A stretch of 51,813 nucleotides of DNA, taken from positions 1-51,813 of the forward strand of contig CAZDTN010000001.1 of NCBI GenBank assembly GCA_964508355.1, written 5' to 3'. Below the pieces are notes generated by a model. That model saw only the letters and a program-made list of their open reading frames with translations. It made no database searches and had not been told where the DNA came from. This DNA comes from an uncultured Sphingobacterium sp. (lineage in GTDB: Bacteria; Bacteroidota; Bacteroidia; Chitinophagales; Chitinophagaceae). Shown one piece after another: positions 1 through 51,813 of this stretch; within the stretch, counting starts at the first letter, position 1; each line of letters opens with the position of its first letter. The position numbers were made by a program, and so were the translations under genes.

Positions 1-971
1 TGAAAAAGATCAAATATTATTACAATACCCAAACACTCCGCTACGAAAAGCAGGTTGTTCCCCTTAGGGTCACCCTATTAAGGATCTTTGCCTTCATTTC
101 AACGGCTTTTGTAACTGGTTTGATTATCGTAGCTATCGCATTTAGGTTCCTGGATTCGCCCAAAGAAAAACTCCTCAAAGTACAGTTAGAAAAAGCTGAA
201 GAAACCAATAAGCTCTACGCCCAAAGAGTAGGCGAATTAGATGAAAAACTAAAAGAACTGGAAAAAAGGGATAATGAGATTTACCGATCAGTTTTTGAAG
301 CCAAACCTATACCCGATAGTGCCAGGGCGAAACAAATGGAAACCAAAAAAGAATTACAGACTGTAGCGAGAATGGATAACAGTGAAATGACTGACAGTAT
401 ATACAAGGTTTTAAACACACTGTCAAACAGAGTACGGGTGCAAGAAAAATCCTACAAAGACATTGAAGGAATGCTTAAAAACAAGGAGAAGTTGCTTGCC
501 AGTACACCCGCTATTCAGCCCCTTAGCAACAGAGATTTAAACCGACTTTCTTCTGGATTCGGCTATAGAATTGATCCACTGTACAAGACAGTAAAGTTCC
601 ATCCAGGACTCGACTTTAGTGCGCCACAAGGCACCCCAGTTTATGCAACTGCTGAAGGAACGGTGAAAATTGCTGGAAATTCAGGAAATGCCTACGGAAA
701 CCATATTGTCATCAGCCATGGCTATTCTTATAATACATTGTATGGCCACCTTTACAGAATAAAAGCAAAAAAGGGACAAAGAGTAAAACGAGGTGAAATC
801 ATTGGTTATGTAGGAAATACAGGAAAATCGACTGGGCCACATTTGCACTATGAAGTACTAAAAGGTAATAAACGTCTTGATCCCATTTACTTTTTCTATA
901 ACGACCTCACCCCAGAACAATACCAAAGAATCTTGAAACTGGCAGCATCGAGAAACCAGACATTCGATTAA
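1..971 (+). CDS. M23 family metallo-endopeptidase (MepM/NlpD-like), 5' end cut by window edge
   Basis: Frame is open from base 1 ((A)TG AAA AAG ATC AAA TAT..., MKKIKYYYN...), so the start is probably 1 nt before the window. N-terminal TM, coiled coil, M23 Zn motifs HPGLD and HLHYEV. Confidence 0.9.
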   Translation, partial: KKIKYYYNTQTLRYEKQVVPLRVTLLRIFAFISTAFVTGLIIVAIAFRFLDSPKEKLLKVQLEKAEETNKLYAQRVGELDEKLKELEKRDNEIYRSVFEAKPIPDSARAKQMETKKELQTVARMDNSEMTDSIYKVLNTLSNRVRVQEKSYKDIEGMLKNKEKLLASTPAIQPLSNRDLNRLSSGFGYRIDPLYKTVKFHPGLDFSAPQGTPVYATAEGTVKIAGNSGNAYGNHIVISHGYSYNTLYGHLYRIKAKKGQRVKRGEIIGYVGNTGKSTGPHLHYEVLKGNKRLDPIYFFYNDLTPEQYQRILKLAASRNQTFD

Positions 972-987
972 ATCAATGTGCATAACT

Positions 988-1004
988 TAACCCAATTAGG
1001 GTTA
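988..1004. promoter_or_regulatory. Inverted repeat TAACCC-N5-GGGTTA (possible operator or weak terminator)
   Basis: Perfect 6-bp dyad just upstream of the -7 element of the MerR-like gene. Confidence 0.4.
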
Positions 1005-1015
1005 TTTATTCTGCA

Positions 1016-1023
1016 TAAATTTG
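1016..1023 (+). promoter_or_regulatory. Bacteroidota -7 promoter element TAAATTTG
   Basis: Exact TAnnTTTG match, 5 nt before ATG 1029. Confidence 0.7.
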
Positions 1024-1028
1024 AACTG

Positions 1029-1517
1029 ATGTACAATCAGCTCGATATATTTGGTGGTGAAAGTTTTGAACAACCCGTAAAAAAAACGGAGCCAAAACCC
1101 GAACGTAAAACTCCCCGCAATCCAACCCCACCACCTGTGGTAGAAGAAAAAGAAACTTCCACCGTGGTGAATTTGAATATTCCCGTAGACACAGAACTGG
1201 ATAGCAAACAATATTATCCAATAAGTGAAGTGGCCAATATGTTCAATGTAAACATTTCTCTGCTTCGTTTCTGGGAAAAAGAATTCTCCATTTTAAAGCC
1301 CCGAAAAAATAAAAAAGGGGATCGACTGTTCAGACCAGAAGATATCAGGAATTTAAAACTGATTTATTTTCTCCTTAAAGAGAAAAAATACACAATTAAA
1401 GGGGCAAAAGAATATTTGAAAAAAGGGAAGAAGGCGGATGATAAATTTGATACCGTTGAAGTGCTCAAAAACATCAAAGCGATGTTGCTTGAATTAAAAG
1501 CAGGTCTTGTAAACTAA
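1029..1517 (+). CDS. MerR-family HTH protein with N-terminal extension
   Basis: YYPISEVANMFNVNISLLRFWEKEF..PRKNKKGDRLF MerR HTH. Start moved from 978 to ATG 1029 because the -7 element lies at 1016-1023. Confidence 0.85.
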   Translation: MYNQLDIFGGESFEQPVKKTEPKPERKTPRNPTPPPVVEEKETSTVVNLNIPVDTELDSKQYYPISEVANMFNVNISLLRFWEKEFSILKPRKNKKGDRLFRPEDIRNLKLIYFLLKEKKYTIKGAKEYLKKGKKADDKFDTVEVLKNIKAMLLELKAGLVN

Positions 1518-1527
1518 CGCCTCACTT

Positions 1528-2337
1528 TTAACGCCAACTGTATTTTAATATACTTCCATCTTTTAAAAGATAACATCCAGTTGCTGTGAAATGCAACTGC
1601 ACATGCTCCCTTAATTCAGCAGGAAGTAAAAATGATTTAGTATCAATATTACCAGGTGTATAGGTAATCAACATTTCTTTTTTTAGTCCAACAAGCTGCT
1701 TACCAACCGAATGGACCTCTTTCCAGTCCAGAAAAGCTATTCTATTTTTTAAAGCACCATAGTAGTCAAAAATAAAGAGACCATTTTTTTCATCATATAT
1801 ATAGACAAATCCACCTAAATCAAAAATTGATGATGGTACTATTGGTTCAGAAAAAATAAGTCTTAAATCAGCTGTAGCAAAAACCAGTTTCCCTTCTTCA
1901 TTAATTTTCTTGAGTTTACTGTCTTGCTCATCATAAACCCAGAACAGGTTATCATAACTCTGTGCGACAGCCTTAACTTGAAAAATACCTGCTTTACGCA
2001 AATCTATTTTATTTACAACCTGCATCAGCCTATCCAATACTAATATTGTTTTGTAGTCTTTGAAGTACAATACAGTCCTTAACGGATTATCTGCTGAAAT
2101 TGAATAGAGTTTACCATAGCGACGAATTTCATTGAAAACGCCCATGGAATCAAGATTGGTGTTGTATTTTTTGAGCTGACCATTTTTTGTCAGTGCAAAT
2201 AAATTTCCCAATTCATCGGGCATGAAATAAGCAAAATCACCTTTTATCTCCTTGGTCAATGTTAATCCAGTGAGTTCTTGTGCAAACAATTGTGCACCCA
2301 AAAAGGAAAAAAATAAATATAAAAAAACAACTCTCAT
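1528..2337 (-). CDS. Secreted hypothetical protein, probably beta-propeller-like
   Basis: 269-aa ORF, signal peptide (..AQLFAQ), repeated short beta-strand patterns, starts 1 nt after the lpxH-like stop. Confidence 0.65.
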   Translation of the reverse strand: MRVVFLYLFFSFLGAQLFAQELTGLTLTKEIKGDFAYFMPDELGNLFALTKNGQLKKYNTNLDSMGVFNEIRRYGKLYSISADNPLRTVLYFKDYKTILVLDRLMQVVNKIDLRKAGIFQVKAVAQSYDNLFWVYDEQDSKLKKINEEGKLVFATADLRLIFSEPIVPSSIFDLGGFVYIYDEKNGLFIFDYYGALKNRIAFLDWKEVHSVGKQLVGLKKEMLITYTPGNIDTKSFLLPAELREHVQLHFTATGCYLLKDGSILKYSWR

Positions 2338-2338
2338 C

Positions 2339-3094
2339 CTATTGATAATACTTTAGATGTAAAGTATCTCCATCGAATTCTGCGTAGGAGTTGTATTTGA
2401 TCCAGTCGCCCAAATTGACATAACGACTCGACTTATTCAGTTGAAAATCAATTGGCAAATGCCTATGGCCAAAAATAAAATAATCAAAATGCTCCTCTTT
2501 TAATTTTTGTTTTGCATAAATAACTAACCACTCATTGTCTTCTCCTAAGAATTTTTCATCAGCATTGCCTGTCATGATTCGACTGCGTTTACTGAAAAAA
2601 TTAGCTAGTGAAATACCAAAAAAGGGAGGCAGTAACCCAAAAAGAAAACGACAGATTGGGTTTCTGAAAATCTTTTTCATGAATTTATAGCCATGGTCTC
2701 CCGGACCTAACCCATCACCGTGTCCAACAAAAAATTGCTTCCCATTAAAAGTATAGGTTTGGCTCTGATAAAAAACGGGGATATTCAATTCTTTTTCAAA
2801 GTAACCAGACATCCACATGTCGTGGTTACCAACAAAGAAGTGTACTGGTATTTGGTTATCGGTCAACTCTGCTAACTTACCCAATATTCTTACATATCCT
2901 TTCGGAACAACAGTTCTGTATTCAAACCAAAAATCAAATAAATCGCCTACCACAAAAATCATAGCGGCATCTTTTTTGGCCTGATCCAAAAAAGCAACAA
3001 TTCTTTTTTCCCTCTCCACGCTTGATACATGATCAGGCACACCAAGATGGAAGTCTGATAAAAAATAAATCTTTTTGCCTGCGGGAATTTGCAT
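2339..3094 (-). CDS. lpxH: UDP-2,3-diacylglucosamine diphosphatase (LpxH-like metallophosphoesterase)
   Basis: Calcineurin-like motifs SDFHLG, GDLFDFW, GNHD, HGD, GHRH, NLGDW. ATG 3094 preferred over TTG 3100, which lies inside the -7 element. Confidence 0.85.
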   Translation of the reverse strand: MQIPAGKKIYFLSDFHLGVPDHVSSVEREKRIVAFLDQAKKDAAMIFVVGDLFDFWFEYRTVVPKGYVRILGKLAELTDNQIPVHFFVGNHDMWMSGYFEKELNIPVFYQSQTYTFNGKQFFVGHGDGLGPGDHGYKFMKKIFRNPICRFLFGLLPPFFGISLANFFSKRSRIMTGNADEKFLGEDNEWLVIYAKQKLKEEHFDYFIFGHRHLPIDFQLNKSSRYVNLGDWIKYNSYAEFDGDTLHLKYYQ

Positions 3095-3097
3095 GAT

Positions 3098-3105
3098 CAA
3101 ATATA
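3098..3105 (-). promoter_or_regulatory. -7 element TATATTTG
   Basis: Exact TAnnTTTG, 3 nt before ATG 3094. Confidence 0.7.
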
Positions 3106-3127
3106 ATCAGTAATAGCGTTGAGGCCT

Positions 3128-3763
3128 TTATTTATCCAATAGAAAACAATACACTTCTTTGGGACCATGAACACCAACAACCAACGTTTTCTCAATATCA
3201 GCGGTTCTGCTTGGTCCGGTTGCAAAACTAATCATTGAAGGCAACTGATCACCATACTTACCCTGCAACATAACCAGTGCATCTTTAACATCATACACTA
3301 GTTGACTAGCTTTAGCTATACAAATATGTATAGGCGCATACACACTAGTCGTTCTTCCCGATGACACAGCACTACTCAAAACTATTGATCCAGTCCTTGC
3401 TACCAATGCTTCACAAATAGTTATTGAAACATCGGCATCTTTTAAGGGCTTATCCGTGAAAGGTTTGAATCCAAACGAATTTAAAGCCGATTTAATATTT
3501 TCATCCGAGCAATAAACGTCATCCCATTTTCTGTCATCCGCCAATGCAATTAATTGCTGTACCAAATCTGCTTCTGATTCACAAAATGAAAACTTACCCA
3601 AAAGAGATGAGAATTTTTCAGCGAATAAAACAGCCAAATCTTCTTTTGATCCATCAAATGAAAAATCGGTTTTCTCCAAGGCTGGATAAGGAATATCAGT
3701 TGAATGAACCAAGGCCTTCCTGATATTTTTCAAAATGGCTTCCTTACCTGAAGATGCTTCCAT
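3128..3763 (-). CDS. LUD domain protein (LutC/YkgG family)
   Basis: C-terminal GPSRTADIEKTLVVGVHGP signature. Confidence 0.9.
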   Translation of the reverse strand: MEASSGKEAILKNIRKALVHSTDIPYPALEKTDFSFDGSKEDLAVLFAEKFSSLLGKFSFCESEADLVQQLIALADDRKWDDVYCSDENIKSALNSFGFKPFTDKPLKDADVSITICEALVARTGSIVLSSAVSSGRTTSVYAPIHICIAKASQLVYDVKDALVMLQGKYGDQLPSMISFATGPSRTADIEKTLVVGVHGPKEVYCFLLDK

Positions 3764-3776
3764 GATTTAGCAAAAA

Positions 3777-5858
3777 TTAATTTTCTTCAGCTTGGGTTGT
3801 GTCATTCTCGATAGAGGGTGTCTCTACAACATCAGTGATTACTTCAACAGGGGTATCACTAAAAATCTTTTTTTCGCCGTATGGCCGCTTCCCAATCAAA
3901 TCTTCAACATCTTGCTGATGAAGAACTTCTCGATCCAAAAGAGCCAAAGCAATTTTTTCAACCTCTGCTTTTTTGTCTGCAAGTAATTGAAGAGTGCGTT
4001 TATAGGCCTGATCTACAAGGCTTCTAACCTCATCATCAATCAATTTTCCTGTTTCTTCACTATAAGGTTTTGTAAATTGACTTTCTTGTTGAGGATCATA
4101 GAAGCTTACATTACCTACTTTTTCACTCATACCATAAACCGTCACCATGGCATAAGACATCTTGGTAACTTGCTGTAAATCATTTTGAGCACCAGTAGAA
4201 ATTTTACCAAAGAAAATTTCCTCACTCGCTCTGCCACCCAATGTCATACACATTTGGTCTTGTAGCTGCTCAGTATTGTACAAATATTGTTCTTTCGGAG
4301 TATACTGTGCATAACCAAGTGCAGCAACACCTCTTGGTACAATTGTCACTTTCAACAAAGGATAGGCATGTTCAAGATACCATCCACAAACAGCGTGACC
4401 AGCTTCGTGGTATGCAATGATTTTTTTCTCTTCAGGAAGAATAATCTTGTTCTTTTTTTCTAACCCACCAATAACCCTATCAATAGCATCTTGGAAATCA
4501 TCCATATCTACTTCAGACTTTCCTTTTCTGGCGGCTATCAATGCTGCTTCATTACAAACATTCGCAATATCAGCTCCTGCAAAGCCAGGTGTTTGTTCTG
4601 CCAATTTATGAATATCAAGTTTTTCAGATCTTTTTATGGGTTTCAGGTGAACCAAGAAGATGGTTTCTCTTCCTTTTACATCTGGTTTATCAATGCTGAT
4701 TTGTCGATCGAATCTACCCGGCCTTAACAAAGCACTGTCCAATACATCAGGGCGATTAGTAGCGGCCAAAATAATTATACCACTGTCGCCGCCAAAACCA
4801 TCCATTTCTACCAGCAACTGATTCAAAGTATTTTCACGCTCATCATTACTCATCATCACATTCTTACCACGTGCCCTTCCTATAGCATCAATTTCATCTA
4901 TGAAAATAATACATGGTGCTTTCTCCCTTGCTTGTTTGAATAAATCACGCACACGACTGGCGCCTACCCCAACGAACATTTCTACGAAATCTGAACCAGA
5001 CATAGAGAAGAATGGCACTTGCGCTTCACCTGCCATGGCTTTGGCCAACAAAGTTTTACCAGTACCAGGAGGTCCAACCAAGAGTGCTCCTTTTGGTATT
5101 TTTCCACCCAATGCTGTGTATTTTTTGGGATTCTTTAGGAAATCAACAATCTCCATTACCTCTTGCTTGGCTTCATCCAAGCCAGCAACATCAGTGAAAG
5201 TGATATTCACTTTAGTTCCTTTATCAAATAACTGTGCTTTTGACTTGCCAATGTTGAAGATACCACCTCCACCAGCTCCACCTGCACCTCCACCCATCTT
5301 CCTCATCATCAATACAAACAACAAACCAAACATCAACAAGGGGAAAAGAAAATTAACCAAGGGACCAAAAAATTCTGGATCGCTGACAGGATCAACCTTT
5401 ACCGGAGTAACATTTGGATGATCGCTGAAATATTTATCGATATTTTCTTGGTAGTCGTCTACTTTGGAGTAACTGAACTGAAAGTGTGGGCCTTTTGAAG
5501 TTTTAACATGTGCCAGCTTTTTTGCACCAATCAAGGTGTCATAAAGTGGACTACTCAAACTATCTTGTTTGATGTACACACGAACAACACCTTTATTTTT
5601 TACCGGTTCTAGTTTTTCAACATGGTTTCTTTCTAATAATTTTTGTCTGAATTCTAACTCTGTAATGGTACTTGCATCTGGACTCACACCACGCATTACC
5701 TGATAGCCAATAAGCATGACAGCTGCTATTACATAAATCCAGTAAAAACTGAATTTTGGGCCTTTGGAAGCTGGACCATTCCCGCCACTTTCCTTATTTC
5801 TTTTAAAAGGGGAAAACGGATTTTGGCGTTTATCGTTATTATGCTCTTCTTGATTCAT
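3777..5858 (-). CDS. ftsH: ATP-dependent zinc metalloprotease FtsH
   Basis: Two TMs, Walker A GPPGTGKT, Walker [33 protein letters not shown]. Confidence 0.98.
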
Positions 5859-5870
5859 ATCAATTCGTTG

Positions 5871-6332
5871 TTACTTTTGAGATTTTTTTGATTTCTTGGC
5901 TGGGGCTTTTTTTACTGGAACTGCCGATGCTTCCATTTCTTCAAGTTCAGCAACTCCATCACTCCACATTTCTTCCAACCTATAGAATTTTCTGGTTTCG
6001 CTTTGGAATACATGAACAACCACGTTTACATAATCAATCAACACCCATTGACTCGCACCATGACCTTCGTGTTTATAAGGCGGCTCTCCACATTGCTTTT
6101 TAACTGATTCTTCTACCCATTCTGCGATAGCTCGCACTTGGACAGTTGAGCTTGCTTCACAAATGATGAAGAAATCTGCAACTGCTTCTGGAATTTTTCG
6201 GAGATCAAGAGAAACAATATGCTCTCCCTTTTTATCCTGAATGGCTTCTACAATTACTTTCAGGATTTTACTGCTCCTTGTCAACCTGCTAACTTTTTTA
6301 ACGGGTACTGCTTCTTCGGCTCTTATTGTCAA
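5871..6332 (-). CDS. rsfS: Ribosome silencing factor RsfS (Iojap)
   Basis: DKKGE..LDL, WVLIDYVNVVVHVF..RKFYRLEEMW. Exact start uncertain (TTG). Confidence 0.92.
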   Translation of the reverse strand: MTIRAEEAVPVKKVSRLTRSSKILKVIVEAIQDKKGEHIVSLDLRKIPEAVADFFIICEASSTVQVRAIAEWVEESVKKQCGEPPYKHEGHGASQWVLIDYVNVVVHVFQSETRKFYRLEEMWSDGVAELEEMEASAVPVKKAPAKKSKKSQK

Positions 6333-6368
6333 ATGCTATTTTTTTAATTGTTCCTTGAGTATCTTGCC

Positions 6369-6376
6369 CAAAAATA
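6369..6376 (-). promoter_or_regulatory. -7 element TATTTTTG for rsfS-ftsH operon
   Basis: Exact TAnnTTTG in the rsfS/birA divergent gap. Confidence 0.55.
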
Positions 6377-6408
6377 AGGATAAATTCAGTCCGTTTTGGG
6401 CATACAAC

Positions 6409-7146
6409 ATGATCGGCGCACCTTTTATCATATTGCCAACAATTGATAGTACCAATAACTATGCCAAAGCATTAATAAGAGATGGCCTGGCCGCGGATGG
6501 AATGGTGATTTTTGCGGAGGAACAGACTCAGGGAAGAGGGCAAAAAAACCACAATTGGGAAAGTTTAAAAGGAGAAAACATTATGATGAGTGGCATCCTT
6601 GCAACATCCTGGCTTAATCTCGATAACCAATTTCAGCTTTCGTGTGCAACAGCATTAGCCTGTTGCGACTTTTTCACAGAATTAGCAGGTGACGAAACGT
6701 GTATAAAGTGGCCAAATGACCTTTATTGGCGTGACAGAAAGGCAGGGGGGATTTTGATTGAAAATATAGTAAAAGGCAATATTTGGGAAAATGCTGTTAT
6801 TGGAATTGGAATTAATATTAATCAGGTAAATTTTACCAATATGAAAACCCGACCAGTTTCTTTAAAACAAATAACAGGACAATCATTTGACCCTAGAACA
6901 TTGGCAAAAGGATTGTGCCAGAAACTTACGCTCCGTTATGAGGAACTGAAACAAAAGGGATTTAAAAATCAGCTTGAACTTTTTAACCAAAAACTATTTC
7001 GGTTGAATCAAACTGTAACCTTTAAAAAAGAGAATGAGCTCTTCAGTTCCACCATTGTTGGTGTTAATGTGCTTGGTCAATTAATGGTGCTCAAAGACCA
7101 GGAATTACTATTTCTAAATCACGGAGAAGTAGAATGGATCCTATAA
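6409..7146 (+). CDS. birA: Biotin--protein ligase (class I, no HTH)
   Basis: IDSTNNYA, QTQGRGQ..W, KWPNDL, KAGGILIE, GIGININQ. Start moved to ATG 6409 to avoid overlap with rsfS. Confidence 0.92.
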   Translation: MIGAPFIILPTIDSTNNYAKALIRDGLAADGMVIFAEEQTQGRGQKNHNWESLKGENIMMSGILATSWLNLDNQFQLSCATALACCDFFTELAGDETCIKWPNDLYWRDRKAGGILIENIVKGNIWENAVIGIGININQVNFTNMKTRPVSLKQITGQSFDPRTLAKGLCQKLTLRYEELKQKGFKNQLELFNQKLFRLNQTVTFKKENELFSSTIVGVNVLGQLMVLKDQELLFLNHGEVEWIL

Positions 7147-7602
7147 ACCAAAACCTGCAGCAATTTCTGCAGCATGTTCTTTCACTTTTGGTTTTGCAAT
7201 TACTTTAACCACTTTACTATTTTCATCAATAAGAAAAGTCGTTCTGAAGACACCCATGTACTTATTGCCATAAAGTTGCTTTTCACCCCAAACTCCATAT
7301 TTTTCTACTAATTTCATATCAGTGTCAGCAATAATCCGAAAAGGAAGTTTATGCTTGGCAATGAATTTAAGATGTGATTTTTCATCATCCGGACTCACTC
7401 CAATAACCACTATTCCCTTTTTCTCCAACATTTTGAAACCATCTCTCAAATTACAAGCCTGCACGGTGCATGTGCTGGTATCATCTTTAGGATAGAAATA
7501 AAGAGCTAGCTTCTTACCCTTAAAATCTGCGAGTTTAATTTTTTCACCATCCTGGTCCACAGCTGTGAATGATGGTGCTTTTTTTCCTTCTTGAATTGAC
7601 AT
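7141..7602 (-). CDS. bcp: Thioredoxin-dependent thiol peroxidase Bcp
   Basis: YFYPKDDTSTCTVQAC peroxiredoxin motif, RTTFLID. Confidence 0.93.
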   Translation of the reverse strand: MSIQEGKKAPSFTAVDQDGEKIKLADFKGKKLALYFYPKDDTSTCTVQACNLRDGFKMLEKKGIVVIGVSPDDEKSHLKFIAKHKLPFRIIADTDMKLVEKYGVWGEKQLYGNKYMGVFRTTFLIDENSKVVKVIAKPKVKEHAAEIAAGFGL

Positions 7603-7607
7603 AGTAG

Positions 7608-9296
7608 TTAGTTTCTGATTACCTGAAATTCTTTAGATACAGCATTACCTGCTTCGTCTATAACAAGAACAGTTAGTTTATGTTCACCTTTTGGAAAATG
7701 TTCATCAACAACATATGAATATCTAATACCAGACGGAACAAACAATAACCACTCGCCATCAACAGTAACCTTAAATTCTTTGATCACTTTTAGATCGTCA
7801 ATAACATCAAAATAAATCCTAGAGCCGGTCGTCAACCTCGCACCATTATGCAAGTGTGTCGAAATCTGGGGCGGTTGAATATCGTGCAACAATTGGAAAA
7901 ATCCAAAATCACGAAAAGAGGCACTGAACCCATCTTTTTCTTGTGTAGCCTTTTTAATATCAGTTTTTCCGCGATAACTTCTTTTTATCACCAATCGGTC
8001 TTTATTCAAAAGATCTATATCCTTGCTGGGCTTGATGCGTACCTTAAAATAGTTTTGAACCGGAATATGCTCCGGCAAGGTTTGATAAACTGAAGAAGCA
8101 TCATGTGCAGCTGCTGCATAAATAGACTGTAATTGAAAATGAAAATCATCATAAAAGGCATCTTCATTGAATACGAATTGAATATTTTCATCTTCATAAA
8201 CATTCATCTCTCCTGCTTTCATAAATTGTCCCGCTCTACTTTGTACTGGCGTGACTCCCGGCTTTCGTTTGATTGAAAATTGGATGCTCGACCTGTTTTC
8301 ATAAGCATCAAATACGTCAACTACACATTCTTGTTCAAAATCTGAAATGGTAAGATAATTCTCCCCCTTCAACTTATAAATTGGTAAATCCATTTTCTTA
8401 GCAGGAAATAACATCTGATAATAACCCCCGCCCCTCATTTTGTGCATGTAGTCAATGTGTCCATTCAAATACCTGGTTTGATCATAGCTAATATTATCCA
8501 AAGTAAAAGAAGATACCCATTGGTTATCAAGTTTTACATGAGCAGCAAAAATACCATTGGCGTTAGGTACCCCTGTCATGCGATCTGTTGCTTGAATGGC
8601 AATAAATACTCGATCATAAGGCAGCTCAACCTTTCCTGCAATATGGTATTCATTGCCTTTTTTGATTAATGGATACACTACCGGTGTTTGCTCATATACA
8701 CTTTTATCACGATCATAAAAGACTACCCGAAAAAGATCAGGTGGTGTAACATCTGGCAATAAAAACCTAAACCTTAATGGATTCAAACAATTTTCTGTCT
8801 TTGTGTCCCTGATTTCAAAATGCACATGAGGTCCTTGAGAAGCACCAGTATTTCCACTATATCCAATGAGTTGTCCCTTTTTAACAGTTATCAAGCCCGA
8901 TGGCACTTTGAGGTCAATTTTCCAAGACTTCTGCTCATATTGCTGCTCTTCCAAATATTTTTCAGCTACAGGAATAAATCGATTCATGTGCGCATATAGG
9001 GTCGTCGTGCCATTGGGATGATCCAAATAAATCGCCCTTCCAAATCCTCCCAATTCAATTTTCATCCTGGAAATAAATCCATCTGCAGGTGCATATACAG
9101 GGAGGTTTTCCCTCGACTCAGTTGATAAGTCCAGCCCCATGTGAAAATGATTGGGACGCATTTCTCCAAAATTTGCATTCAACTTGGGCTTAATGGATAG
9201 CGGATAGGCAAAATACTCAGGAACACCTTTAGGTTGAGCTTCTGCTCGACTGTACCAAATGATAAGGCAAACAAAAAAGATGAGTCTCCATTTCAT
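7608..9296 (-). CDS. Secreted M23 family peptidase with C-terminal beta domains
   Basis: Signal peptide, NFGEMRPNHFHMGLD, YAHM, GNTGASQGPHVHFEIR. Confidence 0.88.
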   Translation of the reverse strand: MKWRLIFFVCLIIWYSRAEAQPKGVPEYFAYPLSIKPKLNANFGEMRPNHFHMGLDLSTESRENLPVYAPADGFISRMKIELGGFGRAIYLDHPNGTTTLYAHMNRFIPVAEKYLEEQQYEQKSWKIDLKVPSGLITVKKGQLIGYSGNTGASQGPHVHFEIRDTKTENCLNPLRFRFLLPDVTPPDLFRVVFYDRDKSVYEQTPVVYPLIKKGNEYHIAGKVELPYDRVFIAIQATDRMTGVPNANGIFAAHVKLDNQWVSSFTLDNISYDQTRYLNGHIDYMHKMRGGGYYQMLFPAKKMDLPIYKLKGENYLTISDFEQECVVDVFDAYENRSSIQFSIKRKPGVTPVQSRAGQFMKAGEMNVYEDENIQFVFNEDAFYDDFHFQLQSIYAAAAHDASSVYQTLPEHIPVQNYFKVRIKPSKDIDLLNKDRLVIKRSYRGKTDIKKATQEKDGFSASFRDFGFFQLLHDIQPPQISTHLHNGARLTTGSRIYFDVIDDLKVIKEFKVTVDGEWLLFVPSGIRYSYVVDEHFPKGEHKLTVLVIDEAGNAVSKEFQVIRN

Positions 9297-9300
9297 GGCG

Positions 9301-9308
9301 CAAAACTA
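9301..9308 (-). promoter_or_regulatory. -7 element TAGTTTTG
   Basis: Exact TAnnTTTG, 4 nt (CGCC) before ATG 9296. Confidence 0.75.
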
Positions 9309-9440
9309 AGTCGAATCAAAATCTTACTCATCAAAGTAGAAAAAAGGATTTTAGCAGTTTTTACACACTTTATAAAAAATTTATTCGTTTCTGATACAAC
9401 ATATTTAGCCCAAAAGTTGTCTATATATTATTATACAGAT

Positions 9441-9617
9441 ATGAAAACACTTTTTACCAAATTCATTCTAATTTTCGCATCAGTTACCACTTTACTTGGA
9501 ATCTCCAAGCGAAAAGAGGAGCAAACTGCTGAAAATGATGCTATCAGGTTACCTGAATTCCAGCAACAAGACATTGTGGAGGATTATGAGATGGCTGCCT
9601 ACCATAATCAGGCTTGA
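9441..9617 (+). CDS. Small hypothetical protein (58 aa) with N-terminal hydrophobic segment
   Basis: MKTLFTKFILIFASVTTLLG then a basic/acidic tail. A-rich context before the ATG; fills an otherwise unexplained gap. Confidence 0.55.
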   Translation: MKTLFTKFILIFASVTTLLGISKRKEEQTAENDAIRLPEFQQQDIVEDYEMAAYHNQA

Positions 9618-9697
9618 TTTTCCCACCAACTATTAACAGATTAGCTTTTCTTGAAATAATCAATTGCTTTTCCTGGTGAAAAGTAGATTGCAAGCAT

Positions 9698-9705
9698 TAC
9701 TTTTG
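9698..9705 (+). promoter_or_regulatory. -7 element TACTTTTG of carB
   Basis: Exact TAnnTTTG followed by CAC, 56 nt before the carB ATG. Confidence 0.75.
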
Positions 9706-9709
9706 CACT

Positions 9710-9731
9710 CCGGGTACAACCCGGTTTTTTT
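9710..9731 (+). terminator. Intrinsic terminator-like hairpin at start of carB leader
   Basis: CCGGGT-ACA-ACCCGG stem-loop followed directly by T7. Confidence 0.7.
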
Positions 9732-9761
9732 GTGCCCTTTACCGACTAAAAAATATCTTTT

Positions 9762-12584
9762 ATGCCAAAAGACGCTTCAATTGGTTCAGTGTTAATTATC
9801 GGATCAGGACCCATTATCATTGGACAAGCATGTGAATTTGATTATTCAGGCTCTCAGGCTGCCAGAAGCCTGAGGGAGGAAGGTGTAAAAGTAATTTTGA
9901 TTAACTCCAACCCAGCTACCATTATGACTGATCCTATGATGGCTGATAGGGTTTATCTGCTTCCATTAACAGTTGATAGCATAGAAAAAATATTACAAGA
10001 AAATCAAATTGATGCTGTATTACCAACCATGGGAGGTCAAACGGCATTAAACTTGGCCAAAGAAGCAGAAGAACTTGGGATTTGGGAGAGGTACAACGTT
10101 CGATTAATTGGTGTAGATATTAAAGCTATAGATAAAGCAGAGGATAGGGAAAAATTCAGGCAATGGATGATTCAAATGAATATTCCTGTAGCCACAGCCA
10201 AAACAGCCAACTCCTTCTTGGAAGGAAAAGAATTTGCACAGGAAATTGGATTTCCACTTGTAATTCGTCCCTCATTTACTTTAGGGGGAACAGGAGGAGG
10301 CTTTGTTCATAGTAAAGAATATTTAGATGAAGCCTTGAACAGAGGCCTATCCGCCTCTCCCATACATGAAGTTTTGGTTGAAAAAGCAGTTTTAGGCTGG
10401 AAAGAGTTCGAATTGGAATTGCTCCGAGACATGAAAGACAATGTAGCCATTATCTGCACTGTTGAAAACTTCGACCCAATGGGGGTTCATACAGGAGATT
10501 CCATAACTGTTGCACCCGCAATGACACTTAGTGATACCGCATTTCAATTGATGAGGAATACCGCTATTCGCATGATGCGAGAGTTGGGCAATTTTGCTGG
10601 AGGTTGCAATGTTCAGTTTGCACTTAACCCAGAAACTGAGGAAATTATTGCCATCGAAATTAATCCCAGGGTTAGTCGCTCATCCGCATTAGCTTCTAAA
10701 GCGACTGGCTATCCAATCGCAAAAATTGCAGCTAAGTTGGCTTTAGGTTACAGCCTTGATGAATTAAAAAATCAGATAACAAAAACCACTTCGGCATATT
10801 TCGAACCTGCTTTGGACTATGTGATTGTGAAAGTCCCAAGATGGAATTTCGACAAATTCAAGGGAGCAAATGATACCCTGGGCTTACAAATGAAATCAGT
10901 TGGTGAAGTAATGTCTATCGGAAGAAGCTTTACTGAAGCCATACAGAAAGCTTGTCAGAGTTTAGAAAATAATGCTGTTGGATTGGGCTATTATGGTAAG
11001 AGCCTCATGCATGCTGATGAAATCGTTGAATATCTTAAAACACCAAAATGGGATAGGATATTCCGAATTAAGGATGCCTTAATGATGGGCATCAGTGTGA
11101 AAACTATTTGTCAGGCTACTCGCATCGACAGATGGTTTATTTATGAAATCCAAAAGATCGTAGATATTGAAAAAGAAATTGCTAAATATAAATTCGATAG
11201 TCTACCCATTGAGCTGATCAAAAAAGCAAAGCACCACGGTTTCAGCGATGAACAGATTTGCAGAATAATGCAAGATGGCAATGAAGATGCATTGTATGAA
11301 AAAAGAAAAGCTGCAGGTATAACCAGAGTTTATAAAATGGTAGACACTTGTTCAGCTGAATTTGAAGCCAAAACACCTTACTTCTATAGTAGCTTTGAAA
11401 ATCAGGGAACGAATGAAAGTAAGGTTAGCGATAAGAAAAAAATAATTGTATTAGGCTCAGGCCCCAATAGAATTGGGCAAGGTATTGAATTTGATTATTG
11501 TTGCGTACATGGCTTGTTAGCCATCAAAGAATGTGGATTTGAAGCGATTATGGTGAATTGTAATCCAGAAACCGTTTCAACAGATTTTGACATTGCAGAT
11601 AAGCTCTATTTCGAACCTGTTTTCTGGGAACACCTCTGGGAACTGATAGAATATGAAAAACCAGAGGGAGTGATTGTGCAATTAGGCGGACAAACTGCAT
11701 TAAAATTGGCAGAAAGATTGCACAATAAAGGAATCAAGATCATTGGTACTTCATTTGACAGCATGGATATTGCAGAAGATAGAGGAAGATTCAGTGACAT
11801 GCTTAAAAGTTTAGGAATACCCTATCCAGAATATGGAACTGCTTACAATGTAGATGATGCTGTGGAAGTTGCACAAAAAGTTGGTTACCCTGTTCTTGTT
11901 AGACCTTCATATGTATTAGGTGGACAAAGAATGAGGATTGTAATCAACGACGAAGAACTCGAATCAGCTGTAGTCAGTCTGCTTAAACACATTCCAGACA
12001 ATAAAATTCTGATTGATCATTTCTTGGATCGCTGCCAAGAAGCTGAAATTGATGGCATCTTCGATGGAGAAGATTTCCATGTAATGGGTGTGATGGAACA
12101 CATTGAACCAGCTGGTATCCATAGTGGTGACAGTAATGCGGTTTTACCTGCATTTAACCTGACACCAATGGAAGTAACAACAATGGAGTTTATCGCTGAA
12201 AAAATTGCCAGAGCGCTCAACATCAAAGGATTGATTAATATTCAGTTTGCCATAAAAAATGGACAGGTATTTGTAATTGAAGCCAATCCAAGGGCCTCTA
12301 GAACAACACCTTTCATTGCCAAAGCCTATCAAATTCCTTATCTCAACATTGCAACTAAAATAATGATGGGAACACATAAACTGAAGGATTTCCAATTTGA
12401 AAAGAAATTGGATGGCTTTGCCATCAAAGAACCAGTTTTCAGTTTTGAGAAATTCCCAGGTGTGAGCAAGGAATTAGGACCTGAAATGAAGTCAACTGGT
12501 GAAGCCATTCGCTTTGTAAAAGACCTGAGGGACCCCTACTTCAGAACTTTATACAAGGAAAGAAGTATGCACCTGAGCAAGTAG
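9762..12584 (+). CDS. carB: Carbamoyl-phosphate synthase large subunit (short 940-aa form)
   Basis: GSGPIIIGQACEFDYSG, two ATP-grasp halves (RPSFTLGG, RPSYVLGG), ELGPEMKSTGE. Confidence 0.98.
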   Translation: MPKDASIGSVLIIGSGPIIIGQACEFDYSGSQAARSLREEGVKVILINSNPATIMTDPMMADRVYLLPLTVDSIEKILQENQIDAVLPTMGGQTALNLAKEAEELGIWERYNVRLIGVDIKAIDKAEDREKFRQWMIQMNIPVATAKTANSFLEGKEFAQEIGFPLVIRPSFTLGGTGGGFVHSKEYLDEALNRGLSASPIHEVLVEKAVLGWKEFELELLRDMKDNVAIICTVENFDPMGVHTGDSITVAPAMTLSDTAFQLMRNTAIRMMRELGNFAGGCNVQFALNPETEEIIAIEINPRVSRSSALASKATGYPIAKIAAKLALGYSLDELKNQITKTTSAYFEPALDYVIVKVPRWNFDKFKGANDTLGLQMKSVGEVMSIGRSFTEAIQKACQSLENNAVGLGYYGKSLMHADEIVEYLKTPKWDRIFRIKDALMMGISVKTICQATRIDRWFIYEIQKIVDIEKEIAKYKFDSLPIELIKKAKHHGFSDEQICRIMQDGNEDALYEKRKAAGITRVYKMVDTCSAEFEAKTPYFYSSFENQGTNESKVSDKKKIIVLGSGPNRIGQGIEFDYCCVHGLLAIKECGFEAIMVNCNPETVSTDFDIADKLYFEPVFWEHLWELIEYEKPEGVIVQLGGQTALKLAERLHNKGIKIIGTSFDSMDIAEDRGRFSDMLKSLGIPYPEYGTAYNVDDAVEVAQKVGYPVLVRPSYVLGGQRMRIVINDEELESAVVSLLKHIPDNKILIDHFLDRCQEAEIDGIFDGEDFHVMGVMEHIEPAGIHSGDSNAVLPAFNLTPMEVTTMEFIAEKIARALNIKGLINIQFAIKNGQVFVIEANPRASRTTPFIAKAYQIPYLNIATKIMMGTHKLKDFQFEKKLDGFAIKEPVFSFEKFPGVSKELGPEMKSTGEAIRFVKDLRDPYFRTLYKERSMHLSK

Positions 12585-12590
12585 ATTAAA

Positions 12591-15137
12591 TTGCCAACTT
12601 TAATGCCCCTAACAAAAACCACATTAATTCAGTTGATGAGGAGAAGCGTTTATTTAATGCTCCTCTCTCTTTTTTTGAATAATGTTGTAAATGCACAAGT
12701 ACCATTTAAGCAGCTCTTTGGAAAAATTAAAGACAGTCATTCTGACGAGTCTATCCCATTTGCTTCAATACAATTCCAAAAATCAGGTATTGGCAAGTTG
12801 AGCGACTCTTCTGGTACCTTCATATTTAATTTGCGCAGCTGGCCAAGTGATACACTCATGATTAGCTATGCAGGATATGAAGACTTCATACTAAAGATTG
12901 ATACCGGGAGAAATAAAATTGAAGTACTAATAAAACTAGAGAGAAAAAAAATAAATAATGAGGTTGTAGTTAAGAGCAAATTTAGCAGAGGCTATTTACT
13001 CTGGAGAAAAGTAGTAAGAAACAAAGAAAAAAACGACAGAAGCAGGTTTGATAATTACAGTTACGAATTATACAATAAACTTGAAATAGATCTTAATAAT
13101 GTGAATGTCGAAAAAATGCAAAAAGGTTTTTTGCCACCAAAACCATTTAAATTCATATTAAATAACGTTGATACAACAAGTGAAGCTTCTCCCATTTTAC
13201 CTATTTACTTGGTAGAAAATATTTCAGACTATTACACACAAAAAGATCCTTCAAAAAGCAGAGAGGTTATTCGTGCAAGTAAAACAATTGGACTCAAAAA
13301 CGAATCTGTTTCTAAGTTTTTGGGTGGGATGTACCAAAATGTGAATGTCTACAAAAATTTTATTCCGGTTTTTGATAGACAATATGTAAGCCCAATCAGT
13401 AACGACGGAGACCTTTATTACAACTACAAATTAGCTGATACACAATATGTTGCAGGTAGAAAATTTTTCAGATTAGTCTTTTTCCCAAAAAGAAAAGGAG
13501 AAAATACTTTCCAAGGTGATGTTTGGATAGCCGATTCAAGCTTTGCAGTTCAAAAAATGAATCTTCAAGTATCTCCAGGTACAAATATCAATTTTATTGA
13601 AAAACTTAGTCTTGTTCAAGAATACCAACTTATACAAGACAGTATCTGGTTTTTGGCCAAAGACAAATTCATTGCCAACTTTAACCTTACTGGTTCAAAG
13701 AACTTGAGTTTAATTGGAAGAAAAACCACGACGTACAACAAAATACTGATCAATCAACCCGTACTGCCAAATTCAATTTTTTCAGAAATCAAAGACGACA
13801 AAAGAAAGGAACTGGTTGTTGTAAGAAATGATGCCATGGAAAAACCTGATAGTTTTTGGCAGGCCAACCGTCATGAAGGACTTAATAAAAATGAAAGTAA
13901 TTTTTATAAGATGGCCGATAGCTTACTCAACATGCCAGAATTTGAAAGCTACTCAGAATGGCTAAGTTTTATTGGCACGGGATACAGGTTTGTTGGCAAC
14001 TATGAAATTGGCCCTTGGATGAACTGGATCAGTGGAAATAATTACGAGGGGCTTCGCTTGCGTTTTGATTTAGGGACCAACTATCATTTTAATAAAAATA
14101 TTTATTTATCAACATATGTCGCCTATGGAACGAAAGACAAAAAACTAAAAGGAAAATTTGAATCCTTATTCATGTTGGGTAAGGACCCAAGAAGTAGTAT
14201 CAGGTTACTTTATAAAAATGATCTCGATTATGGCCAAACTTATTATGATGAAGTGGGTTACGATAACGTATTTGCACTTGCAGCTCGAAAAAATCAAGTG
14301 CCTATAAAACTAATAAGTATAGAGGAACAAAAAATTGAATATTTTAAAGAATGGAGAACCGGTTTGTCACTGACCAGTAGTCTTCATAGAAAAATATTTA
14401 ACCCTATAAAAGACCTTCCCCGAAAACAAGATTTTCCAAGTTCAGCTATACCAGGAAATTTCAATGATTTTCAATTTAACCTACGCTTACGATTCGCATA
14501 TCTTGAAAGATTTCTTCAAGACGACTTTTTTAGAACCAGCTTGGGCAGTGATTATCCAGTGCTCGAACTAAATTATACCAAAGGCATTAAGGGAATACTA
14601 AATAGCGGTTACTCATATTCTAAAGCCACGTTTAGCATAAGTGACTATTTGAAAATTCCACCCATTGGTACCATATACTATGGAGCATATGCTGGTAAAC
14701 TATGGGGAACCTTACCTTATATGTTGTTAAACATAGCCCCTGGTAATGAAATATATTACTATAATAAATACGCATTCAACCTAATGAATAGGTATGAATA
14801 TATTTTTGATGAATATGGAGGTTTCAATATTGAACATAATATTGGAAGAGGCATTTTCAGATTACTTCCACAAAATAAAAAATTAAAATTGCGTCAATTT
14901 TGGAATGCTAAAATCCTTTGGGGTAGCTTAAGTGAAAGTAACACAGCATTAAACCTTAATAACAATTTTCCCTTTACAAGTTTGAATGGAAGGACCTATA
15001 TGGAATTAGGAACCGGTGTTGATAATATTTTGAGGTTCTTTAGAGTCGACCTAGTTTGGAGAATAGCACCAAGGCCGCTTCCGATTGAGCAATATAAAAA
15101 ATTTGGAATTTTCGGAAGCTTCAGATTCTCTTTTTAA
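12591..15137 (+). CDS. Outer-membrane protein, carboxypeptidase-regulatory-like domain plus DUF5686-like barrel
   Basis: Signal peptide, GKIKD..ESIPFASI..ISYAGY N-domain, YELYNKLEID, C-terminal beta-signal SFRFSF. Start may be 12603 or 12636. Confidence 0.75.
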   Translation: MPTLMPLTKTTLIQLMRRSVYLMLLSLFLNNVVNAQVPFKQLFGKIKDSHSDESIPFASIQFQKSGIGKLSDSSGTFIFNLRSWPSDTLMISYAGYEDFILKIDTGRNKIEVLIKLERKKINNEVVVKSKFSRGYLLWRKVVRNKEKNDRSRFDNYSYELYNKLEIDLNNVNVEKMQKGFLPPKPFKFILNNVDTTSEASPILPIYLVENISDYYTQKDPSKSREVIRASKTIGLKNESVSKFLGGMYQNVNVYKNFIPVFDRQYVSPISNDGDLYYNYKLADTQYVAGRKFFRLVFFPKRKGENTFQGDVWIADSSFAVQKMNLQVSPGTNINFIEKLSLVQEYQLIQDSIWFLAKDKFIANFNLTGSKNLSLIGRKTTTYNKILINQPVLPNSIFSEIKDDKRKELVVVRNDAMEKPDSFWQANRHEGLNKNESNFYKMADSLLNMPEFESYSEWLSFIGTGYRFVGNYEIGPWMNWISGNNYEGLRLRFDLGTNYHFNKNIYLSTYVAYGTKDKKLKGKFESLFMLGKDPRSSIRLLYKNDLDYGQTYYDEVGYDNVFALAARKNQVPIKLISIEEQKIEYFKEWRTGLSLTSSLHRKIFNPIKDLPRKQDFPSSAIPGNFNDFQFNLRLRFAYLERFLQDDFFRTSLGSDYPVLELNYTKGIKGILNSGYSYSKATFSISDYLKIPPIGTIYYGAYAGKLWGTLPYMLLNIAPGNEIYYYNKYAFNLMNRYEYIFDEYGGFNIEHNIGRGIFRLLPQNKKLKLRQFWNAKILWGSLSESNTALNLNNNFPFTSLNGRTYMELGTGVDNILRFFRVDLVWRIAPRPLPIEQYKKFGIFGSFRFSF

Positions 15138-15138
15138 A

Positions 15139-16323
15139 TCATGTAAACCCATTACAAGCATCAAGAATCACTTTACAGGAATCACGTATATCCTCGTCAC
15201 TTATAATGAGTGGTGGAGCTATTCGCATACAATTGGGGGCAAATAGAAACCAATCTGTAAATACACCAAGCTCAATACACTTATCGATTATTTTTTTATT
15301 GGTCTCATAAGAATCAAATTCTATAGCCATGAGCAAGCCCTGGGCCCTTACTTGCTTAATTAATGGATGTATAAGCAACTCCTTAAAGAGTGCTGATTTG
15401 GCCATGACTCCATCAATTAAACTAGCATTCAATAAATAATTCATAGCAGCCAATCCAGCAGCACAACAAACAGGATGTCCTCCAAATGTGGTGATATTAC
15501 CCAGTACTGGATTATCTGTAAATGCATTCATATTGGCTGTACTTGATACAAAAGCACCTAAAGGCATACCTCCACCAAGTGCTTTACCTAGCAACAAGAT
15601 ATCTGGTACAACACCAAATCTTTCAAATGCAAATAAAGATCCAGTTCTACCAAAACCTGTTTGAATTTCATCAAAAACAAGCATCGTACCTGTTGCAGTA
15701 CAAATCTCCCTCAACTTCTTCAACCAAGTTATGTTTGCAGGATTCACACCTACCTCAGCCTGAACAGGTTCAATAATAACACAGGCAGTTTGATGATTTA
15801 TAAAATCTAGAGCATGATCATCATTGTAATTCACATGTACAATCCCAGGTAATAATGGCCTGTATGCATTTCTCCAATATTCATCCCCCATAACACTTAA
15901 TGCACCCTGGGTTGAACCATGATAGGAATTGTTGAAAGCTACAATATTTGTCCTGCCTGTAATTCTTTTTGCCAATTTCATAGCACCTTCAGTCGCCTCA
16001 GCACCAGAATTGGTAAAATAAACAGCATTTAGACTTTCAGGTAAATGAGTTGCTAATTGATGGGCATAGGCTACTTGTGGAGATTCAATCAACTCTCCAT
16101 AAACCATTATATGCATGTAGGCATCAAGTTGTTGATGAATGGCGTCTATCACTGCTGGATTACGATGTCCAACATTACAAACACTTATCCCACTTATAAG
16201 ATCAGTATAAGCTTTTCCCTGTTTATCCCACATCTTCACGCCTTCTGCTTTGACAATCTCCAATGCCAGAGGTGCTGTTGATGTTTGAGCTACATGTCTC
16301 AGAAATAATTCACGCTGGTTCAT
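15139..16323 (-). CDS. Class III PLP aminotransferase (ArgD-like)
   Basis: NSGAEATEGA, YHGST, FDEIQTGFGRTG, GKALGGG, TTFGG. ATG 16323 preferred. Confidence 0.9.
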   Translation of the reverse strand: MNQRELFLRHVAQTSTAPLALEIVKAEGVKMWDKQGKAYTDLISGISVCNVGHRNPAVIDAIHQQLDAYMHIMVYGELIESPQVAYAHQLATHLPESLNAVYFTNSGAEATEGAMKLAKRITGRTNIVAFNNSYHGSTQGALSVMGDEYWRNAYRPLLPGIVHVNYNDDHALDFINHQTACVIIEPVQAEVGVNPANITWLKKLREICTATGTMLVFDEIQTGFGRTGSLFAFERFGVVPDILLLGKALGGGMPLGAFVSSTANMNAFTDNPVLGNITTFGGHPVCCAAGLAAMNYLLNASLIDGVMAKSALFKELLIHPLIKQVRAQGLLMAIEFDSYETNKKIIDKCIELGVFTDWFLFAPNCMRIAPPLIISDEDIRDSCKVILDACNGFT

Positions 16324-16364
16324 TGCCACAAAGTTCCTGATTATGCAATAACTTTAAGAAAAAA

Positions 16365-16880
16365 ATGTCAGTAATACTTCCTGTAAGGGGATTTACACCC
16401 AGCTTTGGTCAAAATGTTTTTATTGCACCTAATGCCACAATCGTTGGGGAGGTTACCACTGGTGATGATTGCAGTATCTGGTTCAATGCGGTTGTTAGAG
16501 GGGATGTCAATTTCATAAAAATAGGCAATAAGGTAAATATTCAGGATAATGCCGTAATACATGGTACGTTTGAAAAAAATGGTACTACTATCGGTAACAA
16601 TGTGAGCATTGGTCATACTGCTATTGTTCATGGCTGTACAATCGAAGACAATGTTTTAATCGGCATGGGTGCTATTGTAATGGACAGGGCGATAATTGGA
16701 TCTAACTCAATAATTGCTGCAGGTGCTGTTGTCCTTGAAGGCACAATTGTTCCACCAGGATCTATTTTTGCCGGTGTACCCGCAAAAAAAGTCAAAGACA
16801 TATCAGAAGAAAAAATAAAAGGAGAGATCAATCGAATTGCAGAAAACTATATCACCTATAGCAGTTGGTTTAAAAAATAA
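16365..16880 (+). CDS. Gamma carbonic anhydrase family (YrdA/PaaY-like) hexapeptide-repeat protein
   Basis: WFNAVVRGDVN, NIQDNAVIH, IGHTAIVHGC. Confidence 0.92.
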   Translation: MSVILPVRGFTPSFGQNVFIAPNATIVGEVTTGDDCSIWFNAVVRGDVNFIKIGNKVNIQDNAVIHGTFEKNGTTIGNNVSIGHTAIVHGCTIEDNVLIGMGAIVMDRAIIGSNSIIAAGAVVLEGTIVPPGSIFAGVPAKKVKDISEEKIKGEINRIAENYITYSSWFKK

Positions 16881-17807
16881 TCACCATTGTTTATCTGCAA
16901 TAGAATCTAGAATGGTACAATAACTGATATAACGCTCTTCATGTATTTCACCATCAATAACGGCCTGTTTAATGGCACAACCAGGCTCATTGAGGTGCAT
17001 GCAATTATTGAACTGGCAGTCGTTCAACCTTTTATTCATTTCTGGGAAATAATGAGACAATTCATCTTTGGTTATATCAGCGATTGCAAATTCCCGCATA
17101 CCGGGCGTATCTATAATCCTGCCTCCTGTCGGCAAATCATACATTTCCGCGAATGTAGTTGTATGCATCCCTTTCCCACTCCATTCACTCACTTCAGTGG
17201 TTCGAATATTAGCACCCTCTAATATGGCATTGATCAAACTGGATTTTCCAACACCAGAATGGCCACTGATTAAAGTGGTTTTATGGTGCAACTCTTCTTT
17301 CAATGCTTGTAGTCCCGTTTTTTCTTCTACTGATGTTAGCAAAACCTTATACCCAATCCGTTCGTACATCAACTTCCGTTCCTCATAAATTACCTGCTCT
17401 ACATCACCATGTAAATCTGCTTTATTGAAAACAATTATAGCAGGTATATGAAAGGCTTCACAGGTTACCAAAAATCTATCTATAAAACCCAGAGAAGTAC
17501 GAGGTTCTTTAATTGTTGCAATAAGAAGCGACTGATTGAGATTACATGCAATAATATGGTGTTGTCTTTTATTGGCGGGTGAAATACGGTTGACGTAATT
17601 CTTTCTTGGCAAGAGTTCAGTAATGATGGTTCTGTTTTCAAGTTCATCTTCCATTTCAAAAATCACTTCATCACCTACAGCTATTGGATTGGTTGATGTT
17701 ATATCTTTTATCTTAAACTTTCCTTTGAGTCGCGCTTGATAATGATTACCTTCTTCATCTTTCACCACGTACCAGCTGCCGGTAGATTTATATACTTTTC
17801 CTTTCAT
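16881..17807 (-). CDS. rsgA: Small ribosomal subunit biogenesis GTPase RsgA
   Basis: Permuted G motifs NKAD, GHSGVGKSS, DTPG; Zn finger CQFNNCMHLNEPGC. Confidence 0.96.
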   Translation of the reverse strand: MKGKVYKSTGSWYVVKDEEGNHYQARLKGKFKIKDITSTNPIAVGDEVIFEMEDELENRTIITELLPRKNYVNRISPANKRQHHIIACNLNQSLLIATIKEPRTSLGFIDRFLVTCEAFHIPAIIVFNKADLHGDVEQVIYEERKLMYERIGYKVLLTSVEEKTGLQALKEELHHKTTLISGHSGVGKSSLINAILEGANIRTTEVSEWSGKGMHTTTFAEMYDLPTGGRIIDTPGMREFAIADITKDELSHYFPEMNKRLNDCQFNNCMHLNEPGCAIKQAVIDGEIHEERYISYCTILDSIADKQW

Positions 17808-17828
17808 ACTCAACAGTGGTTTTTTAAT

Positions 17829-19538
17829 TTAGCTCAAGTACTTTGCAACTATTGGTAATCTTCTACCCACACCAAAAGCTTTAGTGCTTACACGAACAAT
17901 AGGACAGAACTGATTACGTTTGTATTCGTTGAGGTTGACCATGCGTAAGGTTTTTTTGACTAACGTTGCATCAAATCCCATATCTATAATTTCAGCAGGC
18001 CCTTTTCTTCTTTCGATATAGAAATACAAAATCTTGTCGAGCACATCATATTCCGGTAAACTATCGCTGTCTTTTTGATTAGGCCTAAGTTCAGCAGATG
18101 GTGCTTTAATAAGAATATGATTTGGAATAATTTCCCTCTCAGCATTTATCAAACGCGCAAGTGCGTAAACTTGGGTCTTATACAAATCTCCAATCACACT
18201 CAGACCTCCTGCCATATCACCATATAAAGTACCGTATCCTGTTGCCAGTTCACTTTTATTAGATGTGTTGAGTAATACATAACCAAATTTATTGGCAATG
18301 GCCATCAATAAATTTCCCCTACTTCTACTTTGAATATTCTCCTCGGCAACACCAAACGGCGTTCCCTCAAATAAAGGCTTTAATGTATTGACAAAACCAT
18401 CATACACATCTCCAATACCAATCACATGATAAGGGTTTCCTAAGTTTTTACTGAGCTGAACTGCATCCTGTACTGAATGCTCGCTCGAAAAAACAGATGG
18501 CATTAAAACTGCAGTCACGTTTTCAGCCCCTAATGCCTCTACGGCAAGAGCCAGGACAACGGCTGAGTCAATTCCACCGCTACTACCCAGTATAGCCTTC
18601 TTGAAGCCTAGCTTAGAAAAATAATCTTGAATACCAACAATAAGTGCAGACTTGATTTGTGCTATATTATTGTTGTTGGTTAGATAGTCGATGATTTGCA
18701 AGGGATCAGAAGTTTTTGCAACGCGCATATCGACTGCTATCTTTGGATGAGTTTGAGTATCAACCTGATTCATTTCAAACAATTCATCTGTTTCAACCAA
18801 GATACTGTCCTCTTTAAAATAAGCCAACTCATGCTTTAATCTACCACCCGCTGTATACACGAGACTTCCCCCATCAAATACAACTTCAGTCTGAGCACCA
18901 ACAGCATTGCAGTATATCATAGGAAGCTTATACTTCAATACGTTGAGTCGTATTACTTCTTTACGATCTTCATCATGATCATAATCAAAAGGAGAAGCAG
19001 AAATATTGATCATGAGATCAGGGGACTGCTTCATCAATTCATCCATAGGACAAATTCTATACAACGGGTTATCACCTAAATTCCAAATATCTTCACAGAT
19101 GGTAATAGCTAATTTTTTACCCTTGAACGGTATAACCTGCCAACTATATGCAGGTTCAAAATACCTGTACTCATCAAAAATATCATAGTTAGGTAGCAGC
19201 GTCTTGTGGGCAATACCATGAACCTTTCCCTCATACACCAAGATGGCAGAGTTAAAAAGATCTTTTCCTTCCATCTGTGGATTACGGGTAGGTGCTCCAA
19301 TGAGAATACCAAGATCAAGACTATGATTGGCCAATTCAGTAACAGCAGATTCGGCCTGAATCAAAAAATCTTCGAATTCCAAAAAGTCTCTTGGGGGATA
19401 GCCACAAACAGATAGTTCAGAAAAAACAACCAACTCAGCACCCATTTGTCTGGCTGCCTCTACTTCACGAATCATCTTCGCTTTGTTCACTTCAAAATTG
19501 CCAATATGATAATTCTGTTGGGCGATGTACACCTTCAT
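17829..19538 (-). CDS. nadE: Glutamine-dependent NAD+ synthetase
   Basis: Nitrilase-fold domain (SEL, K..LPNY, ICED) plus SGGIDS, NKSE..GYGTLYGD, PSAELRPNQKD. Confidence 0.96.
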   Translation of the reverse strand: MKVYIAQQNYHIGNFEVNKAKMIREVEAARQMGAELVVFSELSVCGYPPRDFLEFEDFLIQAESAVTELANHSLDLGILIGAPTRNPQMEGKDLFNSAILVYEGKVHGIAHKTLLPNYDIFDEYRYFEPAYSWQVIPFKGKKLAITICEDIWNLGDNPLYRICPMDELMKQSPDLMINISASPFDYDHDEDRKEVIRLNVLKYKLPMIYCNAVGAQTEVVFDGGSLVYTAGGRLKHELAYFKEDSILVETDELFEMNQVDTQTHPKIAVDMRVAKTSDPLQIIDYLTNNNNIAQIKSALIVGIQDYFSKLGFKKAILGSSGGIDSAVVLALAVEALGAENVTAVLMPSVFSSEHSVQDAVQLSKNLGNPYHVIGIGDVYDGFVNTLKPLFEGTPFGVAEENIQSRSRGNLLMAIANKFGYVLLNTSNKSELATGYGTLYGDMAGGLSVIGDLYKTQVYALARLINAEREIIPNHILIKAPSAELRPNQKDSDSLPEYDVLDKILYFYIERRKGPAEIIDMGFDATLVKKTLRMVNLNEYKRNQFCPIVRVSTKAFGVGRRLPIVAKYLS

Positions 19539-19612
19539 GGTGCAAAATTGCAGAAATATGCTGATATATGGTTAAAATAATGAAGGTACATGCAACAGAT
19601 AGTCCTTTCCAT

Positions 19613-19620
19613 TAATTTTG
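19613..19620 (+). promoter_or_regulatory. -7 element TAATTTTG of gldB
   Basis: Exact TAnnTTTG; contains the TTG that the ORF track chose as start. Confidence 0.6.
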
Positions 19621-19638
19621 AAAACAAAACCATATAAC

Positions 19639-20682
19639 TTGAAATTCGGTATTAATATTTTAGCCTACAGCTTATTAACCATTCTTCTATTTGCTTCTTG
19701 CAAAAACAACAAACCAGATACGAGTAAGATTGATATACAATTAGAAGTAGTGAGATTTGAAAAAGATTTCTTTGCATTAGACACTAACAATATCAATCTG
19801 TCGATGCAACAATTGAACGAAAAACACCAAAATTTCAACAACGACTTTTTGCTGCGCATACTTGGGCTTGAAGGAGTAGATACAACTATCTGGACAACAG
19901 CAATCAAACAATTTATTCGTGATTATACACCAATGTATTCTACAATTAAAACTTTAGATCCTGCAATAGATAAATCAATAGATGATACTAAAGATGGTCT
20001 GAAATTAGTTAAATATTATTTTCCCAATTATAAACTACCTGAACAATTTATTACATTTATTGGACCAATTGATGCATATGCATCAAATCAGACAGGTGGA
20101 TCTGGAGACATTATCACTACATTTGCATTGGCCGCAGGTCTTCAATTACATTTAGGAACAGATGCATCAATTTACAATACAGATATAGGAAGACAACTTT
20201 ACCCAACATATATTTCAAGAAAATTCAATGTCGAAAATATACCAGTCAATGCAATGAAAAACGTCATAGATGAGCTGCTTCCTCCAATTCAGCAAGGCAG
20301 TACATTACTTGAAATTTTTGTTGATCACGGAAAAAGAATGTACTTGTTGGACTTATTTCTGCCCGATGCTGATGATACGCTCAAATTAGGGTATACCCCG
20401 AAGCAATTGGAGATCGTTAGCAACAACGAAGGATTGATTTGGAATTATTTTCAAGAAAATAACTTATTATTTGAAACTGATGGATATAAAGTAAGACCAT
20501 TCACAACTGCAGCTCCATCGACAATTGAATTTGGAGAAGATTCACCAGGCTTTATTTCATTATTTGTAGGAAGACAAATAATAAAGGAATACCTAAGAAA
20601 GAATTCAGAGACAGACATCAATAGTTTACTGAAACTAGATGCTAATAAAATTCTTGCCGGCTCTAAATATAAACCCAGATAA
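19639..20682 (+). CDS. gldB: Gliding motility lipoprotein GldB-like
   Basis: Lipobox LFASC, RFEKDFF, YYFP, GYT..Q...NEGLIWNYF, C-terminal SKYKP; adjacent to nadE as in other Bacteroidota. Start moved to TTG 19639. Confidence 0.8.
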   Translation: MKFGINILAYSLLTILLFASCKNNKPDTSKIDIQLEVVRFEKDFFALDTNNINLSMQQLNEKHQNFNNDFLLRILGLEGVDTTIWTTAIKQFIRDYTPMYSTIKTLDPAIDKSIDDTKDGLKLVKYYFPNYKLPEQFITFIGPIDAYASNQTGGSGDIITTFALAAGLQLHLGTDASIYNTDIGRQLYPTYISRKFNVENIPVNAMKNVIDELLPPIQQGSTLLEIFVDHGKRMYLLDLFLPDADDTLKLGYTPKQLEIVSNNEGLIWNYFQENNLLFETDGYKVRPFTTAAPSTIEFGEDSPGFISLFVGRQIIKEYLRKNSETDINSLLKLDANKILAGSKYKPR

Positions 20683-20689
20683 GTAGAGT

Positions 20690-21763
20690 TTACTTTGAAG
20701 CCCTGCCCATTAAGTGCATAAAACGTACATGGGAACTAATTGCAGCTCTAGTGGTTGGGAAATAAATATAATTCAGGTCAAATTTCTCACAAGTCTCTTT
20801 CACTATCTTACTTATTGCAGGATAGTGAATGTGACTGATTCTTGGAAACAAATGGTGTTCGATTTGGTAGTTCAGGCCACCCACAAACCACGTAACAAGC
20901 TTGTTGGAGAATGCAAAATTTGCAGTCGTTTTTACTTGGTGTATCGCCCATTCATTTTCAATTTTTACAGGATCGACTCCCGCAGCATCGAAATCTGCAT
21001 GTTCTACAACATGTGCCAACTGAAATACGATAGCAAGTGTTAAGCCTAGTGTGAACTGACTAATTAGAAATCCAATTAGCCACCATTTCCAACCAATCAA
21101 CACAATTGGAACAATAATGTAGAAAACAATAAAGAAGATCTTACCTACCCAAAACATCAAATGCTCTTTGAAATCCATGGGTTTTAAAGGGGTGGTATAG
21201 ACTTTCTTTGAAAAATATTTAATGTAGTCCATGAAAAACATGAACAAAGAAGTAAATCCATATAACACAAACATGTATGCACTTTGAAACTTGTGCATAG
21301 GTTTCAAGGGCTGGGTAGAGCACTGACGCAAAAATGGCATATTATTGATGTCGTCATCTACACCATCAATATTAGTATAGGTATGATGTATTATATTGTG
21401 CTTTAACTTCCATAAAAATGCATTTCCTCCCAAGAAATTATTGGTGAGGCCAAACACCTCGTTCACCCAACCCTTTGTAGAAAAACTGCCATGACAAGCA
21501 TCATGCATGATATTAAAGCCTATAGCTGCCATGTTCAAACCAAATAAAAACCACAAAGCAATCGAGAGCAAAGCTGGCATATCAATAAACATCAACAAGC
21601 TGTATAAACCCAATGCACTTGGAATCAAAATCATGGTCTTGAGATACAACTTCCAATTTCCTGTTTTTTTAATCCCATTTCTTTCAAAATAAGCGTCTAC
21701 TTCAGCCTTTAGCGCATTAAAAAACACCTTATTCTTGTTGTTGAAAGTTACTTTATATCCCAT
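20690..21763 (-). CDS. Membrane fatty acid (acyl-CoA) desaturase
   Basis: His boxes HDACH, HNIIHH, QIEHH. Confidence 0.93.
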   Translation of the reverse strand: MGYKVTFNNKNKVFFNALKAEVDAYFERNGIKKTGNWKLYLKTMILIPSALGLYSLLMFIDMPALLSIALWFLFGLNMAAIGFNIMHDACHGSFSTKGWVNEVFGLTNNFLGGNAFLWKLKHNIIHHTYTNIDGVDDDINNMPFLRQCSTQPLKPMHKFQSAYMFVLYGFTSLFMFFMDYIKYFSKKVYTTPLKPMDFKEHLMFWVGKIFFIVFYIIVPIVLIGWKWWLIGFLISQFTLGLTLAIVFQLAHVVEHADFDAAGVDPVKIENEWAIHQVKTTANFAFSNKLVTWFVGGLNYQIEHHLFPRISHIHYPAISKIVKETCEKFDLNYIYFPTTRAAISSHVRFMHLMGRASK

Positions 21764-21817
21764 TACCTTAATAATATTTGTACTTGGTAAAGTTATGATA
21801 ACGTATGTTAATAAAGA

Positions 21818-22204
21818 TTAATTTCTTTTGAAAGGAGCTTCCATGTAAAACACAGGAATATTGACTTCAAACTGCTGTTTTGTTAAAATATTTTCCATTA
21901 AATATGTTCCATACATTTTACCCAACTCAGACCTTAGGTTACAACCCGAAATATATTGATACTTGTCGTTCGGTGCAATAATTGGTTGTACCCCAATCAC
22001 TCCCTCACCTTCCACCTCTTTTCTTTCCGCACTGCTGTCGTTGATGTACCAATGTCTTCTTAATAATTGCACCGGAAAAGAGTTATGGTTTTCTATAGTA
22101 ATTCGGTATGCAAACATAAACTCCATCTGCACCGGATTGGAATAATCCTGCTGATAAAATTGTTCAACACTTATTTTTATTCCATCTGTTACCTTCGACA
22201 CCAT
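21818..22204 (-). CDS. apaG: ApaG protein
   Basis: FAYRITIEN, QLLRRHWYI, EVEGEGVIGVQP. Confidence 0.95.
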   Translation of the reverse strand: MVSKVTDGIKISVEQFYQQDYSNPVQMEFMFAYRITIENHNSFPVQLLRRHWYINDSSAERKEVEGEGVIGVQPIIAPNDKYQYISGCNLRSELGKMYGTYLMENILTKQQFEVNIPVFYMEAPFKRN

Positions 22205-22312
22205 GCTACTTTTTTTCGAATTTAAAAATAATTGACTTACCGCAGTAGTGACTATTTTTTTGTAAATTGAAACCTATATAAACGCAACCACAATTATAAT
22301 AACAAAAAGCAT

Positions 22313-23053
22313 ATGAAAAAGTTTTACCTGATTGCTGCACTGGGATTAATTTCGTCAACTTCTATCGCACAAGAAAGAAAAGGAGACCCAACACTTACAG
22401 AACTCTGGAATCCAGTTCCAAAAATTGTTGAACCGGGTAAAACAAGTCAGGATCCCCCTGCTGATGCAATTGTGCTTTTTAATGGAAAAGATTTTTCGGC
22501 ATGGAATGGTAAGGGAGGAAAACCTGTAGAATGGACAATTGCAGATCAAGCAATGACTGTAAAAGGGGGATCAGGTGAAATCATCTCTAAACAAGGTTTC
22601 GGAGATTGTCAGCTTCATATAGAATGGAGAACTCCTTCAATTGTTAAAGGTGAAGGTCAGGGCAGAGGAAATAGCGGAATTTTTTTAATGGGTAAATATG
22701 AATTGCAGGTACTTGATAGCTACAATAATAAAACCTATTCAAATGGTCAGGCTGGCAGCATTTACAAACAGCTTATTCCGCTAGTTAATGCATCAAAAGC
22801 ACCTGGTGAATGGCAGACCTATGATATCATATTTACTGCACCGAGATTTGGTGCTGATGGAAGATTACAAGCTCAAGCAAGGATAACAGTGATTCACAAT
22901 GGAGTACTCATCCAAAATAATCAAGCAATCTGGGGAGGAACAGAGTACATAGGAATCGCTGAGTACAAACCACACAGTATAAAAGAACCTTTGGTTCTTC
23001 AAGATCATGGCGATGCAGTAAGTTTCAGAAATATTTGGATCAGGGAGCTGTAG
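22313..23053 (+). CDS. DUF1080 (3-keto-disaccharide hydrolase family) secreted protein
   Basis: Signal peptide, LFNGKD, GNSGIF, YELQVLDS, GEWQTYDI, LQDHG..VSFRNIW. Confidence 0.88.
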   Translation: MKKFYLIAALGLISSTSIAQERKGDPTLTELWNPVPKIVEPGKTSQDPPADAIVLFNGKDFSAWNGKGGKPVEWTIADQAMTVKGGSGEIISKQGFGDCQLHIEWRTPSIVKGEGQGRGNSGIFLMGKYELQVLDSYNNKTYSNGQAGSIYKQLIPLVNASKAPGEWQTYDIIFTAPRFGADGRLQAQARITVIHNGVLIQNNQAIWGGTEYIGIAEYKPHSIKEPLVLQDHGDAVSFRNIWIREL

Positions 23054-26000
23054 TACTGTTTTGATCTTGCACTTCCATAATGGTTTGGTTCAAAGCCTGC
23101 AAGAATTCATAAACTTGTTCCATGTTGCTAACAGGCTCAGTGATCAACATGAAATTTTTACCTACTTGCTTGAGATGACTTTTATTCGTCTTTGTTTGCA
23201 AATGAAGAAGAATTGCATTGAAAGTTAGCGAGTGAAAATATGGAGAGTCAGGATTATTGACAAAATAACAACGGAGTATTCCTTGTTTTAGGGTCATCCT
23301 TTCGAATCCAATACCTACAGCCAATTTTCTGCACCTCACGGTTGTGAATAAGCCTTCCACTGGGTAAGGCATTGGGCCAAAGCGATCGACCATTTCATCG
23401 TGAAAACGTTTTAACTCATCCTCATCTCTGCAATTATCCAAACGAGTATACAATGTTAATCTTTCAGCAATCTGATCAACGTAATCGTCTGGTATCAATA
23501 TCTCAAGATCAGTATCAATAGTGCAGTCGCTAACAAAATCATCTTGCTTACTGATTTCCTCTTTAAACACATCCTTGAACGCAGTTCTTTTTAATTCACG
23601 AATGGCCTCATCAAGAATTTTTTGATACATCTCAAAACCAATTTCGATCATAAACCCACTCTGTTCTCCACCCAGCATATTACCAGCACCCCTGATATCC
23701 AGATCTCTCATTGCAATTTGAAATCCACTTCCTAGCTCAGCGTGTTGCTCTAAAGTTTGTAATCGTTTTCTGGAATCAGGTGGCAATACACTTATTGGTG
23801 GTGCCATTAAATAGCAAAAAGCCTTTCGGTTACTTCTTCCTACCCTACCTCTAAGCTGGTGAAGATCGCTCAATCCAAACTGATGGGCATTGTTAATAAT
23901 AATGGTATTGACATTTGGAATATCAACACCACTTTCCACAATATTGGTACAAACCAACACATCATATTTTTTATGGATGAAGTCAAAAATTCTTTCTTCC
24001 AATTCATGCCCCTCCAACTGTCCATGTGCAAATCCAATACTTAAATCTGGACATAAACTTTTTATCAGGTTAGCCATTTCCGACAAACCATTCACCCTGT
24101 TGTGAATAAAGAAAACCTGACCCCCCCTTTCTATTTCAAAATAGATGGCATCTCTAATTTGATCTTCATTAAATACAACCACTTCTGTCTGTATAGGTTG
24201 TCGGTTAGGAGGTGGCGTATTGATTATACTCAAATCGCGTGCGCCCATCAAACTAAATTGAAGTGTCCTTGGAATTGGCGTAGCGGTCAGGGTTAAACAA
24301 TCAACATTCGTCTTCAGCGTCTTAATTTTCTCTTTGTGCGCTACCCCAAATTTTTGCTCTTCGTCAATTACAAGTAATCCGAGATTTTTGAACTTAATAT
24401 CTTTTGAGAGTAATGCATGTGTTCCCACAATAATATCAATCTTTCCTTCCTCTAGTTTTTTATAGGTTTCTTTTTTCTCTTTGGTCGATTTAAAACGGTT
24501 GATAAAATCAACAGTAACTGGTAAATCTTTTAACCTTTCACTAAAAGTTTTATAATGCTGATAAGCCAAAATGGTAGTTGGAACGAGGACTGCAGCTTGT
24601 CTGCCATCAATACAGGTTTTAAATGAAGCGCGAATAGCCACTTCAGTTTTACCAAATCCAACATCGCCACAAACCAGTCTGTCCATTGGTGACGGGGCCT
24701 CCATATCTTTTTTTACATCAGCTACTGCACGACTCTGATCTGGCGTGTCCTCATACATGAAAGAGGCTTCAAGCTCTGTCTGCAAATAGTTATCCGGACT
24801 ATGAGCAAACCCTTCTTGCGCTTTTCGCTCAGCATATAATTTAATGAGATCAAAAGCAATTTCCTTAACTCTACCTTTTGTCTTTTCCTTTAATTTGACC
24901 CAAACATCACTACCCAATTTATTGACCTTGGGCATATGTCCTTCTTTACCAGTATACTTTGAAATTTTGTGTAAAGAGTTAATATTGACGTACAAAATAT
25001 CATTGTCGCGATAAATTATTCTTACCGCTTCTTGAGTCTGCCCACCATTCTGCACTTTTTGCAAACCACTAAATACACCAACCCCATGGTCGATATGCAC
25101 AACAAAATCCCCAGGTTGCAACTCTTTCAAAGCTCGTAGTGTTATGGCCTTACTTTTGTTATAAGCTTGCTTGATTTTGTATTTGTGGTACCGTTGAAAA
25201 ATCTGGTGATCTGTATAGGCAATAATTCCATGCTCTTTATCAATAAAGCCTTGATGAATAGCTGCAGGTATAGGAACAAACTGAATCTCAGATTTTAAAT
25301 CTGTGAAAATTGAGTACAGCCGCTCAAGTTGCTTTGCATTTTCTGAAAAGATATAGAGTTGTCTTTGTTGGACTTCATGTGATTTTAAGTCCTTGATCAA
25401 GAGTTCAAACTGTCGATTGAAAGCAGGTTGGGGAGAAGATTGAAAACCAATATTCAAATTGGGATTGTGGATAGTATTAACAGACGCAATTTCCACTACT
25501 TTTCTTTGTTCAAATGCTTTTTCAAAAGCATCCGCGCCAGTAAAATCATCTTCCCCTACTTCTACAGGACGATCATCCTGACCACCTACCTCTCTATGGC
25601 CATCTTGTTGAGAGAAAAAGAGGTGAATATTATCTTCATAATCTCTAAATCGGTCAAGAACCAGCTGCCAATTGGATGTGTAAATGATTGAATTTGCAGG
25701 AAGTAAATCCAGGAAATCAACTTTTTCAGCACTGCTATAATTAGCATCTGCATTAGGGATGATATTAACTTGAAGTAGCTCTCTTTCACTCAATTGAGAT
25801 TCTGGATCAAATATTCTTATTGAATCCACTTCTTGTCCGAATAACTCTATCCTGTATGGCTTTTCATTTCCAAATGAATAAATATCAAAGATGCCTCCCC
25901 TCATGGCAAATTGCCCAGGCTCATAAACGAAATCGGTTCGTTCAAATCCATATCCAACAAGCTTTTCCATCAATTGATCAGAATCCAGCTTATCATTTAC

Positions 26001-26450
26001 TTTGATTGAGATGATATTGGCAGATAAGGTACCTGCATTAGCCACCTTCTCCATCAATGCTTCAGGATAGGTGACAATAATTTTTTTGTTTCCTTCAGTA
26101 GCTAATCTGGTCAAGGTTTCTGTTCTCAACATCACATGGCTACTGCTCTGAAGTTTAAAATTCTTGTTGGTTTTAAAGGATGATGGAAAATAGAAAAGAT
26201 CAATAGGGGCAATCAACTGCTCAATATCATTATGGAGATAAGCAGCCTCTTCCGCATCCTCCAAAATGAAGAGATGATTGAATTTACTGATATGATTGTT
26301 GTTATAAAGGGCGCTAAATATGAATGTTCTAAGGGAACCTGCAACCCCATTTACAGCAATTTTAGAAGGATCAGGCAATAGTATGCCATCCGCTATTTCA
26401 GCAATGCGGGGGGATGCAGCATATTTATCCAATAGATACTTCAGGTTCAT
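23040..26450 (-). CDS. mfd: Transcription-repair coupling factor Mfd
   Basis: VHIDHGVG RID domain, GDVGFGKTEVA, DEEQ, TATPIPRTL, QLRGRVGR, DLDIRGAG. Start moved to ATG 26450, downstream of the -7 element. Confidence 0.97.
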   Translation of the reverse strand: MNLKYLLDKYAASPRIAEIADGILLPDPSKIAVNGVAGSLRTFIFSALYNNNHISKFNHLFILEDAEEAAYLHNDIEQLIAPIDLFYFPSSFKTNKNFKLQSSSHVMLRTETLTRLATEGNKKIIVTYPEALMEKVANAGTLSANIISIKVNDKLDSDQLMEKLVGYGFERTDFVYEPGQFAMRGGIFDIYSFGNEKPYRIELFGQEVDSIRIFDPESQLSERELLQVNIIPNADANYSSAEKVDFLDLLPANSIIYTSNWQLVLDRFRDYEDNIHLFFSQQDGHREVGGQDDRPVEVGEDDFTGADAFEKAFEQRKVVEIASVNTIHNPNLNIGFQSSPQPAFNRQFELLIKDLKSHEVQQRQLYIFSENAKQLERLYSIFTDLKSEIQFVPIPAAIHQGFIDKEHGIIAYTDHQIFQRYHKYKIKQAYNKSKAITLRALKELQPGDFVVHIDHGVGVFSGLQKVQNGGQTQEAVRIIYRDNDILYVNINSLHKISKYTGKEGHMPKVNKLGSDVWVKLKEKTKGRVKEIAFDLIKLYAERKAQEGFAHSPDNYLQTELEASFMYEDTPDQSRAVADVKKDMEAPSPMDRLVCGDVGFGKTEVAIRASFKTCIDGRQAAVLVPTTILAYQHYKTFSERLKDLPVTVDFINRFKSTKEKKETYKKLEEGKIDIIVGTHALLSKDIKFKNLGLLVIDEEQKFGVAHKEKIKTLKTNVDCLTLTATPIPRTLQFSLMGARDLSIINTPPPNRQPIQTEVVVFNEDQIRDAIYFEIERGGQVFFIHNRVNGLSEMANLIKSLCPDLSIGFAHGQLEGHELEERIFDFIHKKYDVLVCTNIVESGVDIPNVNTIIINNAHQFGLSDLHQLRGRVGRSNRKAFCYLMAPPISVLPPDSRKRLQTLEQHAELGSGFQIAMRDLDIRGAGNMLGGEQSGFMIEIGFEMYQKILDEAIRELKRTAFKDVFKEEISKQDDFVSDCTIDTDLEILIPDDYVDQIAERLTLYTRLDNCRDEDELKRFHDEMVDRFGPMPYPVEGLFTTVRCRKLAVGIGFERMTLKQGILRCYFVNNPDSPYFHSLTFNAILLHLQTKTNKSHLKQVGKNFMLITEPVSNMEQVYEFLQALNQTIMEVQDQNSTTAP

Positions 26451-26460
26451 GACTTCACTA

Positions 26461-26468
26461 CAAAAGTA
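26461..26468 (-). promoter_or_regulatory. -7 element TACTTTTG of mfd
   Basis: Exact TAnnTTTG, 10 nt before ATG 26450. Confidence 0.65.
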
Positions 26469-26571
26469 AAGATACACCTAATGTAGGTGGCGTTATCGTC
26501 ATATAAATGTGACACAAAAATTAAATACAAAGGCCAAAAATTGGTTAAATTGCCAAGGCGAATACATACCC

Positions 26572-29553
26572 ATGAAGAAACATAGACTCTTTTTATTTTC
26601 ATTTGCAACTTTTCTTCTGTTTGCATCTGTATTGTATAACAAATACCACATTGATTTCCCAAAAAATAAGAAAGACCTCACCATTTTGAATAAGGATGAG
26701 GAAGAAGAAAGTGAGGAGCTAGAACAAGAAAATTCAAGAAGACGAGCTGAATTTGAATGGACCTTACAAAGAGACCCCAAAACGGGGAAAATCCCTGAGG
26801 GCATAAAAGAGAAAGAAATTGAACTTTTAAAAGTGCTGCCGGTAAAGGCTGACGGGATTTTCAGAGAAGCGCTTATCTCATTATCCACAGATGTCCAACA
26901 AACTGGAGGTGCAGAAAATAGCTACGGCGCAGTTGGTCCCTCTCAGAATGGAGGCAGAACCAGAGCTGTTGCCTATGATAAAAGATTTGGATCAACTATC
27001 AACGGGGCAGTGAACCGTGTGATTTTAGCTGGTGGGGTGAATGGCGGAATATTTAGAACAACAGATGGAGGTCAGAATTGGAGATATGTCCACCCCGATG
27101 GAGAAGCTAGAAACATTTCTTGCTTAGCTCAAGATCCAAGGCCTGGGCAAGAAAATACGTGGTATGCAGGAACTGGCGAGCCGATTGGAGCATCAGCAGG
27201 ATATCCTACGGGATTTATATTCGGCAACGGAATGCTTAAATCGATAGACAATGGTGCTACATGGACAAAATTATCGATCACCAATGTAAATGATCCAACA
27301 CAGTTCATCTCGGAATGGAACTTCGTTCACAAAATTGCTATCCATCCTTTAACGGGTGACATTTACGCTGCAATACACAGGAGAATTGTTCGGTCAAGAG
27401 ACGGTGGTCAAACTTGGCAAACAGTTTTTATTTCATCTAACAACACACCAACGCTAGCTGTGGGTGGCATAGCTGATATTCTAATATCAAGTAATGGAAG
27501 TAAAATTATTGTAGCCATGTCAGGCAGAAATGCTGATCCCAATTTAGCAGGTGTTTTTGTTTCAGCGACAGGTGAACTTGGTAGTTTTACCAGAATAGCG
27601 GGTGGTAATTTAGGAAATCCAGATTATGTGGCGGGCTGGAGGCCTTATAACAACACGCAAAATCAATCTGACGAGTTCATTTCTGGTTGGGGGAAAATTG
27701 TAATAGCACTAGCCCCCTCCAATGAAAACATTCTTTATGTGATGGTTGAAAACACTGACCTTGCAACAGATAATAAGCCTGAAGCGGATTTATTTAAGTG
27801 TGATATGTCTACTGCTACACCTACATGGTCAAATCTTACCGCTAACTTAGTAGCCCAAAGAAACTCAACAAGAGTTGGCGTTTCAACAAAATATTTGGAA
27901 ACACAAGGGGCTTACAACATGCTACTGGCAGTACACCCGACTAACCCTAATATTGTTTTAGCAGGTGGCATAAATTTATTTAGATCAACAGATGGATTCA
28001 GTACAAGAACTAATGTAAGGTTCATTGGAGGATTAGAATCTGGAAACACCTACACAGATAACCTTGGAACAAGTCATGTAGATTTTCATAGCTTTTCATT
28101 TGAGCCAGGAAATCCAAATCGTATCTTAATTGGATCTGATGGTGGATTAGGACAAATTGAAAACATCACAGCTCCCACCGTAGTATGGAACTTCTTCAAT
28201 GCCCAAACCAACCTTACCTACAACTCACAATACCAAACATTACAATACTACCATGTAGGCATTGACCCCACTCCAGGTTCAAGAAATTTTTTCGGAGGTG
28301 CTCAAGATAATTCAACAACATTTAGAGATCGATCAGGAATATTTGGGGATCCATTAGTTGACACCAGCGATCACTATATCATCTTGGGAGGCGATGGCTG
28401 TCAAGTTGGTATGACCAAAAAGAATGGCGCAGGAAAACAAGTTTTGTTTTGTGCTGCACAAAACGGACAGTTTTACAGATCCAATCTCCCACCTTTTTCT
28501 TCAAATGATTACGCCCTCATAAAACCAGAAAACACAGGAGAAGGACTTTTTATTACTTATTTCCATTTGGATTATGACAATACTGATCTTTTGTATTACG
28601 CTACTGAGGATACATTGTTTAGAACAAATAGTTCGACTACTGTAACATCCACAACATGGACATTGATGGATAGTGTTCACCCAAAAGTTTTTGGTGACAT
28701 TTATTCATTAGAGACCACAAAAGGACCCTACTCTACTTTGAACCACTTGTTTATTGGCACAGGAGCAGGAAGAGTTTACAAAATTAGAGATCCACAATCT
28801 CCCACAAGCTCTGTAGTTGAAATCACTCCACCAGGTATGGCTGCAGGCTCTGTAGTTAGAGATATTGCCGTTAATCCAAGAAACCAAGATACATTGATGC
28901 TAGTTGTTTCCAACTACAATGTGCAAAGTATTTTCTGGACAGGTAATGCTACAGCTCCAGACCCAACTTGGCAATTGATTGAGGGTAATATTTCTACTCC
29001 ATCCATCAGGGCATGTGAAATTATAGCAAAGACAACAGGAATAGAATATTACGTGGGAACTTCCATTGGTCTATTTAGTACGAAATTGATCAATGGTTCC
29101 AATACAATTTGGTATAGAGAGGTAGCCCCTCCAGGTACTCAAGCAGCAATGCTCAATGGGGCTGTGGTAAATGCGTTAGCCAGCAGATGGGCAGACAACA
29201 CTTTGGTAATTGGTACACATGGTAATGGAATGTTTGCGACTGCCCCTTTAGGCAATCCTATTACTGTCGTAACATCTGTTTTTAATCCAATAAGAAACAA
29301 TTCAAATTTTATCAAGAACATTTACCCCACTATTACACGGGATGTAGTTAAATATGATATAGGCAACATGTACTCCATCAAAAAAATGCACCTCAGGGTT
29401 GCAAGTATGTCAGGTGGTATTGTCATTAGCAAAGATATTCCTTACCAATCCGGAGCAACGGATTTAAGTCGACTTCCTGCAGGCACTTATGTATTAACCA
29501 TAACCAGCCCAGACAATAAATACCAGTCAACCAAAAAAATAATTAAAAACTAA
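26572..29553 (+). CDS. T9SS-secreted Asp-box (BNR) beta-propeller protein
   Basis: N-terminal hydrophobic segment, Asp-boxes RTTDGGQNW, KSIDNGATW, RSRDGGQTW; type A CTD (IYP...LPAGTYVLTI...KKIIKN). Confidence 0.82.
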   Translation: MKKHRLFLFSFATFLLFASVLYNKYHIDFPKNKKDLTILNKDEEEESEELEQENSRRRAEFEWTLQRDPKTGKIPEGIKEKEIELLKVLPVKADGIFREALISLSTDVQQTGGAENSYGAVGPSQNGGRTRAVAYDKRFGSTINGAVNRVILAGGVNGGIFRTTDGGQNWRYVHPDGEARNISCLAQDPRPGQENTWYAGTGEPIGASAGYPTGFIFGNGMLKSIDNGATWTKLSITNVNDPTQFISEWNFVHKIAIHPLTGDIYAAIHRRIVRSRDGGQTWQTVFISSNNTPTLAVGGIADILISSNGSKIIVAMSGRNADPNLAGVFVSATGELGSFTRIAGGNLGNPDYVAGWRPYNNTQNQSDEFISGWGKIVIALAPSNENILYVMVENTDLATDNKPEADLFKCDMSTATPTWSNLTANLVAQRNSTRVGVSTKYLETQGAYNMLLAVHPTNPNIVLAGGINLFRSTDGFSTRTNVRFIGGLESGNTYTDNLGTSHVDFHSFSFEPGNPNRILIGSDGGLGQIENITAPTVVWNFFNAQTNLTYNSQYQTLQYYHVGIDPTPGSRNFFGGAQDNSTTFRDRSGIFGDPLVDTSDHYIILGGDGCQVGMTKKNGAGKQVLFCAAQNGQFYRSNLPPFSSNDYALIKPENTGEGLFITYFHLDYDNTDLLYYATEDTLFRTNSSTTVTSTTWTLMDSVHPKVFGDIYSLETTKGPYSTLNHLFIGTGAGRVYKIRDPQSPTSSVVEITPPGMAAGSVVRDIAVNPRNQDTLMLVVSNYNVQSIFWTGNATAPDPTWQLIEGNISTPSIRACEIIAKTTGIEYYVGTSIGLFSTKLINGSNTIWYREVAPPGTQAAMLNGAVVNALASRWADNTLVIGTHGNGMFATAPLGNPITVVTSVFNPIRNNSNFIKNIYPTITRDVVKYDIGNMYSIKKMHLRVASMSGGIVISKDIPYQSGATDLSRLPAGTYVLTITSPDNKYQSTKKIIKN

Positions 29554-29578
29554 ACAGCTGCAAATCAGCTTTTCAGCT

Positions 29579-30340
29579 ATGTTTTGGATTGGAAAGGTTA
29601 TTGGTGTATTACTTCATCCTCTTCTTTGGATTATTATATTGCTTGCTATTTCGGTATTTTCAAAAAATGTAAAAAGGAAATCTTTATTCGCCATCGCCAC
29701 CTTACTGAGTTTTGTTTTCTTCTCCAACAGCTGGATAATTACAAACCTGATGGCTCCTTTTCATGATCCACCTAATCCTATGAAAGCAAATGAGCAATAT
29801 GAAATCGGAATACTCTTGGGTGGAATAACCAATTATGATAGAAGCAGCAAAGAAGGTTATTTCAATATTTCCTCCGATCGATTTATTCAAACTGCATTAT
29901 TATATAAAAAAGGATACATAAGAAACATTTTGGTTTCAGGCGGACAAAATGGAATCTTTAAAGAAGATAATTTTTCAGAAGCTGGTTTTATCAAAAAGCA
30001 TTTAATGGATTTAGGAATCCCACCAGAAAATATCCTCATAGAGGAAACCTCAAAAAACACTATTGAAAATGCAAAATTTTGCAAAGACATCCTCAAGAAA
30101 AATAAAATGGATAATAAAAGTGTAGTGCTCATTACATCTGCATTTCATATGCAGAGAGCAAAAACAATATTTGAACAGGAGGGGTATAAAATTAGACCAT
30201 TTCCATGCGCCTTTAGTATTTTACCTGGAGCTACAAATTTTAAATTACACCATTTATTGCCAACCACTAAAGCCATGGATTGGTGGCATATTTTTTTAAA
30301 GGAACTAATTGGACAGCTCTACTATAAGATGAGCCGTTAA
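29579..30340 (+). CDS. YdcF/ElyC family (DUF218) membrane protein
   Basis: ILLGG, LVSGG, SEA, EETSKNTIENA, LITSAFHMQRA, KELIG. Confidence 0.9.
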   Translation: MFWIGKVIGVLLHPLLWIIILLAISVFSKNVKRKSLFAIATLLSFVFFSNSWIITNLMAPFHDPPNPMKANEQYEIGILLGGITNYDRSSKEGYFNISSDRFIQTALLYKKGYIRNILVSGGQNGIFKEDNFSEAGFIKKHLMDLGIPPENILIEETSKNTIENAKFCKDILKKNKMDNKSVVLITSAFHMQRAKTIFEQEGYKIRPFPCAFSILPGATNFKLHHLLPTTKAMDWWHIFLKELIGQLYYKMSR

Positions 30341-31779
30341 AGTTTCCCTTTAATGAACTGTGCTAAGCCATCAATTGGAATTCGCTCTTGTTGCATGGTA
30401 TCGCGGTAACGAATGGTAACTGTTCTATCTTCCTTTGTCTGATGATCAATTGTAACACAGAAAGGTGTACCCAATGCATCCATTCTTCTGTAACGCTTAC
30501 CAATTGTATCCTTCTCTTCATAGAAACAATAAAACTCGTTTCTGCAACTCGCCATAATTTCTTTTGCAATTTCTGGCAATCCCTCTTTCTTCAATAATGG
30601 CAAAACCGCAAGTTTAATCGGTGCAATTTTTGCAGGTATTTTTAGAACAACACGACTGTCTTCACTACCATCTTCTTTGTTCCATTTTTCTTCTTGATAA
30701 GCATGACACAAAGTGAGCAAGAACATCCTATCAAGGCCGATTGAGGTTTCAATCACATAAGGAACATAGTTCTGGTTGATTTCTGGATCAAAATATTGCA
30801 GTTTCTTACCACTGTATTGCTGATGACTTTTTAAATCGAAATCTGTTCTACTGTGAATACCTTCCACTTCTTTCCATCCTATTGGGAAAGCAAACTCAAT
30901 ATCTACAGCAGCATCGGCATAATGTGCCAATTTCACATGATCATGATATCGATAGCTGTCAGCTGGAAATCCAAGTGAAGTATGCCATCTCATCCGTTCT
31001 TCTTTCCAATAAGCATACCATTCTTGTTGAGTACCAGGTCTAACAAAGAACTGCATTTCCATCTGCTCAAATTCTCTCATTCTGAAAATGAACTGGCGTG
31101 CAACTATTTCATTTCTAAATGCCTTACCAACCTGTGCAATACCAAAAGGAATTTTCATTCTGGCTGTTTTTTGCACATTAAGGAAGTTCACAAATATTCC
31201 TTGAGCCGTCTCAGGTCTTAAATAAATTTCACTAGCTTCTTCAGCAACTGAACCTAGTTGCGTTGAAAACATAAGATTAAACTGACGCACATCTGTCCAG
31301 TTACATGTAGCACTCACACTACACTTCATCTTATGCTTTTCGATGAGCTCCTTCAATCCTACAAAATTATTGTCCGCCAACAAAGCATCCATCTGTTTCA
31401 ACAAAGCCTCGGCTTCAGCCTCCCTTCCTTCCTTCACCAATAAATCAGCTGTCGCCTCTATCAAATGATCAACCCTATATCTTTTTTTGGAATCCTTGTT
31501 GTCAATCATCGGGTCGCTGAAATTATCAACGTGCCCAGATGCTTTCCAGGTAGTGGGGTGCATAAAAATTGCTGCATCAATACCCACTATATTGTCATGC
31601 ATGCGGGTCATGGCATTCCACCAAGACTCTCTGATATTCTTCTTCAGCTCACTTCCCCAAGGTCCGTAATCATATACAGCACTCAAGCCATCATATATTT
31701 CACTGGATTGAAAAACAAATCCATACTCTTTGGCATGGGATATTATTGCCTGGAATTTATTATTATCATTGATTACCAT
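30337..31779 (-). CDS. glyS: Glycine--tRNA ligase, alpha2 type
   Basis: SSEIYDGL, YLRPETAQGIF, FRNEI..FIFRMREFEQME, IGKRYRRMD. ATG 31779 preferred. Confidence 0.97.
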   Translation of the reverse strand: MVINDNNKFQAIISHAKEYGFVFQSSEIYDGLSAVYDYGPWGSELKKNIRESWWNAMTRMHDNIVGIDAAIFMHPTTWKASGHVDNFSDPMIDNKDSKKRYRVDHLIEATADLLVKEGREAEAEALLKQMDALLADNNFVGLKELIEKHKMKCSVSATCNWTDVRQFNLMFSTQLGSVAEEASEIYLRPETAQGIFVNFLNVQKTARMKIPFGIAQVGKAFRNEIVARQFIFRMREFEQMEMQFFVRPGTQQEWYAYWKEERMRWHTSLGFPADSYRYHDHVKLAHYADAAVDIEFAFPIGWKEVEGIHSRTDFDLKSHQQYSGKKLQYFDPEINQNYVPYVIETSIGLDRMFLLTLCHAYQEEKWNKEDGSEDSRVVLKIPAKIAPIKLAVLPLLKKEGLPEIAKEIMASCRNEFYCFYEEKDTIGKRYRRMDALGTPFCVTIDHQTKEDRTVTIRYRDTMQQERIPIDGLAQFIKGKL

Positions 31780-31785
31780 AGGCCG

Positions 31786-31793
31786 CAAAGATA
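31786..31793 (-). promoter_or_regulatory. -7 element TATCTTTG of glyS
   Basis: Exact TAnnTTTG, 6 nt before ATG 31779. Confidence 0.7.
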
Positions 31794-31843
31794 ATAAATC
31801 AAGCTTATGGGTAAATCTGGAAATTGCCAGATCGAAAAACCAG

Positions 31844-32170
31844 TTATTTCAATTTTTCATTCTGTAGGTGCCTATCTGCATCTCTTGTGGTCTTTTTCAC
31901 CATGTTTTTTTGAAATGCCTCTGTAAGGTCAACACCAGTTTGATTAGCCAGACAAATCAAAACCCAGAGCACATCCGCCATTTCATCTGCAAGACCTTCA
32001 GGATTTTCGTCTTTTTTAAAGGATTGGTCACCATATTTCCTGGCCATGACACGGGCTAATTCGCCAACTTCCTCAGTTAGAATTGCCATGTTGGTCAATT
32101 CACTAAAATACCGGATACCGACTGTTTTGATCCAGTGGTCGACTTGATTTTGTGCTTCTTGCAGGGTCAT
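31844..32170 (-). CDS. MazG-like nucleotide pyrophosphohydrolase (YpjD-like)
   Basis: LTEEVGELAR...DEMADVL motif; 1-nt TAATG overlap with dtd. Confidence 0.9.
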   Translation of the reverse strand: MTLQEAQNQVDHWIKTVGIRYFSELTNMAILTEEVGELARVMARKYGDQSFKKDENPEGLADEMADVLWVLICLANQTGVDLTEAFQKNMVKKTTRDADRHLQNEKLK

Positions 32171-32622
32171 TACTCTTTGTTTTTCGTGTCAATAATAATG
32201 GTAACAGGACCATCATTGGTTAATGTAACTTTCATATCAGCTCCAAAAATTCCACAAGCAATCTGATTGCCTAAATCCAGCACCAATTGCTGTTTTAGTT
32301 GTTCATATATGGGTATTGCCTTTTCAGGCCTTGCAGCTTTAATATATGATGGCCTATTCCCTTTTTTAGTGGAAGCATGAAGGGTAAACTGACTTACCAG
32401 CAACAGTTCCCCTCGGATGTCTTTTAGGGATAAATTCATAACATCAGATTCATCATTAAAAATGCGCAGCTGAACTAGTTTCTGTGAAATCCATTGAATA
32501 TCCTCCATAGTATCTGCATCTTCAATACCTACCAGAACAAGCATGCCTTTACCGATAATACCCACATGAGCACCGTTAACTTCAACAGCTGCACTAGAAA
32601 CCCTTTGAACTACAACACGCAT
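32170..32622 (-). CDS. dtd: D-aminoacyl-tRNA deacylase
   Basis: MRVVVQRV, SQFTL, KGNRPS, NDGPVT. Confidence 0.97.
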   Translation of the reverse strand: MRVVVQRVSSAAVEVNGAHVGIIGKGMLVLVGIEDADTMEDIQWISQKLVQLRIFNDESDVMNLSLKDIRGELLLVSQFTLHASTKKGNRPSYIKAARPEKAIPIYEQLKQQLVLDLGNQIACGIFGADMKVTLTNDGPVTIIIDTKNKE

Positions 32623-32690
32623 GATTCAAGATTAATAGGTGTAAAAATAGGAAATGAGCACTTACTTACACAAAGACATTACATATGCCT

Positions 32691-32698
32691 TATTTTTG
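32691..32698 (+). promoter_or_regulatory. -7 element TATTTTTG
   Basis: Exact TAnnTTTG, 15 nt before TTG 32714. Confidence 0.55.
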
Positions 32699-32713
32699 AA
32701 AAAAGAATAGGCA

Positions 32714-34219
32714 TTGGCAGCCATAAGACAACTTGCAAATCAGACAGTTTGGTACGGACTTAGCAATATTGTGGGTCGATTTATCAATTACCTGCTTACT
32801 CCCATCCTTACCTATATTTATGCCTCTGCAGATTACGGGGATATCTCCATCTTATTTGCAACAGCTGCATTTTTAAATATCATTTTCACCTATGGCATGG
32901 AAACCTCTTTTTTCAGGTTTACCCAGATGGAGCCCCCTCAAAAAGTATTTAATACAGCATTGAGTATGCTATTGATGACAACGGCACTATTTACACTAAT
33001 ACTGATATTGCCAATTCAATTCATCGCAGATACCATGAAATTGAGCAGTCATCCTGAATGGCTTGTATATGTAATTTTAATAGTTGCACTTGATACAATC
33101 GCGGTACTTCCTTTTTCAAAACTGCGACAAGATGGAAAACCAAGGAAATTTGCTTTCATAAAGCTCTTGAACATCTTGATCAATATGTTTTTCGTCATTT
33201 TTTTTCTATACTTATGTAAATCAGATTACGAAGCAGGAAAACAAACTCTTTTTTCAACTTTATATAATCCGAACATTGGAATTGGCTATGTTTTTATCGC
33301 CAATTTGATTGCTTCATTTTCGACTTTGCTATTGCTACTAAGTGAATTTTCGGGTTTTCATTTTCAAATAGATCGAAAATTATTGAAAGAAATCTTTATC
33401 TATTCTACGCCGCTTATTATTGTAGGATTTGGTGGTATCATCAATGAAACAATCGACAGATTCATGATAGTGTACCACTATAACGGAACAATAAATGAGG
33501 CTAGATCTGCAAATGGGATTTACAGCGCTAATTATAAATTAGCTGTGCTCATCGTATTGTTTATCCAAACTTTCCGAATGGGGGCTGAACCTTTCTTTTT
33601 TAAACAGTCTTCAAAAGAAAATGCAAAGGAGACTTACGCGCGAGTGATGCATTTTTTCATTATTGTATGCTGTCTGTGCTTCTTAGGAGTTGTGCTTTTT
33701 CTGGACATCTGGAAACATTTTATGGGGATCGGAAAAAATCCCGAGTACATACAAGGCTTATTTATCGTACCAATTCTCATGTTAGCAAAAATATTTTTAG
33801 GCATATATTACAATCTTTCAGTTTGGTATAAACTGACCAATAAAACTACCTTTGGCGCAACAATTACCCTCATTGGGGCAGTACTGACCGTGTTAGTTAA
33901 TTTCTTATTAATTCCTCATCTCGGCTATCTAGCATGTGCAATTGCAACTGTTGTTTGCTATGGCAGTATGATGGTGATAAGTTATGTGCAAGGACAAAAA
34001 TATTACCCGATTCCCTATAATATTAATAAAGGATTCTTCTACATCATTTTTGCACTCATTTTATTTTCACTGCACTACTATTTGAGAGCACAGCAATTGA
34101 ATATATACCTCTTGCATAGCATTGGCATGTTGCTCCTAGTTGTGTTTACAGCAGTAGTGATTAAAAAGGAAAGAAATGAATTAATTAAAATTCCGATTTT
34201 ACAAAAAATATACAAGTAA
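32714..34219 (+). CDS. MOP-superfamily polysaccharide/lipid flippase
   Basis: Many TM segments, LANQTVWYGLS..GR, TYGMETSFFRF, GIYSANYKL. Confidence 0.85.
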   Translation: MAAIRQLANQTVWYGLSNIVGRFINYLLTPILTYIYASADYGDISILFATAAFLNIIFTYGMETSFFRFTQMEPPQKVFNTALSMLLMTTALFTLILILPIQFIADTMKLSSHPEWLVYVILIVALDTIAVLPFSKLRQDGKPRKFAFIKLLNILINMFFVIFFLYLCKSDYEAGKQTLFSTLYNPNIGIGYVFIANLIASFSTLLLLLSEFSGFHFQIDRKLLKEIFIYSTPLIIVGFGGIINETIDRFMIVYHYNGTINEARSANGIYSANYKLAVLIVLFIQTFRMGAEPFFFKQSSKENAKETYARVMHFFIIVCCLCFLGVVLFLDIWKHFMGIGKNPEYIQGLFIVPILMLAKIFLGIYYNLSVWYKLTNKTTFGATITLIGAVLTVLVNFLLIPHLGYLACAIATVVCYGSMMVISYVQGQKYYPIPYNINKGFFYIIFALILFSLHYYLRAQQLNIYLLHSIGMLLLVVFTAVVIKKERNELIKIPILQKIYK

Positions 34220-34225
34220 ACAGAA

Positions 34226-34867
34226 TTAGCCTTTTACAAAAGGATTGTATTTTTTTTCATGTCCAATTGATGTTGGTAGTCCATGACCTGAATAAACAAT
34301 AGTTTCATCCGGCAATCTATACAGTTTTGTGAGTATGCTGTTCACCAGAATATCCGGATTTGCCCCTGGCAAATCCGTTCTTCCAACACTCTCTTTAAAC
34401 AGTACATCACCAGCAATTAAAAAACCTGATTCAGGAAAATAAAAACTTATACTTGCCGGGGAATGGCCAGGGGTCTCTAAAATTTGTACCCTTTCACCGC
34501 CAAAATCAAATGAAGATTCTGCTGCAATTGTCTCCAAGGGACCATTATAATTGTCAAATGGAAGATTCCACATGAGGCCTGTTTCTGAAGCACGATCCAA
34601 AACTTTTTTCTCCCCTTCATGAATATGCAAAAACAAACCATATTGCTCATGGATAAACTTATTCCCAAAAACATGGTCCAAATGGCAATGTGTATTCCAT
34701 AACTGAACTGGAAACAGTGCATTTTTATTGATAAAATCAACCAAAAGATCTTTTTCATGATCAAAATAACAGCCAGGGTCGAAAATCAGGCAGTTTTTTT
34801 GATTATCATATACCAGATAGGTGTTCTCCTGTAGCGGATTAAATTGAAAAATTTTAACGTTTAACAT
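34226..34867 (-). CDS. MBL-fold metallo-hydrolase (glyoxalase II/YcbL-like)
   Basis: THCHLDH, TPGHS, GDVLF..GRTD, GHG. ATG 34867 preferred. Confidence 0.92.
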   Translation of the reverse strand: MLNVKIFQFNPLQENTYLVYDNQKNCLIFDPGCYFDHEKDLLVDFINKNALFPVQLWNTHCHLDHVFGNKFIHEQYGLFLHIHEGEKKVLDRASETGLMWNLPFDNYNGPLETIAAESSFDFGGERVQILETPGHSPASISFYFPESGFLIAGDVLFKESVGRTDLPGANPDILVNSILTKLYRLPDETIVYSGHGLPTSIGHEKKYNPFVKG

Positions 34868-34941
34868 TGGCAAAGATTCTTATTGAAATACGTTAATTTT
34901 AAGTCACACAAAGGTACCCAATCAATTTGAATTAGCCTTTC

Positions 34942-37900
34942 ATGAAAAATCTTGCATTCGCCCTCTTTGCTATCCTGATATTTAGCCTTAATGCAAAAGG
35001 ACAAGTAAGTGCTGTGGAGTTTGGGAAAAATAGAGTACAGTATAAAAAAATAAAGTGGAAATATTACCAAACCAGAAACTTTAATACTTACTACCACGAA
35101 GGTGGATTGGCATTGGGTAAATTCGTTGCTCAAGTCGCAGAAGAAGAATTAGGATCAATTGAAGAATTTGTTGAATATGGTCTTCAACGTAGAGCAAACA
35201 TTGTTGTTTATAATAGTTTTGAAGAATATAAACAATCAAATATTGGCATAGGAATTGATTGGCAAAATACAGGGGGCGTTACCAAAATGGTAAACAACAA
35301 AATAATACTTTTTCACGATGGTAATTTAAATAACCTAAAGATTAAAATCAGACAAGGAATCGCAAAAATATTAGTTGAAAATCTTCTATTTGGCGAAGAT
35401 CTAGGTGAATTTGCAAGCAATCAAGCTTTACTTGATCTCCCAAAATGGCTAACTGATGGCTATATTTCCTATGTTGGTGAAAATTGGAGCACAAAGTTAG
35501 ATGATCAATTGAAGTCTGCATTGCTATCAGGTAAATATGAAACATTTTACCAGTTTGCTTTTTTGGAACCTCAATTAGCTGGTCATGCTTTTTGGAGATT
35601 TATTGGAGAAAAATATCAAAGAGACAATATCACCTATTTTCTTTATTTATCAAGAATTTATAAAAGCCTTAATGCAGCGAGTCTTAAAGTGACAAAGCAG
35701 AAGTTCAAAGACTTGCTCATTGAATTTATGGAGGTAGAAGCTGATAAATACCTAGCTGAAACTCGCGGACGTAGAAATCTACCCAAAGGAAATATAGTAG
35801 CAATTGAAGAAAAAAATACTAGAGAGGATTTTTATAACTTCCAAGCTAACCCCATCCCTAGGAACTCTAGTTATGCAATGGTCCATTATAAAAAGGGGAT
35901 TTACAGAATAGTATTTGAAGATTTTTCTGAAAAACGAAAAATACTCTTAAAGGCTGGAATATTAAACCTCCAAGAAGAATTAAATCCAAACTATCCAATA
36001 ATTGCTTGGGATGCTAAGGGGTCGCATCTACTTTGCATCTACACAGAATCAGGAAAAATAAAAATGTTCGTCTATGATGTCATAGCCAGAATAAAAATAA
36101 ACAAACAAGTTTTAGACGAATTTCAATTGATTCAAGATGCTAAATACATGCTTGATAACAATACGTTGATTTTGAGTGCTGTCAAAAATGGACAAACAGA
36201 TATTTTTACATATAAAATAAATGAACAAAAAATTGATCAGATCACAAATGACATCTACGATGATTTAGATCCTTCATTTGCAGCCTTCCCAAATAAAAAT
36301 GGAATTCTATTTGCATCTAATAGACCCTCTGCAAATGCAAGTAAAGCAGATACAGCAATACCATCAAGAAACAACTTTAATATTTTCATGGTTGACAATT
36401 GGACCAAAAGTGAGTTCAGACAAATCACCATGTTGACCAATCAGCCTTTGGGTCAAGCCCGTTACCCTTTGCAATACAATGTGAACCATTTTACATTTGT
36501 AAGCGACGCCAATGGCATTGGTAATCGATATGCAGGATTTTTTAGTACAAAAAGAGCTGGACTAGATACAATCTACAGGATTGGCGATCAACTGCTTAGA
36601 AACCCCGATAGAATAGAACTAGATTCCACCCTTAAAGCCTGGGAGAAGCAAACCCCTGATTCTATAGCTTACATTTCTTTAACAGCTGACAGTACCTATA
36701 CATTCCCGATTACAAATTACCAAAGCAGCCTTCAAGAAACAAGAGGATCAGGAGATAACAACCAGGTTAGTGAAGTTCGACAAGAAGGAGATTTGAAATT
36801 ATTGTATAAACTCAAAATCAATGAGACCGCCTTACTCAAAAGGAATGTTACTGTAAAGCCAACTTCTTATATGAAGGAAGTTCTAGAAAATCAACAAAGA
36901 GAAAAAATAAATCAGGACTTCATAAATGACCAATTCATCAAAGATAGAAATCAAAAATCAACTACATTTTTTCAAACTGAATTTGATAATGATAGTACTG
37001 CCAATCTAAAATCACAGGTTAACGAAACACTAAAATCACCTTCCAATAGTATTTTATCCAAAGCCCGATTATTTGACTACAAGTTAAAATTTGCATCTGA
37101 TTATGTGGTTACCGGCTTCAACAATACGGTAATGATGAATAGGCTTCAACCTTATGGCTTTGGCTCTGGACCAATTTTTCTAAACTTCAATAATGGAGGA
37201 GGCGGCATTTTAGGCAGTTTTAACAATATGACCGGTATAGCAAGAATGGGTATATCAGATTTAATGGAAGACCAAAAATTCATTGGAGGTTTTAGACTTG
37301 CACTAAACTTAAAAGACAATGACTATTTTGCTTCTTATCAAAATAAAAAAGGAAGATTCGATTGGGGTTTAACTTATTTTAGAAGCAATACAGAACAGTT
37401 TGATATATTCAAAAAGGGAACTTTTTATGCAGATTTAGCCAATAAGTTAAAATCAAACCTTTACCAATTCAATTTGAGCTATCCCTTTGATGAAACAAAA
37501 AGTATAAGATTTTCATTAGGCTATAGAACAGACAGGGTTGTATTTCCAGCGATAGGAAATTTTGACACCTCCCTTGTTATTCCCGATACATTATTCCAAT
37601 ACTCTATAAACAGAATAGAATACGTATATGACAACACCATTGCCAAAACCTTGAATATTTGGAATGGCCTCAGATATAAAATATATACTGATATAAATAC
37701 ACGATTGGCAAGTACCAGAAATACAGGAAAATTTATGTTTAATGTGGGTGGTGACCTTCGTTATTATTTTCCTATTTATCGAAATTTTATATGGGCTGGT
37801 AGAGCAGCTGCAGATTTTTCATTTGGTACAGAAAAAATCATTTATTATTTGGGAGGTACTGACGGCTGGCTTAATCCTAAATTCAATACAGCTAACAGAC

Positions 37901-38331
37901 CTGATAATGATGTCGACTATGCATTTCAAACACTTTCCGTCAATTTGAGAGGCTACAAACAAAATATTGCAAATGGCAACAACACAATTGTTATCAATTC
38001 TGAATTTAGATTGCCTTTATTTGCCACTTTTTCAAATCGCCCTATAAATAATGCCTTGATTCGTAATTTTCAATTGGTTCAATTCTTTGATTTTGGATCA
38101 GCATGGAATGGAAAATTTGATAACCTAAAAAGACCTTACATCACATATGGCAATCCTCCTCTACAAGTACGAGTTAAAACAGGAGGTATTGGTCCACTTA
38201 TTGGCGGATATGGTTTTGGAGCACGAAGCACATTACTAGGCTATTTTTTAAGAGTGGATGCCGGCTGGCCAATGAATAGGTTCTTTAGTGGAAAACCAAT
38301 GTGGTATTTTTCTTTGGGTCTCGACTTCTAA
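34942..38331 (+). CDS. Omp85-superfamily outer-membrane protein with peptidase-like and PD40/WD40-like N-terminal domains
   Basis: Signal peptide, FGKNRVQY, LPKWLTDG, PD40-like ILFASNRP/FVSDANG, loop-6-like LRGY, beta-signal SLGLDF. Confidence 0.72.
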   Translation: MKNLAFALFAILIFSLNAKGQVSAVEFGKNRVQYKKIKWKYYQTRNFNTYYHEGGLALGKFVAQVAEEELGSIEEFVEYGLQRRANIVVYNSFEEYKQSNIGIGIDWQNTGGVTKMVNNKIILFHDGNLNNLKIKIRQGIAKILVENLLFGEDLGEFASNQALLDLPKWLTDGYISYVGENWSTKLDDQLKSALLSGKYETFYQFAFLEPQLAGHAFWRFIGEKYQRDNITYFLYLSRIYKSLNAASLKVTKQKFKDLLIEFMEVEADKYLAETRGRRNLPKGNIVAIEEKNTREDFYNFQANPIPRNSSYAMVHYKKGIYRIVFEDFSEKRKILLKAGILNLQEELNPNYPIIAWDAKGSHLLCIYTESGKIKMFVYDVIARIKINKQVLDEFQLIQDAKYMLDNNTLILSAVKNGQTDIFTYKINEQKIDQITNDIYDDLDPSFAAFPNKNGILFASNRPSANASKADTAIPSRNNFNIFMVDNWTKSEFRQITMLTNQPLGQARYPLQYNVNHFTFVSDANGIGNRYAGFFSTKRAGLDTIYRIGDQLLRNPDRIELDSTLKAWEKQTPDSIAYISLTADSTYTFPITNYQSSLQETRGSGDNNQVSEVRQEGDLKLLYKLKINETALLKRNVTVKPTSYMKEVLENQQREKINQDFINDQFIKDRNQKSTTFFQTEFDNDSTANLKSQVNETLKSPSNSILSKARLFDYKLKFASDYVVTGFNNTVMMNRLQPYGFGSGPIFLNFNNGGGGILGSFNNMTGIARMGISDLMEDQKFIGGFRLALNLKDNDYFASYQNKKGRFDWGLTYFRSNTEQFDIFKKGTFYADLANKLKSNLYQFNLSYPFDETKSIRFSLGYRTDRVVFPAIGNFDTSLVIPDTLFQYSINRIEYVYDNTIAKTLNIWNGLRYKIYTDINTRLASTRNTGKFMFNVGGDLRYYFPIYRNFIWAGRAAADFSFGTEKIIYYLGGTDGWLNPKFNTANRPDNDVDYAFQTLSVNLRGYKQNIANGNNTIVINSEFRLPLFATFSNRPINNALIRNFQLVQFFDFGSAWNGKFDNLKRPYITYGNPPLQVRVKTGGIGPLIGGYGFGARSTLLGYFLRVDAGWPMNRFFSGKPMWYFSLGLDF

Positions 38332-38332
38332 T

Positions 38333-38854
38333 CTATTTTTTAGAGAGAGCAGCACCATATTTAAGTTCTCTCAATTTCAAAGTATATCCACCTCGCCCGT
38401 TCTTGCTTGATAAATAGACAACAAAAAGGTTATCATATTCATTATCAGGTATTTCCTTTTTTGAAGGACGCAAATCTAATTCCTCAATCATTTTTAAAAC
38501 TGTATTGCTGTGGCCGACCACCAAAGCATTTTCACCAGATTCCAGTACTCGGTATAAAAATTTTGGCATGGTATCATGAGTATAATATTCGATGGGGACT
38601 GATATGAACTCAGATAAAGGTTTAGCAGTTGATACAGTCCTTTTTGTCTGTGTTGAATAAATATGCCTGATTTTCTTTCCACGCAATACTTTTTCCAAAT
38701 CCCTAGCTCTTTGTTCTCCTTCAGGCGTTAACGGAGGATCTGTTTTGGTCGCAGTAGATTTTTCTGCATGCCGCACAAAAAATATTTTGGCACTACTACA
38801 GGAATAACATGAAAAAACCAGAATAGCCAAAAGCGCAGATAGAAAGAATTTCAT
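38333..38854 (-). CDS. Histidine phosphatase superfamily (SixA/PGM-like) exported protein
   Basis: VRHAEK, LTPEGEQRA, LVVGHSNT; N-terminal signal. Confidence 0.88.
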   Translation of the reverse strand: MKFFLSALLAILVFSCYSCSSAKIFFVRHAEKSTATKTDPPLTPEGEQRARDLEKVLRGKKIRHIYSTQTKRTVSTAKPLSEFISVPIEYYTHDTMPKFLYRVLESGENALVVGHSNTVLKMIEELDLRPSKKEIPDNEYDNLFVVYLSSKNGRGGYTLKLRELKYGAALSKK

Positions 38855-38986
38855 ACGAACTTTTATTTTGATCTAAGTTACAATAATTGACCATTAATTA
38901 GTGATGATAATACCTGATACCTCAGTCCAAATCACCCGCATCAATCATCTATTTATAATGAAATTTAGGATTTAGTAAAACTACTT

Positions 38987-40981
38987 TTGTTTGCGCGTTA
39001 TCCATTTCTGAGAATATTGACTCCATTCATCATTGGAATACTGGCTTCGAATGACACTACACTAGCATTGATTTCATGGGTAATTTTATTTTGGATTGTC
39101 CTTGTACTGCTTGAAAAATTCGGCTTACTCAGTAAATGGAAAAACAGAATCATAGCGGGAATTCTCATTCAGCTTTTACTTTTTGGCGTAGGTTTTTTCT
39201 GCAGATTTAGCAATAAAGACATAAAGAATGATATCAGTAATGAAACCAGTAAGCTGGTACATTTACAAAAACTTGATAAATCAGGTAAAGTATATGAACG
39301 ATATATATCAACCGTTTATTTCAAGAAAAGGGATTTGAAATGGGAGAAAATACGTTGCTATGTTTACATCAGTTCAAAAATCCACAATATACATTCCGGA
39401 GTAATTTTCGTTACAATTAACCAACCCCAAAAAATTAAGCAGCTTTACAACCCTGGTGGTTTTGATTTTGCAACATATGCCGAACAAAAACAGATATATT
39501 ATACCTTATACATCAATAACGATAGAGAATTTATAAAATTTTCCTACAAAAAAAATAACCGACTTTATTTACTCGAAGAAATTCGAAAATGGATTATACA
39601 TACACTTCAAGTTAACATCAGGAGCCCAACAGAAGCAGCACTTACTGAAGCGCTATTAATTGGTTATAAAGAAGATCTCGACAAAACTCTTCAAGAACAA
39701 TATACCGTGACTGGTGTATCGCACATCATTGCTGTATCTGGGATGCACCTAGGATTAATCTTTTATGTCTTAACAGTATTTATTGGATCATTTACAAATA
39801 AAAAAACTGGTAGATTGATTGGCCTATGTTTTATTCTTCCATTATTATGGGCATTTGCATTAATTACAGGGGCTTCAGCATCGGTTCTTAGAAGTGTAGT
39901 AGTTTTTACAATCATGTTATTCGGCAACGCAATGCTTAAAAAAGCAGAAAGTATAAATACACTATTAGCCTCTGCATTTTTTTTGCTTGTTGCTGAACCT
40001 GGAATGATTAAGGATATTGGTTTTCAATTGAGCTATACTGCAGTTTTATCAATAATCATTTTTGAACCAATAGTTTCAAAATGGTTGTATATAAAAAATA
40101 AAATTCTCAATTATTTGTGGAATATGATAGCAATAACAGTCGCTGCCCAAATACTTACTACGCCGGTTGTTTTATATCATTTTCAACAATTTCCTGTTCT
40201 GTTCTTGTTGACCAATCTCATTGCCGTGCCTTTATCAAGTTTAGTTTTACTACTTGCCATTGGTGTCTGCCTACTCAGTCTTGCAAATTTACCTACAAGT
40301 CTACTGGCTGAAATAATTCATATCTGTCTGACTGGCATGAATACCTATATTGGAAAAATGGCAACAATACCATTCAATAGTTTACAAATTTCCATTTCTA
40401 TATCAACAATGATATTATGCTATGTTTTGATAGCAATTTCAACGATAACATTTACAAGCAAAAAAATAGGCTCAATTTTTCCTTTAGTTGCCATTATGTT
40501 CGCACTGGGAGTTTCACATCATACGCATTCCATTGTTCGCTCATCAATTAAAAGAATAATGGTTTTGCACATAAAAAATGAAACATGCATTATTCACCAA
40601 CATGGAAGATCTGCACAAATCTATTGTTCGAAGACCTTATTCAATGATTCAGGTACTATGAACTCAAAATTAAACCAAATAAAAAAGCATTTAGGCGTTG
40701 AATCCATCCAAATGATCGGCTTTAAAAATCAACCAGCAGTTATTCGGATAAAAGCACCTAATTCTAAAAAAAATACTGTGATTATGCGTGCTACGGATAT
40801 TTCATTGGAACAGCTATTGCAGCTGGATACTCTTAAATTTTCTAACCCAATTGTAATTGCAGATGGATCAAATAAACTGTGGAAAATTAGGCAATGGGAA
40901 AAACAGGCACATGAACTACATTTGCGACTCTATTCGACCCAGGAAATGGGTGCTTTTATTTTGCCTTGCGAACACAAATAA
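38987..40981 (+). CDS. comEC: ComEC/Rec2 family competence protein
   Basis: NPGGFDF, GVSHIIAVSGMHLG, ASVLRS, DIGFQLSY, LTNLIAVP. Start uncertain. Confidence 0.88.
   Translation: MFARYPFLRILTPFIIGILASNDTTLALISWVILFWIVLVLLEKFGLLSKWKNRIIAGILIQLLLFGVGFFCRFSNKDIKNDISNETSKLVHLQKLDKSGKVYERYISTVYFKKRDLKWEKIRCYVYISSKIHNIHSGVIFVTINQPQKIKQLYNPGGFDFATYAEQKQIYYTLYINNDREFIKFSYKKNNRLYLLEEIRKWIIHTLQVNIRSPTEAALTEALLIGYKEDLDKTLQEQYTVTGVSHIIAVSGMHLGLIFYVLTVFIGSFTNKKTGRLIGLCFILPLLWAFALITGASASVLRSVVVFTIMLFGNAMLKKAESINTLLASAFFLLVAEPGMIKDIGFQLSYTAVLSIIIFEPIVSKWLYIKNKILNYLWNMIAITVAAQILTTPVVLYHFQQFPVLFLLTNLIAVPLSSLVLLLAIGVCLLSLANLPTSLLAEIIHICLTGMNTYIGKMATIPFNSLQISISISTMILCYVLIAISTITFTSKKIGSIFPLVAIMFALGVSHHTHSIVRSSIKRIMVLHIKNETCIIHQHGRSAQIYCSKTLFNDSGTMNSKLNQIKKHLGVESIQMIGFKNQPAVIRIKAPNSKKNTVIMRATDISLEQLLQLDTLKFSNPIVIADGSNKLWKIRQWEKQAHELHLRLYSTQEMGAFILPCEHK
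40917..40924 (+). promoter_or_regulatory. Candidate internal -7 element TACATTTG for purH
   Basis: Exact TAnnTTTG followed by C inside the comEC 3' end, 77 nt before the purH ATG. Confidence 0.45.
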
Positions 40982-41001
40982 AGAAGTATTAAACACAGTA
41001 T

Positions 41002-42522
41002 ATGTACAAGAAGATTCGATCTGCATTAATTTCAGTATTCTATAAAGATGGATTAGAGCCATTGGTGCAACTTTTGCATAAAAATGGTGTTGCCATCTAC
41101 TCAACCGGAGGTACACAGCAGTTTATTGAGAAAATGGGACTAGAATGCATTCCAGTTGAATCTGTAACTGATTACCCATCCATACTCGGTGGACGGGTTA
41201 AAACCCTGCATCCAAAAATTTTTGGGGGTATTCTTGGCAGAAGAGCTGTAGAACAAGATATACAGGAAATGAAAGAATATGAAATCCCCGAGATTGATCT
41301 TGTCATTGTCGACCTCTACCCTTTTGAAGAAACTGTTGCGCAAACCAATGACGAAAAATTGATCATTGAGAAAATAGACATCGGAGGTCCTTCTATGATT
41401 AGGGCAGCTGCCAAAAACTTTAGCGATTTACTTGTTGTGGCTTCTAAATCAGATTACCAAAGCATTGTAGAGCTCTTGGAAAAGCAGGATTGCTGTACTA
41501 GTGTAGAACAAAGAAGGAGTTATGCAGCAAAGGCTTTTGATGTAGTAGCGCATTATGATGCTGCCATTTCAAATTATTTTGCCACTGATCCAGCACAGGA
41601 ATTTGTTTACGCACAAGGAAACCCTCAGATACTAAGGTATGGTGAAAATCCCCACCAAAGAGGTGTCTTCTATGGAAAGCTCGATGAAATCTTTAACCAG
41701 ATCCACGGAAAGGAACTTTCTTACAATAACCTGGTGGATGTTGAAGCTGCAACACAACTCATTGATGAATTTGAAGCAGAAACTCAAGCCACGTTTGCCA
41801 TCATTAAGCATACCAATGTATGTGGAATTTCAACCAGAAAGACAGCTGCTGAAGCATGGAAATTTGCTCTACAAGGAGATCCCGAAAGTGCATTTGGGGG
41901 AGTACTGGTATGCAACAAACAAATTGATAAAGAAACCGCTGAGCAAATCAATGAAATATTTTTTGAGGTATTAATCGCTCCAGGATATGATGAAGATGCA
42001 TTAGCTATATTAACGACCAAGAAAAACAGAATTCTATTGGTTCAAAAAAAGAAAGCTACTAACAAGAACCAATTCAAATCATTGTTAAATGGTGTGCTGA
42101 TGCAGCAGGTTGACGAAGGCAATTTCGATAAATGGGATGAGACAGGAGGAAGAAATTGCACTGAAGAAGAAAAGCAAGAATTGATTTTTGCAAACAAGGT
42201 ATGCAAACACTTAAAGTCAAACGCTATTGCATTAACCAAAAATTTACAGCTGATTGGAAAAGGATGCGGACAGACTTCAAGAATTGATTCACTAAGGCAT
42301 GCCATAGAAAAGGCCAAACAATTTAATTTTGATTTAAAGGGCGCAGTTATGGCCAGTGATGCTTTTTTCCCTTTTGATGATTGTGTGAGAATGGGACACG
42401 CAGAAGGAATCACAGCCTATATTCAACCAGGAGGTTCAATCAGAGATAAGGACTCAATTGAATACTGCAAAAACAATGGGCTTGCATTGGTATTGACTGG
42501 ACTTCGCCATTTTAGACATTAA
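41002..42522 (+). CDS. purH: Bifunctional AICAR transformylase/IMP cyclohydrolase
   Basis: GGRVKTLHP, IDIGGPSMIRAAAKN, LRYGENPHQ, SDAFFPF, RHFRH. Confidence 0.98.
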   Translation: MYKKIRSALISVFYKDGLEPLVQLLHKNGVAIYSTGGTQQFIEKMGLECIPVESVTDYPSILGGRVKTLHPKIFGGILGRRAVEQDIQEMKEYEIPEIDLVIVDLYPFEETVAQTNDEKLIIEKIDIGGPSMIRAAAKNFSDLLVVASKSDYQSIVELLEKQDCCTSVEQRRSYAAKAFDVVAHYDAAISNYFATDPAQEFVYAQGNPQILRYGENPHQRGVFYGKLDEIFNQIHGKELSYNNLVDVEAATQLIDEFEAETQATFAIIKHTNVCGISTRKTAAEAWKFALQGDPESAFGGVLVCNKQIDKETAEQINEIFFEVLIAPGYDEDALAILTTKKNRILLVQKKKATNKNQFKSLLNGVLMQQVDEGNFDKWDETGGRNCTEEEKQELIFANKVCKHLKSNAIALTKNLQLIGKGCGQTSRIDSLRHAIEKAKQFNFDLKGAVMASDAFFPFDDCVRMGHAEGITAYIQPGGSIRDKDSIEYCKNNGLALVLTGLRHFRH

Positions 42523-42558
42523 TCTGATTATTTTATAACACAACAGACCCCACAACCA

Positions 42559-43470
42559 TTGAATCAAACTGCAGAAAAATCAGCCAAGTCAAAAGCACTT
42601 TTTGCAGTCGCTTTGGTTTCAATATTATGGGGAACTACATGGATTGCCTCTAAAGTTGGGGTGAAATACTTGCCAGCCCTTCAACTATCTGGACTAAGGC
42701 ATTTACTAGGTGGAGGAATTTATGTGTTATTTTTTGCTTTGTACAAAAGAATGATTCCGAGGAGAACACAGTTCTGGAGAATCATCTGGATGTCGGTCTT
42801 GATGTTTGTTATCAGCAATGGATTCAGTGTTTTATCTGTCGTTTATATGCCTAGTGGCCTTGGTGCTGTTGTTGGAGCGATAAGTCCTATTTGGGTTGTT
42901 GTGTGTAGTTTCTTGTTGTTTAAGAAAGTTAAGTTCAAAGCCAAAACTATTATTGGAATCCTACTTGGTTTTTTGGGTGTATTGGTAGCATTTTTTGAGT
43001 TTGTAGAACACATCATGTACACCGATTTTTCACTTGGAATTTTATACGGAGTTATATCAAGCATGACATGGGCATTAGCTACACTGCTAACGGTAAAACA
43101 ATCCAAAGATATGGACCCCTATTTTTCTTTGGGCTGGCAAATGTTTATGAGCGGTGTGATACTAAACCTTGTATCTTATATTACTGGAAATTTTGTTGCT
43201 TACGCAGACATCCCAAGTGAAGCCTGGTTATCGATCGGTTACTTAATTTTGATAGGTTCTGTAATTGCATTTGGTGCTTATATTTATGCACTCAAGCACT
43301 TACCCGCAACACAAGTTTCTATACACTCGTATATAAATCCGATAGTTGCAGTTTTACTTGGTGATTTATTGATGAATGAAAAATTAACCATCTATATTAT
43401 TGCTGGCACTATAATAACACTAATTGGTGTTTACCTTGTCAACAATAGCTTTAAAAAAATTGCAGAATAA
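42559..43470 (+). CDS. EamA/DMT family transporter
   Basis: About ten TMs, WGTTW, YINPIVAVLLG. Confidence 0.9.
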   Translation: MNQTAEKSAKSKALFAVALVSILWGTTWIASKVGVKYLPALQLSGLRHLLGGGIYVLFFALYKRMIPRRTQFWRIIWMSVLMFVISNGFSVLSVVYMPSGLGAVVGAISPIWVVVCSFLLFKKVKFKAKTIIGILLGFLGVLVAFFEFVEHIMYTDFSLGILYGVISSMTWALATLLTVKQSKDMDPYFSLGWQMFMSGVILNLVSYITGNFVAYADIPSEAWLSIGYLILIGSVIAFGAYIYALKHLPATQVSIHSYINPIVAVLLGDLLMNEKLTIYIIAGTIITLIGVYLVNNSFKKIAE

Positions 43471-43473
43471 CAA

Positions 43474-44874
43474 TTAAAGATTTTGCTTTTCTTCAGTAGG
43501 CTGAGCCTGTCTTTCTTTCCACAGTTGGTTGAAGGTTTTTTCAGGAAATTGCAAATCTGAACGATGAGCTACCCAACCTTTGAACAGCTTATTCATCATC
43601 CAGTTTTTAATTTTTGCATTGCCAAGATTCATAACAGGTCTATATAGCATACTCTGTTGCCAGATTGTCCATGCAATTTTTTCCATCATATTGCCCTTTC
43701 CCAATCTAACTGTTTCTCTCCTGTTATTGAGGAGCAATTCATGCAAATTGATTTTTACTGCACAAACTTCGGTACAATTACCACATAGAGAAGATGCATG
43801 ACTTAAGTGGTTCCACTCTCCCAAGTCTTTCAAGTTAGGTGTTATTACACTTCCTATTGGACCACTGTATGTAGTACCATAACTGTGTCCTCCAATATTT
43901 TTATACACAGGACATGCATTTAAACATGCACCACAGCGAATACAATATAAACTTTCTCTTGAGACTGGATCTTGCAAAATTGATGTACGTCCATTATCAA
44001 GCAATATCACATACATCTCTTGAGGGCCATCTTCTTCTTTAGCACGCTTAGGTCCGCTTATAATTGAATTATATACAGTCATTTGCTGACCAGTACCGTA
44101 AGTTGCAAGTAAAGGCCAGAACAAAGCAAGGTCCTGCAACTGTGGAATCACTTTTTCTATACCCGTAATAACTATATGTGTTTTAGGCCAGGAGGCACTT
44201 AATCTGCCGTTACCCTCATTCTCAGTAATGGCAATACTTCCTGTTTCTGGAATTAAAAAATTTGCTCCTGTTACACCCACTTCGGCCATTCGGTATTTCT
44301 CCCTTAATTTCTCTCGCGCAACCAAAGTCATTTCCTCTGGTGTGAGATCAAGAGGAGTATTGAGATGTTCATGAAATACTCTTGCTACATCTTCCTTGCT
44401 TTTATGCATAGCAGGTGTAACTATATGATATGGAGGCTCCTGATCAAGTTGCTGAATATATTCTCCTAAATCAGTCTCAACACTTTCAATATGGTGTTGT
44501 TCAAGAAATTCGTTAAGGTGAATTTCCTCTGTAACCATACTTTTACTTTTCACAAGTGTCTTGCAGTTCTTTTCTTTACAGATTTTTAAAACTGCATCAC
44601 AAGCCTGCTGTGCATTTTCAGCCCAAATTACTTTACCCCCATTTTTCAAAAAATTTACTTCAAACTTTTCGAGTTGCACATCCAGTGTCTCCAATGCTTT
44701 CCACTTGATATTCTTGGCTTTTTCTCTTACGAATTCCAAGTTATTGAACTGCTGTTTGCCAATTGGTACAACTGCATTGTACTTACCAATATTATAATTG
44801 ATCGTTTTTCGGTGTTTCAAATCCGCAGCCTTATCAAAACTTTTTTCTTTGAATAAATCAGATGTATGCTGCAT
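43474..44874 (-). CDS. lutB: LutB/LldF/YkgF lactate-utilisation Fe-S protein
   Basis: KSKSMVTEEI, ETDLGEYIQQL, ENEGN, CIRCGACLNACP. Confidence 0.92.
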   Translation of the reverse strand: MQHTSDLFKEKSFDKAADLKHRKTINYNIGKYNAVVPIGKQQFNNLEFVREKAKNIKWKALETLDVQLEKFEVNFLKNGGKVIWAENAQQACDAVLKICKEKNCKTLVKSKSMVTEEIHLNEFLEQHHIESVETDLGEYIQQLDQEPPYHIVTPAMHKSKEDVARVFHEHLNTPLDLTPEEMTLVAREKLREKYRMAEVGVTGANFLIPETGSIAITENEGNGRLSASWPKTHIVITGIEKVIPQLQDLALFWPLLATYGTGQQMTVYNSIISGPKRAKEEDGPQEMYVILLDNGRTSILQDPVSRESLYCIRCGACLNACPVYKNIGGHSYGTTYSGPIGSVITPNLKDLGEWNHLSHASSLCGNCTEVCAVKINLHELLLNNRRETVRLGKGNMMEKIAWTIWQQSMLYRPVMNLGNAKIKNWMMNKLFKGWVAHRSDLQFPEKTFNQLWKERQAQPTEEKQNL

Positions 44875-44880
44875 GAATGA

Positions 44881-45483
44881 TTATTTTTTTCCTTTAGGAT
44901 TGACCTTTGTATAATATTCATCCGCTACCTGCTCTAAGGCTTTATAGAAAGTTTTGCCATATGCACGTTCAAGCGGTTCTTTTAAAAACTTGTAAACTGG
45001 AACTTTGAGCTCTTCTCCTAGCTTACAACCCGGACTGCATAAATCTGCTCGTGGTTCATAGTTCAGCAACTCATGATCTGAGTAACGGCTCTTACTTCTT
45101 TTAATGGGATATAAATGACAAGAAATAGGTTTTTTCCATTTGATTAACCCATCATTATATGCTTCTTCAAAAGTGCATTTTATAACTCCTTGTTGGTCTT
45201 TGTATCCGTAAGCACAAATTTTCTCGTTGACAGTTGGTGTAACCCAGCCAAAAGATTTATCATACCGGTAAAGTCCGTTTTTTTCAACCTCTTCCAAACC
45301 TTCTGGAGACATGTTCACTTTAACTTTATCAAATGCCTTTAACACCTCATCCAATTCTTGTTCGGTAAGAGGTGCGCCTGCATCACCATCTTCACAGCAG
45401 CCGCCTTTACATTTAGCAATGTTACAGACGAATTCCGCTTCTACAATTTCATCACTCAACAAAACTTTATCAATAACAATCAA
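44881..45483 (-). CDS. DUF3109 family Cys-rich protein
   Basis: FVCN..KCKGGCCEDGDAGAPL, KPISCHLYP, PVYKFLKEPL. Confidence 0.82.
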   Translation of the reverse strand: MIVIDKVLLSDEIVEAEFVCNIAKCKGGCCEDGDAGAPLTEQELDEVLKAFDKVKVNMSPEGLEEVEKNGLYRYDKSFGWVTPTVNEKICAYGYKDQQGVIKCTFEEAYNDGLIKWKKPISCHLYPIKRSKSRYSDHELLNYEPRADLCSPGCKLGEELKVPVYKFLKEPLERAYGKTFYKALEQVADEYYTKVNPKGKK

Positions 45484-45498
45484 GGGGATTTGTTTTTA

Positions 45499-45506
45499 CA
45501 AAAATA
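45499..45506 (-). promoter_or_regulatory. -7 element TATTTTTG
   Basis: Exact TAnnTTTG, 15 nt before TTG 45483. Confidence 0.55.
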
Positions 45507-45550
45507 ATACTAAATGATTAGCCGCTGATGGCTATCTGTACACAAGAAAA

Positions 45551-46288
45551 TCACAGGCTCATCATCTCTTTGAATCGAACAGCTTGCCTCCTGGAAACTT
45601 CAATTTTTTCTCCCCCCTTGATTTCAAGCAAAAGCCCCCCATTAAAGAATGGTTCTACTTTTTCAATCATACGTAAATTGACAATATGCTTTCTGTTCGC
45701 CCTAAAAAATGTTTTAGGGTCCAATCGCTCTTCCAAGGAATTTAGCGATTTTAAAATTAAGGGTTTATTTGCCCCGAAAAATACCCTGGCATAGTTTCCA
45801 ACTGATTCAAATAACCTGATTTCAGATAACCTAACAAACCAGCATTTATCCCCATCCTTGACAAACACCTGATCGTTATCACTCAAAAAAGACCTGTTTT
45901 CCGCTTTATTTTCAATTGAATTCATTTCACGGTCATCAAATAGAATCAATTTTTGAACAGCATCGAAAAGTCGCCTTGGATCAATTGGCTTTAGCAAATA
46001 ATCCAATGCATTTACTTCAAATGCCTTTAATGCGTATTCATCATGGGCAGTAGTAAAAATAACCGCGGGAACTGTTTCCAGCTCTGAGAGTAAATCAAAT
46101 CCCGTCTTAGCAGGCATCTGAATATCTAAAAAAATCAGGTCTGGAGATAACTCTTCAATAAGCTTCACCCCTTCATCAGCATTAGCCGCTTCTGCAATAA
46201 CCTCTATCTCAGGGTATTCACTCAACATTTTTTTAAGCTCATTTCTAGCCAACCTTTCATCATCAATAACGATAGCTGTTTTTTTCAT
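45551..46288 (-). CDS. LytTR-family response regulator
   Basis: REC domain (DDE, FLDIQMP, DYLLKP) plus LytTR domain (FFRANRKHIVN, VSRR). Confidence 0.95.
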   Translation of the reverse strand: MKKTAIVIDDERLARNELKKMLSEYPEIEVIAEAANADEGVKLIEELSPDLIFLDIQMPAKTGFDLLSELETVPAVIFTTAHDEYALKAFEVNALDYLLKPIDPRRLFDAVQKLILFDDREMNSIENKAENRSFLSDNDQVFVKDGDKCWFVRLSEIRLFESVGNYARVFFGANKPLILKSLNSLEERLDPKTFFRANRKHIVNLRMIEKVEPFFNGGLLLEIKGGEKIEVSRRQAVRFKEMMSL

Positions 46289-46298
46289 AATACATCAT

Positions 46299-47348
46299 TT
46301 ATTTGAGGGGAATGATTGCTTTTGCTTCTACATGTTCTGTATCCAACTGGTGGATCGAAAAAGTTGCCTTTTCTCCAAAAATCAAAAGCAACCTATTTGC
46401 TGTACTTGCTAATCCAAATCCCTCATGCTCTTCAGTCAAGTTTAATTTTCCTGTATTCACCACCCTCACTTCATAGTAATCATTATATGCTTTCGTTGCA
46501 ACCATTATTTCGCCACCCTCAATAGCTTTACCAATTCCATGTTTAATTGCATTTTCAACCAAGGTCTGTAACAACATTGGAGGTATGGGATTTTTCAAAG
46601 TTGCTTCATCGATTTGATAGACTAACTTTAATCGATCTTCAAAACGAATAAACTCCAATGCGAGATAATCTTTTACAATGTCTAACTCTTTTTCCAAGCT
46701 GATTATCTCCTGTTGATCTGACTGCATACTTGATCGAAGAATCTTACTCAATCCAGTAACCGCTTGTCTTGCTCGAGTTGGATCTTCATCAATCAGTGCG
46801 CGAATACTGTTCAAGGCATTGAAAATAAAATGGGGATTGATATGCGATTTTATTGTCTTTAATTCAAGCGATTTTACCAATGCCTCCAGCTTTAAATTAT
46901 CTAGTTGATTTTTTCTGGTTTCAGTCACATAGTGATATATAAAGTATATACAGTTCCAGATAAAAAAGTAAATAAATGAAGTAAATAGGTTGCTAATTAT
47001 CTTTTGCAAAAGATCAAATTTTGCTTCTTCCTTGTATTCTAGATTAAGCAACATGCTAGAATAGGTTTCAAGGGTTCCAACAATCACAGAAAAACCAAAA
47101 GAAACAAGAACAAACCCTACTAGCTGAACATTAACATGTCGCTTGAGTAACCCAACAGCTTTAATAACACCCCGCATAATATGAGACATTACAAATCCTA
47201 TTACAACATAAATACTTATGCGAAGAATAAACTGGCGGTCAAACAAATTATAGGTTAAAGCAAAGAAAACATTAACACAAGTAAAGAGCGTCCACCCCAA
47301 TACTTGGAACAACCAATACTTTGGAAAGCTGTTTATTTTATTAAGCAT
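46299..47348 (-). CDS. LytS-family sensor histidine kinase
   Basis: N-terminal TMs, SHINPHFIFNALN, QTLVENAIKHG, GFGL. Confidence 0.93.
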   Translation of the reverse strand: MLNKINSFPKYWLFQVLGWTLFTCVNVFFALTYNLFDRQFILRISIYVVIGFVMSHIMRGVIKAVGLLKRHVNVQLVGFVLVSFGFSVIVGTLETYSSMLLNLEYKEEAKFDLLQKIISNLFTSFIYFFIWNCIYFIYHYVTETRKNQLDNLKLEALVKSLELKTIKSHINPHFIFNALNSIRALIDEDPTRARQAVTGLSKILRSSMQSDQQEIISLEKELDIVKDYLALEFIRFEDRLKLVYQIDEATLKNPIPPMLLQTLVENAIKHGIGKAIEGGEIMVATKAYNDYYEVRVVNTGKLNLTEEHEGFGLASTANRLLLIFGEKATFSIHQLDTEHVEAKAIIPLK

Positions 47349-47353
47349 TGACC

Positions 47354-47361
47354 CAAAACTA
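47354..47361 (-). promoter_or_regulatory. -7 element TAGTTTTG
   Basis: Exact TAnnTTTG, 5 nt before ATG 47348. Confidence 0.7.
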
Positions 47362-47519
47362 TCAAAAGGGAGCTATTCCACATCGGATTTTTTGACCAAA
47401 GGTGTTTTGGAAGCGTTGACTGGCAAGTTTTTTGATTAACTTTAACCCTGTAAAACATGAAAAACACCGAACAAATCACTAGCTTGTTTGTTCTTTAAAT
47501 CAGACCCAAAAACTTTGGA

Positions 47520-49445
47520 ATGAAGATTGAACCAGGCGATATTCTGAAACACATCAACTCTCCGGAAGACTTAAAAAAACTAAGTAAGGAAGAATTATAT
47601 AAGGTTTGTGATGAGCTCAGACAATATATCATTGATGTAGTGAGTATTCACGGTGGTCATTTTGGCGCCAGCTTGGGAGTCGTAGAGCTTTCAGTCGCTT
47701 TGCATTATGTTTACAATACTCCATATGACCAACTGGTATGGGATGTGGGCCATCAGGCATATGGACATAAAATACTTACAGGAAGAAGAGATAATTTCCC
47801 AACGAATAGAAAATATGGTGGCTTGAGCGGTTTTCCGAAAAGAAGCGAAAGTGAATATGATGCATTTGGCGTGGGTCATTCCTCTACATCCATATCAGCG
47901 GCTTTAGGTATGGCTATTGCTGCAAAACACAAAGGAGAACTCGATAGAAAGGCAGTCGCTGTAATTGGGGATGGTTCAATGACCGCAGGTATGGCATTCG
48001 AAGCCATGAACCATGCTGGCGTAGCTGAAGCCGACTTACTTGTTATCTTAAATGACAATAATATGAGCATTGATCCTAATGTTGGATCATTGCGTGAATA
48101 CCTTACTGATATCACAACATCACATACCTACAACAAGATCAAGGACGATATCTGGAATACATTAGGGAAACTTCCAGTAGGAGGTAATTTTTCCAGAGAG
48201 ATTGCTAGCAAACTGGAGCACAGCATCAAAGGCTTTATCAGTAAAAGCAGCAACCTGTTTGAGTCGATGAAAATGAGGTATTTCGGTCCAATTGACGGCC
48301 ATAACATCACCAAATTGGTAGATACCCTCAAAGATCTAAAAGATATTCCGGGTCCAAAATTATTACACATCATCACCACAAAAGGAAAGGGTTACGCGCT
48401 GGCAGAAAAGGATCAAACAAAATGGCACGCACCTGGATTATTTGATAAAGTAACTGGAGAAATCTATAAAAAAACATTTGATACCCCGCAACCTCCCAAA
48501 TACCAAGACGTATTTGGCAAAACCATTATTGAGCTAGCCAAAAAGAACGATAAAATATTTGGTATAACACCAGCAATGCCTTCAGGATCATCACTGAAGT
48601 TCATGATGGATGAAATGCCAGATCGTGCAATAGATGTAGGCATATGCGAACAACATGCTGTTACATTGAGTGCAGGCATGGCGACACAAGGCCTCAAAGT
48701 ATTCTGCAATATTTACTCGTCATTCATGCAACGCGCATATGATCAAGTAGTGCATGATGTTGCTATTCAAAAACTACCTGTCATCTTTTGTTTAGATCGT
48801 GCAGGACTGGTTGGCGACGACGGACCTACACATCACGGTGTTTATGACATCGCCTACATGCGTTGTATTCCCAACATGATTGTTTCTTCACCAATGAATG
48901 AAGCAGAGTTGAGAGACCTGATGTATACTGCTCAATTAGAAAGCAACAAACTCCCATTTGTTATTCGTTATCCAAGAGGAGAAGGTGTAATGCCTGAATG
49001 GCAAACAACTATGAAGGAAGTAGAGATTGGAAAAGGAAGAAAATTAAAAGATGGAAAAGAGATTGCTATCTTATCATTTGGACATCCAGGTAACTTTGCT
49101 GCAGCAGCAATAAGAAATTTAAGAACAGAGGGAATTACGCCAGCACATTATGACCTTCGTTTTGTGAAACCGCTGGATGAGGAAATGCTTCATGAAGTTT
49201 TTACTCATTATAATAAAGTGATTACTGTTGAGGATGGAACTATCTTAGGGGGAGTAGGTTCTGCCATCTTAGAATTCATGGCGAAACATGACTACAAAGC
49301 AACCCTAAAAATGCTAGGTATCCCTGATAGAATAGTAGAACACGGCTCTCAGAAAGAACTACACAGAGAGTGCGGATATGATACAGAAGCCATTATGGAT
49401 GCTGCAAGGCTTTTAATGGGAGAGCAGATTAAGGTTACCCATTAA
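47520..49445 (+). CDS. dxs: 1-deoxy-D-xylulose-5-phosphate synthase
   Basis: GGHFGASLG, WDVGHQAY, GDGSMTAG..NDN, DRAGLVGDDGPTHHG, IRYPRG. Confidence 0.98.
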   Translation: MKIEPGDILKHINSPEDLKKLSKEELYKVCDELRQYIIDVVSIHGGHFGASLGVVELSVALHYVYNTPYDQLVWDVGHQAYGHKILTGRRDNFPTNRKYGGLSGFPKRSESEYDAFGVGHSSTSISAALGMAIAAKHKGELDRKAVAVIGDGSMTAGMAFEAMNHAGVAEADLLVILNDNNMSIDPNVGSLREYLTDITTSHTYNKIKDDIWNTLGKLPVGGNFSREIASKLEHSIKGFISKSSNLFESMKMRYFGPIDGHNITKLVDTLKDLKDIPGPKLLHIITTKGKGYALAEKDQTKWHAPGLFDKVTGEIYKKTFDTPQPPKYQDVFGKTIIELAKKNDKIFGITPAMPSGSSLKFMMDEMPDRAIDVGICEQHAVTLSAGMATQGLKVFCNIYSSFMQRAYDQVVHDVAIQKLPVIFCLDRAGLVGDDGPTHHGVYDIAYMRCIPNMIVSSPMNEAELRDLMYTAQLESNKLPFVIRYPRGEGVMPEWQTTMKEVEIGKGRKLKDGKEIAILSFGHPGNFAAAAIRNLRTEGITPAHYDLRFVKPLDEEMLHEVFTHYNKVITVEDGTILGGVGSAILEFMAKHDYKATLKMLGIPDRIVEHGSQKELHRECGYDTEAIMDAARLLMGEQIKVTH

Positions 49446-50214
49446 TATCAAACTGAACATCTGCAGGTCTGTCTTCATTATATTCAATAATGAAATTATT
49501 TCTGCCTTCTCCAACAATTATTGCCATGTAGTTTTGTTGAACCAACTCCAAAACTGTCAGGAAAACAAAAATGGCGTGTAATCGATCCTGACAAACATCA
49601 AACATTTTCTCAAAAGAAAGCGTCTTTTCTTTGGCAGTAAGAGAAAGCACTTGCTCTCTTGTCTCTTCCATAGTGTAGTTGTATCGGTATACAACGTGCT
49701 GGGGCTTATTTTGACGATCATGCAAACGCTGCATCACTTTTTCAAATACTTTCATCAATTTGAAAAGTGATATAGATTGTATCTCAGTTCCTTCAGCGGC
49801 CTCTTCACCAACAGCATGTAAGTCTGTTTGCTGATTTCCTCGCTTGAACATAAACAAGCGCTCTTTTTCCATTTCTGCAAGTTTGGTAGACGCCTCCTTG
49901 AATCTCTTGTATTCAAGAATTTTGTCAATCAATTCCTGACGAGGATCAATCTCATTACCTTGCTCATCCAATTCCTTCCTGGGCAATAATAATTTTGCTT
50001 TTATCCGCATTAAAGTTGACACAAATAGGATGAACTCACTGCTCAACTCGATATTATCTTCTTCGGATTGTTTAATAAAAGCAAGGAAATCATCGATGAT
50101 TTTTTTGATGGGAATATTATAAATATCCAACTCATCTCTTTCAATAAAGAACAATAGCAAATCAAAGGGACCCTCAAACTGAGGCAACGAAATCTGGTAG
50201 GATGTGGTATTCAA
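49435..50214 (-). CDS. scpA: Segregation and condensation protein A
   Basis: FEGPFDLLL, LMRIKAKLLLP, DPRQELI..ILEY, FLTVLEL. Confidence 0.93.
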   Translation of the reverse strand: MNTTSYQISLPQFEGPFDLLLFFIERDELDIYNIPIKKIIDDFLAFIKQSEEDNIELSSEFILFVSTLMRIKAKLLLPRKELDEQGNEIDPRQELIDKILEYKRFKEASTKLAEMEKERLFMFKRGNQQTDLHAVGEEAAEGTEIQSISLFKLMKVFEKVMQRLHDRQNKPQHVVYRYNYTMEETREQVLSLTAKEKTLSFEKMFDVCQDRLHAIFVFLTVLELVQQNYMAIIVGEGRNNFIIEYNEDRPADVQFDING

Positions 50215-50239
50215 TGGTCGATTTATTATAGATAGGCGA

Positions 50240-50247
50240 CAAATATA
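50240..50247 (-). promoter_or_regulatory. -7 element TATATTTG of scpA
   Basis: Exact TAnnTTTG, 25 nt before the start. Confidence 0.55.
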
Positions 50248-50315
50248 GAAAAATGCCGCGTATGATGGATGGCTTCCTAATTAAAATCCGACATTTGCAA
50301 CTCAAATGTTTACTC

Positions 50316-51170
50316 ATGAAGTGGCTGCTTTTCATTTCCCTATGCTTAATTTGGGGAAGTTCATTTATCCTGATAGCTGAGGGGCTTGAGACCATGAGTC
50401 CATATCAGGTGGCTTCCATTCGTATTTTTTTTGCTGGTACCTGCTTTTTACCACTGCTTAAACAAGCGTACAAGGCCACTCCAAAAGAGGCATTATTACC
50501 CATTATTATTTCTGGATTCCTCGGCACCTTTTTCCCAGCGTTTTTCTTCAGTATTGCTCAAACAAAAATAGACAGTTCACTTGCAGGTATTTTGAATGCA
50601 CTTACACCCATTTTCACCATTGCTATAGGGACTTTCTTTTTTCAACTACAAATTGGCTGGTTAAAATGGCTGGGTATATTTATTGGATTTATTGGTATGC
50701 TGATTACCAACTTGGGTGGAGCTCATGGTATTAATTTTGACCACATTACCTATTCACTTTTTGTGCTTTTGGCTACAATTTGTTACGGATTGAATGTAAA
50801 TGTGGTAAACAAATATGTGCAGAATGTAGCACCACTTCATATTGCCACTATTGCCTTTACTTCTCTAATTGTTCCTACTTTACTGGTTCTTGCTGGCACA
50901 GGATATTTCACACATCCAAATTTGATGAATGGCAGTTGGACAAAAGGCACATTGATTGCAGGTTTACTGGGGCTTATTAATACAGGAGTGGCCTCAGTTA
51001 TTTTTTATCAATTGATGAAGAAAGCTGGACCCGTTTTTGCCTCAACAGTCACATATATCATACCATTCGTTGCTATTGGGTGGGGCATTTACTTTGGAGA
51101 GCTGGTAACTACCCTGCAATTAATTGGAATGTTTATAATTCTTATTGGTGTTAGACTAGCCAATAAGTAA
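50316..51170 (+). CDS. EamA/DMT family transporter
   Basis: IWGSSFILI, SSLAGILNALTP, VTYIIPFVA. Start moved to ATG 50316 (MKWLLF). Confidence 0.9.
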   Translation: MKWLLFISLCLIWGSSFILIAEGLETMSPYQVASIRIFFAGTCFLPLLKQAYKATPKEALLPIIISGFLGTFFPAFFFSIAQTKIDSSLAGILNALTPIFTIAIGTFFFQLQIGWLKWLGIFIGFIGMLITNLGGAHGINFDHITYSLFVLLATICYGLNVNVVNKYVQNVAPLHIATIAFTSLIVPTLLVLAGTGYFTHPNLMNGSWTKGTLIAGLLGLINTGVASVIFYQLMKKAGPVFASTVTYIIPFVAIGWGIYFGELVTTLQLIGMFIILIGVRLANK

Positions 51171-51172
51171 GT

Positions 51173-51736
51173 TTAAACACTCATAATTTCCTTTTCTTTG
51201 GCTGAAAGATGTTTTTCAACCAGTGCTATGAATTTATTGGTCAGCTCTTGAATTTCTTTTTCTCCATCCTGAGCTGCGTCTTCACTTAATCCATTTTTTT
51301 GCATTTTTTTCACCTGCTCTATGGCATCTCTTCTGATGTTTCTGATAGCTATTTTTGATTGCTCACCTTCAGCCTGCACCCTTTTCACAATCTCTTTTCT
51401 TCTCTCTTCAGTAAGCGGTGGAAGGAAAATCCTAATAATTGCGCCATCGTTCTGGGGAGTTACACCAAGATTTGCAGCAATGATTGAACGTTCAATTGGC
51501 TGAAGCATGTTCTTTTCCCAAGGCTGGATGGTGAGTGTTCTTGCATCAGCTACAGAAATGTTTCCTACCTGGGCAATGGGTGTTGGAGAACCATAGTAAT
51601 CGACCACCAAACCATCAAACATTTGGGGATTAGCACGTCCAGCTCTAATTTTTACTAACTCCGTCTCTAAATGTGAAATTGCCTTATCCATTGAAGATCC
51701 GGCTTCCTTAATGTGTTGATGAAGTTCTTCAGACAT
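51173..51736 (-). CDS. frr: Ribosome recycling factor
   Basis: IRAGRANP, VDYYG, PPLTEERRK, IRNIRRDA. Confidence 0.98.
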   Translation of the reverse strand: MSEELHQHIKEAGSSMDKAISHLETELVKIRAGRANPQMFDGLVVDYYGSPTPIAQVGNISVADARTLTIQPWEKNMLQPIERSIIAANLGVTPQNDGAIIRIFLPPLTEERRKEIVKRVQAEGEQSKIAIRNIRRDAIEQVKKMQKNGLSEDAAQDGEKEIQELTNKFIALVEKHLSAKEKEIMSV

Positions 51737-51755
51737 AATTCAAAAATTTCAAGTG

Positions 51756-51763
51756 CAAATCTA
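51756..51763 (-). promoter_or_regulatory. -7 element TAGATTTG of frr
   Basis: Exact TAnnTTTG followed by CAC, 19 nt before the ATG. Confidence 0.65.
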
Positions 51764-51813
51764 AGAAATGAAGGCGAATGCGCACAAGAAAACTAAGATG
51801 TTCAATTATTGAA

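Follow-up and report, generated by a model that had tools for sequence, protein, structure and literature searches.

The promoter of carB in the window (the whole analyzed stretch of 51,813 nt, from an uncultured member of the Chitinophagaceae) has a predicted transcription start that coincides with the opening base of an intrinsic terminator, and the choice of the start base is likely to decide whether carB is transcribed. The terminator is real, conserved and specific to carB. The preferred reading, which is probable on balance, is start-site switching of the pyrC type, driven by CTP and read out as termination.

All parts of the element lie on the forward strand. The −7 box of the primary sigma factor (TAnnTTTG; TACTTTTG, 9698–9705, predicted to span −12 to −5) is followed by the four bases CACT and by a hairpin of 6 bp with a 3-nt loop (9710–9724; CCGGGT at 9710–9715, ACA, and ACCCGG at 9719–9724). 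Next comes a U7 tract plus GU (9725–9733), which together with G9723-G9724 reads GG(U)7GU, and a conserved tail, GTGCCC, occupies 9732–9737. The downstream ORF (9762–12584) encodes CarB (TIGR01369, 1335 bits against a cut-off of 1027). Its ATG at 9762 lies 28 nt beyond the U7-GU tract and 37 nt beyond the 3′ end of the stem, and no second −7 box is found between the box at 9698–9705 and this ATG. Counted from the end of the TAnnTT hexamer, the predicted start window is U6-C7-C8-G9 (9709–9712), comprising three pyrimidines and the first purine, G9712. The earlier note on this DNA had described the box, a 4-nt gap, CCGGGT-ACA-ACCCGG and T7, all of which are present where it placed them. It had also called the hairpin the only clear intrinsic terminator, in agreement with a strict scan (stem of at least five pairs, T6–9) in which the carB hairpin is the sole terminator on the window contig. 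Taken alone, the hairpin is unremarkable, with a fold within chance (z = −1.33) and a loose scan of 5–15 kb yielding 8 terminator-like sites against 7.0 in shuffles, whereas its combination with the box is beyond chance. The box plus 3 nt plus YYCGGG matches once in the window against 0.01 expected, and box plus YYCGGG is found in 1 of 347 putative intergenic promoters of the genome. The genome has 4011 box-like sites; a terminator-like hairpin follows 12 of them, and the carB element is unique among these in having the stem begin four bases after a TTTG box. Assembled RNA contigs (run X1) cover 9443–9629 and 9732–9928, with none across the hairpin, and contigs of this kind cannot show RNA starts or ends.

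Within the genus, the element precedes carB at 23 of 24 loci (the window included), 21 of them with a U-tract, and the −7 box is retained at all 24; carB loci from other families lack the element (0 of 6). For the family, 156 genomes were searched and gave 150 match rows, from which second copies (two), a gene lying at the start of a contig and a divergent paralogue were left out; the 146 loci examined include one further genus member and five genomes added for a matching sequence pattern. The element is present at 32 of these 146 loci at one fixed register, in the form of CCGGG-loop-CCCGG at 15 (class B1) and YCGGGC-loop-GCCCG at 17 (class B2), while CCG without the full element occurs at 5 and other sequences at 26. 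A register-free search of 170 carB leaders gave the same picture, since 55 of 56 CGGG..CCCG hairpins behind a −7 box share one offset. A gene-blind scan of GTDB found at least 120 loci (about 280 estimated), and carB lies downstream in 103 of the 120 listed. The genera among the matches listed are Flavisolibacter and Flaviaesturariibacter for B1, and Flavipsychrobacter, Taibaiella, Edaphocola and Rurimicrobium for B2; cultured species among the B2 carriers are Taibaiella soli, Rurimicrobium arvi and Edaphocola aurantiacus. A full B2 element also stands before an ORF that by eye resembles release factor 3 (L223), which is the sole clean non-carB copy among the matches listed. The 125 non-redundant copies (74 B1 and 51 B2) carry C-G (74) or U-A (47) as the first stem pair, and C-G, U-A, A-U or U-G as the sixth. 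Of the conserved spacing and covarying stem pairs that the earlier note proposed to look for, the register is fixed and these two pairs vary; pairs 8–11, whose invariance was part of the class rule, show no covariation. A looser pattern applied to 401 genomes of the phylum gave 23 matches against 26 in a reversed control; of five perfect intergenic stems stronger than −8 kcal/mol, one proved to be a non-match and the other four (L320, L322, L323 and L324) are carB leaders of the family, and the 18 matches from elsewhere in the phylum include no intergenic stem of this kind. All 11 non-carB matches to the pattern behind the five added genomes are without a U-tract, and five pyrBI loci from other Bacteroidota have no comparable leader. 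The element therefore seems to be confined to the Chitinophagaceae and to carB, rather than general to Bacteroidota or to pyr genes. Four further leaders (L134, L071, L105 and L039) combine CG or CCG starts with other hairpins and are perhaps independent versions; L134, for example, combines C6-C7-G8 with an A/U-rich stem, after which U-rich bases follow.

The TAnnTTTG box has been placed at −12 to −5 (PMC9723704, excerpt), and thus C9710, which is position 7 from the end of the TAnnTT hexamer, is the predicted +1. The spacing of 3–6 nt from box to ATG, by which the start had been located earlier, does recur in five cases in the window, but published TSS maps place +1 better. In E. coli, position 7 is the modal start and positions 6 to 9 are all reachable (PMC5730371, excerpt). 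Position 6, which lay outside the class rule, is T or C at 55 of 55 hairpin-type loci of the genus and family, and positions 6–8 are pyrimidines at all 55, even across the swap of the first pair from C-G to U-A; by contrast, the base in front of the stem is a purine in 86 of 97 ordinary terminators of this genome. In B. thetaiotaomicron, the seven bases after the box of pyrB (BT_0742) are identical to those of the window, and the table of starts gives G9 as the primary start, flagged in mid-log and stationary phase only, and C7 as a secondary start, flagged in early log only (PMC7366714 supplement 3, excerpt). This switch is a detected/not-detected flag from one study with growth phase as the variable. 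These published data show a Bacteroidota polymerase starting at C7 as well as at G9 at another gene that carries the window's seven bases. Six 7-letter forms of the window sequence, compared with the primary starts of B. thetaiotaomicron in the same excerpt, retrieved two promoters, those of pyrB and BT_3113. Starts in this organism are 45% A and 41% G; in a first look-up of the excerpted table, both primary promoters of the form C6-C7-C8-purine9 start at the purine, as do the first 30 of 318 places of the form Y6-Y7-purine8. Since Bacteroides prefers purine starts, also at C6-C7-C8-purine9 promoters, G9 could be a near-constant start. No hairpin is present in the Bacteroides pyrB leader (59 of 119 metagenome loci, with a 38-nt UTR that agrees with the excerpted TSS table), and hence pyrB (e.g., L343) shows a start switch and not an attenuator. 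At five family loci (L123, L130, L156, L166 and L083) only 0–1 nt separate position 7 from the ATG of carB, and in L123 and L130, in which C7 precedes the ATG, start choice could toggle a leaderless mRNA.

On the preferred reading, plentiful CTP would favor a start at C9710, formation of the full stem and release of a 24-nt RNA, and a shortage of CTP would shift the start to G9712, with loss of the two bottom pairs and read-through into carB. The initiating nucleotide itself would complete or omit the base of the terminator, and a regulator protein would be unneeded. We infer that C7 is used at the window's carB promoter, and that CTP or the CTP/GTP ratio sets the start choice, a role that UTP would take in B2, which begins with U. 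The computed stem energies are −8.6, −6.6 and −4.6 kcal/mol for starts at C9710, C9711 and G9712, respectively; as had been proposed, the G9712 start removes two bottom pairs, at a computed cost of 4 kcal/mol. The G9 RNA of B2 still folds a 4-bp stem of −8.3 kcal/mol. Strong termination sites have the form GC(U)7RU with −11 and −10 paired in the stem, and RNA release needs the stem to reach into the hybrid (bioRxiv 10.64898/2026.05.29.728758, excerpt). The element shares the GC-rich stem, U7 at −9 to −3, RU at −2/−1 and G at −11 with such sites, and departs from them at −10, where C is expected and where G is found in 74 of 74 B1 and A in 48 of 51 B2 copies; this departure from the optimal C is expected if position 7 must stay a pyrimidine. 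The pause form GS(N)7RY fits B1 only. U7 is present in 63 of 74 B1 copies, and RU stands in register in 64 of 74 B1 and 40 of 51 B2 copies. C9711 and C9710 pair with −11 and −10 of the terminator, and both are missing from the G9712 RNA. Release is predicted at U9733, giving an RNA of 24 nt (9710–9733) from C9710 instead of the length of about 20 nt proposed earlier, and the terminator would have to work only 24 nt from the start; the shortest natural case found is 31 nt (PMC4448216, excerpt).

The read-through RNA can form a second helix between GGGUAC (9712–9717) and GUGCCC (9732–9737), as the earlier note had pointed out. This pairing exists and is the lowest-energy fold of the whole leader, with a pairing probability of 0.20 for the C7 start and 0.98 for the G9 start, but its 3′ side lies beyond the release point and it forms only after read-through. 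A role as antiterminator is ruled out, because that side is made after the release point has been passed, and a role as a covarying helix is unsupported, as its own energy of −6.06 kcal/mol compares with −6.18 kcal/mol for combinations with other loci (B1). The tail RTRYCY is found in 55 of 74 B1 and 32 of 51 B2 copies and is more conserved than in the genome's ordinary terminators, where 4 of 125 have it; the first two bases of the 3′ side of the helix are the RU signal. The carB leader contains no second terminator. Three loci (L010, L043 and L016) keep the hairpin and the register, but in place of the U-tract they have a sequence that pairs with the RNA from G9 onward in an alternative helix. 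Their modelled fold switches with the start site, and the accessibility of the start codon moves little or in the wrong direction (0.73 to 0.78; 0.65 to 0.54); a translational rewiring of the two-base switch may have arisen at these loci.

A different start occupies the same spot in most of the remaining family loci. RTTT at position 7 (class A) is found at 83 of 146 carB loci (e.g., L034, L041, L058 and L082), with A6 in 72 of 83 and A7 in 80 of 83, followed by TTT. The background is 3 of 347 promoters, as measured in the window genome and not in class A genomes. No family locus carries both RTTT and the hairpin, and the window promoter has no start of a purine plus at least three T residues. 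In E. coli, UTP-driven abortive stuttering occurs at the pyrBI start AATTTG (PMC7039003, excerpt) and at the carAB P1 start GUUUGC (PMC6245113, excerpt), and class A starts often read AATTTG, which is this pyrBI/carAB P1 signature. No report of the RTTT signature was found for Bacteroidota. By their match to these starts, the class A carB promoters are candidates for a UTP-stuttering design. In a quick tree of CarB (90 rows, L001–L090, no bootstrap), class A forms the two deepest family branches, B2 falls into one separate clade, and for B1 6 changes are required, of which strong branches force at least 3. To judge from sequence, two protein-free designs alternate at the carB start position across the family, which suggests that selection may favor nucleotide-sensitive initiation at the carB promoter. 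The CarB frame of many family genomes has only about 550–580 aa, which suggests a split carB in one large class A clade.

An alternative reading holds that the hairpin merely insulates carB by ending upstream transcripts; carB would always start at G9712, its own RNA would never meet the terminator, and pyrimidines 6–8 would serve only to push the start to G9. We regard this as unlikely, even though the purine-9 starts at both comparable Bacteroides promoters in the excerpted table favor it and the hairpin very likely does have an upstream transcript to stop. A small ORF of 58 aa with no known family (9441–9617, forward strand) ends 80 nt before the −7 box. It has 35 homologues, all unnamed or hypothetical, and no Pfam or NCBIfam match; across the family the protein has 58–70 aa, its N-terminus is hydrophobic, and an acidic motif at the C-terminus closes with a tyrosine/phenylalanine-histidine pair; its gene is flanked by carB and by a gene for an M23 peptidase. 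A terminator of its own follows the small ORF at 15 of 19 class A loci against 3 of 30 B1 loci, or 3 of 12 B1 loci within the family (kin are not independent in either comparison), so that 27 of 30 B1 loci lack one. Because B1 ORFs mostly lack a terminator, the window hairpin very likely also ends the 9441–9617 transcript, and would then have two jobs in this genome. Loss of the U-tract is seen in the clade of L010, L043 and L016, whose members have no small ORF, and in L059, which has the ORF with a separate terminator. Insulation is thus a real second job in B1, and loss of the U-tract accompanies loss of that job. In B2, however, the small ORF is found at 0 of 17 loci, and the neighbor is divergent or separately terminated at 14 of the 17 (divergent mreB, by Pfam, at 5, another divergent ORF at 3, a separately terminated gene at 6, unterminated at 2, unclear at 1). 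In B1, too, U7 is retained at L011 and L013, where the neighboring M23 gene is divergent, and at L069 and L168, where the small ORF has its own terminator. As B2 persists at loci with no upstream transcript to be stopped, insulation is not the whole reason for the element; the case in which the hairpin would terminate only the 9441–9617 transcript, named beforehand as one that would sink the proposal, very likely holds for the termination and not for the "only." Insulation also needs no tie to carB, yet carB follows 103 of the 120 matches listed, and it leaves the RTTT start as an alternative at the same spot unexplained.

It is quite improbable that the start ratio answers to another signal, such as growth phase, GTP, ppGpp or supercoiling, which would make the element a fixed throttle, or that an RNA-binding factor acts on a leaky terminator. 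The only switch seen, at B. thetaiotaomicron pyrB, does track growth phase (PMC7366714 supplement 3, excerpt), start choice depends also on topology and the discriminator (PMC5730371, excerpt), and the genome encodes a PyrR-family protein above cut-off. However, the sister RTTT design has a UTP-type signature, an RNA of 24 nt made up wholly of terminator has hardly any space for a protein to bind, and no PyrR attenuator (RF00515) was found in the window, five loci or the genome (72.8% complete), with controls matched in B. subtilis and L. lactis; Rfam likewise gave no match at gathering in the window and one chance match (E 1.9) in the five loci. Slippage as at pyrG, with a start at GGG (9712–9714), extra G residues when the next nucleotide is scarce and a changed leader fold, is highly improbable: GGG stands at 9–11 in all copies and in B2 a run of pyrimidines leads into GGGC, as it does in B. 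subtilis pyrG (PMC7039003, excerpt), but the base after GGG varies in B1 (T in 23, A in 12 and C in 3 of 38), a G9 start already lacks the stem base, so that poly-G would have no default-off state to reverse, and a separate terminator further downstream is lacking.

The two starts of pyrC are labelled C7 and G9. In pyrC and pyrD of E. coli and Salmonella, two extra 5′ C residues at high CTP/GTP complete a hairpin that the G-started RNA cannot form (PMC6524683, excerpt). The carB element resembles them as a protein-free element at a pyrimidine-pathway gene in which two 5′ pyrimidines are predicted to complete a hairpin: pyrimidines occupy the preferred start with G two bases on (U9709, C9710, C9711, G9712; 55 of 55 loci), and the two extra bases deepen the computed 5′ stem from −4.6 to −8.6 kcal/mol. 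It differs in phylum and sigma factor, and in its output. Whereas the pyrC/pyrD hairpin hides the ribosome-binding site, the carB stem ends at 9724, well before the ATG at 9762, the mean accessibility of the B1 start region barely shifts with the start site (0.69 to 0.65), and the hairpin is followed by U7-RU, which predicts termination. In logic, the element is like IMD2, URA2 and URA8 of yeast, where an upstream start includes a termination signal that a downstream start skips at nucleotide shortage (PMC3335523, excerpt). Nucleotide-synthesis genes are concerned in both, but the systems are not homologous, and IMD2 uses the Nrd1 protein pathway and separate starts with the signal between them, in contrast to two bases and an intrinsic RNA hairpin at carB. 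As in B. subtilis pyrG (PMC7039003, excerpt), initiation-phase nucleotide sensing is predicted to be wired to an intrinsic terminator; pyrG, however, has one start and added G residues that pair with a downstream terminator, whereas the start bases of carB are themselves the terminator arm, and the GGGC start and separate terminator with a pyrimidine-rich arm of pyrG are lacking here (GGGU, with base 12 variable). No bacterial case of start-site choice completing an intrinsic terminator was found described in the openly searchable full-text literature or in Rfam.

The CTP-driven switch is thus partly supported, by the register, the tie to carB, the RTTT alternative, pyrimidines 6–8, the C7/G9 starts of pyrB, the neighbors of B2 and B1 and the pyrC/pyrD precedent. 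Against it stand the purine-start bias, the small-ORF job, the hairpin-less pyrB, the −8.3 kcal/mol stem of B2 and the absence of the element at other pyr genes. The start-site attenuator of the earlier note fits in geometry, conservation, gene specificity, the RTTT alternative and the pyrB starts, and has to be amended in that the hairpin is very likely also an insulator and seems confined to carB of the Chitinophagaceae. The element is absent before carA, pyrG, pyrB, the pyrR-like gene, pyrE, pyrF and two pyrC-like genes of the window genome, and pyrD was not found with PF01180 in this genome (72.8% complete). In the same genome (contigs C106 and C61), carA lies at a distance from carB, separated by a terminator from the rpoA-rplQ ribosomal operon that precedes it, and a PyrR-family gene precedes pyrB; in F. 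psychrophilum, carB is transcribed from the rpmH promoter. CarB also feeds arginine synthesis, and for this reason a pure pyrimidine switch would not be the sole need. The fuller picture, namely an attenuator without leader peptide, protein, ligand pocket or antiterminator, repeatedly swapped for UTP stuttering and possibly rewired through a second helix near the start codon in L010, L043 and L016, has in our judgement slightly better than an even chance of being right.

If the switch is real, it would supply the missing combination among bacterial protein-free pyrimidine controls, start-site choice read out as intrinsic termination, and would give bacteria an equivalent of the yeast IMD2 logic within about 25 bases. 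The predicted termination 24 nt from the start would test how soon after promoter escape terminators can act, and the element would be small enough to be assayed directly or put to use as an NTP sensor. Neither standard RNA-seq nor covariation searches would pick up elements of this kind. Bacteroidota do not use Shine-Dalgarno pairing, and carB is the first gene of pyrimidine synthesis; the element would offer a first account of how one family of Bacteroidota could regulate carbamoyl-phosphate synthesis.
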